Source: a virus
Length of the DNA: 64,000 nt
IMG/VR virus record: IMGVR_UViG_3300041964_000082
Location: 30,715-94,714 of that record
Strand: one strand, 5' to 3'
Below the pieces are notes generated by a model. The model was not told where the DNA came from. It did not search any database and saw only the letters and a list, made by a program, of their open reading frames with translations. Shown one piece after another: positions 1 to 64,000 of this stretch. Position 1 is the stretch's first letter, and the number at the start of each line of letters is the position of its first letter. A program made the translations under genes and the position numbers.

Positions 1-2191
1 CACGCAACAACGTGTGTATATTGTCGCAAGCGCCAATTAAGGCGCTATTCCCTGCAATCTTTTCCAGGTTTCCTGCTTCTTTGTTTTTGTTGAAGTGATG
101 GATCAAGTAACCCGACACTTTCAACATTGAGAGTCTGGATTGAAGGTCGTAGACAGGGGCAGCAAACGCCTGTGAATTTTCATCGCACCCCGTCGATTTG
201 CTCGCCATTCGTAAGGAGTCGATCATCACAATGTCGGCGCGATGTTCAACAATCCACTGCTCTAGCGTGTCGAGGTCATCGATCGACCACTGTCGCTCAA
301 CCCGCAAGCTACCTGCTAAAAGCACCTCTGGGTCATAGAGAACATTTACGCAATCAAGGTTGTCTCGGATTTGCTCTTCGTTTTCCTCAAGCTGAACCAG
401 CAACACACGCGCCTTGGTTGTTGGTGTCTGCCCTAAGAACGGCTTGCCAGTCAGCAGTGAAGCGACTTTTTCATACATCAGCGTCGATTTACCGTCTTTG
501 GCAAATCCAGCAAGCATCGTCAGCCCGACCTTAGGTGTAAATCGAGGAATGAGCCAGCGCGTACCTGATGACTCAAGATTTATGAGGTCTTGAAGGCTGT
601 ATGACGTTTTAGCGGTGTTGTGCCGCTTGCTGATTTCGGTCACAATGCGCCGAACAAGCGCCATAGGCACAGAAAATTTAGAAGAGACACGGATCAGCGT
701 TAGCTCTTTTTCAAGCGGGTCACTGTGCAATAGAGCGTCGGTAATCGCTAGCCGCAATTCGGCGTAGCCATTGTCCTGCGATACCGTGGACTCGATCGCC
801 TGCTTCGTCGTCTTGGCAGCAGCAACCGGCGTTAGAACCTCTGTCAAAATTGGCTTCGAGATTTTAACGCCGGTCTGCTCTTGCAGCGTCGGCCAGAAAA
901 ATACGTCCAACTCTGGCTGATTGTGTTCACCGATCGATTGGGAAAACTCGCTAGCCGCATCCATGACGGCTTGCAACTTGGCATCGGTGAGCGGCAAGCC
1001 CTGCTCCTCGACTAGCTTTTGTGCTTCAAACCGCAGACCATGCACCCGCCCGTCGATGTGCGATCGCCAAGCGTCCATGCCGTTTGCGATCACAAATTCA
1101 TCGGGGTCGAGTTTGTCGGCAGCACCGGGGCGCAGTAGGTTTTGATGCCTGCCGCTGCCAAGTGCTTGATTCCATCTCTAGTGCCTTTGTCACCGGCTCC
1201 ATCCGGGTCAAGGCAGAATGTGACTGACTGCACCCGACGCTTGACTAAGGTTTCGATCTGGTCTTGAGACGGGTTAGCTGCCACCCATGCCACAACGCGG
1301 CTATCGCCTCTGGCTTGCAGTAGAGCGGCATCGAATACGCCTTCGACGACTACCAGATCGCGATGATTGTCTGCCAGCGCCCGATCGAGGTAGAGGGGCG
1401 ATCGCTTAGAGCGCAGCCACACCTCGTCGCCGGTTCCAGGGTTGCGCAGAGCAGTTGTTTTGGGCTTGCCTTGGGGCGGCGTTTTGGTGTGGTAGCGACC
1501 GTAGATTGTGAGCGGTCTGCCGTTTTCGTCTGCCCAAGGGATCGTGATATAGCCTTCAAGCGGGGCATAGTAGCCACCCTTTGGTGTGCCATGCTCATCA
1601 CGATTCGATAGAGGATGCCGTTTTCCTCTAGATCTTCGATCGAGAACACTTGCAGCAGATGAGCAGCAGCGCGATCGGCAGATGGGAAAATGCCCAAGCC
1701 TAGATCTTCGATGTCTAGCGCTGTAAAGCCGCGCTCATCCGTCAGATAGGCGATCGCTTTTTTGCTCTCGCTCAGCAGCAGATTGTGGCAGTAGGTGGCG
1801 ACAGTTTCCAGCAGGTTGCGCCGGTTATCAACCTTCTGCATCTGCATCTTTTGTTCTGGCGTCATTTCCCGCTCTGGGAATTCAACCCCAGCGGTTTCGC
1901 CTAAGAATTTGGCAGCTTCAATAAAGCTTTGCCGCGTGGCGAACCGTTGCCGCCCATGACCTGGTGTAGGTATTGGATCGGTGTGCCGCCTACTTCACAC
2001 TGAGGGCAGCGCCACATCAGCGAATCGGGATTCATATAGAACGATGTGCCGCTCTTAGAATCGTGCCAAGGGCACTTACCGCGCCAGCGTCCTTTCGATT
2101 TGTGCCAGTCATGCTGGAATAGACCTTCGTAGATCTGTTCAGGCTGTAAGCGGCTGTAGACGGCTTGCAGAAATGTGTCGATCGGATTCAT
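1..2191 (-). CDS. DNA primase-helicase fusion (CHC2 Zn finger, TOPRIM, AAA_25/RepA-like helicase); frameshifted, runs off the left edge
   Basis: CPWHD...WRCPQC zinc finger (1901-2191); TOPRIM VVVEGVFDA...FCLDPDGAG (1090-1422); Walker A LAGFAKDGKST (~483-515), Walker B IVMIDSL (~210-230) and LIHHFNK (~88-107), read by hand on the minus strand. Confidence 0.85.
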
Positions 2192-2721
2192 TACGCCGCC
2201 CTCCGTACTGCTTTGCTGTAAGCACATCTTCCGTATTCACCGGTTAGTCGAAGCTCTGTCGGTCGCTGCACTTGTTGCAAAATCCATTCGGCGTTGATCG
2301 TGTATGTTTCAACGTCGAGACGGTTAAGAACTCCTGCTTTGTATTCAGTAACGGGGTGTTTGTGGACAACCTCAAAGGCGTAAATAATGCTGCCCTTGTG
2401 CTGAATGGCAACGTCAAAAATGATGTCCGGTCGATCGCCTGCTTTGACTAGCTGCTCAAAAGTTGGAACTGTACCCCAGTGCGTTTCATCCCAAGCGTGA
2501 ACATAGCCACCCCATTCAACAGATTTAGAAACCGGATACTCCTCAAAGATCCCCCACGTAGGTTCTCCTCGATTTGTGCGCCAAGAGATATCACCGATGC
2601 GGGCGTAGGTGTCATTGTCTTTGTAGGCAGCTTCTCCGAGTTCTCGAAGCCACTGCGTTAGCGTTTGCTTGGCGAATTTGTGCTTGTAGCTTTCAACCGA
2701 TCGATTTTCAGGAGTTGTCAT
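2191..2721 (-). CDS. Hypothetical protein, possible CoiA-like PD-(D/E)XK nuclease
   Basis: PDIIFDVAI...YAFEVVHKH motif; stop overlaps the primase start. Confidence 0.45.
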   Translation of the reverse strand: MTTPENRSVESYKHKFAKQTLTQWLRELGEAAYKDNDTYARIGDISWRTNRGEPTWGIFEEYPVSKSVEWGGYVHAWDETHWGTVPTFEQLVKAGDRPDIIFDVAIQHKGSIIYAFEVVHKHPVTEYKAGVLNRLDVETYTINAEWILQQVQRPTELRLTGEYGRCAYSKAVRRAA

Positions 2722-2723
2722 GA

Positions 2724-3148
2724 CTAGGCGACCTCCTGTACTTGCTCGATCGAGTTCAGCCGACCGATTGGGCCCGTCTTCTGCAAAACTTCCCAGTTGT
2801 ATCGGACGATCGCTTCTTCCAGCGTCTTGAACGACCCCAGCCGCTTCGTCTCACCGTTGGCTCGAAACTTGGCGACGTAAAATTCGCCCTCTTTCGAGAT
2901 GCCCTTGTGCGCGATCGCTTCCCTCTGCGCGGCGGATGGTTCTGCACGTTCTCCGCATGGGTCACAACTCTGAGATTGCAGATCCATCGGTTATCCAGCG
3001 TGTCGCCATTGCCATGATCGATCTGCTTGCCGCGTGTGCTAACGCCGTGCAGTTGAGCGATCTCTTCGTGCAGTCTGGGCGCTGTGTGGCGATCGACTCT
3101 GCGGCGGGCGTAGACAAGCTGTGATTTGTCTGGGCGCGTCCGGTTCAC
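2724..3148 (-). CDS. HNH endonuclease with AP2 domain (frameshifted)
   Basis: RLHEEI...IDHGNGDTLDNRWICNLRVVTHAEN, then HKGISKEGEFYVAKFRANGETKRLGSFKTLEEA in the adjacent frame. Confidence 0.85.
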
Positions 3149-3411
3149 ATCTGCGTAGTATTTCCGCCCTGCAGCTTGAGCGCGTCCTCTTGATGCACGA
3201 TCGCCTCCAGTCCTTTCGACAGCGGCAGGCGGGCGATCGGGCGACCGCAGGTGCAGTATTCGGTTTTCTGGGCATTAGAGCGATCGATTGTACCAACCGA
3301 ATTTGGTACAGTTCTGTGTAAAGTTTGCATGACCATTGTTTGCTTCTGTGTAGGCGTGGTCGGGGCGATCGCTGTCCGTGGAAAGTCAAGCGATCGCCTT
3401 TTGGTTTGGAT

Positions 3412-4176
3412 TTAGAACGGCGACTCTGATGGGTCGCTAGATACGTCAATGAGTTCTGCTGTCGTTGGGGCGTTGTAGATTTCGGGCTGCGAAGAATCGT
3501 CAGCGATTTCGCAGATTTCGTCGTAGCGATCGACCGTGATGTCGTAGAACGACTCAAAGCCCAAAACCCGATAGGCAGTCTACGCACACCCTCTGCTGTG
3601 AACCCTGATTTCTTCGCGATCGCCCACAAGCGCTTGCCCTGCTTCTCGCTGATTACGGCAGGCTTGCCAGCTTCAAAAGCTGCTGCACCCATTTGCGCGT
3701 TTGGGATTGTTTCGACCTCTGTCTCGTCGAGCATTCCTAGCCCGCACATTGACAGAGTGACGCGCCGCTTAGCCTTTAGAAATAGCTTTAAGGATGGCAT
3801 TGGCTCTCGCTTCACCTTGCAGGCTTCCAAGCGCTACAGCGCCGATATCGCTGTCTTCTCGACCATGACGATCGCGAGCAGTTACGGTGACAACGACAAG
3901 ACCATCCTCAAACTGAATCTCAGGCTTGGTGATAGAAATGTGATTGATTTTGCGTAGCTGGTCAGTCGCGCCTTTAAGTGCGTACAGGGTTAGCTTTCCA
4001 TTTAGTTTCAAGTAGCTAAATGGCTGTGTTAGTGGGTTCAATCCGACCGATTCGCACACCTGCATGTAGTAGCTGATGCGTTCCGGTTCCGACAGTCTAG
4101 ACAGGTCATTTTCAAGCAATACCTTTTCAATTGCTGCGGCTTTGTCGGTGTCGTGGCTAACAGTAATTGCGGTCAT
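3412..4176 (-). CDS. Phage single-strand annealing/recombination protein (Rad52/Sak/Bet-like); frameshifted
   Basis: DLSRLSEPERISYY...GLNPLTQPF...ANAILKAISKAKRRVTLSMCGLGMLDETEVE, assembled from ORFs 3769-4176 and 3039-3830. Confidence 0.75.
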
Positions 4177-4608
4177 TATGTTTCTCCTGAGAAGTGAATT
4201 TTGAACTTAGGCTGCGTCGTCGCCAGTTGGGGCTGTCACTCGATCGCCCCGCTGATGGTGTGGCAGAGGCGCGATCGCTGGGCGGTGCTGGCGTGGGATG
4301 CGATCGCGCAGCTTTCGGTGCTGATCTAGGCTGATTACTTTCATGGTGGTATGTGGTGAAGGTGTGCAGAGGGCGGCAGAACACCGCCCGCAAATCTAGA
4401 ACGGTGTGCCAACTCGATCGACCCTGCGAACGATCGCGCCGGGAATCTGTCGCCAAACTTCGAGGATTGTCTCTAGCGGCGAATCTTTGTGCATGAGGAT
4501 GTCTGCAACCTGTGCCGTGCGATCGTCTGGATTCGGCCAGAACTCCACACGGAAGGCGATCGGATTGCGGCAACTGAGAGCGTTTAGAGAGGAGAGGTAG
4601 CGTGTCAT

Positions 4609-5583
4609 CTATGCCACCTCCTGGGAGTGGAGTTGCAAAACTCGCTGGAGTGCGATCGCTGCTACTTGTGGGACTACTGAGTTGCCGAGTCCTTTAATGC
4701 GGTGTGTCCGATCGGGTATCCCATGAGCCACTCGCAAAACGCTGGATTCAGTTGCCCAAGGGTTTGATCGCCCGCTTCGTGGCGAAGATAGTCGATGATG
4801 TGTTTCTGTTTGTTGGAGTTCCAGCGCTCCTTTGACGCACAACCCCTGATCCCATCGTTGGCGTCCAGTGTCGGCATTAGCCCCATTGCTTTCGCCTTCT
4901 TCGTGTTGCTGCTGCCGCCAAAAGGATTTCTCTGGCTGGTTAGCGTTGGCATTAGCTTCACAAATCTGGCTAGCGACACACTGCCATCTACTCCGTTGTT
5001 GCTGATCTTGCGAGGCTTTCCACTCTTGAGCCAATAAATTTGTGTATTCTCGTTCAGAATTGCCCCCATTGTTCCGTCTGATGCGGTGACAGTTGGTAGC
5101 AACGATGAAGACTCTTTCGCGTAAATGAGGCGCACCCACTGACGCCGCTGAAATAGTCTGCCATTCCGCATCGTACCCGCCTTGGGAAAGCTCCCAGAGA
5201 ACGGTTCCCATAATGCGACCTCGCTGTTTCCGAAGCATCTCTGCGACGTTTTCCAGTACGAGGTAACGGGGTCTGCACTCGCGAACGATTCGCATGAGTT
5301 CAAAGAAGAGTCCAGACCGTTCACCTTCCAGTCCTCGCCCGTTGGGGTTGGCGCATGAAATGTCCTGACAGGGAAAACCTCCGGTGATGAGATCGAAATC
5401 TCCAGGCTTAGCTGAGTAGGTTCTGATGTCGTCATGGATGGGGATTCCAGGGAAATTCTTAGCTAGAACCTTTTGGCAGTAGGGATCGATTTCCACGAAT
5501 TGCCGTGTCTCAATTCCTCCGACCATTTGAGCGGCAAGGGAAAAACCGCCAATACCTGAGAACAGATCAAGATGTTGCAGCAT
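4609..5583 (-). CDS. C5-cytosine DNA methyltransferase, alpha polypeptide
   Basis: Motif I LDLFSGIGG, IV GFPCQDIS, VI LENV, VIII PHLRERVFIV, X GLGNSVVP; no motif IX in this frame. Confidence 0.92.
   Translation of the reverse strand: MLQHLDLFSGIGGFSLAAQMVGGIETRQFVEIDPYCQKVLAKNFPGIPIHDDIRTYSAKPGDFDLITGGFPCQDISCANPNGRGLEGERSGLFFELMRIVRECRPRYLVLENVAEMLRKQRGRIMGTVLWELSQGGYDAEWQTISAASVGAPHLRERVFIVATNCHRIRRNNGGNSEREYTNLLAQEWKASQDQQQRSRWQCVASQICEANANANQPEKSFWRQQQHEEGESNGANADTGRQRWDQGLCVKGALELQQTETHHRLSSPRSGRSNPWATESSVLRVAHGIPDRTHRIKGLGNSVVPQVAAIALQRVLQLHSQEVA
4674..5435 (-). CDS. C5-methyltransferase beta polypeptide in an overlapping alternative frame (motif IX/TRD)
   Basis: 253-codon nested ORF ending LNPAFCEWLMGYP (motif IX) with repeated PT(V/L)(T/D)xxx TRD-like units; same layout as M.EcoHK31I. 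Confidence 0.8.
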   Translation of the reverse strand: MTTSEPTQLSLEISISSPEVFPVRTFHAPTPTGEDWKVNGLDSSLNSCESFASADPVTSYWKTSQRCFGNSEVALWEPFSGSFPKAGTMRNGRLFQRRQWVRLIYAKESSSLLPTVTASDGTMGAILNENTQIYWLKSGKPRKISNNGVDGSVSLARFVKLMPTLTSQRNPFGGSSNTKKAKAMGLMPTLDANDGIRGCASKERWNSNKQKHIIDYLRHEAGDQTLGQLNPAFCEWLMGYPIGHTALKDSATQ

Positions 5584-6052
5584 CGATCGCCTCCTTCACC
5601 TGCTGAGTTGCTTCGCCCTCTGTTTTGCACTCCTCGCTTTCAAAGCGATCGGTATGGGCAACGTAGAGCGGGTAGGGGGCGAACCCCCCATCTGCATCTA
5701 TGTTCTGTGTGGTGTGAATTTCGATCGTGTAGCCCTTGTAGGTGAGTGACATCTACGCCACCCCCTGCGCTGCTACAGGCTTGCCAGCGTCTTTCCATCC
5801 AGCGTTGTAAGCCCACTGATAGGACACGCCGATCGAGCGCTTGGTGCGTCCTGATGTGCGATCGTCTTTGCCCTGCTGATAGGCGCGATCGACTTGGTTC
5901 TGTAGATGAATGGCGCTGTGAGAAGTGTTGTACGAGGCGTTTACCTCATGCTCCAGCGGTTGACGTGCCATAGTGTAGTTACCTCTGTTTGGGGTGCTCA
6001 CCTGCTGCGTCGTGGAAAACTGGCGGGTGAGCTTTTGCTTTGTTACCCCTCT

Positions 6053-6100
6053 ATTATGACGCGATACTAGTATCCTGTCAACAGCTAGACAGTATCGCGT
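6053..6100 (-). promoter_or_regulatory. Sigma70-type leftward promoter overlapped by an inverted-repeat operator
   Basis: Minus strand TTGACA-N17-CATAAT (6081-6053); inverted repeat ACGCGATACT (6059-6068)/AGTATCGCGT (6091-6100); divergent from the HTH gene at 6135. Confidence 0.7.
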
Positions 6101-6134
6101 TATCGTGCTATCTTGAGATGGTACGATAGGGGCT

Positions 6135-6371
6135 ATGAAGATGAGATGCAAACTACCTGAACTGATGAAGGCGCGAAACCTTGACCAGAAGACTCTTGCC
6201 GCTGAGACGGGCTTGAGTCCTACAACCGTAGGGAAGTTGTACCGCAGCCATTTCGATCGCATTGACAACCACACAGTTACAACGCTGTGCAAATATTTCG
6301 GATTGCGGACGCTTGATAGCTTGATCGAGTTGGTTTGGGAAAGTGGTGACACAGAAGGACGGCAAGCATGA
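6135..6371 (+). CDS. Cro/CI-type HTH (HTH_26-like) regulator
   Basis: LPELMKARNLDQKTLAAETGLSPTTVGKLY...LCKYFG. Confidence 0.88.
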   Translation: MKMRCKLPELMKARNLDQKTLAAETGLSPTTVGKLYRSHFDRIDNHTVTTLCKYFGLRTLDSLIELVWESGDTEGRQA

Positions 6372-6949
6372 CTCTCACAACCATCGACCCATTGACCTTG
6401 CCGTCTATCCCGCTGTCCGATCGTCGAAATCTGCCTGAATCGGCTGGAATCTATTTCGCAATCGCTGCTGATGGCTCGATTCAATACATCGGCAGGGCAA
6501 AGAACTTTAGAGCTAGATGGGGTTCTCATCACAGGCTTAAAAAGTTGGCAGAAATCGAAAGCGTAAAGATTGCTTGGCTTGAGGTTTCTGATTTGCTGCT
6601 GTTGCCCGAAATTGAGTCTTTGCTGATTGCTCATTTCCAACCGCCTTTTAACAAGGAATATGAGGTAAGGTTCAAACCGTCTGGCTTGACTGCTGCTTCT
6701 CTTCCGTGCGCAACTTCTTTTAGAAAATTCACTCCGACAGGGTGGCGACTTCGAGCGCTAATGGCTGAAAAGCGGATAACAAACCAGCAGCTAGCCGATC
6801 GATTGCAAGAAATTACAGGCAAGCCAAGGCATCGCCAAACTATTACTCGCTGGCGCAACGCTGATACGATGCCACTGCTCGACGGCAAAGATTTAGACGC
6901 ATTGCAGCAAATCCTTGAATGCTCTCGCGACGACCTGTTAGGAGACTGA
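6368..6949 (+). CDS. GIY-YIG domain fused to a C-terminal HTH
   Basis: AGIYFAI...QYIGRAKNFRARW...PPFN, then LRALMAEKRITNQQLADRL...QTITRW. Confidence 0.82.
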   Translation: MTLTTIDPLTLPSIPLSDRRNLPESAGIYFAIAADGSIQYIGRAKNFRARWGSHHRLKKLAEIESVKIAWLEVSDLLLLPEIESLLIAHFQPPFNKEYEVRFKPSGLTAASLPCATSFRKFTPTGWRLRALMAEKRITNQQLADRLQEITGKPRHRQTITRWRNADTMPLLDGKDLDALQQILECSRDDLLGD

Positions 6950-7545
6950 GTAATACCGATCGATCGATCAGTATTTGTAGAATTTTGAATAAAGCTCACC
7001 ATGTCGTTTCTTATCTCAATCGGAAGATGGGGCGGAATTTATTGGTCTAGCGGGTACACAAAGCGGCTGTGCTTGGGGTGGATTGCGTTCACCTTTATTC
7101 CGATGGATGATGATTTCCTGCGTCCTCGCGATGGACAAGAAAATATTCAAAACTAGGAACGCGATCGACCACCAGAGCAGGACGCGATTCGCTGTAGTTG
7201 GCGTTTGCAGAAATTTGAATAGGAGCGATTCTTGTGAAATTCGTCATGAGTAAAACGTCCGATCAAAAGAACAAATATGAGCAGGAGTTTTCTTCTTTCG
7301 AGGAGCTTATAGCTTGGGCGAAACAGCAATATGCTCGCGTAGACGGTCAAGTTGAGATCATCCTTAAAGTGCCTGTACCAAGAGAAGGAGTGCCTTTCAT
7401 TGAGGTGCAGCCAGAGTTGGAAATTCATGACGACTGCCGAGATCTTGGGTGGTAGGAAAGCGATCGCCGCGTGAACAGGGACAGCGATCGCAGTTTGTGT
7501 AGTTGCTGATAGAAATTTGCATAACAGTGCCGTCTAAAAAGCTGT

Positions 7546-8019
7546 CTACTGGAGGCGATAGGGGTATCCATTGGTGCGTCCGTCATAGATGCCGCAACCT
7601 GCATTTCTCAGGTATTCCGTCATGCTCCGAAGCGTTGCAGTGTCAACCGTTAGAGTCGATCGCCCCTGATCCACCTGCTCTCGATCGATTCCCGCAGCCT
7701 TTGCGATCGCTGTTAGCAACTCCTCAAGCGCTTCGCGGTTCTCTCGGTGGGTTAATCCCTTTGCTAGTGCCAGTTGGAAGGTTCGCAGCGGCAGCGTTAG
7801 TTCGATCGTTGTTGGTTTCAGTGCTTCGTCTGCCTCGAATTCTGCGCAGGGTATCAGCACAGAAGAAAACAGGTTTAGCCGCTCTTGGCTGTCAATTTCT
7901 AATCTTTTCGACGCTTCCCAGTAGGGAGCATTAACAGCACAGCCGCGATCGGCGTTGTATTTGCAGTTTTTACAGATTGGTGGGGTCATAGTTTCAGGTG
8001 GTGATTTGGTTTCTTGCAT
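7546..8019 (-). CDS. Hypothetical protein with an N-terminal Cys motif
   Basis: CKNCKYN...CAVN...CAEFE; coupled to the MTase stop. Confidence 0.55.
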   Translation of the reverse strand: MQETKSPPETMTPPICKNCKYNADRGCAVNAPYWEASKRLEIDSQERLNLFSSVLIPCAEFEADEALKPTTIELTLPLRTFQLALAKGLTHRENREALEELLTAIAKAAGIDREQVDQGRSTLTVDTATLRSMTEYLRNAGCGIYDGRTNGYPYRLQ

Positions 8020-9161
8020 TACGCTGTTGCCTCCTGTAGGTTAAAAATAGTGAGTTGCTGGCAGCCGTCCGCAACCTTGAGCAGCTTGGGTTTGCTGACT
8101 CCAGGCGCGTGTTTTTCTAGCCATTCTTCGCGCTCTTGCTCAGAAGGCAAATACTTAAAATGTCCTAGCCGCTGGCAGCATCGACTAATCCAGTGCGGAT
8201 CAATTTCAATGCCGATCGCCTGCCTGCCTAAGCTTTTCGCAGCGATCAGTGTTGAGCCTGATCCGGCAAAGCAATCGAGTACGACAGCGTTCGATCGAGT
8301 GGACGCGCTAATGATGTGTTGCAGCAGTTCTAGCGGCTTTTCGCAGGGGTGCTTACCTGGATATGCGCCAACGGTCGGAAATGTCCAAACATCGGTGTAT
8401 GGCACGTCAGCAGTGACAGAGAAGGGGCGGCGTAGCGATTCGTATTCTTGGCGTAGCGATTCGTATTCTTGGCGTAGCGATTCGTAGCTGCGTTCAAAGT
8501 AGCCGGGGAATGCTAGCTGGAGTTTTGCGTAGTGTTCTGGTGTTGGACAGTTCTTACCCTTCTCCCAGTTAGAGCAAGCACCCCCATGATTTACAGTGCC
8601 GTATGCCCCTACAACCTCGGTTAACTGCTTCGATGACAGCTTATGCTCCGCTCTAATTTGTTTAATGTAGTTACCCCAAACCGCTTGCGCTGCTTCGTCG
8701 CATTTAGACCAGTAACCGCTTTCATCTTTTGCGCCTTCATCAGATCCATAGTGTTCGCAAAAAATAATAGATTCCGTGTTAGGCAGAAACGATCGAACCT
8801 GCTCTTTGTCTGCACACCAATTTCTATTCCCGTTGGACTTGTACCAGCGGATGCTATTCAGCACATTAAATCGATCGCCCAACATCACCTCAACTCTTGC
8901 TGCCATTCTCGGAGAGGCAAAACAGTAGAGCGAGCCATTCGGCCTTAGCAGTCTTTGCCACTGCTCAGCGACTTTATCTAGCCAAGACAGGAAAGCTGCG
9001 GGCTTCTCCCACTGACAATCCCACCATTCATCTTTTTTCACCTGAAAAAAAGGTGGATCTGTGAGGATTAGATCGACACTGCTATCAGGCAGCGATCGCA
9101 TTACTGCCAAGCAATCGCCCTGGTACAAGCTGATTTGTGGTGTTTCAAAGCACGGTTTCAT
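8019..9161 (-). CDS. Beta-class N6-adenine/N4-cytosine DNA methyltransferase with an internal HTH insertion
   Basis: DLILTDPPF, HPCEKP, VLDCFAGSGST; HTH-like insert followed by (YESLRQE)n. Confidence 0.92.
   Translation of the reverse strand: MKPCFETPQISLYQGDCLAVMRSLPDSSVDLILTDPPFFQVKKDEWWDCQWEKPAAFLSWLDKVAEQWQRLLRPNGSLYCFASPRMAARVEVMLGDRFNVLNSIRWYKSNGNRNWCADKEQVRSFLPNTESIIFCEHYGSDEGAKDESGYWSKCDEAAQAVWGNYIKQIRAEHKLSSKQLTEVVGAYGTVNHGGACSNWEKGKNCPTPEHYAKLQLAFPGYFERSYESLRQEYESLRQEYESLRRPFSVTADVPYTDVWTFPTVGAYPGKHPCEKPLELLQHIISASTRSNAVVLDCFAGSGSTLIAAKSLGRQAIGIEIDPHWISRCCQRLGHFKYLPSEQEREEWLEKHAPGVSKPKLLKVADGCQQLTIFNLQEATA
8429..8487. repeat. 21-bp tandem repeat (~2.8 copies) encoding YESLRQE heptads in the MTase
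   Basis: ggcgtagcgattcgtattctt repeated in tandem. Confidence 0.9.
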
Positions 9162-9918
9162 CGTTTGCTTTAGATGGTGATTGGTGGGCGGCGATCGCCC
9201 CTCTTTCCTGAAGCGATCGCCTGTCTGCTGTTAGTGGGCAGCAGATTGTTTATTGCGGTAGATCTCCTGTAGCTTGGTTGCCACTAGAAACAGCCAAGCG
9301 GAACTGACGAAAAATGCGAGAGCCAATTTCAAGAGCATTTCTGTACCTCCTCAAGAGTTTCAGGCGGTGAAACAGCACCCGCAACGCCTGCTCGCTCCCA
9401 AGCGTGTACTCGCCCTAGCACTTCCTGACGTGCCAGCAGCAGAGCATCGATCGCTTGTCGAGATTGCTTCAGCAGAGCGATGTAGGACTGGCAGTCAGGC
9501 GTAATTGCTGAGTTTGCTGCCGATCGTTCAACTGCAACGATTTGAATTCGTAGTTCGTGAATGGGGTGAAGGTCGATCGACATCTATTTACCTCCTAGAG
9601 CAAAAGTGTTGTTGTAGATATCACTCACACGCTGAGCTGTGACGATCGCTGCATGATGCCGCCCCAACTGAACGCTTAAACTCCTGTTTCTGGACTGGAG
9701 ATCGTTGTTTCTGGCTTGTAAATCGCTGTTCTCATCCAGCAGATTTCCACAGAGAGATTTGACCGCGGGCTGTAGTTTTGCTGATATCTGCTGACGGTGA
9801 TCGGGGTTTGGTTCTGCTGCGAGTTGAGCGATCGCCTCGCAGATTAGGCGTTGCGCTTCTTCAACAAATTCAGCTTGCATAGAATCTCCTTGCAGTAAAT
9901 TAGGCGGCTGGCTAATCG

Positions 9919-10893
9919 TCACGCTGCATTGCTCCTTTCAGCTCGCTCCAGTTCTCGATCGCACAGTTGCTCGATCGCCTTCTGCGCTCGTTTTTTCAGC
10001 TTCGGTCGAAGTTCGAGCGCTTCATTTGGCGCGTTGGCGCGAAGAACTAGCTCAGAGAGGGTGAATGGCTGATCGGCTGCAATCAACTCGTCTAGAGCCT
10101 TTTGCAAACGAACTACCAAATCAGCCCATTGCTCCTGGGTGTAATAGCGGCGGGCGTGGAAGTGTCCAGTCGTGAGCAATCGCCCTTCCTGCACTAAGCC
10201 TGACAAGGTACACGAAAAGCTTCTCTGAGGCAGATCGGGGTCAAGTTCTTTGATGTCACTGGCAAGCAATCCACCGCCAGATTCTTCGACCATCTGCATT
10301 ACGCGGTCTTTGTTGGTGAACCGTCTTTTTGTTAAGCTGTGTGCCTTTATAGGCTTGCTGCTGTAGATGTAGTGATGACTCTTTTTGGCGCGATCGCGGT
10401 AGATCTGCCCCTCTTGCGCCAGTACAGTCAAAAACTGTGTCAGTGATGCAGGCGGTAAGATGCCTTCTTTCCGGCAGCGCGAAGTCAGAGTGGCGGTAGT
10501 GCCTGTACCAAACCGCTTAACGATCTGCAGCGTCTGATCCTTTTCGTCGTCCTCGCTGATAGGTTGCAGTGGCGGTCGTTCGATCGTGAGCCGTGCAGAC
10601 TTTGCCGCTAAGTCAGGAAGAACAATTTTTAACTTGCCACCGCAACCGTCATTTACCAGGTCAAAGCACGATCGACACAAGAACCGAGTATTCCACTGAT
10701 GCCCGTGATCAGTCTCGGTGACGATCTTTGCTGCGGCAGACTTGAAATCAGGCAGGCCACAGTAACGGCATAGTGCGCAGCTTTGATATGGCTGAGCGAC
10801 CGCGAACTTGTGAATAGTGCTGTAGGTGCGATCGATCTTGGCGGCAGTAATCCACCCATTCAGGGCTTGAGCAGGATTGCGGGGTTTCATCAA
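9919..10893 (-). CDS. Hypothetical protein with Zn-binding Cys pairs and probable winged-helix repeats
   Basis: CRYC...CRSC; two segments ending L..L.QEG(Q/R)(I/L). Confidence 0.55.
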   Translation of the reverse strand: MMKPRNPAQALNGWITAAKIDRTYSTIHKFAVAQPYQSCALCRYCGLPDFKSAAAKIVTETDHGHQWNTRFLCRSCFDLVNDGCGGKLKIVLPDLAAKSARLTIERPPLQPISEDDEKDQTLQIVKRFGTGTTATLTSRCRKEGILPPASLTQFLTVLAQEGQIYRDRAKKSHHYIYSSKPIKAHSLTKRRFTNKDRVMQMVEESGGGLLASDIKELDPDLPQRSFSCTLSGLVQEGRLLTTGHFHARRYYTQEQWADLVVRLQKALDELIAADQPFTLSELVLRANAPNEALELRPKLKKRAQKAIEQLCDRELERAERSNAA

Positions 10894-11887
10894 ACAACCC
10901 TCCCGTCAGCTAGGGGAACGCGGTAGCCACGCCAGCCGGGATAGCTAGCGTCCAAATAGGCGATCGTGTCGTTCCACCAGTCGTAGCCCCTTGAGTAGCC
11001 GAGAAATTTAGCGACCTCTTGAATTGCTCTTTCGACTCGATGAGGTGTTTCGCCGCATTCGTGCTGTAGTTGTTCTAGGAGGGATTCAGGAATCTCGATC
11101 GATCGGGCTTCGATGGGTGAAGCAGGTGTAATCGTTCGTACGAGTGTGCTAATCTGCGGCATGTTATTTGCAAGTTTGTTTGGGTCATGGGGCGGGCTGA
11201 ATGCCCGCTTTTTCTTTGGCCTAGAGAAAAGTTTCAGACGCTCCTGGCTTGCCGGGGCGAATGTCGTAAACACAATCGCTAATCTGACGCCCTGAGACAG
11301 CTACGCCGTTCTTCAGATAGGCCACGCGACCTTGAATCAGATAGCGATGGTGGATGTGGCAATCCAGCCGCTTAAAGTAGTCACCCCGCGCTTTGCTCTG
11401 GAACACATCGCAGGGCAGCAAGTAGAGCAGGCGGGCGTGTTCGTAAGAGCGATCGAGCAGTTCAAGACTGCGCTCGAGAATGCCGATCGCCCCTCCATCG
11501 CCTCTAGACAGGCAATTAGCACGAACAGAAGCGCGATCGCCTCTTCGCTGTACAGCGCTTGGAATTTGCCACTGCGGACGCTTACTATGTCCCACTGGAT
11601 GGGATGCTCGATCGTCAGCGGCAGTTGATGCAAGCGAAACATGCGCTTGAAAATGATGCACACCTCAATCAAGTCGGCGCGATCGGGTTTGGCTGCGTTC
11701 TCAAGCTCGTAGCCGCAAAGCTCGTTGTCTAGCCAAAAGCTTTGATTGCCTTCCAGCATCGAATCTGTGCGGATGCACAGATTGGGTTTGACTGCTGCCA
11801 GTTGATCGAGCAGCGCGGTTAAATCAATCGTTGCAACTGGTGCGTTTGTATCAGTCATCGTTATAATACGGGTGTGGTTTGTACTCA

Positions 11888-11932
11888 ACAAAAGCCCCGA
11901 TCGCGTTACCACTGCCCGATCGGGGCTTTTGT
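11888..11932. terminator. Intrinsic (bidirectional) terminator
   Basis: ACAAAAGCCCCGATCG...CGATCGGGGCTTTTGT hairpin just downstream of the Cro-like gene. Confidence 0.8.
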
Positions 11933-11936
11933 TTGT

Positions 11937-12104
11937 CTATGCGGCAGATTGTTGAGAAGCTTGCTTGAGTTGTCGCCATTCACGACGAAACCGGACGACA
12001 GTTGCCCTAGAGACAGGGACGCGATCAGGGATGCTGTCGATGACAACGCCGCGATCGAATAATTGAAAAACCTGTTGCTTGAGAGCCTGTGTTGCTACTG
12101 CCAT
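11937..12104 (-). CDS. Small Cro-like HTH protein (55 aa, absent from the ORF track)
   Basis: MAVATQALKQQVFQLFDRGVVIDSIPDRVPVSRATVVRFRREWRQLKQASQQSAA; divergent from the CI-like gene. Confidence 0.6.
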   Translation of the reverse strand: MAVATQALKQQVFQLFDRGVVIDSIPDRVPVSRATVVRFRREWRQLKQASQQSAA

Positions 12105-12230
12105 AGGTTCAATTGAGCATTTGAGCGGTTAAAAAGACCCCGAAAGTGGGGTCAGAAGCTTTTGTATTGCCGAAGGAGGAGACGCCGGAGCAGCGGTTAG
12201 CATGTCCGGTGCGCTGGTTCTATCTTGGCG

Positions 12231-12317
12231 TAAAACCGGAACTCCGTCAACTAAAACCGGAGGAGCGGTTTTATAGCTAGTACAACCGTAGTTGTGCATA
12301 AAACCGGAACTCCGGTA
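12231..12317. promoter_or_regulatory. Repressor operator array in the CI/Cro divergent region
   Basis: TAAAACCGGA half-sites at 12231, 12252 and 12299; the third forms ACCGGA-AC-TCCGGT. Confidence 0.7.
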
Positions 12318-12350
12318 CACTTGGGTCAGAAAGTGACAGCGTACTGACAT

Positions 12351-13058
12351 ATGGTCAATGAACTGACAGATACCGAGATTGAAAGGAAGCGCTGGTTTTC
12401 CGCCCTGATTGCAGAGTTGCAGGGCGATCGAACACAGGAAGAGCTTGGACTCCAGATCGGTGCAGCGACTTCAACTGTGCAAGATTGGCTGGGCAAAGAT
12501 GGGATCGCCAAGACTGACCCGCATAAGGTGAGAATTCCTTACTGGAGAGCGATCGCGCAGGCTAAGGGCACAACCGTAGATGCCCTGCTCGAAGAGATGA
12601 ACAAAGCGATCGCAGGGGAGGAGTCAGGCGTAAAGCCTGCCCCAAAGTCTGATCGATCGGTCTATGACCAGCTTGCAGAAATGTGCAGTTTGGCAAGTAT
12701 CCTGCAATCCAAGTTGCAGAAATTTGAGAAACAATTGTTAGGGAATGCTATGTGCAGCAACGCCGTTGTCAGGCTGATTCAGGCAGCTTTTGAGGCTAAA
12801 AGGATGTCGGTCAACAACCCGAGTCATATGCGCCGATTTCTCAATGGGGTCGATTTGGAGGATGTATCTGCTGAGGAAATTCGGCTGGTCGCGATCGGGC
12901 GATATCCCCCAAATTCTGAAAACATTCCAGCGATCGCAGCCGCCCTCACGGAATTTACGGGCACTGAATACACCCAAGAAGAGTTAGAGCATCTAAACCT
13001 GCTACCAGTGGATGCGGATCAAGGGCAGGACTGCCGTACCCTCAATCCGATCGACTAG
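12351..13058 (+). CDS. CI-like XRE repressor
   Basis: N-terminal HTH RTQEELGLQIGAATSTVQDW; downstream of the operator array. Confidence 0.75.
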   Translation: MVNELTDTEIERKRWFSALIAELQGDRTQEELGLQIGAATSTVQDWLGKDGIAKTDPHKVRIPYWRAIAQAKGTTVDALLEEMNKAIAGEESGVKPAPKSDRSVYDQLAEMCSLASILQSKLQKFEKQLLGNAMCSNAVVRLIQAAFEAKRMSVNNPSHMRRFLNGVDLEDVSAEEIRLVAIGRYPPNSENIPAIAAALTEFTGTEYTQEELEHLNLLPVDADQGQDCRTLNPID

Positions 13059-13852
13059 CCCGCTTGGGTTTTCAGGCTCTTAGCGTAGTTCTGCCAGTAT
13101 CCGGTCTGCCAGCAATCGCCTTCTTTGACCGTTACAATAACTTCGCCTTCTGCCAAACTAAAGACGCGATTGTGAAGCAGCCAGTTCATATCCTGCCAGC
13201 GATTTTCGTAGGAAACCTGCTGCTCCTCTCCTGTCTCCAAGAACTGCTCAATTGCCTGACGACGCGGCATGGCGATCGCTTCTGCCCAGACACTAAGCGG
13301 CTGTCCGATTAGTTCGTTGATCCGTCGGTTGAATTGCTTTTCAGCGAATTCGTATTTTGCAGCCAAGCACGGAAAGCCTTTGTCACGATCTGCGCTATAG
13401 ACGATCGCGCACCCTTCCAACCTTTTAAACAAGAGTGGATTTGCCCTAGCCCACGAACTTAAAAAATCTGTTTGAGTTTGCATTTTGTCCTCAGTAATGT
13501 ACGGCTGATTTAATTGAAGGACATTGTTAGTCGCGGCGTACAGACGGTTATTGACCCGAATTACTACGCGCTTTTGCTGAAGTGCTGGGGGGTGGCTTTT
13601 CCAATCTAGCGATCGCCATAGCCGATCGGCTGATTTTACGTCAGGACAGTTAACTAAATATTCATCATCTAAAGAGCAAAATTCTAGACGCCTATAGTCT
13701 TGATCTTGCTGGAGCCAATTCAGAAACTCGGAGTTGGTATGGGAGTCAGTCATGATCACGATCGTTGCTAACGGGAGTACGGTTCTTGCTGGGCTGTGGG
13801 GCTTAGCCAGTGATCCGCCGTCATGCCTCGCTGAGGATTTCGACAGTTCCAT
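13055..13852 (-). CDS. Protein with a putative C-terminal PAS-like domain
   Basis: CLAAKYEFAEKQFNRRINELIGQPLSVW...AIEQFLETGEEQQVSYE...EVIVTVKE resembles PAS_4. Confidence 0.5.
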   Translation of the reverse strand: MELSKSSARHDGGSLAKPHSPARTVLPLATIVIMTDSHTNSEFLNWLQQDQDYRRLEFCSLDDEYLVNCPDVKSADRLWRSLDWKSHPPALQQKRVVIRVNNRLYAATNNVLQLNQPYITEDKMQTQTDFLSSWARANPLLFKRLEGCAIVYSADRDKGFPCLAAKYEFAEKQFNRRINELIGQPLSVWAEAIAMPRRQAIEQFLETGEEQQVSYENRWQDMNWLLHNRVFSLAEGEVIVTVKEGDCWQTGYWQNYAKSLKTQAG

Positions 13853-14247
13853 AATTGTCGAGACTGCGATCGATCTCTGATCAACCTGGCCTCAAGCAAT
13901 CAAGTTTTGCTAATTTCTTTCCCTAGCCTACTCGTGTTTTTACGGGGAAGACACCCCTTTATCTAAAAAAGTCTCTCTATCTTTTGGATTAGGTAGCATC
14001 TGCTTCACAATTGCTTTCTCATGCGCAGAAGGGCTTTGAGCAATTGTATACGATCGCGCTTCATGAAACTTTTACACAAGGGTGGGCTGAGTCACCTCAT
14101 GGGTGGGTGCGATCGACTGTGAGAAAATAACGGGAAACCGACGCAGCCAAGCTTTGCAAGGGCAGCCGCGTCGGTTTTGTCGTAACTGGACAATTGCACT
14201 CACAGGTTTAGACGTTCGGTTTAGACCAGTGGGTGTAACCCCTCACT

Positions 14248-14487
14248 ATGGTAAAACAAGGCGATCGATTTACGTTGGGTGAACTGCGCAGAATTAGGGG
14301 AATAACGCAGCGGCAAGTAGCGGATGCAATGGGCGTCACCGGAAAGGCTGTGAGCGAATGGGAGCGCGGCATTAACGAGCCGCATATCACGCCGCTGCAA
14401 ACGCAGAAAATGATGGAAGCCTATGGCTGTGACACAGTTCAAGAATTGGTAGACGCGGTTGCTGCTTGCCGCCAACAAAATGCGTAA
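14248..14487 (+). CDS. XRE-family HTH regulator
   Basis: LGELRRIRGITQRQVADAMGVTGKAVSEWERGINEP; GGTTTAGAC direct repeats upstream. Confidence 0.9.
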   Translation: MVKQGDRFTLGELRRIRGITQRQVADAMGVTGKAVSEWERGINEPHITPLQTQKMMEAYGCDTVQELVDAVAACRQQNA

Positions 14488-16851
14488 AAGCCTTCTGTAG
14501 CCGACGCGATCGAGCGGTCGAATGTCAAGCATCGGTGCTGCTCTCTTTATTCGCTTCCTTTCGCTGGCGAATCAGCACCTTCAGATCACCCCAAACCTGA
14601 TAATTGTGAGCGGTGCTGGTAATGCGTTTAACCCATCCTCTCAGCGCTGTATCCCACAATTCGGCAATGACAGCGAAACAGATAAACAGTGCTGCTACTA
14701 GCCCAGCGATCGTGACCGTGGCCACAATGTAAGGCGTAATTGCTTGGCAGAAATTCAAATAGCGAACTGGTAGATCAAGCATCGGTGTCACTCCTCAGCG
14801 CAGCAATCTCCATCAATCTAGCTTCCACCATTTCGATCGAAGGGTGCGACTCAAAATCGCCTAAACCTGATACGCGATTTGCCACTGCTAAGGCTTTTGC
14901 GGAAAACAAACCAGGTGAAAACCTCAACCTAAACTGCTCGATGTCTGAATCAAAATAATATTTAGGATTGTCATGCAATACAATTTGAAACGATCCTTGA
15001 TTGTCAATCCCACCCTCTGAGTGTCCTGCAATCCCATAGTAAAGAGCCGTCCTAGGGTAATGCGCTCCACCTGTCCATAGTTCGGTCATATTTGCTCCTT
15101 TGTAAAACTCAAAACGGCGGCAAAACCTCACGCCCACAGATCAAGCATCGGTGTCATTCTTCAGCGCAGCGATCGCTGCTTCCATATCTTCTGTACTCGT
15201 CACCTGCTGCACCCGTCTGCCGCGCGGCTGCTCGTACACAGTCCATTGGTCATACTCCCAAACTAGCCAGCGGTTATCACAGGATAGGCGGGCGTTTTGG
15301 GTTTTGAGGAATTGTTCAAGCATCGCGATCGTCCTCACTCCAGTAGTAACGCTTGACGACAATTAGAATTATCTTGCTCATCTTCATCCGCAATCTGAAA
15401 CTTGCCTTCCCACCAAGGATTGCTTGGCTGTGGAATGACAGCTACAGCTTTAACCTCCTGCACTGGATCTGCGCCCTCTTCATGCCCAGGAACGACGATC
15501 AAAAGTTCATCCGGGTATCGATCGAGGATTTCCTTGAGCTGCTTGACGTTAAGCATCGGCGATCGCCCTCCTCTGCACCGGAGTTGCCAGTTATCCTTGC
15601 AAAAGGCCACCATTCAACCTCATGACCTGTAAATCCTGGCAAGACCTTGATTTCCATCTTTGAGGCGTTCGCATACCAGTGACCGTAGGAGTCAACGGAG
15701 TAGCGATCGCGAAGCATTTGCTCTACTGCTTGCTTCAGATCCTCCTCGCTGCCCATTACGGTGAACCCTCGAATCAATAGCGGATGGCTAGGAGCGCCCT
15801 GCCGAGTTGCAGTGACCGCATACTGCCAGATATAGAGTGGTTCAGGAGGCTCAGGAAAAAGCGAAACCTCCTCTATAGGTGGTAGATTGGCTCCCGTCTC
15901 CATGTCAACGCCTGTACAAATTGTTTCGCAGTTGTAGGCCTTAAATCCTGGTTTCAGTGAAGTCAAGACACTCGATCGAAACTCACTGATCGCTTTTTCA
16001 AACGAGACTCCACTGATAGTAATCATCGAGTGGATAGAGTAGGCTTCCCAGCCCTTGCTATCCACCTTAAGCGCGATTCCTGAGCAGCTTAGCATCCACA
16101 AAATTGTCATTTTCTTGGGTAAAAGTAGTTGGGTTGGCTGTCGATTGAGGGTGAGAACTGGCTATGATTGATCGCCCTCCTTCTGCTCTTGCGCAAATCG
16201 ATCGCACCACGCTTTTGCCGCTGCGTCGATCTTCGCTTGGTCGGGAATGCCTTTTTCGTTGGCCTTGGCGAGAACAATCTACACTGCCTCGAAAATCTTC
16301 ACCTGAGTCACCTTGAGATTTCTGTGAGCGATTTCGGCATCAAGTTGCTGCTTGAATCGCTGGCCGAAGCTTGAAAGGTCTACTATGCCTGGGTTTGGGG
16401 TTGTCATGGTTGCATTGCCTCCTGAGAATTGAGATCGGTACGAGCAGCAATAATCGCCTCAAGAGTAGTGAAGCCATCGTTCTCAGACATAGCACGGCGA
16501 AGTTCAGCAGAATCTCGTGCATCCTCAAGTGCTTTCATACGTGCCATGAACGCTGCATGACGTGCCTCTTCCTCTGCATCCATCCTTTTAAGGTCAATTT
16601 CTAGCTTGATTCGATAGAAGATGATTTGCCCTGCAACGGTTATTGCAATGGCTCCGGCAGATCCGCCTAGCTCTGACTTGGGAAATGGGAACTGTCCTTT
16701 GCTGAAGCTATATCCAACCCAGATCAGAAAAGCCAGAGCTAGCAGGGTTACTCCGTTGTAAATAGCCAGCACTAGATCTACTTCGCGATCGTCATGGTCG
16801 TGCATTTGGTTTGTCCTCGTGAATGGTTCAAATCTTTGCGGTGTGCGATCG

Positions 16852-17205
16852 TCAACTCGCTTTATTGTTCGAGCGATACTGCTCGACCCTTTTCTGCCAG
16901 TGCAGTTTGCCTTTCAAAGCCGTTGTACCGTGTGGCGAGTTTAGATTCGGCTGCAATTCATTAATGTAGAAAAGCTCCCAGCCTAAAAGATCGGAAAGGC
17001 GAGCGTTTTTTGTTTCTCTCAAAATTTCAAGAGAAAAACTAAATACCCCGTTCTCATCGCAAACCTTTTGGAACTTTTTATTTGAATGTCGATTTCGGCT
17101 TAAACAGTAAATATGCTCAGAAAATCTTGCTTCAATGCAAACACTTGATCCGACATACGAATCGCCTGTCGCAACGCAAGTAATTCGATAAACACCAACT
17201 GTCAT
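16852..17205 (-). CDS. GIY-YIG nuclease
   Basis: GVYRIT...YVGSSVCIEARFSEH...HSNKKFQ...E..YI...N. Confidence 0.85.
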   Translation of the reverse strand: MTVGVYRITCVATGDSYVGSSVCIEARFSEHIYCLSRNRHSNKKFQKVCDENGVFSFSLEILRETKNARLSDLLGWELFYINELQPNLNSPHGTTALKGKLHWQKRVEQYRSNNKAS

Positions 17206-17471
17206 TCGCTGGCTCCTGTGTCTTTGATAAGCGAATCTTGAATCTCAGCAATTCGCACATTAATTGCGCTCAATGTCGGCGTCACGCCTTCTGCATTCAA
17301 CTGATGGTACGCTTCATAAAACAAAATTAGCTGCTCTACCTGAGATCCTTCGTTGCGCCCTTGTCGTTCAGAAATGCGGGTCAATAGTGCGCGCAGGTCA
17401 CTATCTAGTTTGTAATTAACGCGATCTGTAGGTCGCGATCGTCGTGGTCTTCCCAAAATTGTTTCGGTCAT
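17202..17471 (-). CDS. Ribbon-helix-helix-like regulator
   Basis: GRPRR...RVNYKLDSDLRALLTRISERQGRNEGSQVEQLI. Confidence 0.6.
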   Translation of the reverse strand: MTETILGRPRRSRPTDRVNYKLDSDLRALLTRISERQGRNEGSQVEQLILFYEAYHQLNAEGVTPTLSAINVRIAEIQDSLIKDTGASE

Positions 17472-19106
17472 CTCGTCGCCCTAATTAAACATGAAAAACA
17501 TCTGTATTTGTCTATAATACAGCAGTTATCAGTATTTTATCTGTACAAAATACATGAGAATAAATTATCAATATCTGCTATTACATAAGAATTCTGTCTG
17601 TTTTTCGTCTGTACAAAAGGCATACGGTTGAGCCATACTGTTTTACAAGGCGGAACCGACAGAGACAACCCGGCTGCTCTGCGGAACCAGCGGCAACCAA
17701 CCTGGATCGCTCCGCCTTTAACTCACCCAAGCAAAGGAGCCAAGTAAAATGATTGCCACATACGCCAAGCAGCTAGCACAGATTGAAGAGTTTGAGAAAG
17801 CCTACGATCATTGCGTTGAAAACTTTCAAGCCCCATTAAAAAAAACTCTTAGAAAAGTTAGAAGGCAAAGACGCTGAAAGTAAATTTTTGGTGTGTTCTG
17901 GAATTGTTAAAGATCCTGCTTTTAGTGCGGCAGTAAAACTATGTGCAATGGCAGTTATAGCTATTGCCTTGGGATTGCGCCCGACAGTCTAGATGGCGAT
18001 TAAGGGGGGAGGCTTGAATGTACACCGCACACTGCCAACCCCTCATTTAACTCACTCACTACTGGAGAATCTAATGATCGCCACATACATCACTAGGAAA
18101 GGTGCTTCTTACTTCTGTAGCGAACGACTAGCCCATGACGCAGCCGCAAGAAGCAAAACTGAAATCCTGCTCAGGATCACCTCTGGCTTTTTCGTGGACG
18201 GTTTTTATTGGTGGATTGAGAAGCTAACCCCGGAGTTTGGATGGATTGCCGTAGAAGCGTGTGACGACATGGATGAGGCTTACTCATCTGCTAAAGAACG
18301 AATTTTGCAAGAAATGGCAGACTAGCGCACGAGCATCTATGATGATCAATTTTATTGACAAATACCGCATACAAGAACCGTTTTACGGTGTTTTTATTGT
18401 CAAAAAGCGCTACTTTTGTTTTTGGCGTATTGCATCATGGACTGGCTCAAAAAATGGCAGTTGCCCACACATTTTTGAGTCTATAGATGATGCTGAGCGA
18501 TGGATAAAGCTGGATATTTACAACGACCGCAAAAGATTCAACCGGGAGTGATGCGGTTTTGCAGAAATGGAAGAGATTCGCGAGGGCAGCGCAGAGATTC
18601 TGCGGCAGTGGGCAGAGGGCGATCGCGCTTAGAGAACGCACATCACAGGAGTATTTATGCAATTCACAGCACTAGATGGATACGCGATCGAAGCGGTTAG
18701 CAGTTTTTGCGACTGGTTGGATCCTGATCGCGTTCGACTGCGAGACGAAAAGCGGCGGTACTACCAAATTGAAAACGTCTGCAAGCTTTCAGAGTCTCCC
18801 GAAACCATAGCGCGATCGTTTGTCGCAATGGTTGATAACGGACTATGGACTATTGAGCAAATGTGCGAAATGTTGACCTTAGTTCCTGCTGAGAAATACA
18901 CCGCCATCGTTAACGCAATCGAAATCTTGAAGGAACGAAGAATCGATACGCGCCTCTTGAAGGCACACAAAGGATAGCGATCGCGCCCAAGCCGTCCAGT
19001 GCAGGGAAGACGACATAAAAGCTTCTGCATACCAAAAGCGATCGCCTCCCCGTCGAAAGTTTGGCGATCGCCTTTCACTCACCACCGTTAGATAGGAGCA
19101 ATCATC

Positions 19107-19340
19107 ATGCTACGACGATTTGCCGCCGTTTCCGCGATCGCTCTTTCGCTGTCTATTCCTGCTCAAGCCGCGCTTGCCAATGTCCAGCCGATCGATCGAT
19201 GCCCGCTAAAGCCTCATGAATGCGTCCAGACGACGCTACCAGAGTTGCAGGGCAGCAGACAGAAGGGACAGACAACGTACACGCCCCCAAATCGAGGTGG
19301 CCCCACATCCACACAAGGCACTGGCACTCGGTATCGTTAG
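19107..19340 (+). CDS. Small secreted peptide (signal peptide plus C-terminal YTPPNRGGPTSTQGTGTR)
   Basis: AGGAG RBS; Sec-type leader MLRRFAAVSAIALSLSIPAQAALA. Confidence 0.7.
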   Translation: MLRRFAAVSAIALSLSIPAQAALANVQPIDRCPLKPHECVQTTLPELQGSRQKGQTTYTPPNRGGPTSTQGTGTRYR

Positions 19341-22135
19341 GCGATAGGAGCGATCGCTCCTCGCAAAACGCCCCTCCACAGGGGCACTGCACACTACTCA
19401 CCACACACTCACAAAGCCATGTCTGTAGAAAAATTTGTAGCCAGCTTGAACGACGAACAACTACAAGCTTTGCTAGAAGCGTTAGAAAACGATGAATCCG
19501 TGAAAGAGCTTTATGAATGCGTTGAAGCTTTGATGGATGCAAGGGGTCTCTAGTTAGCCAATCGCGATCGCCCCTAATGGAGGACTAGCAGCAGTATGAC
19601 AAGGTACACCCAATCTCAAATCAATGCCGCCAAGAAAATTGCAGAACTGCATGGATATGACCCAAATCTAGTTTCTGATGAAATTGCGATTAAGTTTATC
19701 GATTGGTGGCATAACTCCAAAACCGAATACGCCTCAGTGGAAGAGGCTACGCGAGCAGGCTTAAGCGGCCTCGTGACAAACGGGATTGCTCAGCAAGAAG
19801 CATTTTGGCAAGACGAATTCCCCTTACGTTAGGAAAATTGATCGAAATGACCCTTAAAGTATGTGTCTGGCAGTGCAGTCAATGCCTGTTCTCTGCCAAC
19901 AAAATAGTGAGCGATCGCCGCAAAAAGCAGATCCTTGCTGAGTGCCGAGCAAATGATCAGCATTTCATTTGCCACAAGAGCGAGGATACGGTCTGTCGCG
20001 GATTCTACGATCGCTTCAGTACCAACCTGATTAGGATCATGGGTCGCTTGAACGGGATTGAATTTGTAGAACCAGAGAAGGAGAGCGATCGAAATGACCC
20101 TTAAAGAAGCGCTACAGCAAGCGATCGACTCTAGATCCTACTTCACCATCTATGCCGAAGTTTCACCCGATGGCGGCTGCTTCATGCTCGATAGCGAGGC
20201 TTCTTTTGCGAACAGGAAGGAATGCAATTCTTTGCAGCCGCACAGTATATTCGTGAGAGCGTGGATCATTTCCAGCTATCGGCTAGAGCAGATTTTGGAC
20301 GAAGTGAACGCAGACGAGTTCCCACTAGGTTAGGAGGCGCGATCGATGAACCTTTGCAAAGAAATTGACTGCCCATTCTTTTCTGATGACCACACGAAGT
20401 CTTGGGGATGCCAGCGCTGGAAGTCTTCTGGTGTCTGCCACCTTAAAAAAGTTCATCCTGAGTTAGATTCTCGCAGTGGTTACGTTCTGGACGTTTACAC
20501 AGAAGTAGACGTTGCTGGATTACGCAGAGAGAATGAAGCGTTCTTTCAAGAAGATCGCTACTTCGGTGAGGTTCGCTCTCACTACGAGGAATACCCCGAA
20601 GACTTTTGAGGGGAAATTTGTCCCGCGGAAAATATAGCTAACTCCAGGAGAAACACAGTGCCTATCAATTTGGACGGTATTAAGCCTAAATTCCACGTCC
20701 GACTATCCGTAACTAACAACAACCCGTCGATTGTATTTAATTTTGCAAGACCTCCAGGAACAGAGGTGATTGCGGAGTTTAACGCTTTGAAGAATCATTC
20801 TTTCGTTAAATTCTTGATTACTAGCCAAGTGCATCAAAGCGGGATTATTGAATTGACTCCTGAAGTCGATTCCTTTGAGGTAGCAGAGGCGATCGCAACC
20901 TGCTTAGAAAACGATCACGGCTTGACCGTCAACAGGGTTCAGTGTACTTCCATCGCAGGACGGTTTGCTGAATCTGCGGTTGCAAAGTTTGGAGCGTGAC
21001 TCAGGAGGCGCTGATGACACCACAAGAGCAACAGTTTTACGAGAACCTTTTTCCCTGCCTGCGCGATCGCGATTGGTGGCACACAGGGGCGCAAAGCTTC
21101 GGTTTGGTTTGGTGGAGGATTAACCTGCCATACATCACGGTAGATGAGATTACTGCTGCTGTTCAGGTAGGTTTGGTTAAGCTGCCGAATAGTTCCAAGC
21201 TGTTTGCTCAGATCAACACTGACGGCTATCCCAGCTTGGGATATACCTGCGATCTGCCAATCAATGTTAGACAGGCAAGTAGTGAGGAAGTGAAGGCGAA
21301 TGCAATGTCGATCGCGCTTCAATTGCTCAGTGACAAAACTGAGGTGATTCGCCAGCGTCGGCAGCAGTGGCTAGATGAACTAGAGGAGATGCGATCGAAT
21401 GGCGCTAACCTACTCTGAAACTGCCGCACGTGCGATCGCGCTCCACCCCGGCACGATTGCCACCCGCGATGATTTCTATCGGCTGTATCGGCGGCTAATT
21501 GAAGCCAACGCCCCGATCCAAGATGCACAGGTTGCGGCAGGTGCTATTGCCCGATGGAGACACGAAAGAGTCCCGCCTAACGCCACTCAGAAAAGGTCGA
21601 TCGCGTACCTTAAAGACGTACTAGAGCGATTGAATTTGTACGTGAAGGATTGGAGTCAGCATGATTTCCATTAGAACTGACAGCTACAACCAAGCCAATC
21701 AACTAATCGCAGCGCTGGCAGAAGCGGATATAGAAGCAGGGATAACTGAGGGCGGCGTTACTTTGCGCGTAACACCGGATCAGATTCCCCTGTCTAGCCA
21801 AATCGCAGCAAGCTATGGTCTGACATTGACAGCAGGCAATGCAATTCCTATGGGCGGTGGATGGGAAGAGTGTTTCTCAAATAAGGCGAAGCACTGCTAG
21901 AAGAATGGCTAGCCTAGCGCGATCGCCTCAGCCGTACCACGTCCCTATAACATAAGCGACTTTGAAGAGTTCGATCCTGATGAGGATTACGAGATTGTTC
22001 AAGATAGCCAGCTTTTGGGCTATTTCTCTGAGGCAGTGAAAGATTTTATTAAAACGGACTCTTAAGTTGAGGCTTGAGGCAGTTTTACCGATTGTCTTTC
22101 CGATGACCAAATATTTGGGATGCAAGCCCCGTCGT

Positions 22136-22276
22136 TTACGACGGCTTTTTAGGGAGTCGCAACCTACGGATCAACTCTCTCAGTACGTCAGACTTCGTTC
22201 TGCAGACTGCCTCGCAATAAGCCTCTAGCAATGCAAACTCTTCATCATTCAACCGGAAAAACACACTTTTACTCAT
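22136..22276 (-). CDS. CopG/RHH protein carried by the IS (46 aa)
   Basis: MSKSVFFRLNDEEFALLEAYCEAVCRTKSDVLRELIRRL; divergent from tnpB. Confidence 0.75.
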   Translation of the reverse strand: MSKSVFFRLNDEEFALLEAYCEAVCRTKSDVLRELIRRLRLPKKPS

Positions 22277-23522
22277 GGCAAGGTATATCGTTATGATATA
22301 CAATAGTAGCATGAAACTTCGCTACCGCTATCGTCTTTATCCCAATTCCGAGCAGGTTAAACTGCTCTCTAAGCTGTTTGGCTGCACTCGTGTAGTTTGG
22401 AACGACGCTTTAGCTTTTTGCCAGCAGACGTGGAAGGAGGGAATCAAATACCCTGGTGCTAGCGAGTTGATGAAGCAGTTCATCACACAAGCGAAAGCCA
22501 ATCCTTTGCGCTGCTGGTTAAGCGAGGTTTCTAACATCCCATTGCAACAGTCGATTCGAGATCTAGACGCTGCCTTTCGCAACTTCTGGAACTCGATCAA
22601 AGGCAGCCGCAAGGGGCAGAAAGTAAAGCCACCCAGGTTTAAGAAACGGCATTCTAGACAGACTGCCAGATTCACCACGGGTGGATTCAGCATCAAGGCT
22701 GAGAAGGTCTACTTTGCCAAGATTGGCAAGGTCAGAACGGTATGGAGTAGACCTTTGCCATCTACTCCATCCTCCGCAACTGTAATCAAGGATGCAGCCG
22801 GACGCTACTTTGTCAGCTTTGTCTGCGAAGTCGAGGTTGCTACACTGTCAACTTGCCCTAACGCGGTCGGCATAGACTTGGGCATCCAGACCTTTGCCGC
22901 CCTGAGCACGGGTGAGAAGATTGATGCCCCCAAGCCGCTCAAAGCTGCACTCAAAAAGCTCAAACGATTACAACAGAGCCTCAGCCGCAAGGTGAAAGGA
23001 TCAAAACGTAGAGAGCAAGCAAAGTTAGCCGTAGCGAAGCTTCACGCCTTCATTGCTGATGCCCGCACCGATTTCCTGCACAAACTCTCAACTCGACTGA
23101 TTCGCGAGAACCAAGCAATCAGTTTAGAAGACCTAAATGTGTCAGGGATGGTCAAGAACCGCAAACTCGCAAGAGCGATTAGCGATCTAGGGTGGAGAAC
23201 CTTTCGAGAGATGTTGGTCGCCAAAGGTGGGATGTATGGCCGTGAAGTCAGCATCATCAACCGTTGGGAGCCGACATCGCAAGCCTGCTCAAACTGTGGG
23301 CATCGTGGCGGCAAACTCAATTTGTCTGTCCGATTGTGGGAGTGCCTGTATTGCGGTGTAAGTCATGACCGAGACATCAACGCTGCCATAAACATCAAAG
23401 TCGCGGGAGGACATTCCGAGACTCAAAACGGACGTGGAGAGACTGTCAGACTGCCATTGGCAGCAGGTTTCAGTGAAGCGTCAACCCATCAATTAGGAGA
23501 GCAGCTATGCCTGGACTTCTAG
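22275..23522 (+). CDS. tnpB: RNA-guided endonuclease TnpB (likely start 22311)
   Basis: YRYRLYPN, RuvC GIDLG, LEDLNVSGM, CSNCG...CLYCG, HDRDINAAINI. Confidence 0.95.
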   Translation: MARYIVMIYNSSMKLRYRYRLYPNSEQVKLLSKLFGCTRVVWNDALAFCQQTWKEGIKYPGASELMKQFITQAKANPLRCWLSEVSNIPLQQSIRDLDAAFRNFWNSIKGSRKGQKVKPPRFKKRHSRQTARFTTGGFSIKAEKVYFAKIGKVRTVWSRPLPSTPSSATVIKDAAGRYFVSFVCEVEVATLSTCPNAVGIDLGIQTFAALSTGEKIDAPKPLKAALKKLKRLQQSLSRKVKGSKRREQAKLAVAKLHAFIADARTDFLHKLSTRLIRENQAISLEDLNVSGMVKNRKLARAISDLGWRTFREMLVAKGGMYGREVSIINRWEPTSQACSNCGHRGGKLNLSVRLWECLYCGVSHDRDINAAINIKVAGGHSETQNGRGETVRLPLAAGFSEASTHQLGEQLCLDF

Positions 23523-23931
23523 ATTGGGAATCCCCGTGCGTTCACGCCGGGGAGGATGTCAAATAAGCGACCTCTGCCTGCTCCCAGTTGTCGCTACTGA
23601 TTTTGATCTTGGATATGTGGCGTTCGCCAAACGATCGAGTCGGCATCGTTGAAAATATTGCACTTACTCTGGCATTGTCATGATCCCGGCTGGCTTCTTG
23701 CAGGTTGCTGATCGTCTGGTTTAGCATCTTTCCATCGAACAGAGAAATTTGCTCCAGTATCTCAGCGATCGGCAGGCAGTCATCCCAGCTTTGTGTGTTT
23801 TCGCTCATGGCTCGATCAAGTGCGATGAATAGATTCTAGCTGCCGACATTCTGCCGCAGAACGCCCCAACATCGAGTTGCGCGATCAGGCTTGGGGTCGC
23901 TGGGTGGGGAAGCGATCGATAAACTCTAAAA

Positions 23932-23983
23932 TTAATGGTTGACCATTAAAGTAGAATCGAGTATATTAATGGTGTACCAGTAA
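23932..23983 (+). promoter_or_regulatory. Promoter with two palindromic operators
   Basis: TTAATGGT-TG-ACCATTAA and TTAATGGT-GT-ACCAGTAA overlapping TTGACC-N17-TATATT. Confidence 0.75.
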
Positions 23984-24738
23984 ATCAAAAGGCGGTCAAA
24001 ATGCAGCCCAAAACATTTAGTAAAAAATGGTATCCCGGAATGCCTAAATTCTCAGATCCTTTAGATGAGATTGACTGGCTAGAAGAGTACGAAGCAAAAC
24101 ACGGATTGCGTGAGCCTGAATTTGATGTGGATGGAGCAATTGGAGAGATTGCAAAATATCTCCCAATGGATTCAAACCCATCCGAAGCCAACCTCTTGAG
24201 CAAAGCATACCAAGTAGCTGAGGGCGCGATGTCTGCCCAGGAAGCTGCAAATTTACTCAGCAGCAAGAAAATCGTTATCAAGAAAAGGTAGGGCAAAGCT
24301 AATGCTAGGTGAAGTGAAAAATATTGCCAATCTTGGCGTAAAGCCTGCTACAGGAGAACACTCCTATCAGGTTTTCAGAATGAAAAACGGGCACTACAAA
24401 GAGGCTCAATATCAGATTGGCACAGTATTTCAAATTGAGGAGGAAGGTGATTCAGGAAGAATGATTCTTCTTGACCCTGACGGAGATCGCGTTTTTGTGC
24501 CTGCCGAAGAGCGTCAATGCTTTGAGGAGGTAGATGACTCCCCAAAGTAAAACGCGGTCGCCCCGAAGGTTTCAGCCCTATCAACGGTGAAGGTGGGGCC
24601 ATGCTCAAAAAGAGCAAAGCATGGTCAATGCCTGACGAGGACTGGAAGTGGCTAGAGTCTCAAGATAACCAGTCCGAAACGCTTCGACAGGCGATCGCGT
24701 TTTACCGACAGCAGTCAGAATAGACGCGCAGCCAACAG

Positions 24739-24783
24739 AAAAACCGCAGCACTGGGCTGAAAAGCTTGCGTACTGCGGTTTTG
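24739..24783. terminator. Bidirectional terminator
   Basis: AAAAACCGCAG...CTGCGGTTTTT between convergent genes. Confidence 0.7.
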
Positions 24784-25461
24784 GCGTGGTTTGTACTAGC
24801 GATCGATCTAGCGTCGTCTCAGCTTGTCATTGGCGCTATTCCAAACAGCATCAACCATGATTTCTACCAAATCGCTTGTAATCCGATCTTTAACCATCTG
24901 CTCTAGGGTTGCATGAAAATCTCTTTGCACAATTATCTGAATTTGCCGCAAGATTTCTTCCTCGACAACCTTCTTGATCGGGTTGTCATAAGTGGCAGAC
25001 AGTTTGCCAATCTGCTGCTCAATCTCGGTCTTTAATTTGTCGCCAATTACGCTGTTAAGAATGGCATCAGAAACCATTTGATTGATCTGCTCTGCGTCGA
25101 TGTTGACTTGAATACTCATTGAAAATTCCTGTTTGTTTGGTTTGTACTAGTGGTTAGTAAAGGAACTTTGCCCTGTCATCTCGACATGAATGGTCTTGTC
25201 TTGATCGTCACACCACACAATGCCGTCTGCATCCCATAGTTTTCTAGTGCCTTCAAGAGCATTTTTTATGCCCTCTGTTTTCGCCACCGTGTCTGCCAGG
25301 TGAACAAGCTTGACGCCTGCGGTCAATTCTCTTAGGCAGTCGTCAAGGCGATCGGGTGGAATGTCCAGCAGATCAGAGATCGATCGGATTGTGTATTTGG
25401 TGTGTTGCGTCATGGCGTTTTGTGGGTGGTTAGCGCAGGACTGGAGAGCCGCGATCGATGC

Positions 25462-25893
25462 TCAACCATTCACCAACCAATTTAATACCATTGGCAGTAA
25501 GTATCGCCAGGTCACCGTAATGCCGATCGCAATACACAGCCAGCGCTGTATTTCGCTAGAGATTTGATCTTGCCACAACAGCCGCCGATTGGGCTTTTCC
25601 TTGCGCTTATTGAGGGGTGGTCGATGCTTAGCTATGGCGATCGCTTCTTCGTGCTTAAGTTTTCGCTCATTCTTTATGATTCGATACTCAATATGAGTTG
25701 CGCCTAAAGCATCGAGCTGTTTTTCTCGATGGTGACTGCCGTAGCCAAAATTATTGCCCCATCGTTCATGCAAATTTTTGCTGATGCCGATGTAAAGCAG
25801 CTTGCGGGTAAATGGGTTGCGACCTGCGTAGACATAATAGATGCCAGGTTCTTTCGGGAGAGAGGCGCGATCGCTCCAAGGAATGGATTTCAT
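25462..25893 (-). CDS. GIY-YIG domain protein with a C-terminal hydrophobic segment
   Basis: PGIYYVY...LLYIGISKNLHERW...RPPLN. Confidence 0.78.
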   Translation of the reverse strand: MKSIPWSDRASLPKEPGIYYVYAGRNPFTRKLLYIGISKNLHERWGNNFGYGSHHREKQLDALGATHIEYRIIKNERKLKHEEAIAIAKHRPPLNKRKEKPNRRLLWQDQISSEIQRWLCIAIGITVTWRYLLPMVLNWLVNG

Positions 25894-27587
25894 TGGGCAG
25901 ATTCTCCAAATTCTCTCGCTATTTCTCTTTCAATTTTGCCTTCATCCCAATCCAAAATATAAGGTGGTTTTGTCAGGCGATGCAGGCGCGATCGATAAAG
26001 CGATCGCAGTTCTTCAGAATGTGGACTTTCAAATATGGAACCTAGCCAAAAATCAGGATCGTTCAGTGGTGTATCAATTCCTAACTTATTGCATTTAGCA
26101 GCCGCTGCATAGGGATTCCATTCATTCAAATACGCAATTTTGCGCCATTGGCGAAAGTAAGCGATCGCTCCTTCTCTCGACTGCTTGGCGCTGAGTTCGC
26201 TGCCCAGAGTTAGCAACTTGCCTGTAGCTGGATCAACCAAGAAAACGCTCGATCGCGGCTGCTCAGCTTGGCAGTGAGGGCAGACAATCATGCAGGCTAG
26301 AATGCTTTTCTTGCAGCTAGCACAGCGCTTCTGAGGTGCATCACCTTCTAGCTTGGCAACAGGTGACAAGATCGAGTGATCGATTGATTCACTTAAATCT
26401 TCAATTTTGGGATGCAGCCCACTATCGCCAAGCTGCACATTACCCGCAAAATCAAACACATGGCCTGATTGCTTACCAGATGCAGAGCAAGGGCGCGATA
26501 CTCTGCCAACCGCCTGCACATAGCGATCGCGGCTTTTGATTGCTCTGAATAGCAACGCCGACTGAGTACAGGGCATATCCCAGCCTGTAGACAAAGCTTG
26601 AACACATAGCAGGTTAGTTTGCCCTGTCTCATACTCAACCATCAGTCGTTCGTAGTCGGCTTGCTTTGTCTCTTCACCGATGATTTCAAAGCGATGCCCT
26701 AACCTGCTTGCAATTGCTTGCACCCGTTCAATTTGGCTGAATCCCCCTTGCTTAGGCTTGCAAAAACCAACAGCATGAATCGGCGCGATCTGTTGCTGCT
26801 GACAGGTATTGAGCCACTGTTGCAGCATCCACTCGATCGCGCTGTCAGAGTCCAGATCGAGCTTTTCTTTGTCCTTCAGCGGGCGAATGAGAGAATGATA
26901 GACCAATGGCGACAAATAGCCCTTTGCCTGCATCTGCCTGTAAGAGGGCAATGTAACAACTGCGGTATGCCGCTCTAAATCTCCATGCCGCAGATCCACA
27001 CCCATCGATCGATTAAATGGCGTAGCGGTGAAGCTGATGATCTTCTTCCACTGCCAGCGCTTGTAAATATCTTCTACTTCCTTAAAAAAACTGCCTGTGT
27101 GCCCTTCATCAATCAACACCACTGCGCTATCAGATAGCCACTGATGGAGCGCAGGACGTGATGCAAGCGTTTGCAGCGTGACGATCTGAATCGGTGCATG
27201 AATGTCTTCAAGCTCAGGAAATGCACCTGAAAGCACCCCGTACCTGCCAGCTAAACCCATGCGATCGAGCGCACCGACCATCTGAGTGTGATTGGTTGCC
27301 GACCTTGTAACAACGCAGTTGAAGGGCACTAGAATCGCGCATTTCTGCCGTGCATTGTAGGCTTGACGAGCGATCGCAGCTTGCAGGTTGGTTTTGCCTG
27401 TGCCAGGTGATCCGCTCACCAAAATCCGGCTATGACCTTGATAAAAACAGCGATCGATTTCCGCGATCGCTGTTTTCTGATAGTCCCTCAGCTTGACCAG
27501 CGGTTGAGGGAGATAGGAAGGAAGAATGGGCGATCTCATGGTTGCGCTATCTTTCCCACTCACGCCAAACAACAAATGAAACAGCAA
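25890..27587 (-). CDS. SF2 (DEAD/ResIII-like) helicase with a C-terminal Zn finger
   Basis: LRDYQ, GSPGTGKT, IDEGH, TATP, TGWDMP, QAVGRVSR, DFAGN, CxxC...CPHC. Confidence 0.9.
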   Translation of the reverse strand: MLFHLLFGVSGKDSATMRSPILPSYLPQPLVKLRDYQKTAIAEIDRCFYQGHSRILVSGSPGTGKTNLQAAIARQAYNARQKCAILVPFNCVVTRSATNHTQMVGALDRMGLAGRYGVLSGAFPELEDIHAPIQIVTLQTLASRPALHQWLSDSAVVLIDEGHTGSFFKEVEDIYKRWQWKKIISFTATPFNRSMGVDLRHGDLERHTAVVTLPSYRQMQAKGYLSPLVYHSLIRPLKDKEKLDLDSDSAIEWMLQQWLNTCQQQQIAPIHAVGFCKPKQGGFSQIERVQAIASRLGHRFEIIGEETKQADYERLMVEYETGQTNLLCVQALSTGWDMPCTQSALLFRAIKSRDRYVQAVGRVSRPCSASGKQSGHVFDFAGNVQLGDSGLHPKIEDLSESIDHSILSPVAKLEGDAPQKRCASCKKSILACMIVCPHCQAEQPRSSVFLVDPATGKLLTLGSELSAKQSREGAIAYFRQWRKIAYLNEWNPYAAAAKCNKLGIDTPLNDPDFWLGSIFESPHSEELRSLYRSRLHRLTKPPYILDWDEGKIEREIAREFGESAQ

Positions 27588-27898
27588 ACAATACGGTGAT
27601 TAGCAAAAGCCAGATCAACGGCGTATTTGTCCACGCTCCAAACAAAGAGATTGCAAAACTGAATGCAATAACTGCCGTATGTTCAGAGGAAGTCATGACT
27701 CTTTCCCCTTAGCTCCCAAAACAATTGCATTCAGAGCGGATTCACTTACAGAGTAGTAATAGCAGTCTGATCCCATGTTCAAGAATTCGGCATAGCTTTG
27801 TGCTTCTGCAAGAGTCTTGAAACCCGATTTATAAAGTCTTCTTGTTGAAGGCCATCCTTCTTCCCATATAGAGTAATTGTCTTCCCTGGATTGATGTG

Positions 27899-30318
27899 TC
27901 ATGACTGTTCACCTCGAATAATGCTTGCTTTGCCATTATTTACTTCGATCGCTTTCCCTGGATTCGATCGCCATATGTCGATCAACTCTTGAGGCAATTT
28001 GCCAGCCTTCGCTTCAAACCAACTATCAACCAGAGCAGCAGGTACAAGATAATGCGCTGGCTCTGTTGTTGGTTGAGCCGCTTCAGGGTCAAAGTCACCC
28101 GTAGGATCAGCCATTGTTGCTGTAGCTGTCTGCGGCTGTTGCTGGGCTTGCTGGAGTGCCTGCCGTGCTTCGTAGTTGGGAGGTCTAACACCGATTACCT
28201 CAGCAAATTCCTCATGCCGATCGATGGGGATTAGGCCATACAACTGCTCAGCTTCGTCAATTTCTTTGAGCTTTTCACCGATTTGAATTTCTTTGCGGAT
28301 GCGTTCTGATTTGACTTCTTTTTCCAGTCCCTCAGCGCGATCGAGAGAGGCTACCTCATCCTCACGAATGCGCTCAACTGCCACTGACACACCGAAGAAG
28401 GCGATCGCCGCTAGCAGCCTGCCTGAGTTGGCAGGATTCTTGGGCTGCATTAAACAGGCGAGTAGCAAGCATCCACCGAAGATTCCCAGCCCTGTAGAGA
28501 GGCGATCGAATAGTGACACCGACTGCTTTTTAGCTGTCTTGTGCTGATGAAATAGGTTCATGGCAACACCTGCTGATACTGCGGCTGGTAGGGCTGTGCA
28601 GGTGGTGCAGGCTGAAATAGCAGCGACATTGCAAACGAGCAAACGATCGCGCTTAGCGCTCCCCAAAACAGGCAGGTGTTTCGTAATTCTTGGATCTCGG
28701 TTGCCTGTCGTCGCTGTTCACGCTTGAGAATGTGGATTTCATCATCGATCGCTGCGATGTCTGCCGCAATTCTGCGCGTGTTGTCGCCTGTCAGTCGATG
28801 ATAGGTTTGCGCGGCTTGCGCTGCTCGTTCTGCTTCTACTGTACTGTCTTGAATTTGCCAGGATTCTCGTAATTGATGCACTTGCTTTCCTCCTTCAGAT
28901 AAGCTTGCCGATGCCGATTACTGCGGCGACCGACAGGCAAAACAAAATGGCATAGGGTAAAAATCGGGATGGGAAAAGTTGAGGCTCCACTTGGAACTCT
29001 TCGCCTGATTCTTGAGCTTTGGCAAGCATGAACGCCAGTACGATCGCCCCTACTCCAAGCACAAAGCTGATAAATAGAGTGGTCATTCCGAGTGATGCTG
29101 TTACCGAAAAATGCCCCGTTGCCAGCAATAGCGCGATCAGCAGTCCTGATTCGTTCCACCATTCAAAAAAGGGTCTGAGAGCTTTCATGGCAACCACTCC
29201 TGAATTTGGTTGATTGGATTGAGTGCGGTTAGCTGCTGCTGAGCTTTTAGGGCAACGTAGGCACTGCCAGCGGCGATCGTCGTTGCGGTCAGGATGCCGC
29301 ACATAAAGCCGATCGAGAATCGAATCATGTTTTACCTCTAACGCTTTATGAGAAAAGAAAGAAAAGCGCGATCATGACGATCGCGCTACCAGGAAATGAT
29401 GCTAGATCGCAAACCGAGATGCGGCTTGACTGATTGCAGTGTTAAATGATGCCTTAGCATGGCCTTCACTAAGTTTGTGCTGTGCTTCGGCGTTGATTTG
29501 GGCAACTGCTTGACCTGCCTCGCCTGCTGCCATCGCAATATTGGCGCGACTTTTGGCGGCTGCTACATAGCCTTTTGTAGCAGCGATCAATGGCTTTTCA
29601 AGCATTTGCATTGTGTGGGCATCACGAATAACTGCGCCAATTTCTGCGCCAAGAGTACGCGCTTTTTCTTGAGTGAGTGGACGCTGAATTGCCTGCACAC
29701 CACGCATGATCTTTTGTCCGTTCTGCCGATCGATTGCGTTATTTTTGCCAACCGCTAGCAGCGCAGCATTGCTGATACCAAGCCCGTTAGTCGCAATCGC
29801 AACACTGGATTCACTTTGTGTATTCACTCGACTGATGCCCTGACTGACTGCTCGAACTAAACCCATGAGTCGATCCTCCAATAATCAGTAGTGCTGTAGC
29901 TGTGCCCGCTACTAGCAGGACTTTGTTTGCAGTATCTAAGCGATTAATTGCCGACGCCGATCGCCTCAGCAAGCTCGACATTCGCAGCGTCACCCAAACG
30001 ATCGAGGGCATCCGCTGTAAATCGATCGAGAGTTGCCGCAATTCTTTCATCGACACGCCGAAAGGAGTCGGCTAGCTTGCGATCCACCTCCTGCATTTTG
30101 CGTTCGACGTGGGATTCAAGGTTCGTAGCATTCGATTCAATCTTTGCGGCAAGGCGATCGACTTCACCGATCATCTTTTGATGCTGCGTGTCGGCATTGC
30201 GATCGGCTTGCGCCAACTTGTCAGCGATTGATCGACTGCCTGACTTTGCTAGCTTGCCGTTACTGTCGCCATTGAGTGAGGGGCGATCGGGTTGCTTGGG
30301 TAGACCTTCTAGAGCCAT
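27899..30318 (-). CDS. Operon of about five small membrane and coiled-coil proteins
   Basis: Tightly packed ORFs 27899-28561, 28558-28881, 28895-29188, 29402-29868 and 29944-30318; the first three have TM helices. Confidence 0.55.
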
Positions 30319-30462
30319 ATGACATCTCCTGAATTTGCTCTTTTTCGGACAATAACACAGGTTACCGTTATTTGGTACAAATTCGGGCTTATTTTGGACA
30401 CCTAGCGAAAATTCACTGTAGAATGACACCTAATCAGCCATACCGTAGGATTAAAAGCATCC

Positions 30463-30756
30463 ATGCCAGATACACTCATGCCCGCTAAAGACGATCGACT
30501 CCGCATTTCCTCGCTTGGGGAGTACTACGAAGACTTGCTTGCAGTTGACAGCCGCATCAACGATCGAACACCTGCACAGCAAGGATCGAGCTTGCTGTGT
30601 GCAAAACTCCAAGAGCGAGAGCAGCGCATTAAAGATCGGGTGGGCTATTTGGCGTGGAAACGTGGGTTGTCGTTTGATGAAATGTGGAAGCAGTTGGTGC
30701 AGGACAACTACAGCAAAATCACCCCAGAAGAAGCGGTATTTCTAAGGGAAGAGTAG
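30463..30756 (+). CDS. Hypothetical DNA-binding protein
   Basis: Small basic/acidic ORF divergent from the membrane operon. Confidence 0.5.
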   Translation: MPDTLMPAKDDRLRISSLGEYYEDLLAVDSRINDRTPAQQGSSLLCAKLQEREQRIKDRVGYLAWKRGLSFDEMWKQLVQDNYSKITPEEAVFLREE

Positions 30757-30855
30757 TTTTCGGCCTGTCTGTACTGCGGCAGCAGGCAAAATCAGTAGAT
30801 CAAAGGCTCCGCAGAAACTTTTGCGGAGTTTTTATTAATTGCAGGGGTTTCGAGA

Positions 30856-31386
30856 ATGACCACTCAGGATATCTACAGCAGCGCATCAGCTCGAAAGATT
30901 TGCACATTGCTCTATGGCAAGGCAATTCATCCGAGTACTTGGGCGAGTTGGCGAAAACTCGCAGATATTGATAGCAACCAAAAGAGGCTAACCAAACATC
31001 AATACCTTTTGGTTTGCGCGATCGCTTACATCAGAAGCATCCACCCTAAAAAGCATCTGACCTGGAGCTTTGTAGAACCTGTGATGCTTGAAATTGAATT
31101 GCACATTGCAGCGGCTCTTAAAAGAACTTCTGCTGCATACAAAATTGCCAACAAAGCGATTAAACCTTCCAAGGAGTCGCGGCTTATTAAAGGCAGAGAT
31201 ATTCCGTCTTACTTGAAAAGCAGAGGGATTAATCCGCCTCATATCAGCACTGTCTATAGAAAAATTGCAGGCTTTTCGCTGGAAGAATACTACAGCGATC
31301 GCCAAGTTCTGGCAATTTTCAAGCACCACAAGTCAATTCAGAGCTTCAATCGAACCTATAAAATCAGATCCCTACAGTTTGCTTAG
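30856..31386 (+). CDS. Hypothetical protein with HTH-like segments
   Basis: IHPSTWASWR; PHISTVYRK. Confidence 0.5.
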   Translation: MTTQDIYSSASARKICTLLYGKAIHPSTWASWRKLADIDSNQKRLTKHQYLLVCAIAYIRSIHPKKHLTWSFVEPVMLEIELHIAAALKRTSAAYKIANKAIKPSKESRLIKGRDIPSYLKSRGINPPHISTVYRKIAGFSLEEYYSDRQVLAIFKHHKSIQSFNRTYKIRSLQFA

Positions 31387-32368
31387 TTTTTGAGATGCAA
31401 TTATAAAGATCCAGACTGGGTAAGGGTTTCAGCGATTGGCGGATCAATACAGTATGGATTTCGCACTATTTTTGCCTGTTTTGCAATCGCTGAAACTCTT
31501 GCCCAGAAAGGATTCGCACGGAGTTGGCGATCGCCTGTTTTCTTGCGAACGTCGATCGGGCTTAAATCGACTCAATCGTTCGTCCCGCAAAGGTTGTAGG
31601 CGTTTTGCAAACACGATCGATCGGCTGAGGTTTGGCTACCAACTGCTCAGCAGCGCGATCCGGTAGGTTTGTACGCCAAGTAGTATCGAATCGCTTACGC
31701 GCCAAACCACTTGGACTATCCTTTTCCGCTTTAGCTCGATCGCGCAGTGCTTCGATGTCGTGACTACTCAATCGGAGTGGAAAGACTAAAAGCTTAGTGG
31801 TCATTGATGCTGCTTTGAGAGTGCTTATACCCTGTCTAACGGCATCTCAGGGATAAAAGCAACGTTTGGACGACTATCTTGATTTGTGTTGCAAAGTCTT
31901 TACATTTGCTGCCCGATCGCCCCTTATGACAGATTTCTCCCAATGCTCCCACTAAGGCGTAGCGTCAGACATTCTCAGTGCTTGCTTCTAGAAGCTGGAT
32001 TGACGGGAATTCATCAGGCAGCGCAATCTTGACCTTTAGAGTTAGCAACAGCGATCGAATGCTGCCATAGGTTTCGCCACCGCGACAGTCAGTAAGCAGA
32101 TCGAGCGGAATCAGTCGCTCGCCCGCGATCGTCGTTCTCCAGCCAATTTTGTTCGTGCGGCTGGCGTTAAAAGACTCGATCTCAGCAACGCGAGAAGCTG
32201 GAAGCAGTAGCCAGCGATTCTTGAGCCAATCTCTTGCACTAACTGAAAACCCTTTACCAGAAGCGGGGCGCAGCAGACGGGCGAGATCTTGCTGAATTTC
32301 AGCAGACGCCTCGGCAAAAGATCGATCGCCGTTGGCAAAGAATGCTTCGACTTCCTCGGTTGTCGCCA

Positions 32369-33176
32369 TTAAACGTTTCTCCCCATTGCCGTCTCTTTGG
32401 CCTGAATTCCGTTGTAATAGTTTGTGTGTTGTGCTGCCGTCAAGCCTCGTCCTACGCCAATGTGAGTCATGAGTCGATTGGCAAAATTCGCAGGCCCAGC
32501 CGTCACATTAAACGCAAAAGCGTAAATTGAGTTTGTCGGCAACGTTCCCGCTGAACTGCTGATAGAAGCTAAAGATGTTGCATTGCGATAAATTGCCGCT
32601 GAGTTGTTGGCGGTTCGGTTGCCTGTGAATAGTCCTAGCGTGTTTGTGTTTGAGGTTGATGTGCGAGAGGTTTGATTTGAGTAGCAATCAAAAGTGAAAA
32701 CATCGCTGGCCGAAGCGTGAAGCAAAAAAGATGAGGATCCAGACAAATAGGCTCCAATATCAACCGCCCCGGTTGATCCGCTTTGCTGCCTGCGAGAATA
32801 AAAGGCTAACCGCCCAGACGTAGACGTAGAAACTTCTGAAGGAATGATGCCAAGATCCAAGTATTTTGAGATTATTGCTTCGTTCCAGCATCCAGTCCAG
32901 TCGCTTCCGTCCAATCCCCTGCACGAAAGTTAACGATGAAATAGTCTTGCCTGTTGGGATGTATAGAGGCGTCAATGCAGCAGCAAGATTTGTCCCCAAG
33001 AACGGCATCTCTAGCCCGATGCGGATGGTCGAGAGAATGCCTGCAAGCTCCCACCGTAAGCACCATGCTGTTCGCAAGGCATCGAATGCCGTGCCCGATA
33101 TCGTCCCACCCGCAGTCGTAGCGCGATCGAACCAACTCACAACGTCAGGATGGGGCTCGTAAATGCCTGAGAGCAT
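32369..33176 (-). CDS. Virion protein with a LamG/concanavalin-like C-terminus (frameshifted)
   Basis: Ser/Thr-rich beta domain ending HIGVGRGLTAAQHTNYYNGIQA. Confidence 0.55.
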
Positions 33177-33531
33177 TAGACTGCCGCTCCATGAAAGACC
33201 CAGGTGTTAGCCGACAAACGTCTCAGCACGATCGACTTGTAGCGAGCAGTAATGACCACAGTCGTTGCTGCTCCGTTCAAGGTGACGTTGGTTGCAGGCG
33301 CGATCGAAACCGTGCCAGCACCATTCCGCGCAACAACAATCTCAGCGTTGTCGCTAAAAGGTACTGGCAGGGATAGTGATCGTGAATGCTGAGCGTTCGT
33401 GCAGTTTTGATAGGTGAGGTTGTCTGACAGTGCCAGCGTTTTGATGCTGTGACTGTAACGATAGGGTAGGCAGCGACACCGCCGCCGCTGCCAGAGATCG
33501 AAGGGGAAGCAATTGTTCCGTATTGCATGGC

Positions 33532-34552
33532 TTAACCTACCAATACAGTCCAAGTGCCCGTAATCGTGCCAAAACTGGTCATATCAAGCGCTAGAGCGGT
33601 TGCACTGGTATAGGTAATATCGTCGGGGTCGCCAATCTTCTTGAAGTTGTTATCCACCAATGTCACAGGCACAACCCGCTGACCCAAGTTGTGAGTGACA
33701 GTAAGAACACCGCCGACTAAGCTTGCACTGGTAAATGTCTGCGCGAAGTAACGGGCGATCGCCAGTTCCGATCCGGCTAGCCCTGCAACAAATCGATCGT
33801 TCGCCTCATCCCAAATAATGCTTGCCGCAGTCAGTGACCCGCGATTGACTTCAAAGCCTGCATTCTCAGTTGGGGACGATCCCGAATAATCTGAGTTGAG
33901 CCGCAGAATGTTATCTGCGATCGTTACAGTCTCAGTGTTGATGGTCGTTGTCGTGCCGGAAACCGTTAGATTTCGCACAACCAGATCGGCATAAGCCTGT
34001 GTCGCCTGCGTTACGAACAGCAGCAACACCTGACTCATCTTTGAGTCCGAACGCCAGTGCCGCCACTGTTGACCTAAGAAGCTAGCTTGCGTCGGTTCCA
34101 GTGTCGGTGTTCTGGTTGTGGAATCGGGAGTCGTTGCCCGCCGCTACTGTGTTTGCAGTCGTACCGACAAAGCTTGAAATATCGGCATATCCGATCGATC
34201 GCATCGTTGGCGCTCCGCTGGAACCAGACGGAGAGGCGAGAAACTGACTTGCCGATTGACTAGCAAACGTTGCGGTTAGTGTTCCAGAAGTCGTGACGGG
34301 AGATCCGGTGACTGTGAAGATCGATGGCAACGACAGACCGACCGAGGAAACGCCACCACCACCCGATGCGCCATAACTGATCGTGCCATCTGTCGCCACA
34401 ATCAGGGCAGAAGATGACCCTGGCAGTGCGTTAGGCAGTGTCCAAGTGTAGGACGTTGCGATCGCAGCAGGGGGCTTGATGGCGACGAATGTACCGCCCA
34501 AGGCGACAAGCACTCGAAGCTCTTTTACGACTTCTAATAATCCAGTTAGCAT
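33532..34552 (-). CDS. Tail fibre-like protein (frameshifted)
   Basis: SYTWTLP, GVSSVGLSLPSIFTVTGSPVTTSGTL, NLTVSGTTTTINTETVTIADN, TVTHNLG. Confidence 0.75.
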
Positions 34553-35045
34553 TTGTTAGGCTCCGATTGATATACGCCAAGTTCCAACCAACGGTCTGAA
34601 GCTCTCCAACGTGACAGCGATCGCATTGCTGCCGCTGAAATCAACCCTGTCAGCAGATAAAGGAATGCCTGTGTTTGTCCAGACCGTAACGGCGCTGGGA
34701 TAGGTATTAAGGTTGTGAATAACAGGTAAAACGCCAGCGACACTCAAGCTTGCTTCAGTAAAGGTTTGCTCAAACTGAGTTGCGCCCACTGCGGCGATCG
34801 CGCCTGCAACTTCAGCTTCTAGTGCGTACTGCGGCAGTGGATCGGGTTCGCGCGAAAGGCGTCGATCGCGGCCTCCGCACCTTCAATTCCAATAATGTCG
34901 GCAATGACTTGCAGCATCACTGTTGCAGTGCGAGAGCCTTCAGGCGCAGCGGCATCCCATAACAGCATTCGAGAGGTCGAGAAGGAGATCTCTGCGGCAG
35001 TCTTAAGCGGTATGCTTCCGAAGTCTTTCTTCTCAATTAGTGCCA

Positions 35046-35874
35046 TCAGTCAAACTCCAGAATGATGCCGTCTTCTGTCGCAAGGACACCGCCATTAACA
35101 TCGATCGCAAAGTTGATCCAAGTAATCGGCTTGGGCTGAAAATAGCCACGCACCTTGTCCACCAAATCAATACCTACAGAAGCCACAAAAGGGTTTCTCT
35201 GCGTTCGCTCTAACCAAAACTGCCCACCCTCTTCATCGACCACTGCCAAGCACTGCTGATGAGGAGCGATCGAGCTTGGCAAGGGTCGAGGAGACACGAG
35301 ATAGCCTTCAAACCAGATCGCCTGAGCGTCTACTCCAGGAGATCGATCGCGGTTGGGATCTCTCTTTTGCTGTAGCAGGGCAGTACCTTCGATCTCTTGC
35401 TGCTCACTTGGCGCAACATTGCCCAGCGCATCCGCAACCAAAGCGCCCGTCGAGACACGAAGCGCAGTTGAGCGTTAGCGTAAGGGGCGAAAGGCGATCG
35501 AGCGGTCATGCCATCTCCTAGCGAACTAACCGAACACCACCACGACTAGTCAGATGATCCAACAACAGCGATCGAGCTACAGCACGGCGTAGTCGGCTCA
35601 TCTCTGACTTAATGCCCGCCGTTTTGCCGCCCAAGCGCCCACTCAAGCACGTCTGCCTTGACCAGTCCGGCATTCTCTGTCCCTTCACTCAGCGCCTGTT
35701 TCTTGCGCTCGTATTGGTCGAGATAGCCCTCAATCCGCGTCACCGCAGGCTCACCGCCATACGCTTCTGCGTGATTGAGGGCATCTTGCACGTTTTGGCA
35801 GTAATAGATGGTTACAGGCAGCTCAAGCAACCCATAACCCGATCGCGTGTGGTCGCGGCAAACGGCATGTTACA
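35046..35874 (-). CDS. Head-completion/head-tail joining genes (two frameshifted ORFs)
   Basis: Position downstream of the capsid gene; GLVKADVLEW motif. Confidence 0.5.
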
Positions 35875-36412
35875 TCACCCTCAGCCCAGAAGCAGGCGGC
35901 ATTGTGGCGCGAACTTTGTTAAGGGCAACAATGCGACCGTTACCCATCGGCACTTTCGTCACTTGGGGCGATCGGGCTGGCTGGCTTGCGCGATTTACGG
36001 GTGCGATCGATTGGATCCGGGGTAAGGATGGGTGTTTCACTGGGTTGTCCCTCTAGTAGTTTCTGGGTTTCGTCAACCGTTTTCAACGGGGCATCGGTCT
36101 TGAGCGATTCCAAGTTTTCAGGGTGATTCTTTTGGTTATCCCCTGGCTTGGTTGCCGCAGAGTAGGGCAGTCCGGTGTAGTCCGGTTCTGTATCCACTCC
36201 TTTGTTGTTGTCGCCTTCTCCTCTCCGATCGAGGCAGGTTTGCGCTCGTCGTAGTCTTTCACGATGTCCGCCTCTGCTTTGGTCTTGGACTTCACCTCAG
36301 CGTCAGCAGTTTCGCCAACGCCAAGGTAATGATCGGTCGCCTCTGGATAGGAAACGTTTTCGTTTGTTAGTCGGCGCGATCGCTGAAATCCTGTAAGTCC
36401 CATGTCGCCCTC

Positions 36413-37381
36413 CTAGTTGGTGATGAGTTGAACGATCGGGATATTCTTCCGGCTCAGCACAGCCTGCCAGTTCGTGCCCGTTTCCAGTTCAGCATTCGTG
36501 GGAGAAACACCCGCAGGCGTACCGATCCACTTTGCGCCCGTTGGGTGCAGAACGAATTGGCGACGGTTAACGAGGTACTCTTCGCCCCATAAAGATGTCA
36601 CTGTCCATTTCTACTGGAGCCTTGGCGTCAGCTTCGCCAAAAGCAACAGCACCATCACCGAACAAGTAGGACGTGTACTTGAAGCCGTTCGTGGTAGCAA
36701 CGCGAGGCAGAGAGTCATCCACAATCACCCGCTTGCCTAGATAGGTGCGGATGGGTGTACCCTGCTCCGATCGCTGCTCAAACTGAATCAAGTCTTGCTT
36801 GAACAGCTGTGATATTGCTTGGAGTGGACAGCGATCGCGGTAATGTCGCCGGAAGCATCGCCCAAGATATCGCGCATCGATCGTTGCTTCTGCGCTGATT
36901 TTGTTGGCAGCAGTGCAGCAGCAGCATCGGTGATAGAGATATCCACCGTTGCATCAGCTCATCGAAGCAGCGGCGAAGAATCCCTTGAGTGAGGACAGCA
37001 GAGTCTTCTGCATATCCGCGCCCACCAGTCAGCAACGAGGTCACCGATCGCGGCTACAGGGTCAACACCTGCCAGTGCAGCCACTAGATCGTGACTACCC
37101 CAGGCTTTACCGCGAAAGTGCTTGGCGGAAATCTGGGATCCGGTCGTAATTTTGTTTACTGTGAGCGGCACGGTATCCGAAAGGACTTCAGACACGCCGA
37201 CAGATCATTGAAAAATGGAATATTCGCGCTTGTGCCTGGGCCCTTGCGCTGCTTCGTTCAAATCTTCGTTGAATGCAACGATTCCAGACTGAAATAGCTG
37301 TGAAACTTCCCGAGTGCGCACTTGCACGTAGGGAAGCCAAGTTTGCGGCAGGATTATGTCTGCTATCTTGACGGCGGCCAT
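36413..37381 (-). CDS. Major capsid protein, SPP1 gp13-like (frameshifted)
   Basis: KIADII...LFQSGI...IPFFNDL...RGKAWGSHDL..LAGVDP..AIGDLVADWWAR...YLGKRVIVDD...FVLHPTG. Confidence 0.9.
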
Positions 37382-37473
37382 AGGTTTTAGGGAGGGGGAT
37401 AAGTTGTCTTTTCCCCTTGGCATTGCCTCTAGGGGTAACCCATCGGGTTTTTCTAGAGGCAGCATTCCCTCAC

Positions 37474-38451
37474 CTACAAAAGAGGAATTTGAGTGTAAGT
37501 TCCCTCACTCTTCCCTAGCAACTTCAAGATCTTCAGCCATTGCCGACGATCGAAAAACGACTGCCGACTATACCACTCCAGCGGATCTGCATTGTGCTTT
37601 GATGAGTTGCACGATTTACAGCATGGGAGTAGATTCCCCAATGCATCAGATCCACCTCTAGAGACCGGAATAAAATGATCAATGCTTGTTCCACGACTTG
37701 AAAGACAGTAGGAACAAAGCCCACCAAATACCTGCAAGCGATCGCGCAAGTCGTTGTGGCTGTAGTCTGAGGAGTGATTCTCTGCTTTTCTCGCTCTGCG
37801 GCGAATGCGTCGTTTTTGAGCTACAAGCCTGCCTTGCTCGGTTTTTCTGTATTCGTCAAGATATTGATTGATTTTGTCTCGATTCTGCTGCTGATATGAC
37901 TGGTAGTATTTCCTGAATCGATCGCGATTAGCCTTCATCCATTCTTTAGCCTTGGCTTGCTTGCGATCTCTGTTCGCTAAATACCAGTCTCTAGCTTTGG
38001 CACGGCGACTCTCTCTGTTGTTTTGGTGGTGACGCCTTGCGCTATTCCGCATGTCTTTGAATGTATGCCGGGTTTTTTCTGTTCTCAATGTGCTTTTCAC
38101 GTTCACATTCAACACAGCTTTTGTTGATCCGTCTTCTTAAGCTGCCACCGTTCCTTGATAGTCGTGCCCTTTTATGCAAAGGACACCCAAGTAAAACAAC
38201 TCACCTATAGAAAGATTCGCACCACGACTCTGAATTGCTTCTAGCTGCTGTTTCTGCTGCTGTCTTTGCTGCTGCCTAGATTCAGCAATAGCTGGTTGCG
38301 ATGAACTTCTGCGGCACTCGAGACACCTATTTGTGTTCAGCGATCGCAGACTTTGCTCTGTGTCACGCCACTTGTGCCCAAATCTGCATAGACTGCCAAG
38401 GTAAAACCTGCTGGCATCAAACCCCAGATCTTCTAAACTATTCATAGCCAT
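37474..38451 (-). CDS. HNH endonuclease with N-terminal YLG.LC..GH repeats (frameshifted)
   Basis: CSYC...IDHFIPVSRGGSDALGNLLPCCKSCNSSKH. Confidence 0.88.
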
Positions 38452-38593
38452 TCCTTACTTCCGATAAGGTGTTGGTTAGCGATCGCCACTGTTATCAGCA
38501 GATAGGCGATCGCGGTATCTAATTTTAACCCGAAAACCTTACACAGTAAAGGTTTCAGGCTTTTAATCACCTATTTAACGCCTGCCGCCGCTT

Positions 38594-39307
38594 TCAACCG
38601 TTCGTACTCAGCAGGTTTCTCTTGAAGATTCGAGTCTGCTCTGTGAGGTTGAACGTTTCCTTTTTGAACGGATTCACGATCGGCGTTCGCCCACCTCCAG
38701 GACTAGGCAGCGCACCACTACCCGATGCACCATTCGGCTTGAACTGGTTTAGGTAACGGGGTTGCTCTTTCAATTCCTTGACGAACTCAGCAAGCTCGAA
38801 AGATTTGTACTCATCACCCGCGATGATTTTGCCTTCTTCGTTGCGGCGAATCTTGTGTCCAACCAGAGTAAATAGTTGCTCAGGATCAAAAACACCATGC
38901 TCAGGTTTGGCGAACTCTCCGATCGCTTCGGTTCTGAGTTGTGCAGCTTCGAGCGCAATCTTTTCACGAGCGCGTTCTTCTTTTTCTGCTGCCCGTTCCT
39001 GCTCGATCGCTTCCAAGCGCTGCTCTAGCTTGCTCTTGTCCTTCTGATAGAGATCAGCGTATTTGCTCTTTTCAGAGGTTTCCAATTCTTCGTAGCGCTG
39101 CTTGATTTGCAGCAGTTCGTCAATGTCGAGATCGGCGTGGGCTTCAAACTTTTTGAACTTTGCAACTTTGCCAAGGAGTTCATCGCGCTTGGCAAGGAGA
39201 CGGTTCTTTTCGTCTTTGAGTCCGGTAACTTCGGCACTCAGCCCTTCGATCGTGGTTTCTTGCTCTTTAATCTTCGCTAACGCTTGCTCTAATTCCATGA
39301 GTCCCAT
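38594..39307 (-). CDS. Capsid scaffolding protein
   Basis: Coiled coil; C-terminal GSGA...NPFKKETFNLTEQ; lies between portal and capsid. Confidence 0.8.
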   Translation of the reverse strand: MGLMELEQALAKIKEQETTIEGLSAEVTGLKDEKNRLLAKRDELLGKVAKFKKFEAHADLDIDELLQIKQRYEELETSEKSKYADLYQKDKSKLEQRLEAIEQERAAEKEERAREKIALEAAQLRTEAIGEFAKPEHGVFDPEQLFTLVGHKIRRNEEGKIIAGDEYKSFELAEFVKELKEQPRYLNQFKPNGASGSGALPSPGGGRTPIVNPFKKETFNLTEQTRIFKRNLLSTNG

Positions 39308-39835
39308 TGGGCGGGCATAGCCCTTATACTTCGCCCGCAGGATTCCTACAAATCGACCTGACTAAGAGCTTGGCGTAACTGCATGACAGCATTAACCGGA
39401 TCTTCGTAGTAAAGCTGCTCTGAAGCTAAGAAGCGCTCTACCTCGACTTTCAAGACTTCCAATCTGGCAAGCCTTGCGTCAGCATCAACGCCCGATCGAT
39501 CGCTGGATACTTTTAACGTCCGCAGTTGTGCGAGTTCTTCTAGAACGCCTGCAAGCCAACCCGATCGCATTGTCTTTTCTCTTGCAATTTCATCAAATGC
39601 AGTTTCAAGCTCAATTAGGGATGCGTGTGAGACCTCTCCGAATCCACTGGTAAATTCAGCGCTATGTAGCAGATCGCCCACTTTTTCGTACAGGTTCTCA
39701 AACTTGGCAAACATATCCTGCCGCTTCTCTTGGCTGAGCGATCGCAGTTTGTCTATGCCGTTCTGAGAGTCGCCATATTGAGAGCCGGATTCAGTCACAA
39801 GTAAACACCAAGAATTAATGCCTACATTTTATAGG

Positions 39836-41398
39836 TCAACTCTTCTTGGTACATTCTGCATTCGATCTAGATCTCCAACCTGGTATTGGCGTCAACTGCC
39901 GCTGACTAAGTGGAATTGCATTCACATCGATCGTATTAGTATCACTTGGTACGGGCGCAGCCTGTCGCTTGAATTCAGATTCCAACTTGGCGATCTCTTC
40001 TTCAATATCAAACTCATCGTCAAATATTTCGCCTTTTTTCAGCAGCGTTAGCAGTGTTTCTAGGCTGATCTGACTGGCGCTGTGCAAACGGCTAAAGGCA
40101 TCGATCGCTTGTGGCGTCAACTCTGCCACGTCAAAGTCACGATTCACCTGGCAAGTGCCTGCTGGTTGGTTCATATAGGCAGCGTGGAACTCTAGGCACA
40201 GATCGAACGCATCTTGCAGCCCTTGAGCGATCACCGACATAATCGAATCACCCTGGACTCGATCGAGCTTTTTCGCCTCTGCTGATTCGCCTACATTCTT
40301 CTGGCCAACCAGCGTAGACAGCCCCAGCATCGCCATCTGCTGCTCTAGCTTGTCAATCCGGCTATTCAGTCCATCAAATGAGGTGGGCGGTGGTGCAATC
40401 CATTCTGCCCGTCCATCTGGGTTATCAAATACCAGCGCTTCATCTGCACCCACCACGACATCACCTTGATCGGTGTTGTAGCCGTACAAACGAGCTTAGG
40501 GTGAGCAGTGATATGCAAGCTGTGGTTAAGGTCAGAAGATAGCTGGAAGTGATTGATATTCAGATAGGCGACCTCCAGCATCGGCGGACGGGTGACTGAT
40601 TCTCGCTTTCTTGTCCGTATAGATAACGTGAATGGAATGTAGGGCAGTGATAGAAAACCATCGTCCCCCACCTGCATCCAATTACCGTCAATCTCTGAAA
40701 GAGTCGATAGCGGCAGCGCCCCTCAAACAAGTCGTAAACCTTGATCCGCTCGACTTCTGCCTCACCAAACTCTCCAGAAGGCTCGATCGAGTTTTCGCGA
40801 TCCTCAATTGAGTGAATACGCGTCCGATTGCCAATCGTGCTATAGCGCCATCCAATAATCTCAGGTGCGGTGTAATGCACCCAGTAAGGGCGATAGCCTC
40901 TTTCCACCTCATCGGCACGAGTGCGAACGTCTCCTCTTCAACCTTGGGATAATTCACAAAGATCCCGGTGTAGCCAAAGTCGATCGCTGCCTCAAACACC
41001 TCACGCGCAAAGCTGTTGAGGTCGTCTCCCAGCAGGTTGATATTATCGAGGTGAGACTCGATCGCAGGCACTACGTCCTGGAGTGCGATCGGCTTGCGCA
41101 AGACCATCCCAACTACGCCACGCACTAAGCGGACATACCAAGGCGCAAAGCACGATCGCCCTAGCCTGCGTCCATAGGCGTCCTCTCGCTCGAAAGGTTC
41201 GTGAGGCAGAAACGCTTTGCCACCCTTGCGGATGTCGGGAGTACCGCCCTTGACGGACTTGATCACCTCCCACCAAGGCCGCATCTGTTCGTAGGCATTG
41301 CAAGGCGCATCTACCCCATGTGTCGAGGGTAGAGGCGCGGTTCTGGCATCAGGTAGCGGAGTGAGTTTACTTCGCTCGGCAATAAAGTTATAGGTCAT
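39836..41398 (-). CDS. Portal protein (DUF4055-like; frameshifted)
   Basis: E..DAY.RRL.R, RPYWVHY...IIGWR, PPMLEVAYLNINHFQ, ESAEAKKLDR; follows TerL. Confidence 0.85.
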
Positions 41399-41436
41399 CA
41401 GCAGGGGCGATCGCTGCTGTGAGCGTTCCTACTGAG

Positions 41437-43784
41437 TTAGTAGAGTTGAATTCCTGATCTGCGGATAGCTGTAGAAGTGTTGCGAATCAAGGGTTCCAGT
41501 CCGTATCTGGCAGAGTCTAGGCAGTTATGGACTAGAACGCCATTAGCAAAAAACTCGTGTTGATCTTCGATCGTCAAGTCATACACTTTTTCTGCGACGC
41601 GAGTGCTTGAGACGATTTGCACACGATCGGCTACAAGTTTCAGTTTTGGAGTATTTGTTTGCTCTAAAAGTGATGCTGCAAATTGGGCATACAGCGTCGA
41701 TGTCATCAATTCCGCTATCTCTTCTCCATTTTGACTTGCAAGCGTTTGAGCAGAATCTAGATTGAGTGCCGCATGCGTCTGATTCAAATGATTTGCTGCA
41801 GCAATCGCAAACTCTTTCAATTGACACTCGGTTCTCTTTTGAGAAATTCTTAGCCAGTTTTGCGTGAAGTTTTTTGCCTTCTTCTGAGGAGTGCCACTGC
41901 CTTGTGAGCGGTCGAATGCGATCAAGATGGGCAAGCTGCTGCTCTTTGTTTTCTTGAATCCATTTACGCGCATGATGCGACATATGCTCGGTGACAGAAA
42001 TACACTCAAAATTTTCGAGATCGTTGTTGTCTGTGTCGCCATCTTTGTGATGGATATGATGCCCTTCTGGAATTGCTCCAAAATTGCCAACCCAGATTTG
42101 TCTGTGCAGATACCATTCATGTCCTGCAAGATGCGCTGCTGTTGACTTGTAATAGACGCGATCGTTTCTGCGTTCTGAATCGGGGTATCGCGTGTAAACA
42201 AATCCTTTGTATGTGATTTGCGCTCTTTGGTTGGTTGTTCTTCTGGGCATAGTTCGTTTGCTTCCAGAGTCAATACCTTATCATTATATCGCAGTGCATC
42301 GACTCTAACGAAACCACGCTGTGTAAGGATTTCATGATTTTCGGTAGCTTCAAATTGCTTGCCGAATTTGGTTTTTACTGTAAAGACTGTACGATTTGAA
42401 TCTGTTGCACCTGACCATAAGACGCGCTTAAAGCCAGCACGAGTTAAAACCTTTTCTCCAACTTGTATTTCTTCAATTGGGCGATCGCCTTTGTCGGTTG
42501 TAATTAATGTCCCAGCCGCCAAGCAATGATTGTGTGCATCCACAACGATCGGCAGCACATCACCCGTCAATCGATCGACCTTGTAGGAATAGAGTCGCGC
42601 TTCCTCAATCGTGTTCTTGCAGCGTGGATGGATGATGATCTTGTCATAGCTGCGCAAATGAGCAATGCCATCCTCAACAGACCCAGCACCCTTAGAGACA
42701 GCGACAATCTTGGGGATGCCATGCCGCTTTAGGTAAGAAATGGATTCAGGACGGGCATTGTCTGCGCGAACTGTGTAGAGGTGGCAGTCGGGTATGTCTA
42801 GCTTCCAGCGATCGGCTGTGTGATCAAGCTCTAAACCCACAGCGTAGGATTCGCGTTCAACATGGAGACAGCGATCGTGTATCCACAGCTTGATTAGCAC
42901 GGTCGGGTCTTGAGCAAATCCAAAGTCTGCGCCAAGGTAGGGGCCATCCCATCCAGCCTTGACCTGCACGTCTCCATTAACAGTAGGTTCATAGGGGCTA
43001 AATTCATCTACAAACCACTTGCCATTGAGAATCTGAGCATCTGACTTGATGTTGTAGTGCCCCATCCAAATATGCAAATACGCTTGCATGTCCTGCTTGC
43101 GGGCGGTGTTGGCAAGCGCGATCGCTTCCTCGCTAATAAATGGGTTATCGGTGTAATTGACATTGACCAGAATCGTGCCATCAGGAAGCCCTGACTCACC
43201 CCTGAAGAAGCGATCGACAGGGTTCTCAGGCTGATCAGGGTTCCAGCTAAACCAAATCTCAGAACCAGGCTTACGGATAGTTGGCAGCAACAGATCGATC
43301 GATCGTTGGCTGAGGTTCTGCGCTTCTTCTGCCCAAACAATATCGATGCCTTCTAAACCTTTCACCGAGTCGGCTGTGTGGTCTTGCATCCCCTGGAAGA
43401 TAATGAAGCCGTCGCCCTGCGTCGATCGCACCTCTCCCACCATTTCACGGACTAAATGCTTAACGCCAAAGGATCTGATCTTGTCTTCAATCAGGCTTTA
43501 GCAGAATACTTGAGAGACTTTTGAATCTCCCGAATGCAGACAATCCGCTAGGTCAGGATTCTCGATAAACCGTTGACAATCTGCTCACCAAAGAAGTGAG
43601 ACTTGCCGCCCGATCGCCCACCATATGCGCCTTTGTAGCGAGACTTTGCAAGTAGAGGTTTTGCCCAATCTGGAACGGCAGCAATTTGATCAAGGTTGCG
43701 AACTAGCGATCGCCTTCTTCTCTCCTGCTCAGCCTTTGCCCTCAGTTGCAGGCTAGTTAAGGATGTTGCCGGGTTCGACGCCAC
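41437..43784 (-). CDS. terL: Terminase large subunit (PBSX family) containing an intein; frameshift near 43.5 kb
   Basis: YGGRSGGKSH Walker A, WAEEAQ Walker B, WNP, GADFGF..DP, D..NH|intein|CLDSARY. Confidence 0.93.
41524..42525 (-). other. Intein (334 aa) in the TerL nuclease domain
   Basis: Block A CLAAGTLITT, block B TENHEI, blocks F/G VYDLTIEDQHEFFANGVLVHN|C. Confidence 0.93.
41579..42250 (-). CDS. HNH homing endonuclease with Zn-finger repeats, nested out of frame inside the intein
   Basis: YLHRQIW...GAIPEGHHIHHKDGDTDNNDLENFECI...H, then two CxxC...CS..C units; has its own ATG and TGA. Confidence 0.88.
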   Translation of the reverse strand: MPRRTTNQRAQITYKGFVYTRYPDSERRNDRVYYKSTAAHLAGHEWYLHRQIWVGNFGAIPEGHHIHHKDGDTDNNDLENFECISVTEHMSHHARKWIQENKEQQLAHLDRIRPLTRQWHSSEEGKKLHAKLAKNFSKENRVSIERVCDCCSKSFESDACGTQSRFCSNACKSKWRRDSGIDDIDAVCPICSITFRANKYSKTETCSRSCANRLKHSRRRKSV

Positions 43785-44283
43785 TGGCGATCGCTTCGAG
43801 TTCTTCATCGCTGAGCGTGGCAAGATCGATGCTGACGTTTACTTCTTTGCGATCGGTGCTGAGTCCCATTGCCAAGCGCCTCAGTATTGCGTTGCAGCGT
43901 TTCACCCAAGAGACTAGACCTCTTTCGCGTCTTTGATCTTCAGGTCTAACAGTCACGTCGCGCCGCCCTGGCAGATCAAGGGATGTGCAGGCTTTTGCCA
44001 TCTGAAGATGAAAGGGGTGATTACTTCGGCAGCATCGATCAATGATGAGGTTTGCGCCGACTCGCGCTTTGAGCAGCAACTGCACGTTCGCGCAACCCTG
44101 GTTGCGGATTGGTTCCCTAAAAACTTTGCCGATGTCAACCCAGGGACTCAACCATAGAGCGCTTTTTGATAGTGTGACCTTGGGCATTTGGTTGACTTGC
44201 AGATATGAAAACGTCACCGAGTATCACCACTCACGTACTTCATGTCATCGCAAATACTCCCAATCGATCGCAGTTCGTGCCAT
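43753..44283 (-). CDS. terS: Terminase small subunit (heavily frameshifted)
   Basis: MARTAIDWEYL... start; C-terminal DLATLSDEELEAIASG; directly upstream of TerL. Confidence 0.6.
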
Positions 44284-44330
44284 TCGTCCAAACAGGTGCT
44301 ATCTACTGTGAAGATTCCCCGATCGCCCCG

Positions 44331-45140
44331 CTAAATCGCTGCCATTGCCCGCTGTTTGCGTCGTCTCCAGATGGGATCCCATGCCTGTAGCGCTTCCTTC
44401 TGTGGATGCTCAGGATCAAACAGCAGAATTGGCAAACCCTCTCGATCGCGCCACTGCAACCACCCAGGCGGATCAGTCTCATCCCAATCACCCGCCCATG
44501 TAAAAGCGCGATTGTGTACAGGGTTGAAATTCAAATCAAAATCTTTCCAGGTGTGATAGAGCAGAGCTTCGTAGGTCATCCAGCGCGGAAATGCTTTTCC
44601 TTCAGGCGTACCCCAAAACGATCGATCCTTGCTGCTTCCGACATGGCGCATCAGATGCCATCTACCCTCTGGCAGCATTGGCAGCATGAAATCTCGGTAC
44701 TCTTGAAAGTAAATTGCTTTATTCGGCTTGTAGCCTTGATCGTGGCAGTGATTAACAAAATCCTGCTGCACAGGAAAAGTCTTGGCGTACATCTCGCGGT
44801 ATGGCTTGAAAAAGTCCGATCGCTCTGGTTGCCCGCTGCTGTAAACTTCCATGCCGTGCTGTCGAGCGATTTTTTTGACGCGATCGCAATAGGCAGTCGC
44901 TTCTGACTTGTCGCGCTTCTTGGCTTTGGTCAATAAGTCCTCACCAATCGCTTGTCTGCCACGCTCAGACATGCCACCAATCTGTTTGTAGTTCAAGTGC
45001 AGCGGTGGAACCCAAACGCCTTCAACACCAACAGAGGTAAGTTCACGGCACAATCGATCGGGATCTTGCACCCACTCTTCGACACATGGGTTAATCCCTA
45101 CGACGAAGCGGTGTCCGAGTTCTCGCGCTTTGGCGATCAT
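44331..45140 (-). pseudogene. C-terminal half of a radical-SAM/SPL-like protein lacking its N-terminus
   Basis: (ATPTERIR)MIAKARELGHRFVVGINP resembles the SPL-like barrel; no CxxxCxxC motif upstream. Confidence 0.45.
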
Positions 45141-45250
45141 GCGAATTCGTTCGGTTGGTGTTGCGACGCTGAGGCTTAAAGTCGGATAGTTTTTTAGGTT
45201 TTGTCATTACTGTAGATTATGTAGAAACTTCAGTTAGGCAAATAAACATC

Positions 45251-45469
45251 ATGCAGCAGCACGTAACTTTGGGGCAAATAATTCAAATCTTGGAGACAGT
45301 GCCTTCTGCGATGAGCATTGCCGCTGATTCACTTGGCGTCTCTCCTGCTGAACTTAGGAAGATGCTGGAAGAGGGGAAAATCGTAAAAGATGAGTTCTTT
45401 CCTAAATTCTTAGCTCAATGCGCGACTGTCAGGCTGGAAGAACTGAGATCACAGGAAAACGATCGCTAG
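45251..45469 (+). CDS. Stand-alone tape-measure-domain mini-protein
   Basis: 19/52 identities, ungapped, to this phage's tape measure protein at ~57320-57475. Confidence 0.7.
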   Translation: MQQHVTLGQIIQILETVPSAMSIAADSLGVSPAELRKMLEEGKIVKDEFFPKFLAQCATVRLEELRSQENDR

Positions 45470-45848
45470 TCGTCATTATCAGACTACAGAATCGATCGAG
45501 TGCCATAATGAGCATCAACTTAGTGAAACCTGGTCATGATTTGCACCTACTGCCTTGTCGATGTGGATATAGATCCTTACGGCGGCAACTTTGGCAAAAT
45601 CGTTGCCTGTCCTAGTTGTGGGTGCAAAAGCACGTTGGATGGAGATGAGGTGATTGACGAGGAAAATGAAGACGGTTACTACTGGCATTACAGGCTAGAG
45701 CGGGCAGAAGACAGGATTGTGATTTTGCAGCCTGCCAATTCAAGTGCAGATGCAGCGACCGAAGCAATCGTGGTGAAGGCAAGGGAATAAAATCACCCCA
45801 GCACCTTGTTAGCTTCCGCCAAAAACACCTACAAAAATGCTAATGGCA

Positions 45849-46703
45849 TTATCCCAGCACCTTACTAGCTTCAGCAATAAACGATCGCGCCCGATCATAG
45901 TCGCACTCTCCAGCAACGAACCCCTGGACAAGTTCAACACCCTCCCTTAAGTAATCAGTAAGTAGTCGGGTTCGCATTTGTGCCACTCGATTTGCAGATT
46001 CCAGCCCTTCCACTCGATCGACTGTCTGCTGTTTTGTCGGAGGTTCAATGGTCTTACTCTCGATCGGGTTGAGGTTTTGCGCCTGCAACTGCGTCCCCAC
46101 CTGATTAATCAGCAACCACGCTTTCGACTCTGGATTATCAAAAGCAAGCTGAATCGCCAAGCCGGATCGCTCAACCACTTGACCTGCCCGATTAAACAAT
46201 AGATGAGAGCGATCGATTACATAGAGCGTCTGTCCTGCTGCAAACTCCTGCTGAGGCGATCGCGCTGCCTCTGCCGCTCGCTTATAGTCCTCAGCGATCG
46301 GCGTGTTGAGCGATCCACCTTCGACCAGGGCATCCACGGCTTCGACTGCTGCCTGCTGCTGATCACGAGTTAGAGAGGTAAGCGGGCGCAATTGTCGCTC
46401 ATTTCTGGGAGCCGTGGCTCCCAAACTGCGAAGATAGTCTTGGGTTTCTCCAGCGTTAATAAGCTGATTGACATAGCGCCTGCCTTTGTCCCACCGCTCT
46501 TGGCAGTACTCCTCAAAGGTGGCGTAATTTTCCCGGTAGAGTCGGTTGTCTCGAATCATCTGAAATGCCCGCCAAGCTTTGCTCAACCCGCGATCGGCTT
46601 CATCAAAACCCGCCTCGATTGCAACCTCGTAATGCCAGAGCTTGATTTTTTCTTCATCAGTCAATTCAGATTTGAGTACCGATGTTTCGACAACTTCTAT
46701 CAC
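45849..46703 (-). CDS. Phage protein with an N-terminal 'IRDxRLYR...TFEEYC' domain
   Basis: MIRDNRLYRENYATFEEYCQERW...NERQLRPL. Confidence 0.65.
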   Translation of the reverse strand: MIEVVETSVLKSELTDEEKIKLWHYEVAIEAGFDEADRGLSKAWRAFQMIRDNRLYRENYATFEEYCQERWDKGRRYVNQLINAGETQDYLRSLGATAPRNERQLRPLTSLTRDQQQAAVEAVDALVEGGSLNTPIAEDYKRAAEAARSPQQEFAAGQTLYVIDRSHLLFNRAGQVVERSGLAIQLAFDNPESKAWLLINQVGTQLQAQNLNPIESKTIEPPTKQQTVDRVEGLESANRVAQMRTRLLTDYLREGVELVQGFVAGECDYDRARSFIAEASKVLG

Positions 46704-46705
46704 AG

Positions 46706-47409
46706 TTAGGACTCCAGGGCAGTTCTGAGGGCGTTTAGGGCGGCAGACTCACAGCACTTTAATTCGGGCAAGCTCAAGTCATGGTGGGTTGCTATCTGCT
46801 GATCAGACATTCCCAAGTAATAGCGATCGATCGTGACTTCGTACTGCAAAAAAGGAAGGCGGGCGATCGCTTCTTGCAAGGGTTGATGCTCAGGATCTTC
46901 TGAAATTGCGGTTCTGCGGACTGCTGCCACTCCTCATCAAGTGGGGCGATCGACTTGCTAGCGGTTGCCTCCTCTAGCCACTTCCACACTTCCTCTTTAA
47001 TCCCCATCGCCGCCGCAACTTTAACGATCGGAAAATCAAGCCCCTGCGAAACAAGTTGGCGATGCTGTTTTTTTACGCTTGCCGCAGTTTCACGAGCACG
47101 GCGCGGCACTTTCATTAACTCCCCATGATCGCGCAGAAAATGCATGATTTCTCCGCGAATGCAGGGCACAGCAAACGAACTAAATTTAAGCCCTAAAGTC
47201 GGATCGTATCCCTTAAGGGCTTTGGTCAATCCAACTAGTGCAAGTTGCTCTAGGTCTTCTAGTGGTTCACCACAAAGCGACTGCATTCGCCTCGCAACTT
47301 TCAATGCAAGCGGGCGGTGACGATTCAGCAGTTTTGCAATAGGAATGCTTGACCGAACAGAGGAAGCAGATCGCATCGAAGCGGCGGCAATGGCTGAGGG
47401 CACGATCAA
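46706..47409 (-). CDS. SigB/SigF-like group 3 sigma factor (frameshifted)
   Basis: EDLEQLALVGLTKA..YDP..G.KFSSFAVPCIRGEIMHFLRD...KVPR; region 4 AIARLP...RYYLGMSDQQIA. Confidence 0.9.
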
Positions 47410-47484
47410 AAGTACTAATGAGTTGTACTAAATCTAGCGTCCAACGCTTGTGATGTCGAGCTATTTAGCGTTTTAGGGCAAAGT

Positions 47485-50400
47485 GTGAGTAGTGAAGCGG
47501 CAGCACAATTAATCGAGAGAACCGATCGCACTCTTCAAGATATGGAAGATGCGGAAGTCGAACGACTTTATGCAGCCTTAGACGCTTCTTATCGACGACT
47601 CGAAGCTGATCTACTGCGTCGATATCCCAACTACACCGCAGAATCAAAACCGGATTTGCTAGCGACTCAGCGCGGCGTTCTTCTGGTTAATGATCTGCAA
47701 GCGCAACTTGCACTAATTGACCCCGATCGTGAGCAAGAGTTGCGCGATCGCTATGAAAAGTTGCTGTCAACTGCCTCGAAAGAGGGAACGACGCTGGGTG
47801 ATGAGTTAGTAGCGCTTGAGCAGGGCGATAGCTTTGTCAAGGCAACTGCAACTGTACCGATCGAGGCTGCTGCTTTTGCGGCGAGGGATGCAGTCGATCG
47901 CCTCAAGAAACACGATCAGACATTCCGTGAAGAAGCATCCACGATCATCACTCAAGGATTGATTCAAGGGCAAGGAGCGCAAAAGGTTGCTGGATTTCTG
48001 CGGCAGCGGCTAGGAGTAACTAAGGGTAAGGCAGAGACGATCGCCCGCACTGAAATTATTTCGGCTCAAGATTCAGCCACTCGATCGAGATATAAGGAAT
48101 ATGGGGTGGCTTACATTCAGCGAATTGCTACGCAAGACCGTAGGGTCTGTTTTTTTTGCGCCGATCGCGCTGGCAATGTATATCCCGTTGACGCTGCGCC
48201 TGCTGTAATTCATCCGCGAGATCGTTGTTTTAATTCGCCGTATTTCCCTGAGCAAGAGGCATCCGACCCTAAGGCTAACGAGTGGGTTAAGCAACACGCT
48301 CAAAAAGTAAAAGCGACAACTACTGATCAATCGACTGGCAATGTTGCGCCATTTGAACGCGCTGCCAATATCTCTCCGCCTAAGCCAGTTTGGACGCCTG
48401 CCGATGGCTACCTCGATCGCTCAGTGCAGGTCAAGGGCGAACAGTGGGCAGTTGGCAAGCTAGTAGCGCAACTGCTCAAAGATCGATCGCAGCGACAGAC
48501 TCCACAGGAGCAAGTCAACAACGATCTGCTGATTGCGCTCACGGTTGGGGCGGCGGTCGCAGGTACGACAGTCGGCAGCTACTATCTAGCTCGATCGCGC
48601 TATCGCAAAGGGTTTAAGCGATCGGCAACAATGGCACAAGAACTGTCGCAAAAGTTTCGCAAAGGGGTAGAAGCTGACCCCAGCGAAAACGATGAGCAAG
48701 TGACGTTTGTTGTGGGTGGCTTTTCAGGAGAGCAGGGCGGGCAGGGCATTTATCTAGCGAACTACTTTCAAAAAGTCGTACTGCCCAAGCATCGAGTTGT
48801 GGGGGTACGCACACCCGAATTCGATGTAGAAGATCCGGGCGGAGCGCCCACACCTCGCAAGGTAAGCCAAATCTTCTCGAAGTTCCTTTCGACCTGCGAT
48901 CGTCGAAGGTCGCAACATGGCATCCGTGAGAGTGGCAGCGCAAGCCTATGCTTTTCATCAGAAATACCCTGACAAACCGATCAATATCATCGGCTACAGT
49001 GCAGGCGGTGCAACGGCATTCGAGGCAGCAGAGATCCTTAAGGAGATGGGCATCACTGCCAAGGTAGTCGCGATCGGGTCGCCTTATTTCGGCTTCAACG
49101 AAATGTCGCCAGAGCAGGGCATCACGATCGCTGGCACAGGTGATCCGTGGGCACAGCTTAGCGCTCTCAATCGCGTTCCACTTGCCAATGTCAAAAACCA
49201 CTCATTAGAGCAGTATTTGCCGGACGAGGAATTCGTCGCCACGATCAAGCAATTTCTGAAAGGCAGACATTCCGCCCAAAGAACGATCGAGCGAAGCGGC
49301 TGAGCCTGTCAAGACGAGCGAACCATTGACGACGATGTACTAGCACGGCAGATTGACGAACTGATCCCGCAACTGCTGTTGCTCAGTGCTGACGAGATTC
49401 GATTGCTTCCCCCTGCGATCGCGCAAAAGGTTCTTGCTGCCCGTAACGCTGCGGATTACTACCCGGACGCGCTGATCCGAAAGCCTTGCCGGGGCTAGCA
49501 GAACCGAAAGCTCTGCCAGGATATGAGCCATTGCTGGCACTACCTGAAGCACAACCCGTTAAAGGACTGCTGCGGGGTGAGTTGCCACGATTGGCGCTGC
49601 CAGCAGGTGTAGAGCTTGCGCCATTGACACCCGTTGAACGGCAAGCACTGGAAACGAAGATCGCCCGCAATTTGTACAAGCAAGCCCGATCGATCGATCG
49701 GGGAGCCTCACGACTGGCAGAGTTTCGACTGCGGCAGGCGATCGATGAAATCAAGCGGCAGGATATGCCCTGCACAGGCAAAAGGTGCAGCCTATCGCAA
49801 GGCAGTTTTCGAGCAGTTGCAAGGCACGATCGAGACGGCAGAAGCTACGCCACCCGGAGCAAAAGACGCTGAGCAGTTCGATCGCTTTCGATTTAAGGGC
49901 GTCGATTGGTACGTCCCCAAACTAGGAGAAAACAGCCCCACCCTTGACCTATTGCGCAAGGTAGCAGAACTTGACTTGCCTGAGAATGCGCTTGGCAGTG
50001 GGGATATTTACATCACTCGGCAGCGCAACGCTTCAGAGCAGTATTGGCGCAAAAAGCTGAAGCTGAACACGCCTAAAGTAAACGGCATGGTCGCATTCGA
50101 CGAAGGGGCGATCGCGCTCTACGGAGGACGTGCCAAGATTGACGATCTGCTGCTGCAAGCTGGCTATCTGAGGGCGTATCAGCAGTTTGGACAACTGACG
50201 CCACCTGAGCGCTCTGAATACGCCCGTGCCATGCAAGAGACGCGCATGGCGTATCAGAACCGACCCGATCGCGACTTTGCCGAATCGGTGAAAGAGTTTT
50301 TCCTCAATCCTGACTATCTGAAGAAGTTCGCACCCGCCCGCTACGAAACGATCGCCCGCGCTTTTAACTATCGCCATCCGGTCAAGCAACCTGCTGCAAA

Positions 50401-52930
50401 ACCAGTTCCCGTAGCAGAACCTACGACTGAGCAACCAGCTTACGTCCGTCGATTGAGCGACACAACCGATCAAGAGTTAGATCGGTGGATGGCTGAAGCA
50501 CAAAGAATTGAGAAATCAATCGCGCCCAGCCTGAAGGGGCGGATTGAAGAGAGTTTAAGTCTTTTAGAGACACTGAAAGAAGCGATCGCAGAAAGCCCAA
50601 GCACCAAGAAAAACATTCGCGAGATCCGGGACGCTAACAATAATTTGCAGGCGATTGGTCTAATTCAGGTTCGGCGCAGAGGAAGCCAAGATTATATCCA
50701 CGTGGGTGTGTTAGCAACCGCACCCAGCAACATCACAAGAGAGCCTGATTCTGTTAGTGGTGCTGGAAGCGCATTTATGAAGAACTTGGCTCAAGAAGCG
50801 CTGCTTTTGGGTGCAGATTCGATCGAGCTAGATGCAGGTGACGATGCGGAAGGGTTCTACTTCAAACTTGGGTTTACCAAACCTAATCCACCTCAATCTG
50901 CTGAGCCGCAGCAGCCGGATACACGCAGCCCGCAGATTGTTGAAGACTTGCGCACTGCTAACGCCACACTTGCCGATCGCATTCGCACCCAGCGAGAGCA
51001 GGCGAACGAACTCGCAACAGCGCAACGCAGCACCAAGAAAATTCAGCAGGCACTCGATCGAGTGGATCTGCCACGCACTGCGGTGCAGCAGGAGCAAGCG
51101 TCTCAGGAAATTCGCATCCAAGAGGAGGCGATCAACCGAGTCGAAGCGCAGATCGAAGCGATCGAGCAAGCGGGCAGCACAGCTACTAATCCACTCAACC
51201 CGCCCTATTTCTCGACCGTGCCGCAGCAGATTCGAGCAGCTAAGGCGCAACTGAAGCAAGCATCAAAGCAACTACAGGCGATCGAAAACATCGAGCAGAC
51301 CGCCATGAAGCTGCGAACTAACAGTGCAGAACTACAGAGGACGTTGAATGACCTCAGCACTCGTCGCGAATCCTTGCAGGCAGAGGGAGAACGGCGAGAT
51401 GTGGAGCGATCGATCACCACACTGAAACAAGATTTAGAAACCGCAGAGGAAGAGTTGTTGGATCTGCCTCGATCGAGTGAGAAGTCGCAGGCATTGCGAG
51501 ACTTGCAGCGATTGCGGGCAGCAGTAAACTCACAATCTACAGGCGTGAGTGTGGCAGACTTGCACCGCCAAGATCTAGAGCCGCGCATTCGGCAGGTATC
51601 GCAGGCGGCAGAGTCGCTTGAGGTTCTGACGGCTCGACTCGATTCTAGTCGGGACAAGCTAGACGATCTACTACAACGCCTGAATGGGCTACCTACCAAA
51701 ACTCAAGATCTAACCGCAGAACAGCGCGATCGCTACAGTGCAATTAAGCGCACCCGCAACGCTCAAGGCAAGCTGCCGCAGCGGGTAGAGCAGTATCGAC
51801 AGTTACGGGCTGAATTGAGTTCACAGCTTGCCACCCGCGCCAACACCACGCAGCAGCTATCCGACAATTACAGTACTCAGCGGCAGTCAGCGATCAACAA
51901 CCTGCAAGCGATCGTTAGCCGCGATGTCGAAACCGTTCGCACCAACCTACAGATCCTTGCTTCTCTTCGTCCCGGTTCAGTCGCTTGGCTGCTGGATAGC
52001 CGCAACTGGGAAGAAGGGGCGATGCCTTCAGATCTGGCGATCGTCTTGCAGCGCCAACCCGGAAAGACGCCAAACGAGCGCTTGCAGTCTGCCGCCAACG
52101 AAGTAGCAAAACTAGTGGGGCAGGTGAACGGGCGCATCCAATCGATTCAAAAGCAGCTTGACTACCCGGATCAGCTTGCACAGGCTACAACCGCTCAAGC
52201 CGCTGCCCAGATCGCTCAATGGCAGCAGTTGCGCGACGAGTTGGCGGATGAGGGCAGGTTGAGCGATCGCCAGATTCAACAGCTTTTGAAGACGCCAGAG
52301 CGCATTCGAGCGATCGATGTGGCGCGATCGGGCAATCAGTTGATCGAAGACTTGGCAGAGTTCAACCAAGACTTTGCCAACCTGCTTCTAACTGATGAGA
52401 ATGTTGATCCACGCCAAATCATTGATCAGTCGGAACTGTACCGACGCGCTCGTGATGGCTTCGCTGAGGAAACTGCACAGACCAAAGCAGCGATCGCTCG
52501 TGAGATTGAAGATGCTCTTGCAATTGCCACGGCACTACAGCAGCGCAGTGAACGCGATCAAGGGGCAGCGTTAATCTATGAGGTAGATGGTCGCGCGATT
52601 AGCGTGTCAGACTTGCGATCGCAGCTAGAGCAATACAATCAGCAGTTGCGAGAATTCTTGCAGATCCCTCAGATTGATGTAGCGGCAAGAGTGACGGCAG
52701 AAGAAGACGATCGCTTGCGTCGTCGTCAAAGTGAGGTAGAGAAATCTCAAGCGCAGATCGCACGACTGGCAGCACTTCAGGGTGAGCTATCAGAAGTTAA
52801 TTTAGAAATCCAAAAGCGAATTGAAGCCAGAGAGCGTGGGCAGAAACGAGGAATTGCAGTCGATCGCCTCGAAGCAAGACGCAGACGAATCCTAAAAGAC
52901 ATCGAGAACGCAGGCAACCCCAATGGATGA
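47485..52930 (+). CDS. Giant MuF/SPP1-gp7 minor head protein with alpha/beta-hydrolase, degenerate metallopeptidase, GNAT and coiled-coil domains (frameshifted)
   Basis: AETIARTE...DRRVCFFC...IHPRDRC; GYSAGG; DRDFAESV..F.L.P..LK..APARY; GAGSAFM...AEGFYFKLGF. Confidence 0.75.
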
Positions 52931-53168
52931 CACCACAGAACGGATTGAAGCAACCGAAAAAAATCCGCTACCTAATGGCGGGAAGTATGCGGTTGTTCGG
53001 TACGAGGGCGCAGACGGGCTACCTGCTACCAAGGCGACGGCAGCTAAGGCAGAAATCATCGAGTACAGTGCGGACGATCGCCCAATATCCCTAATTATTA
53101 TGAGGCTTGGTGATGGAAGAGGTGGATCTGATCGGGCTGAGGACAGCGATCGAGACAGCGCTGAGTGA
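52923..53168 (+). CDS. Small acidic protein downstream of MuF (candidate immunity or partner)
   Basis: Overlaps the MuF stop; PNGGKYAVVRY...AEIIEY. Confidence 0.5.
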   Translation: MDDTTERIEATEKNPLPNGGKYAVVRYEGADGLPATKATAAKAEIIEYSADDRPISLIIMRLGDGRGGSDRAEDSDRDSAE

Positions 53169-53535
53169 TGAACTGGGGATCTATGTTTTCCCAAACGGAC
53201 AGACCACGCCTGCGATCGTGCTGAGCATGGGAACCGATACCAGTCCGATCGTTGGGACTAAGGCGGAGGGGCTAGAGTGTGTGCTTGTGTTCCGTCCTGA
53301 TGTGCCGCTGCGTCCCTTGATGGGCAACGCTTTCGAGGAAACTTACACGGTTCAAATCCTGCTGAAGCAGTGGAGCGCTGAGCAGAACACATTGGGCGCA
53401 CTGTCGCGAATCCTGGAGACGATGATTACATTGCCTGGGTGGTCAGTGCAAAGCGGCAGTGTTCGGCGGCAGATCCCGATCGTAGAGCTTGGCAATATCG
53501 AGATTTTATCGATGGTTCTCACTCAAACTTGCTGA
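53107..53535 (+). CDS. Putative tail completion/terminator protein
   Basis: Size and position directly before the tail tube gene. Confidence 0.5.
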   Translation: MVMEEVDLIGLRTAIETALSDELGIYVFPNGQTTPAIVLSMGTDTSPIVGTKAEGLECVLVFRPDVPLRPLMGNAFEETYTVQILLKQWSAEQNTLGALSRILETMITLPGWSVQSGSVRRQIPIVELGNIEILSMVLTQTC

Positions 53536-53583
53536 GAGAAGCATAGGAACACTGCCCGCAGAACTAATTCTAAAGACTCTGCA

Positions 53584-54281
53584 ATGGCTAAAACTCCTTT
53601 TTTCACAGGGAAGGGCGTAGAACTGTGGCTAGCTGCGCTTCCCTGATGGTATTGAAACCGAGCCGATCGAATTTACGGCAACGGCATCCGCAGCAGCAAA
53701 AGGGGCAACCACAGTCACCATTACGCCCGCCCTGCCTGCCGATAGCTTCGTGCCCAAAGACAGCTATATCAATGCCATCAGTGCGCTAGGTTACGAGGTT
53801 CTGGTGCAGCTTAATGCTGATGCTGAGGCTGGAGATACAACGCTAACGACCAAGCCACTACCGAAGCGATCGTTGCGGGTTCGACGGTCGAATATCCGCT
53901 CAAGCTTCGCGCTCGTACCACTGCCGACCTTGATCGCTCTGGCAACCGAGTCACACGGTTACTTTTGATGATGATGCCTACGAATCCGGCGCACCACGAC
54001 GATCTCGATCGGACTGAATATGCAAGGTAACTGGTCGCCTCTCGATGCAGGCTACGCCACCGCTGAGCATTGGTTTAACGAGGGCTATCAGCAGCTTTAT
54101 TTCTGGATGCAGCTTCCCAATCCTCGCCCGACTGTTTACAGCAAGGGCAAGGTTTACAAGGGCACAGGGTCAATCACCTCAATGCCGCTATCTGCTCCGG
54201 CTGACGGCATTATCACAGGAAATATTGACGCCGCCTTTAACGGTAAGCCGACGATGGTTAACCCAGCGGCCGATCGTCTAA
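53584..54281 (+). CDS. Major tail tube protein (frameshifted)
   Basis: KVYKGTGSITSMPLSAPADGIITGNIDAAFNGKP; precedes the chaperone genes. Confidence 0.7.
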
Positions 54282-54481
54282 GGATGATCCGCTCATTGCA
54301 GTCGCGCGGTGTCTTTTGCTGTGGCTGTACGTTGCAGCCCGATGGTGTCCAGGTCGCGATCTATATGACTGATGGTAGTCAAATAGGAAATCGCGACCTG
54401 GTAGACCTCGACACAAACGATCGCTACACCGTGCAGCTTCCCCAGATCACAGAAAGCCCAACTTACAAGATTTTCTCTCCT

Positions 54482-55263
54482 ATGCCCCTGCCCTACAAAA
54501 CGCTTAAGCCCGTTGAAACCGTCGAAGTAGGCGGGTTCACAATTCGGAAGCGAGGCAGCTTGACCGTAGCCGAAGAACACGCCATGCGCGATCTTGGCGC
54601 TGAAATCGAAACCGAATTGAAAGATCTGACTCCAATGCAGTCAGACTTGGCACTAAAACAGCGTGTAGTCACCATCCTGATTCAGTCACGCCTCGATCGC
54701 GAGTGGAGCCTTGAAAAAACTCAAGCTTCTGTTTGGCCTGTAGAGATGGATGGAGAGACAGCAGAGATTGAACCAGACATGGAAATGCTGGACGCACTGT
54801 TTGACTTCTTCATGGCTGAACAGCGGCGACACAAGTCGATCGAGGATTTAGAGACAGAACCGCAGTCGGCTAAAAAAAAGAAATAAATTGGACGGAAACC
54901 TACTGGCGACTGAAGCTGGCATATCCCGGTGAGGAACGCTTCAATGAGGATCGGTTTGGTGATTGTTCTCTGACTGAAGTTGAAGACGCACTAAATGCAC
55001 TCGATCGCCGCGACTTTGAAGCCGCCAATCGTGCCGCCATCCCGATCGCTTCTGTTGGGCAAATGGTCGCTGCTAGTAAGGGTGTTAAGGAAATTGACTC
55101 AGAGATGTTTAACCCCTACGCCAGTGTTCTCTATTCAGAAGAAGCCCGATCGATCATCGATCCAAAAGTTGCTCAAATTTGGCTGGATTTGGCAAATGAG
55201 CAACGCATTCCAAGTTGGGCGATCGCAGAAATTGACATGAAACTGATTCGAGCCGCAGTATGA
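54482..55263 (+). CDS. Tail assembly chaperone G/GT with a -1 programmed frameshift
   Basis: G ends GCT AAA AAA AAG AAA TAA (A_AAA_AAG at 54874-54880); the -1 frame stays open as EINWTETYW... to 55263. Confidence 0.75.
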
Positions 55264-55634
55264 GCAGCTATAAACTCAGCCTAAACATCACCGAGATCAA
55301 TAGAGCAGCAGAGCAGGCGTTTGTTGACACTGCTTTTCAGTTTGGCGCTGCTATGACTCGCGTAATCTCAGAGCCTCGATCGTGGGCGGGCTGGGATGAC
55401 ACACGAGACATCGTTGACACCGGACAACTGCGATCGAGTCAACTGATGGCCTTTAACAATCCTTTTGAAGCTGCCTACTCGTGGCCTACAGAGTACGCCG
55501 CCTACGTTCACGAAGGCTACACACTAAGAAACGGCGATCGAGTTGCGGGACGACCTTGGACGGTGATTGCACAGCAAGAATTTGACATCCAAGAGGCGTA
55601 TGCTGCGGCATATCAGAAATACATAAATTCGTAG
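55260..55634 (+). CDS. HK97 gp10-like tail protein
   Basis: RDIVDTGQLRSS...YAAYVHEG...RPW. Confidence 0.8.
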   Translation: MSSYKLSLNITEINRAAEQAFVDTAFQFGAAMTRVISEPRSWAGWDDTRDIVDTGQLRSSQLMAFNNPFEAAYSWPTEYAAYVHEGYTLRNGDRVAGRPWTVIAQQEFDIQEAYAAAYQKYINS

Positions 55635-55723
55635 CCTCTTGTTTTCATCAAAACTTCACAGCCAGAGATTGCAGAATTTTATCCGACGACAAGCATACTA
55701 AAGGGGTCGATTCCATCTTCCTC

Positions 55724-56194
55724 ATGAAAGCTCAAGCATCTGCGATCGCTGTCTTGATTCTTTTGGCTGGCTGCGCTGCTCAATCTAAGCATCTGAGTGG
55801 ACAGGTACTCTTTCCTAGCGCTCCACCGGGGTATGATGGGCAACCCTGTGCTGCGCCAACAGGCTATGACGATATCAAAGCGGGGTTACAGGTTGTCGTC
55901 AAAAATGCAGCAGGCGAGATCGTAGGCAGTGGAACGCTTCAGGAAAGCACGTCAACGGCGAAACCCTTGAACGAAGAGCAGCAGCGAGGATTGCAAGATC
56001 CACAGGTGGCAGCACACCTTGCAGGCAGAGTACCAATTAGCTGTAGCTTCCCTTTCGAGGTTGAAGGAATACCAAAATCTGACTTTTACACGGTTCAGGT
56101 TGGAAATGACGATCGCGGCTCTCTAACTTTTAAGTTTGACCAACTTGAACAGCAGGATTGGAAGGTTGTTTTAACGCTGGGTGATGCGCCCTAG
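55724..56194 (+). CDS. Lipoprotein moron
   Basis: Signal peptide with lipobox LAGC; inserted between tail genes. Confidence 0.75.
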   Translation: MKAQASAIAVLILLAGCAAQSKHLSGQVLFPSAPPGYDGQPCAAPTGYDDIKAGLQVVVKNAAGEIVGSGTLQESTSTAKPLNEEQQRGLQDPQVAAHLAGRVPISCSFPFEVEGIPKSDFYTVQVGNDDRGSLTFKFDQLEQQDWKVVLTLGDAP

Positions 56195-56246
56195 CTCGAT
56201 CGCTTTGAGGTAGGAATTCTAGCCACGAAGTCTTTAAGCAAACTTT

Positions 56247-59200
56247 GTGGCAAGTCTCGGAACCCTCAATCTTGTTTTATCCGCAGACTCTAGTCCGCTA
56301 CGCAAAGAGCTAAGCGGAGTCACACGCGAAGCCCAATTTGCCGCCAAAGCAATTCAAGGCATCTCCACAGGCGAAAGCTTTAGCGGTGCAGGGCTTCAGG
56401 TTCTAAGCTCAACCATCATTGGACTAGTTGACGATACCCATCGGCTAGGCAATGAATTCAAGCTCACCACCTCGCTAGTTGAAAACCTAAAAAACGGAAT
56501 TGGTGGTCTTGCTGCCCTGCCGATTCCCGACTTTCAGGCAGAAGCTTTATCCTCACTGGGGCTAGGACAGGTTTCTAGCAGTCTAGAGGTTTTGAGTCTT
56601 GCCTCTACAGGGTTAAAGACGCTGGCGATCGCTCAAGGGATCGCTCAAAACGCGATTGTAGCTTTTAGCGGTGCGCTCGAAACGCTGAGAGTAAACCTCA
56701 AGTTAGTCAGCTATTTCTTCGAGGATATTGGCAATTCACTCAGGGCAGCAGGGGCAATGTTTGCGCCCCTGGTTGGCTTGATGGATGGCGCTGGTCGCGC
56801 ATTCGATCGACTGTCGGAAGGGGCGGGCGACGTTAAAGGCAGGATGATTCTGCCTGGGTTTCGGTTGGCAGCTTTGGGCAGCAACTCCAGAAATTTATCG
56901 GAGCCGCCGAAAAATTCCAGTCGGCAATGGAAGATCTAGGCGAAGCTGCGATCTTTTTAATCAGTGGCAAAACCTAACGACATCTTTGATGCGTTTTTTG
57001 GCGGACTTCAAGAGAATTTTGACGCCGCTCGCAACTTTGAAACGCTAAATAATCGCTTGAACTTACCTCTACATCAGCAGGGTGGAGCGAGAGAAGATCT
57101 AGCCTTCCTTCGGCAAACAGCCAAAGATCTAGGACTAGACTTCAAGGCGGTTAGTGAGGGTTTCGCCCAATTCTCAGCAGCAGCAAAACTAGCAGGGCTA
57201 CAGCGCGATCAGACCAAGCAAGTCTTCACAGATGTATCGCAAGCCGCCTCTGTGATGGGTCTGTCGGCTGAGAGACCTCTGGAGTATTTCTAGCACTGCG
57301 GCAAAGTTTATCAGGTGGAACAGTTCAGCTAGAAGAATTAAACCAATTAGCTGAGCGTGTACCAGGTGCATTTGCTGCTGCTGCCCAAGCGCTAGGGGTA
57401 ACGACAGGCGAGGTTAAAGGCTTGATTTCGGCGGGCAATGTTTCCTCAGCCGACTTTATTCCTAAATTTGCTGCTGCTCTTGCTTCTGTCACCGAGTCCG
57501 GCGTTACTGATGCGATGGGTTCTGGCACAGCAGCGGTCAATCGTTTTAATAACGCGCTGGGCGAAGTGTCGGTTTCACTTGGTAAAGATCTGCTATCATT
57601 CGGTACGCCTGCAATCAATGCCTTTGCCAAAGTGCTTGAATTTGGCGCAGAAAATGCTGAATTGTTGGAACTGCTGTCGATGCATTCCTCGTTGCCGCAG
57701 CAGTACGAGGGGCGGGCGCAGTAGGCAAGATGGGCAGCGTGAGTGCTAGCTTCGTCGCGCAAGGCGGCAAAGGCTCGATCGCAATGCAACTATTTGGGCA
57801 GCAAATCTCGCTTACGACTGCACAGATCGGGAAACTGGCAGCGCAAGCAGGCTTAACTTTCGCTGCCCTAACGGTTTTTTACAAAGTACTCGATCGATTT
57901 AAGGATGGCGGCGGCGAAACCCAAAAGGCAATCGACAGCCTTAACAAGTCCCTGGCTGATCTAAATCAAGCTGCTGGAAATACCACGCCACTTGCTGCAA
58001 TCATTCCTGAAAATCCACCTTCAACCGATTTTCTTGACACATTTGTCCACAAACTAAATGACGCCAACGCTGCAATCAATCGCTTGTTTGGACTGGATGA
58101 AGGCTTTGGCAGACTGACCACCAATGCTGATAAACAGCTAAACGATCAGCTGATCGCGATCGGAGAATTCGGACAAAAAGCGCAGGAGATTTTAGGGCAA
58201 TCGCTCAGCCTGCGTGAACAAAACAAAAGCGGCGACGGAGCGAATCAACGAACTGAAGCAGCTTGACGCAATGCTTGCCCAAATTGAGCAACGCAAAGTC
58301 AATGTTGACCCTGCCAATGAGGACGCGATCGCCCAGATCCGACAGGAAGAAGAAGCGCTATTGAAAGCGACGCGCGGACGCTCAAAAAGAGGTGCAAGCC
58401 ACCCAAAGCGCCATCAACAACGCGCTAACGCAGGCACGGCAAGAGCTTCAGAATCTTGATCCTGCTCAGATGGGGCAAGAGGGATACGATCGCGCTAAGG
58501 AGCAGATTGAGACTCAGATCACGCTCTTAGAGCGAGAGAAAACAGAACTCGATAAGGTTGCCAACGCTGCCACCCAAACCGCTCAAGTTACGGCTGACGC
58601 TTTCAGCAAGTCAAATCACGAGATTGAAGCGGCTACCAGCAGCGGCAGGCAGCGATCGCAGAAGCGCTGGCAAGTGGAGAAATTGACGAAGAGCAATCGA
58701 GAGAACGATCGCTACAGGCTGAGCAAGAATACTTACAGCAAAAGCTGGAACTGAACCGATCTCAGCTTGAAAAGTTGCGGGCAGAACTGGAGAAAAACGC
58801 CAAACTGCGGGCGATCGATCCTGCTGCTGCCACACTGACGGCAGATCAAGAGAAAGCAATACGCAGAGCAGGTAAAGCAGCTTGAACTGAGACGGCACAG
58901 ACCCGCATTCAGATCGCCCAGAACACCGCGAGGGCAAGCAGCAAGCGCTAGAGGATGAACTGAAAGGCATTGAGCAAGCCAACAGCGAGGCTGAGGCGGC
59001 AGTACGCCAAAGTCAGAGCGAACGCACAGCCGCTATCCGTCAGCAGCAGCTAGCAGGCACGGTGGGAGAGGAGGAAGCGCAGCCAGAATTGCCGAAATTC
59101 AGCGCGACTCGATCGCTGAGCAAATCGACCTTGAGCGCGACAAACTCGCTCAGCTTGCAGAACTGGAAGCGCTGGCACAATTCCAGCAGAGGAAGCCGCC

Positions 59201-61411
59201 AAGCGTCGACTAGACATCCAAAGCGAAATCAGTGACCTCAGCTTGCAGCAGATTGAAGCTGAACTCGATGCCCGTCTAGAAGCAGAACGCAAGGCGGCAG
59301 ACGAGGCAAAAGAACTGCGGGATTCGGTAAACGTCGATGCGACTCGCGAAACCACACAGGTGCGAGTGCGGCAGGCAGGCGGCGAAATTAATGAGGCAGA
59401 AGCCGCAGCAGAAATTGCAGAAATTACCGCTAACGCCACTGCGCGGCAGATTGAACTCGTAGAGCAGCGACTGGGAGTGGTGCGGCGTGGCAGCGACGAA
59501 GAGAAGGACTTAACCAGAGAACTTGCTGACTTGCAGCAGCAGTCCGCAGAACAGGAAATCGCCCGTCAAGAGCAGGTGAAGCAGGCGCGACTAGAGGCGA
59601 TCGAACGTGCCAACGAACAAGCTGCGGCGGCAATCGAGTCAGGCGCAAGACCGCAGAAATTACCGCAGTCCGGCAGTTGCAAGCTCAGCGAATTGTCAGC
59701 GCTGAAGAAGCAGAGGCAAGAATTGCTGCAATTCAGCAACGCGGATTGGCAGGTGAAGTAGCCCAAACCCAGCAGCAGATCGCCCAAATTCAGCAGCTTC
59801 GAGCGGAAGCGTTCTTAGTGAAGAAGAAGCGATCGAGCGACTGTCAGACCTAAGGGCGAACTTGGCGAACTAAATCAACAGCGAGTTGAAATGAAATCGA
59901 CGCGCAAGAGCGATTAAAGCAGGCTCGATTGGATGCAATGGAAAGCGCCAATCGTCAAGCAGAGCGGCGATCGATCAGTCGCAAACCGCAGGGATCACTG
60001 CAATTAGAGCTTGCAGGGCCAGCGAATAATTTCAGAGGAAGAAGCCCGCGAAGAAATCGCAGCGCTACAGCAGGAAGGACTTGATCAGGAGATTGCCCAA
60101 ACTCAAGAGCAAATTACAGAAATTCAGCGACTTCGATCTGAAGGCGTTCTCAGCGAAGAAGAAGCTACTAACAGGCTGATCGACCTAAATGGAGAATTAG
60201 GAGACCTTAACCAGGAACGAATCGACGCAGAAATTGACTCTCAAGAGAGACTAAGAGAGTCGCGAATAAAATCCCTTAATGAAGAGCTAGACTTCAAGCG
60301 CAAATCAGCAGAAGCCGATCAGGGACTCAACCAAATTGCGATCGACTCTATTAAAAATGAAAACAATCTTCTGTCTGCTCAAAGCAGTCTGCTTGAGGCT
60401 CAATCAGGGCTAGCAGAGCAGCGACTTCAATACGCATTAGAAGACGCTGAAACGGCAGGCAATAGCGCTCAGGCTGATCAGATCAGACAGCAAATTCTCA
60501 GCCAGCAAACTGTTGCTCAAGAAAAGCAGTTTGCGATCGCTCGACAGCAACTTGAACTTAAGCGTGAACAGGTCGCACTGGAATCACAGCAGCGGCAGAT
60601 TCAAGCTGACATCGCGATTACAGAAGCCGAAGTTGCGCTCTCCACAGCGGCAATCAATGGTGAAAATCAACAGGTGATCGCAGGGCTAGAGCGAATTTTA
60701 GACCTAAGACGGCAGCAGCGAAAGGCAGTCAATGACCAGAACAGAGCGCAAGAGCGATCGCTTGAACTTGAGCAGCAAACGCTCACCACTCAGCAGCAGC
60801 AAACGCGAGAGCAGCAGGCACGGCAGCGGGCGCAGGCAAACAACAGAAACTCAGGCAGCGGCAGTGGTTCGGGCGGTCAATCAGGATCGGGATCAGGATC
60901 TTCTGGAGGCTCAAGGAGTTCTGGATCAAGCTTCGGATCGAGATCTGGACTTGCACCCAGCCGATCGCTTGTCAGTCGAGAGTCGCTGGTCGCTGCAATG
61001 GGTGCGGGAAGTATGCCAGCTAACTTCAGCTATGGCGGATCGGTGGCAGTCAGATGCGGCAAGCGGAATGGCGCACACCAGAATGGAGCGATGGACGATC
61101 GACACCAGTACAAAGTCCTGCTGCTTCGACAATGGCAGCATCTAGGCAGTTAAGTCCTTTGCAGTTGCAAGGGCTATCACAGGCGGGCTTACAGCGCAAT
61201 GCGCAAGCAAATCGCGCAGCTCAGCCACAGACTACAGGAACGTTAACAGCTAGCCAATTCAATAGCGGAATTAATCAGCTATCGCAAAGGATCGTTCAGC
61301 TTGCGAATGCGCCCACGCGCTGTAACATTCCAAACACCCGAACCCGTTCGTGACTATCAGCGAATCTCCAGTGATTTAATGTCTTCTCGCGCTAGAGCAG
61401 CAGGAATATGA
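56247..61411 (+). CDS. Tape measure protein (many frameshifts)
   Basis: MASLGTLNLVLSAD start; TMP domain EELNQLAERVPGA...FIPKF; long E/Q/A coiled-coil repeats. Confidence 0.85.
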
Positions 61412-61860
61412 AACCAGGAACGATCGAACTCTACGCAGGCGGCATGATGCTCTTACTGGAACTATTCACTGAGGGGACTTTTCCGCGCGAAGATCTTGAG
61501 CCAACAGGCATCACTATCTCACCCTATGGAACGCCCGCGACAGACGGTACAACCTATCACATGAGCATCTGGAACTTGACGGTATTGCTAACTGAAAAAG
61601 ATGCTGAGAAATTAGCAAGAATGTATCGGCTCAGCAAAAGTCAAAATATTTTGATAGTCGATCGCACCGATCGCTATTGGGAACCCACACAAACCAGAGC
61701 GATCGCGTCTGGAGACGTGGCAGTCGTAGAAGACGGAATGACAGGTTACTTTGCTCAGTTTTATGGGCGAATCACTCAGGCGATCAAGCAAGACAAAGAA
61801 GGTAGAATGCGGGCGATACAGTTACAGTTGACCGAAACTGACAAAGTGCCGATCGCATGA
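61408..61860 (+). CDS. Distal tail protein-like
   Basis: Directly after the tape measure gene; ends IQLQLTETDKVP. Confidence 0.55.
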   Translation: MKPGTIELYAGGMMLLLELFTEGTFPREDLEPTGITISPYGTPATDGTTYHMSIWNLTVLLTEKDAEKLARMYRLSKSQNILIVDRTDRYWEPTQTRAIASGDVAVVEDGMTGYFAQFYGRITQAIKQDKEGRMRAIQLQLTETDKVPIA

Positions 61861-62142
61861 GCATGAGCGAAGATCTGCAATTACTAAAGCAATTAGGCTT
61901 GTCGCTGGTACTGCGCAATGGGCAATGGTATTGCGGTCAATTTGCGGCGACTTCGAGGGCGATGAAGGCTATTTAGACGAACATGGAAGGATTGATGGGC
62001 TTCTATACAATGCCGGGGTAGCTGATACCATCCCTAAAGCGATCGCGCTTGCTGTTGTCGCTCGTCAAAGTGTGCGGCAGCGATCGAAGAATTGAAATTA
62101 AATCAGTAGGAATTCTCACGGCAGCTTATCTAGCGCTGCCTA

Positions 62143-63983
62143 ATGACCGTCGATCGCAGTTCCCGCCCTTTCAAAATCGTCGTTGCTGCGCCTGGTGAAT
62201 CGATCGCGCAAGGTCTGGATGTAACCGCGATCGTTAAGTCGTTCAGCGGTAGCTGCAACCTACTCGATCAAAGTGGAATTCAATCTTGGACAGGCGACAT
62301 AGTATTAAATGCTTATTCGCCAGGAATCACGATCGAGTGCAACCCCAGACGCGATCGCAGTTCGTTGGGCACGTGGCAATCGTGTAGTGATTTGGCTGGC
62401 AGACAGTACAGGTGCGCTAGTCAGATATAAGACGGTTCACATCCTCAAAGAACCGCTACCGCCCACGCCAAGAGTCCGCCCAACTATCACCCTAGACATT
62501 GGTGATAAGCTTGCGCTCCTTGACTTTAGGCAACCACCGGGGATGAAAGCGGCGTTGCACCCGGTACAACCAGCACTCGATCGGATGTCGTAGGCATCCC
62601 TGCTACGGGCGGCAGGGGCAGGCAATCTCACCGGATCAATTCCTGGTGATGTAATTGCCCATTGCAAAAGTTAGGCAGTGAAGGTTTATCCAGCAGGCAG
62701 GGCAGATTGCTTTGCCGCTGGAGATATCTCTGGTGTGATGCCACTGGAGATGTTCGCGCTTCGGCAATTCCTGACGATGAGGACGCAACCGCACCACGCC
62801 TGAATAGTAATCAGCAAGACGAACTTGGATGAAGCGATCAGCAGCGATGAAACGCCTTGTCGAAAATTGTCCGGTGTACGGGTATGACATATTACGAAGT
62901 TTACGGACGACTACATCAAAAGCACTGTTGAAACGTGGGGGCCAGCGCGAGCGTAAGCCCCAACGCAGGCGGCATCACAATCTTTGACAGAAGAAACGAT
63001 CGAGGAGTCTTGGGGACCAAACTCACGAACCGTCAGAACTACCGAGTAGAACGCGCGGGCTTGTCTTCCGATGTATGAGAGCATTCGAATTGCCTAGTGA
63101 CTAGCCTCGATCAAGAGGAAAACGTTCGTCTACGACCAGGATTAGAAGGGAAGCTGCTACGGATTGAGAAGCATGTTCGCAAAGCCTATGGCGTGGCACT
63201 GCGCGAATATTACGCCACCACAATCTGCGCAAGAGCATGGCAAACAATCGATCTAACATGAATCGCGGGCTGAGCGCACAATCACGACTATCGACTACAG
63301 CCTAGAGCAGACGATCGGAGTCTACAGCGATACGTCAGAACCACAGGGCGCGATCTTGCCTGGTGAAGATTGGACGTTTGGTAACCCTGCTTTTTTAGTG
63401 CCTTCTGCCGCTGAGAATCAAACCTGGAAAGAGGTCTATAAGGGTGAATGGAAATACACGAAATCGACCTATGAAGCAGTTGCGCGGGCATTTCCAGAGG
63501 TGATCGAGGCGATGCTGCCGGATACGCCAACCTCGGCAAAGTTGGGGATCTTGCTCACCGATAACAGACCGTAACTAGCAACTCAGGACAGGCGCAACCG
63601 CCTGCACCCGATCGACGGAAACCGAAAACAACCACAGAAGAAAGACCGATCGAAGGTGTGGCAGAATTCCGCTCTTACGCAGGCGCAGAGTATCAGGAGA
63701 GAGAGCGCACCTACGATGTACCCTACGCCGATCAAGAAGAGTTAAACGCCACAGCAAGACGACTAGGCAACTTACTGATCGGGCGACATTAGGGCAGAAT
63801 ATCGAGTTCGCGCTGAGTGACTATTGGCTGAACGATCGACCACCATTGCAGACAATATCGGTGATTGAGCCTGACAGTCGTGAGTATAAATTCCTGCTGA
63901 ATAATATTGCGATCGCGTTCGATAACCGCACCTGTTTTTTAGGGGGCGATGGCATTTGGCTAGGGGAGATTGTTGATGACTAA
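62143..63983 (+). CDS. Tail tip/baseplate hub protein (heavily frameshifted)
   Basis: Position after the Dit-like gene; preceded by the late promoter motif. Confidence 0.5.
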
Positions 63984-64000
63984 ACGCCTGAAGCTACCTT

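Follow-up and report, generated by a model that had tools for sequence, protein, structure and literature searches.

Can a single stretch of a large-terminase gene (terL) serve both as the middle of an intein and as a complete endonuclease gene in another reading frame, or is such a layout a relic, a matter of DNA packaging or an error of assembly? The question is posed by a locus in the window, by which we mean the whole 64,000-nucleotide stretch of viral DNA that was analysed. An earlier note on this DNA had proposed that the terL intein carries its homing endonuclease overprinted out of frame, and that the nuclease is made as a free protein while the intein is read through and spliced out. 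All features described below lie on the minus strand.

The element is carried by the terL of a phage or prophage of cyanobacteria. In a profile search the main ORF (41437-43443; 668 amino acids from the first ATG, open from stop to stop over 41440-43497) matched Terminase_3 (E=3.8e-17) and Terminase_3C (E=5.3e-12), as well as TIGR01547. It contains the end of the ATPase domain, the nuclease domain, the intein and the C-extein. The N-terminal piece of terL with the Walker A motif G-G-R-S-G-G-K-S is detached (43548-43823), being severed from the main ORF in this record by a TAG at 43550 and a frameshift near 43497. Compared with related short-read contigs, this region carries three 1-nt indels within 80 bp, at 43496/7, 43548/9 and 43572. 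Many other genes of the record are broken into overlapping fragments on the same strand, which agrees with the earlier description of the sequence as full of indels. Because of these many indels and the terL N-terminus broken by three of them, the window copy may come from a poor assembly or a decaying prophage. The N-extein part of the main ORF (42526-43443) ends with V-V-D-A-H-N-H and differs from the related contigs mainly at third codon positions. The C-extein (41437-41523, including the stop codon) begins with C-L-D-S-A-R-Y-G, and its start fits the x-D-A-x-R-Y-A-L motif that is conserved in intein-less relatives.

Between the two exteins lies an intein of 334 residues (41524-42525), as had been claimed, which runs from C-L-A-A-G-T to V-H-N and is followed by a cysteine as the +1 residue (C-L-D-S). 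All intein models scored above their cut-offs: Hint_2 with 43.4 bits (cut-off 28.4), TIGR01445 with 29.2 bits (24.5), TIGR01443 with 30.9 bits (15.6), and Intein_splicing. Residues C1, T61, H64 and N334 are invariant in the intein alignment, and the block B motif T-x-x-H is present. The insertion point of the intein is the conserved motif N-H/x-D-A-x-R-Y in the terL nuclease domain, and the terL frame continues through all of it with 0 stops from 43497 to 41440.

The intein frame falls into three parts. The N-terminal splicing domain (42253-42525, residues 1-91) contains blocks A and B with T-E-N-H, and the C-terminal splicing region (41524-41649, approximately residues 293-334) contains blocks F and G (V-Y-D-L-T-I-E ... 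F-A-N-G-V-L-V-H-N) and is the part matched by TIGR01443. The latter region is conserved in all nested loci, and its first part overlaps the end of the nuclease gene. The linker between them (41650-42252, approximately residues 92-292) is stop-free and is nothing other than the nuclease gene read in its +1 frame. An AlphaFold model of the intein frame is confident only for residues 1-90 (pLDDT 84-95) and 293-334 (pLDDT 86-93), with pLDDT 31-55 over residues 92-292, and the confident HINT fold of the two ends lends indirect support to splicing. The profile search detected neither a nuclease domain anywhere in the intein frame, in accord with the earlier failure to see a nuclease motif there, nor any Pfam domain in the linker. 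The apparent conservation of the linker mirrors the HNH motifs of the other frame.

The nested gene (41579-42250) encodes 223 amino acids between its own ATG at 42250-42248 and a TGA at 41581-41579; the coordinates and frame reported for it were verified. As (43443-42250) mod 3 = 2, it is in the -1 frame of terL ('frame 3'). Its TGA lies about 20 codons ahead of the intein end, where the K-V-Y-D-L block starts. The protein matches HNH_3 (PF13392) with E=1e-13 and 51.1 bits, against a cut-off of 24.8, and phrog_15471 with E=1.4e-36. Its catalytic core (41981-42112, residues 47-90) contains H49, H67, H68, D70, N75, N76 and H89, all invariant in the homolog alignment. The zinc-finger repeats seen earlier turned out to be two zinc ribbons with invariant cysteines, one at 41738-41809 (C148, C151, C167, C171) and the other at 41621-41689 (C188, C191, C206, C210), and both gave weak YacG-like structural matches.

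The ORF aligns from end to end with 20 homologs, its start and stop coincide with those of homologs of free-standing size, and 28 of 28 invariant residues are present. Within the searched length range 257 homologs were found; nearly all of the best 120 are 198-261 amino acids long and 38-49% identical, with a coverage of mostly about 90%. AlphaFold predicts the HNH frame with a mean pLDDT of 91. Among solved structures, the homing nuclease I-HmuI (1u3e) comes closest, with a profile E-value of 0.0055 over the HNH core and a VIA-align Z-score of 5.5. A Foldseek search of the model against the PDB gave no match at E<=0.001, with I-HmuI ranked first at E=0.09. T4-type 'intron-like/homing endonuclease' genes are relatives of the protein in sequence. 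A paralog search found no second copy of the gene in the genome.

Both frames had been reported as stop-free, and this is so: there are 0 stops in either of them over the overlap and 14 in the third frame across the same stretch. In other long ORFs of the genome, the +1 frame has 0.0425 stops per codon, from which about 9.5 would be expected for the HNH stretch. When the HNH protein was re-encoded with the codon usage of the genome, the intein frame acquired a mean of 4.2 stops, and the probability of 0 stops was 0.0036. The double openness in the window is more than chance. The same holds in codon detail for the nested genes at large, in which we found 0 contexts of the type NTA followed by R or NTG followed by A in 6875 codons, whereas about 1.65 per 100 codons were expected from their own codon content. 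In free-standing genes both contexts agree with expectation. A stop in the intein frame is selected against in terL, which is why the HNH gene avoids NTA before a purine and NTG before A.

The layout recurs. Of 39 IMG/VR loci, 37 (about 12 lineages) carry an HNH homolog within a terL intein at the same frame relation, as do 15 of the 44 loci from prokaryote genome assemblies. Nesting is also present in phages that are in culture (Highwayman, TJE1 and phiCDHM19) and in L102 and L097, two relatives of the window in terL. All host ORFs that were scanned and assignable proved to be terL genes, and the hosts of the nested HNH family span many bacterial phyla. In all nested loci the intein frame lies at +1 to the HNH frame and contains 0 stops, whereas free-standing relatives have 4-25 stops there. 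Hence, of the two frames that the earlier note had asked to be checked in homologs, the linker frame stays open in every nested locus, and the routine interruption of the linker that would have spoken against it is found only outside inteins. The free-standing relatives (among them those in BP10, in PAE1 and at 29 loci in genome assemblies) are interleaved with the nested forms on the tree. Pairwise identities were also compared among the HNH proteins, the splicing domains and the flanks of the exteins; the correlations, 0.45-0.59, are as compatible with co-transfer as with common ancestry of the phages.

It could be argued that the layout is real but that the nested HNH is silent or inactive, the element being a mini-intein with a long junk linker that owes its open HNH frame to nothing but a recent insertion. 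In the window, a Shine-Dalgarno search gave no convincing sequence upstream of the internal ATG, a promoter and terminator scan found no minus-strand sigma-70-like promoter there, and a proposed late-promoter motif, RGGAAYNCT, has 12 matches in the window (7.3 expected), with 0 inside the intein and no copy 5' of the internal ATG. Across the family, 12 of 31 lineages have a Shine-Dalgarno-like 4-mer ahead of the nested start; the background inside host ORFs is 16%. In one locus (L030) the HNH frame has gained a stop while the host frame is still open; decay of the nested gene therefore does happen, and the window record itself may belong to a decaying prophage. However, the family-invariant residues of the window protein are all intact, there are 0 stops in its ORF although many other genes of the record are broken, and the nesting is retained where HNH proteins have diverged to as little as about 30% identity.

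Selection on the nuclease frame bears on the same point. As the best identity of the window HNH to any homolog is 49%, it has no close relative, and because of this the test was made on another lineage, L004, with 18 haplotypes that are only about 40% identical to the window element. In the overlap, HNH third positions account for 39 of 67 variable sites; synonymous and non-synonymous changes stand at 42:25 when read in the HNH frame, but at 15:52 when read in the intein frame. The extein upstream has 397 variable sites, and 316 of these are third positions of the host gene. These sequence comparisons indicate that the HNH frame is under purifying selection within the overlap in the L004 lineage. 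Of the purifying selection that the earlier note had suggested looking for in both frames, that on the HNH frame is thus borne out in a relative, while the intein frame does not show it. Taken together, we regard a silent or inactive nuclease as unlikely.

A function in packaging appears to be equally improbable. In this case the HNH protein would be an accessory nuclease of the terminase, similar to the terminase-associated HNH proteins of HK97-type phages, rather than a homing enzyme. The idea was raised for the brucellaphage case (PMC4422536). In its favor, the free-standing members viewed closely directly adjoin terminase genes: the BP10 copy is upstream of terS and the PAE1 copy is between terL and the portal gene. 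However, free-standing homing genes typically adjoin the conserved gene that they target. Furthermore, the distribution is sporadic, as an intein with nested HNH is absent from 24 of the 26 terL relatives examined (the best-matching 26 of the 80 kept). Intein-less terL alleles are present in related biocrust populations of the same habitat; contigs from related strains have loose ends at 42535 and 41502 at which the N-extein runs directly into the C-extein. The relationship of the protein to I-HmuI and to the T4-type homing endonuclease genes also points away from packaging.

The nuclease could instead be made without an internal start, if ribosomes were programmed to shift by -1 close to where the N-terminal splicing domain ends; the product would be a fusion of N-extein, N-intein and HNH. 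One database protein, P0121 (738 amino acids), has exactly this form and ends at the HNH stop. It is, however, the only one among several hundred relatives and may reflect an indel or a broken gene, whereas nearly all nested ORFs open with a start codon, mostly ATG, near the normal N-terminus of the family. We consider such a frameshift very improbable.

The remaining concern is the quality of the record. The list of sequencing runs contained no RNA data set. Independent contigs aligned with the window (short-read, from related strains, each a small share) are gap-free over 42234-42610, 42020-42212 and 41780-41993, whereas 41568-41779 and 42213-42233 are without independent read cover. Of the two junctions whose confirmation had been called for, the one at 42250 is therefore inside a gap-free stretch and the one at 41580 is within an uncovered stretch. 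That two compensating indel errors near 42250 and 41580 have turned a canonical intein with an in-frame HNH into the observed layout is, in spite of the uncovered stretches and the indel-rich record with its three 1-nt indels in the terL N-terminus, extremely improbable, since the intein frame would have to be open for 223 codons by chance (P about 0.004 or less), the ends of the HNH ORF agree with those of homologs of free-standing size, the contigs are gap-free over three stretches of the intein, the same out-of-frame layout is common to more than 30 sequences that are distinct and divergent and come from cultured phages and from assemblies of higher quality, and P0121 was the only in-frame form found among longer proteins, a search that by itself is weak evidence for absence.

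The locus is thus quite probably a composite selfish element in terL, made up of a HINT intein and a complete, independently translated HNH_3 gene on the same strand at -1, that spreads by homing. As judged from the sequence, ribosomes on terL would read through the linker, and the two HINT halves would then fold together and splice out to leave an active TerL. Other ribosomes may initiate at the internal ATG of the same late mRNA and produce a free HNH protein of about 26 kDa. This protein would cut or nick the intein-less terL alleles of co-infecting relatives, and recombinational repair could then copy the intein and the HNH gene together. The overlap would be maintained from both sides, with selection on the nuclease shaping the protein in the HNH frame and selection on terL keeping the intein frame free of stops.

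On a longer time scale, the HNH_3 gene with two zinc ribbons and the intein might be one old mobile unit that has spread through the terL genes of the phages of many phyla at a fixed -1 phase and has repeatedly shed or recruited free-standing HNH genes beside terminase genes. This is a tentative proposal, to which we give slightly less than an even chance. The fixed phase would follow from the fact that avoidance of NTA before R and of NTG before A is enough to remove stops from the +1 frame. If the proposal is true, the family is a large natural record of homing genes and inteins joining and parting. Such breadth seems not to have been described for the HNH_3 two-zinc-ribbon family in the literature considered.

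The layout itself, an out-of-frame nuclease gene within an intein, is already known from brucellaphages (2015) and from preprints of 2025-26, including papers of the Gogarten laboratory. The dual-coding proposal stands in its layout, its two open frames and the selection on the HNH frame in a relative, but the element is not unprecedented. What the window adds is a cyanobacterial, biocrust-associated instance, and it shows that comparative controls allow even a noisy record to be read correctly. In the terL gene of brucellaphages (Perisivirus Tb/Pr), the annotation of NC_019446 gives an intein with an out-of-frame HNH gene (PMC4422536). As in the window, a continuous terL frame with an intein is combined with a separately annotated HNH gene on the same strand (about 228 amino acids, with zinc ribbons). 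However, the brucellaphage HNH belongs to PF01844 and not to PF13392, its zinc ribbons come first, so that the domain order is the reverse, and its similarity to the window protein is local, restricted to the zinc ribbons (E=2e-4). The relative frame is also different, (3170-2347) mod 3 being 1 instead of 2, and the brucellaphage intein is inserted before the C-terminal part of the ATPase domain and not in the terL nuclease domain.

The out-of-frame inteins of actinophages (2025 preprint) are similar in architecture, with a same-strand 'frame 3' nuclease gene between the splicing blocks, often in terL, a nuclease that is kin to free-standing phage nucleases, and a middle of the intein frame that has no fold. 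Their nuclease is endonuclease VII-like (IPR004211 / PF02945), whereas that of the window is HNH_3 with two zinc ribbons; HNH_3 was the only nuclease family matched by the latter in the profile search, with no Endonuclease_7 match at E<=0.1. Unlike the actinophage inteins, the window HNH family occurs across many bacterial phyla, and no Mycobacterium or Gordonia phage is among the matches listed or the leading organism names of the tblastn search. For the actinophage elements it has been proposed that a free-standing homing gene invaded an intein. The nested and free-standing forms of the one nuclease family described here provide a large comparative set for the idea that inteins go back to splicing domains into which homing genes moved later.

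In the cyanobacterial dnaX intein, an out-of-frame gene encodes a LAGLIDADG nuclease (Gorbalenya 1998, as cited; Phillips et al., bioRxiv 10.64898/2026.09.14.751524). There, the overlapping frame encodes the homing enzyme, and purifying selection on the nuclease frame is accompanied by relaxed constraint on the intein frame, as in L004; the host is a cellular gene and the nuclease a LAGLIDADG enzyme, in contrast to the phage gene and HNH of the window. The frame relation and strand of the dnaX case are reported differently in two preprints. The hidden HNH insertions of the ShiLan type, out of frame in phage methylase genes (PMC11855218), are similar in that an HNH gene that has a start and a stop of its own lies in a host gene that is kept open. 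As there is no intein, a ShiLan-type insertion stays in the host protein, whereas the window element has conserved splicing domains.

In canonical bifunctional inteins the nuclease occupies the same place, from block B to block F, splicing rescues the host protein and the nuclease drives the spread, but the nuclease is fused in frame between the splicing blocks, whereas the window HNH is out of frame. In 'fractured genes', with their split inteins and free-standing homing gene (Dassa et al. 2009, PMC2677866), the host gene is divided into two genes, translated separately, on either side of the nuclease gene, whereas the terL frame of the window is continuous and runs through the nuclease gene. 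At loci of this kind, gene callers usually give terL alone or HNH alone, which matters for annotation. In summary, two selfish functions, protein splicing and DNA homing, can be accommodated in the same stretch of DNA with no fusion between them, and the window element is a contiguous intermediate between a canonical intein and a fractured gene.

The large terminase gene of the window (terL; 41437-43443, minus strand, 668 aa, matching Terminase_3, Terminase_3C and TIGR01547) contains an intein of 334 aa (41524-42525, minus strand), which begins with C-L-A-A-G-T, ends with V-H-N and is followed by a Cys. It is overlapped by a gene for an HNH endonuclease, and this arrangement is real. The intein is recognized by Hint_2, Intein_splicing, TIGR01445 and TIGR01443, and a domain search found no nuclease domain in its frame. 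The nuclease is encoded on the same strand, offset by two bases from terL (-1 frame), in an ORF of 223 codons with an ATG and a TGA of its own (41579-42250, minus strand; HNH_3, E=1e-13; phrog_15471 'HNH endonuclease', E=1.4e-36). Over this stretch, 14 stops interrupt the third frame. The earlier note had described the intein, its nuclease-free frame, the complete HNH ORF and zinc-finger repeats, and all four were recovered here, the repeats as two zinc ribbons with eight invariant cysteines.

The HNH frame folds with a mean pLDDT of 91 (AlphaFold). The solved structure closest to it is that of the homing nuclease I-HmuI, with modest matches (profile E=0.0055 for the catalytic core; VIA-align Z=5.5 over 112 residues; Foldseek E=0.09), and the zinc ribbons bear a weak likeness to YacG-type fingers. 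The intein frame is confidently modeled at residues 1-90 and 293-334 (pLDDT 84-95), and the pLDDT of residues 92-292 is 31-55. The linker's apparent conservation in the alignment of intein-frame sequences (A2) is a reflection of conserved HNH motifs being read one base off.

Other long ORFs of this genome have 0.0425 stops per codon in the +1 frame, or about 9.5 expected over 223 codons. When the HNH protein was re-encoded with the genome's codon usage, the intein frame acquired 4.2 stops on average (P(0)=0.0036).

For the double openness an artefact was also considered, in which two compensating indels would have shifted an in-frame HNH domain out of frame. The record is of poor quality and indeed full of indels, as the earlier note had it: many genes are broken into successive same-strand ORFs that overlap, and the reading of individual genes elsewhere in the window calls for care. 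The portal gene (39836-41398, minus strand) is fragmented in the same manner. A TAG at 43550 and a frameshift near 43497 interrupt the terL N-terminus (43440-43830, minus strand), and a piece with the Walker A motif (43548-43823, minus strand) stands detached from the main ORF. This break is due to three indels, since contigs of two related strains differ from the window by 1 nt at 43496/7, 43548/9 and 43572. There the window is the odd one out, as a result of either misassembly or decay of this copy.

At the HNH ORF, three observations speak against such an artefact. First, the ORF is a whole gene by its length, ends and invariant residues. The search returned 257 HNH homologs within its length range, and nearly all of the best 120 are 198-261 aa long, with 38-49% identity and a coverage of mostly about 90%. 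When 21 sequences were aligned, the start and stop of the window protein lay a few residues at most from those of the others, and it keeps 28 of the 28 invariant residues, including the catalytic His/Asn set and the eight cysteines. Second, independent short-read contigs from related biocrust populations agree with the window without gaps over 42234-42610, 42020-42212 and 41780-41993, the cover excluding 41568-41779 and 42213-42233; the only indels of these contigs relative to the window are those at the three N-terminal positions. Third, the out-of-frame layout is the rule among relatives.

Among IMG/VR loci with an HNH homolog (29-41% identity), 37 of 39 are nested in a +1-frame ORF that extends far past the HNH gene, and they form about 12 distinct lineages. 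In prokaryote genome assemblies, 15 of 44 loci are nested and 29 are free-standing; the +1 frame has no stops in the former and 4-25 in the latter, so that the linker frame is uninterrupted wherever the gene is nested. Nested counts are lower bounds, because the peptide-pattern scan missed L102 and L097, two terL relatives of the window in which the nested pair is also present. All host ORFs that were scanned and could be assigned encode a large terminase with an intein. Nesting also occurs in the cultured phages Acinetobacter phage Highwayman, Tetrasphaera phage TJE1 and Clostridium phage phiCDHM19, and free-standing members adjoin terS or terL in Acinetobacter phage BP10 and Pseudomonas phage PAE1. 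In all nested cases the intein is read in the +1 frame of the HNH gene, which starts 45-125 (mostly 70-95) codons downstream of the intein Cys1 and stops 12-26 codons upstream of the last Asn.

Two loci carry two inteins per terL gene (L039:2-4633 and L022:284-3856). In L039 one is a canonical in-frame LAGLIDADG intein, and the other, HNH-overprinted, is at a site in the ATPase domain.

Nested genes avoid codons that threaten the other frame. NTA codons make up 1.5% of nested versus 5.2% of free-standing genes, and NTG codons 2.6% versus 4.0%. A stop-making base follows NTA or NTG 0 times in 6875 nested codons, compared to about 1.65 per 100 codons predicted by their own codon content; in free-standing genes such contexts are as frequent as expected. 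Selection was assessed in the L004 lineage (24 loci, 18 haplotypes). In the overlap, HNH third positions account for 39 of 67 variable sites, and the synonymous to non-synonymous ratio is 42:25 in the HNH frame and 15:52 in the intein frame. Upstream, in the extein, most variable sites (316 of 397) are third positions of host codons. This substitution pattern points to purifying selection on the nuclease in the L004 lineage, the window's own lineage having no relatives close enough. The main constraint on the intein-frame linker is to remain open. In the N-extein, the window and related contigs differ mostly at third positions. In one nested locus (L030:2977-3664) the HNH frame contains a stop and the terL/intein frame is open, which looks like a decaying nuclease in a still-constrained intein.

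The element also appears patchily. Of the terL relatives, the best-matching 26 of 80 retained loci (up to 57% identity) were examined; 24 lack an intein at the site, which reads N-H, then x-[I/W]-D-A-x-R-Y-A-L. L102 has an insertion site identical to the window's. A second site lies four residues downstream (after Y-W/I-D-A) in L097:3880-4990 and in Highwayman (L041), whose terL genes are otherwise window-like. In biocrust runs, contigs have loose ends at 42535 and 41502, where the N-extein runs straight into the C-extein (roughly D-A-S-N-H-V-W-D-S-A-R and N-H-L-I-D-C-A-R-Y); these are intein-less terL alleles in related biocrust populations. Summed contig depth drops in the intein relative to the exteins.

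A tree built from 58 HNH proteins has the nested and the free forms interleaved. At least seven changes between them are needed, and at least two are forced by well-supported branches. Since this tree is unrooted and quick, we claim no direction of change. The nearest neighbours of the window protein are those of Highwayman (nested) and BP10 (free).

The most economical reading is that translation of the HNH protein would begin at a start site inside the terL mRNA. Of 31 nested lineages, 12 have an SD-like 4-mer ahead of this start, against a background of 16% within host ORFs, as do 21 of 27 free-standing genes; in several Bacteroidota-associated lineages the leader is A-rich instead. Upstream of the window HNH start we found no clear SD-like signal and no promoter-like site. 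The proposed late promoter motif RGGAAYNCT has 12 matches window-wide (e.g. 41422-41430, 39339-39347 and 37461-37469) versus 7.3 expected by shuffling, a count that is not significant by itself as 7 of 100 shuffles reach it. In a 738-aa database protein (P0121), a single frame spans the terL N-extein, the N-intein and the HNH, up to the HNH stop where the protein terminates; candidate explanations are a frameshifted copy, a broken gene and an intermediate on the way to a split intein.

The window, part of a 94.7-kb IMG/VR virus record, has a G+C content of 51% and 115 copies of GCGATCGC, the HIP1 octamer known from cyanobacterial genomes. The only public runs with matching words come from biocrust and soil metagenomes, and a biocrust cyanobacterium is the likely host of the source phage or prophage.

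The dual-coding selfish element proposed in the earlier note, with a free HNH protein and an intein that is spliced out, is thus the best-supported mechanism, given the recurrent nesting and the selection on the HNH frame in the L004 lineage; expression, splicing and homing are putative. The element belongs to a documented kind of non-canonical intein. The terL of Brucella phage Tb is annotated in GenBank as 'intein present' and has a nested same-strand HNH gene (L170:2171-2857), which differs in its family (PF01844), in having the zinc ribbons first and in its relative frame. Its zinc ribbons are locally similar to those of the window protein (E=2e-4), and shared DNA-binding modules or convergence may lie behind this. 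Gosselin et al. (bioRxiv 10.1101/2025.01.02.630785) describe actinophage inteins, many of which interrupt terL, where an endonuclease VII-like gene occupies 'frame 3', and propose that free-standing homing genes invaded inteins. Arsenault et al. (PMC11855218) report hidden out-of-frame HNH genes within methylase genes that have no intein, and Phillips et al. (bioRxiv 10.64898/2026.09.14.751524) a cyanobacterial dnaX intein under frame-specific selection. Beyond these papers, our analysis adds a nuclease family of the HNH_3 type with two zinc ribbons, its breadth, and the clean contrast between its nested and free-standing members.
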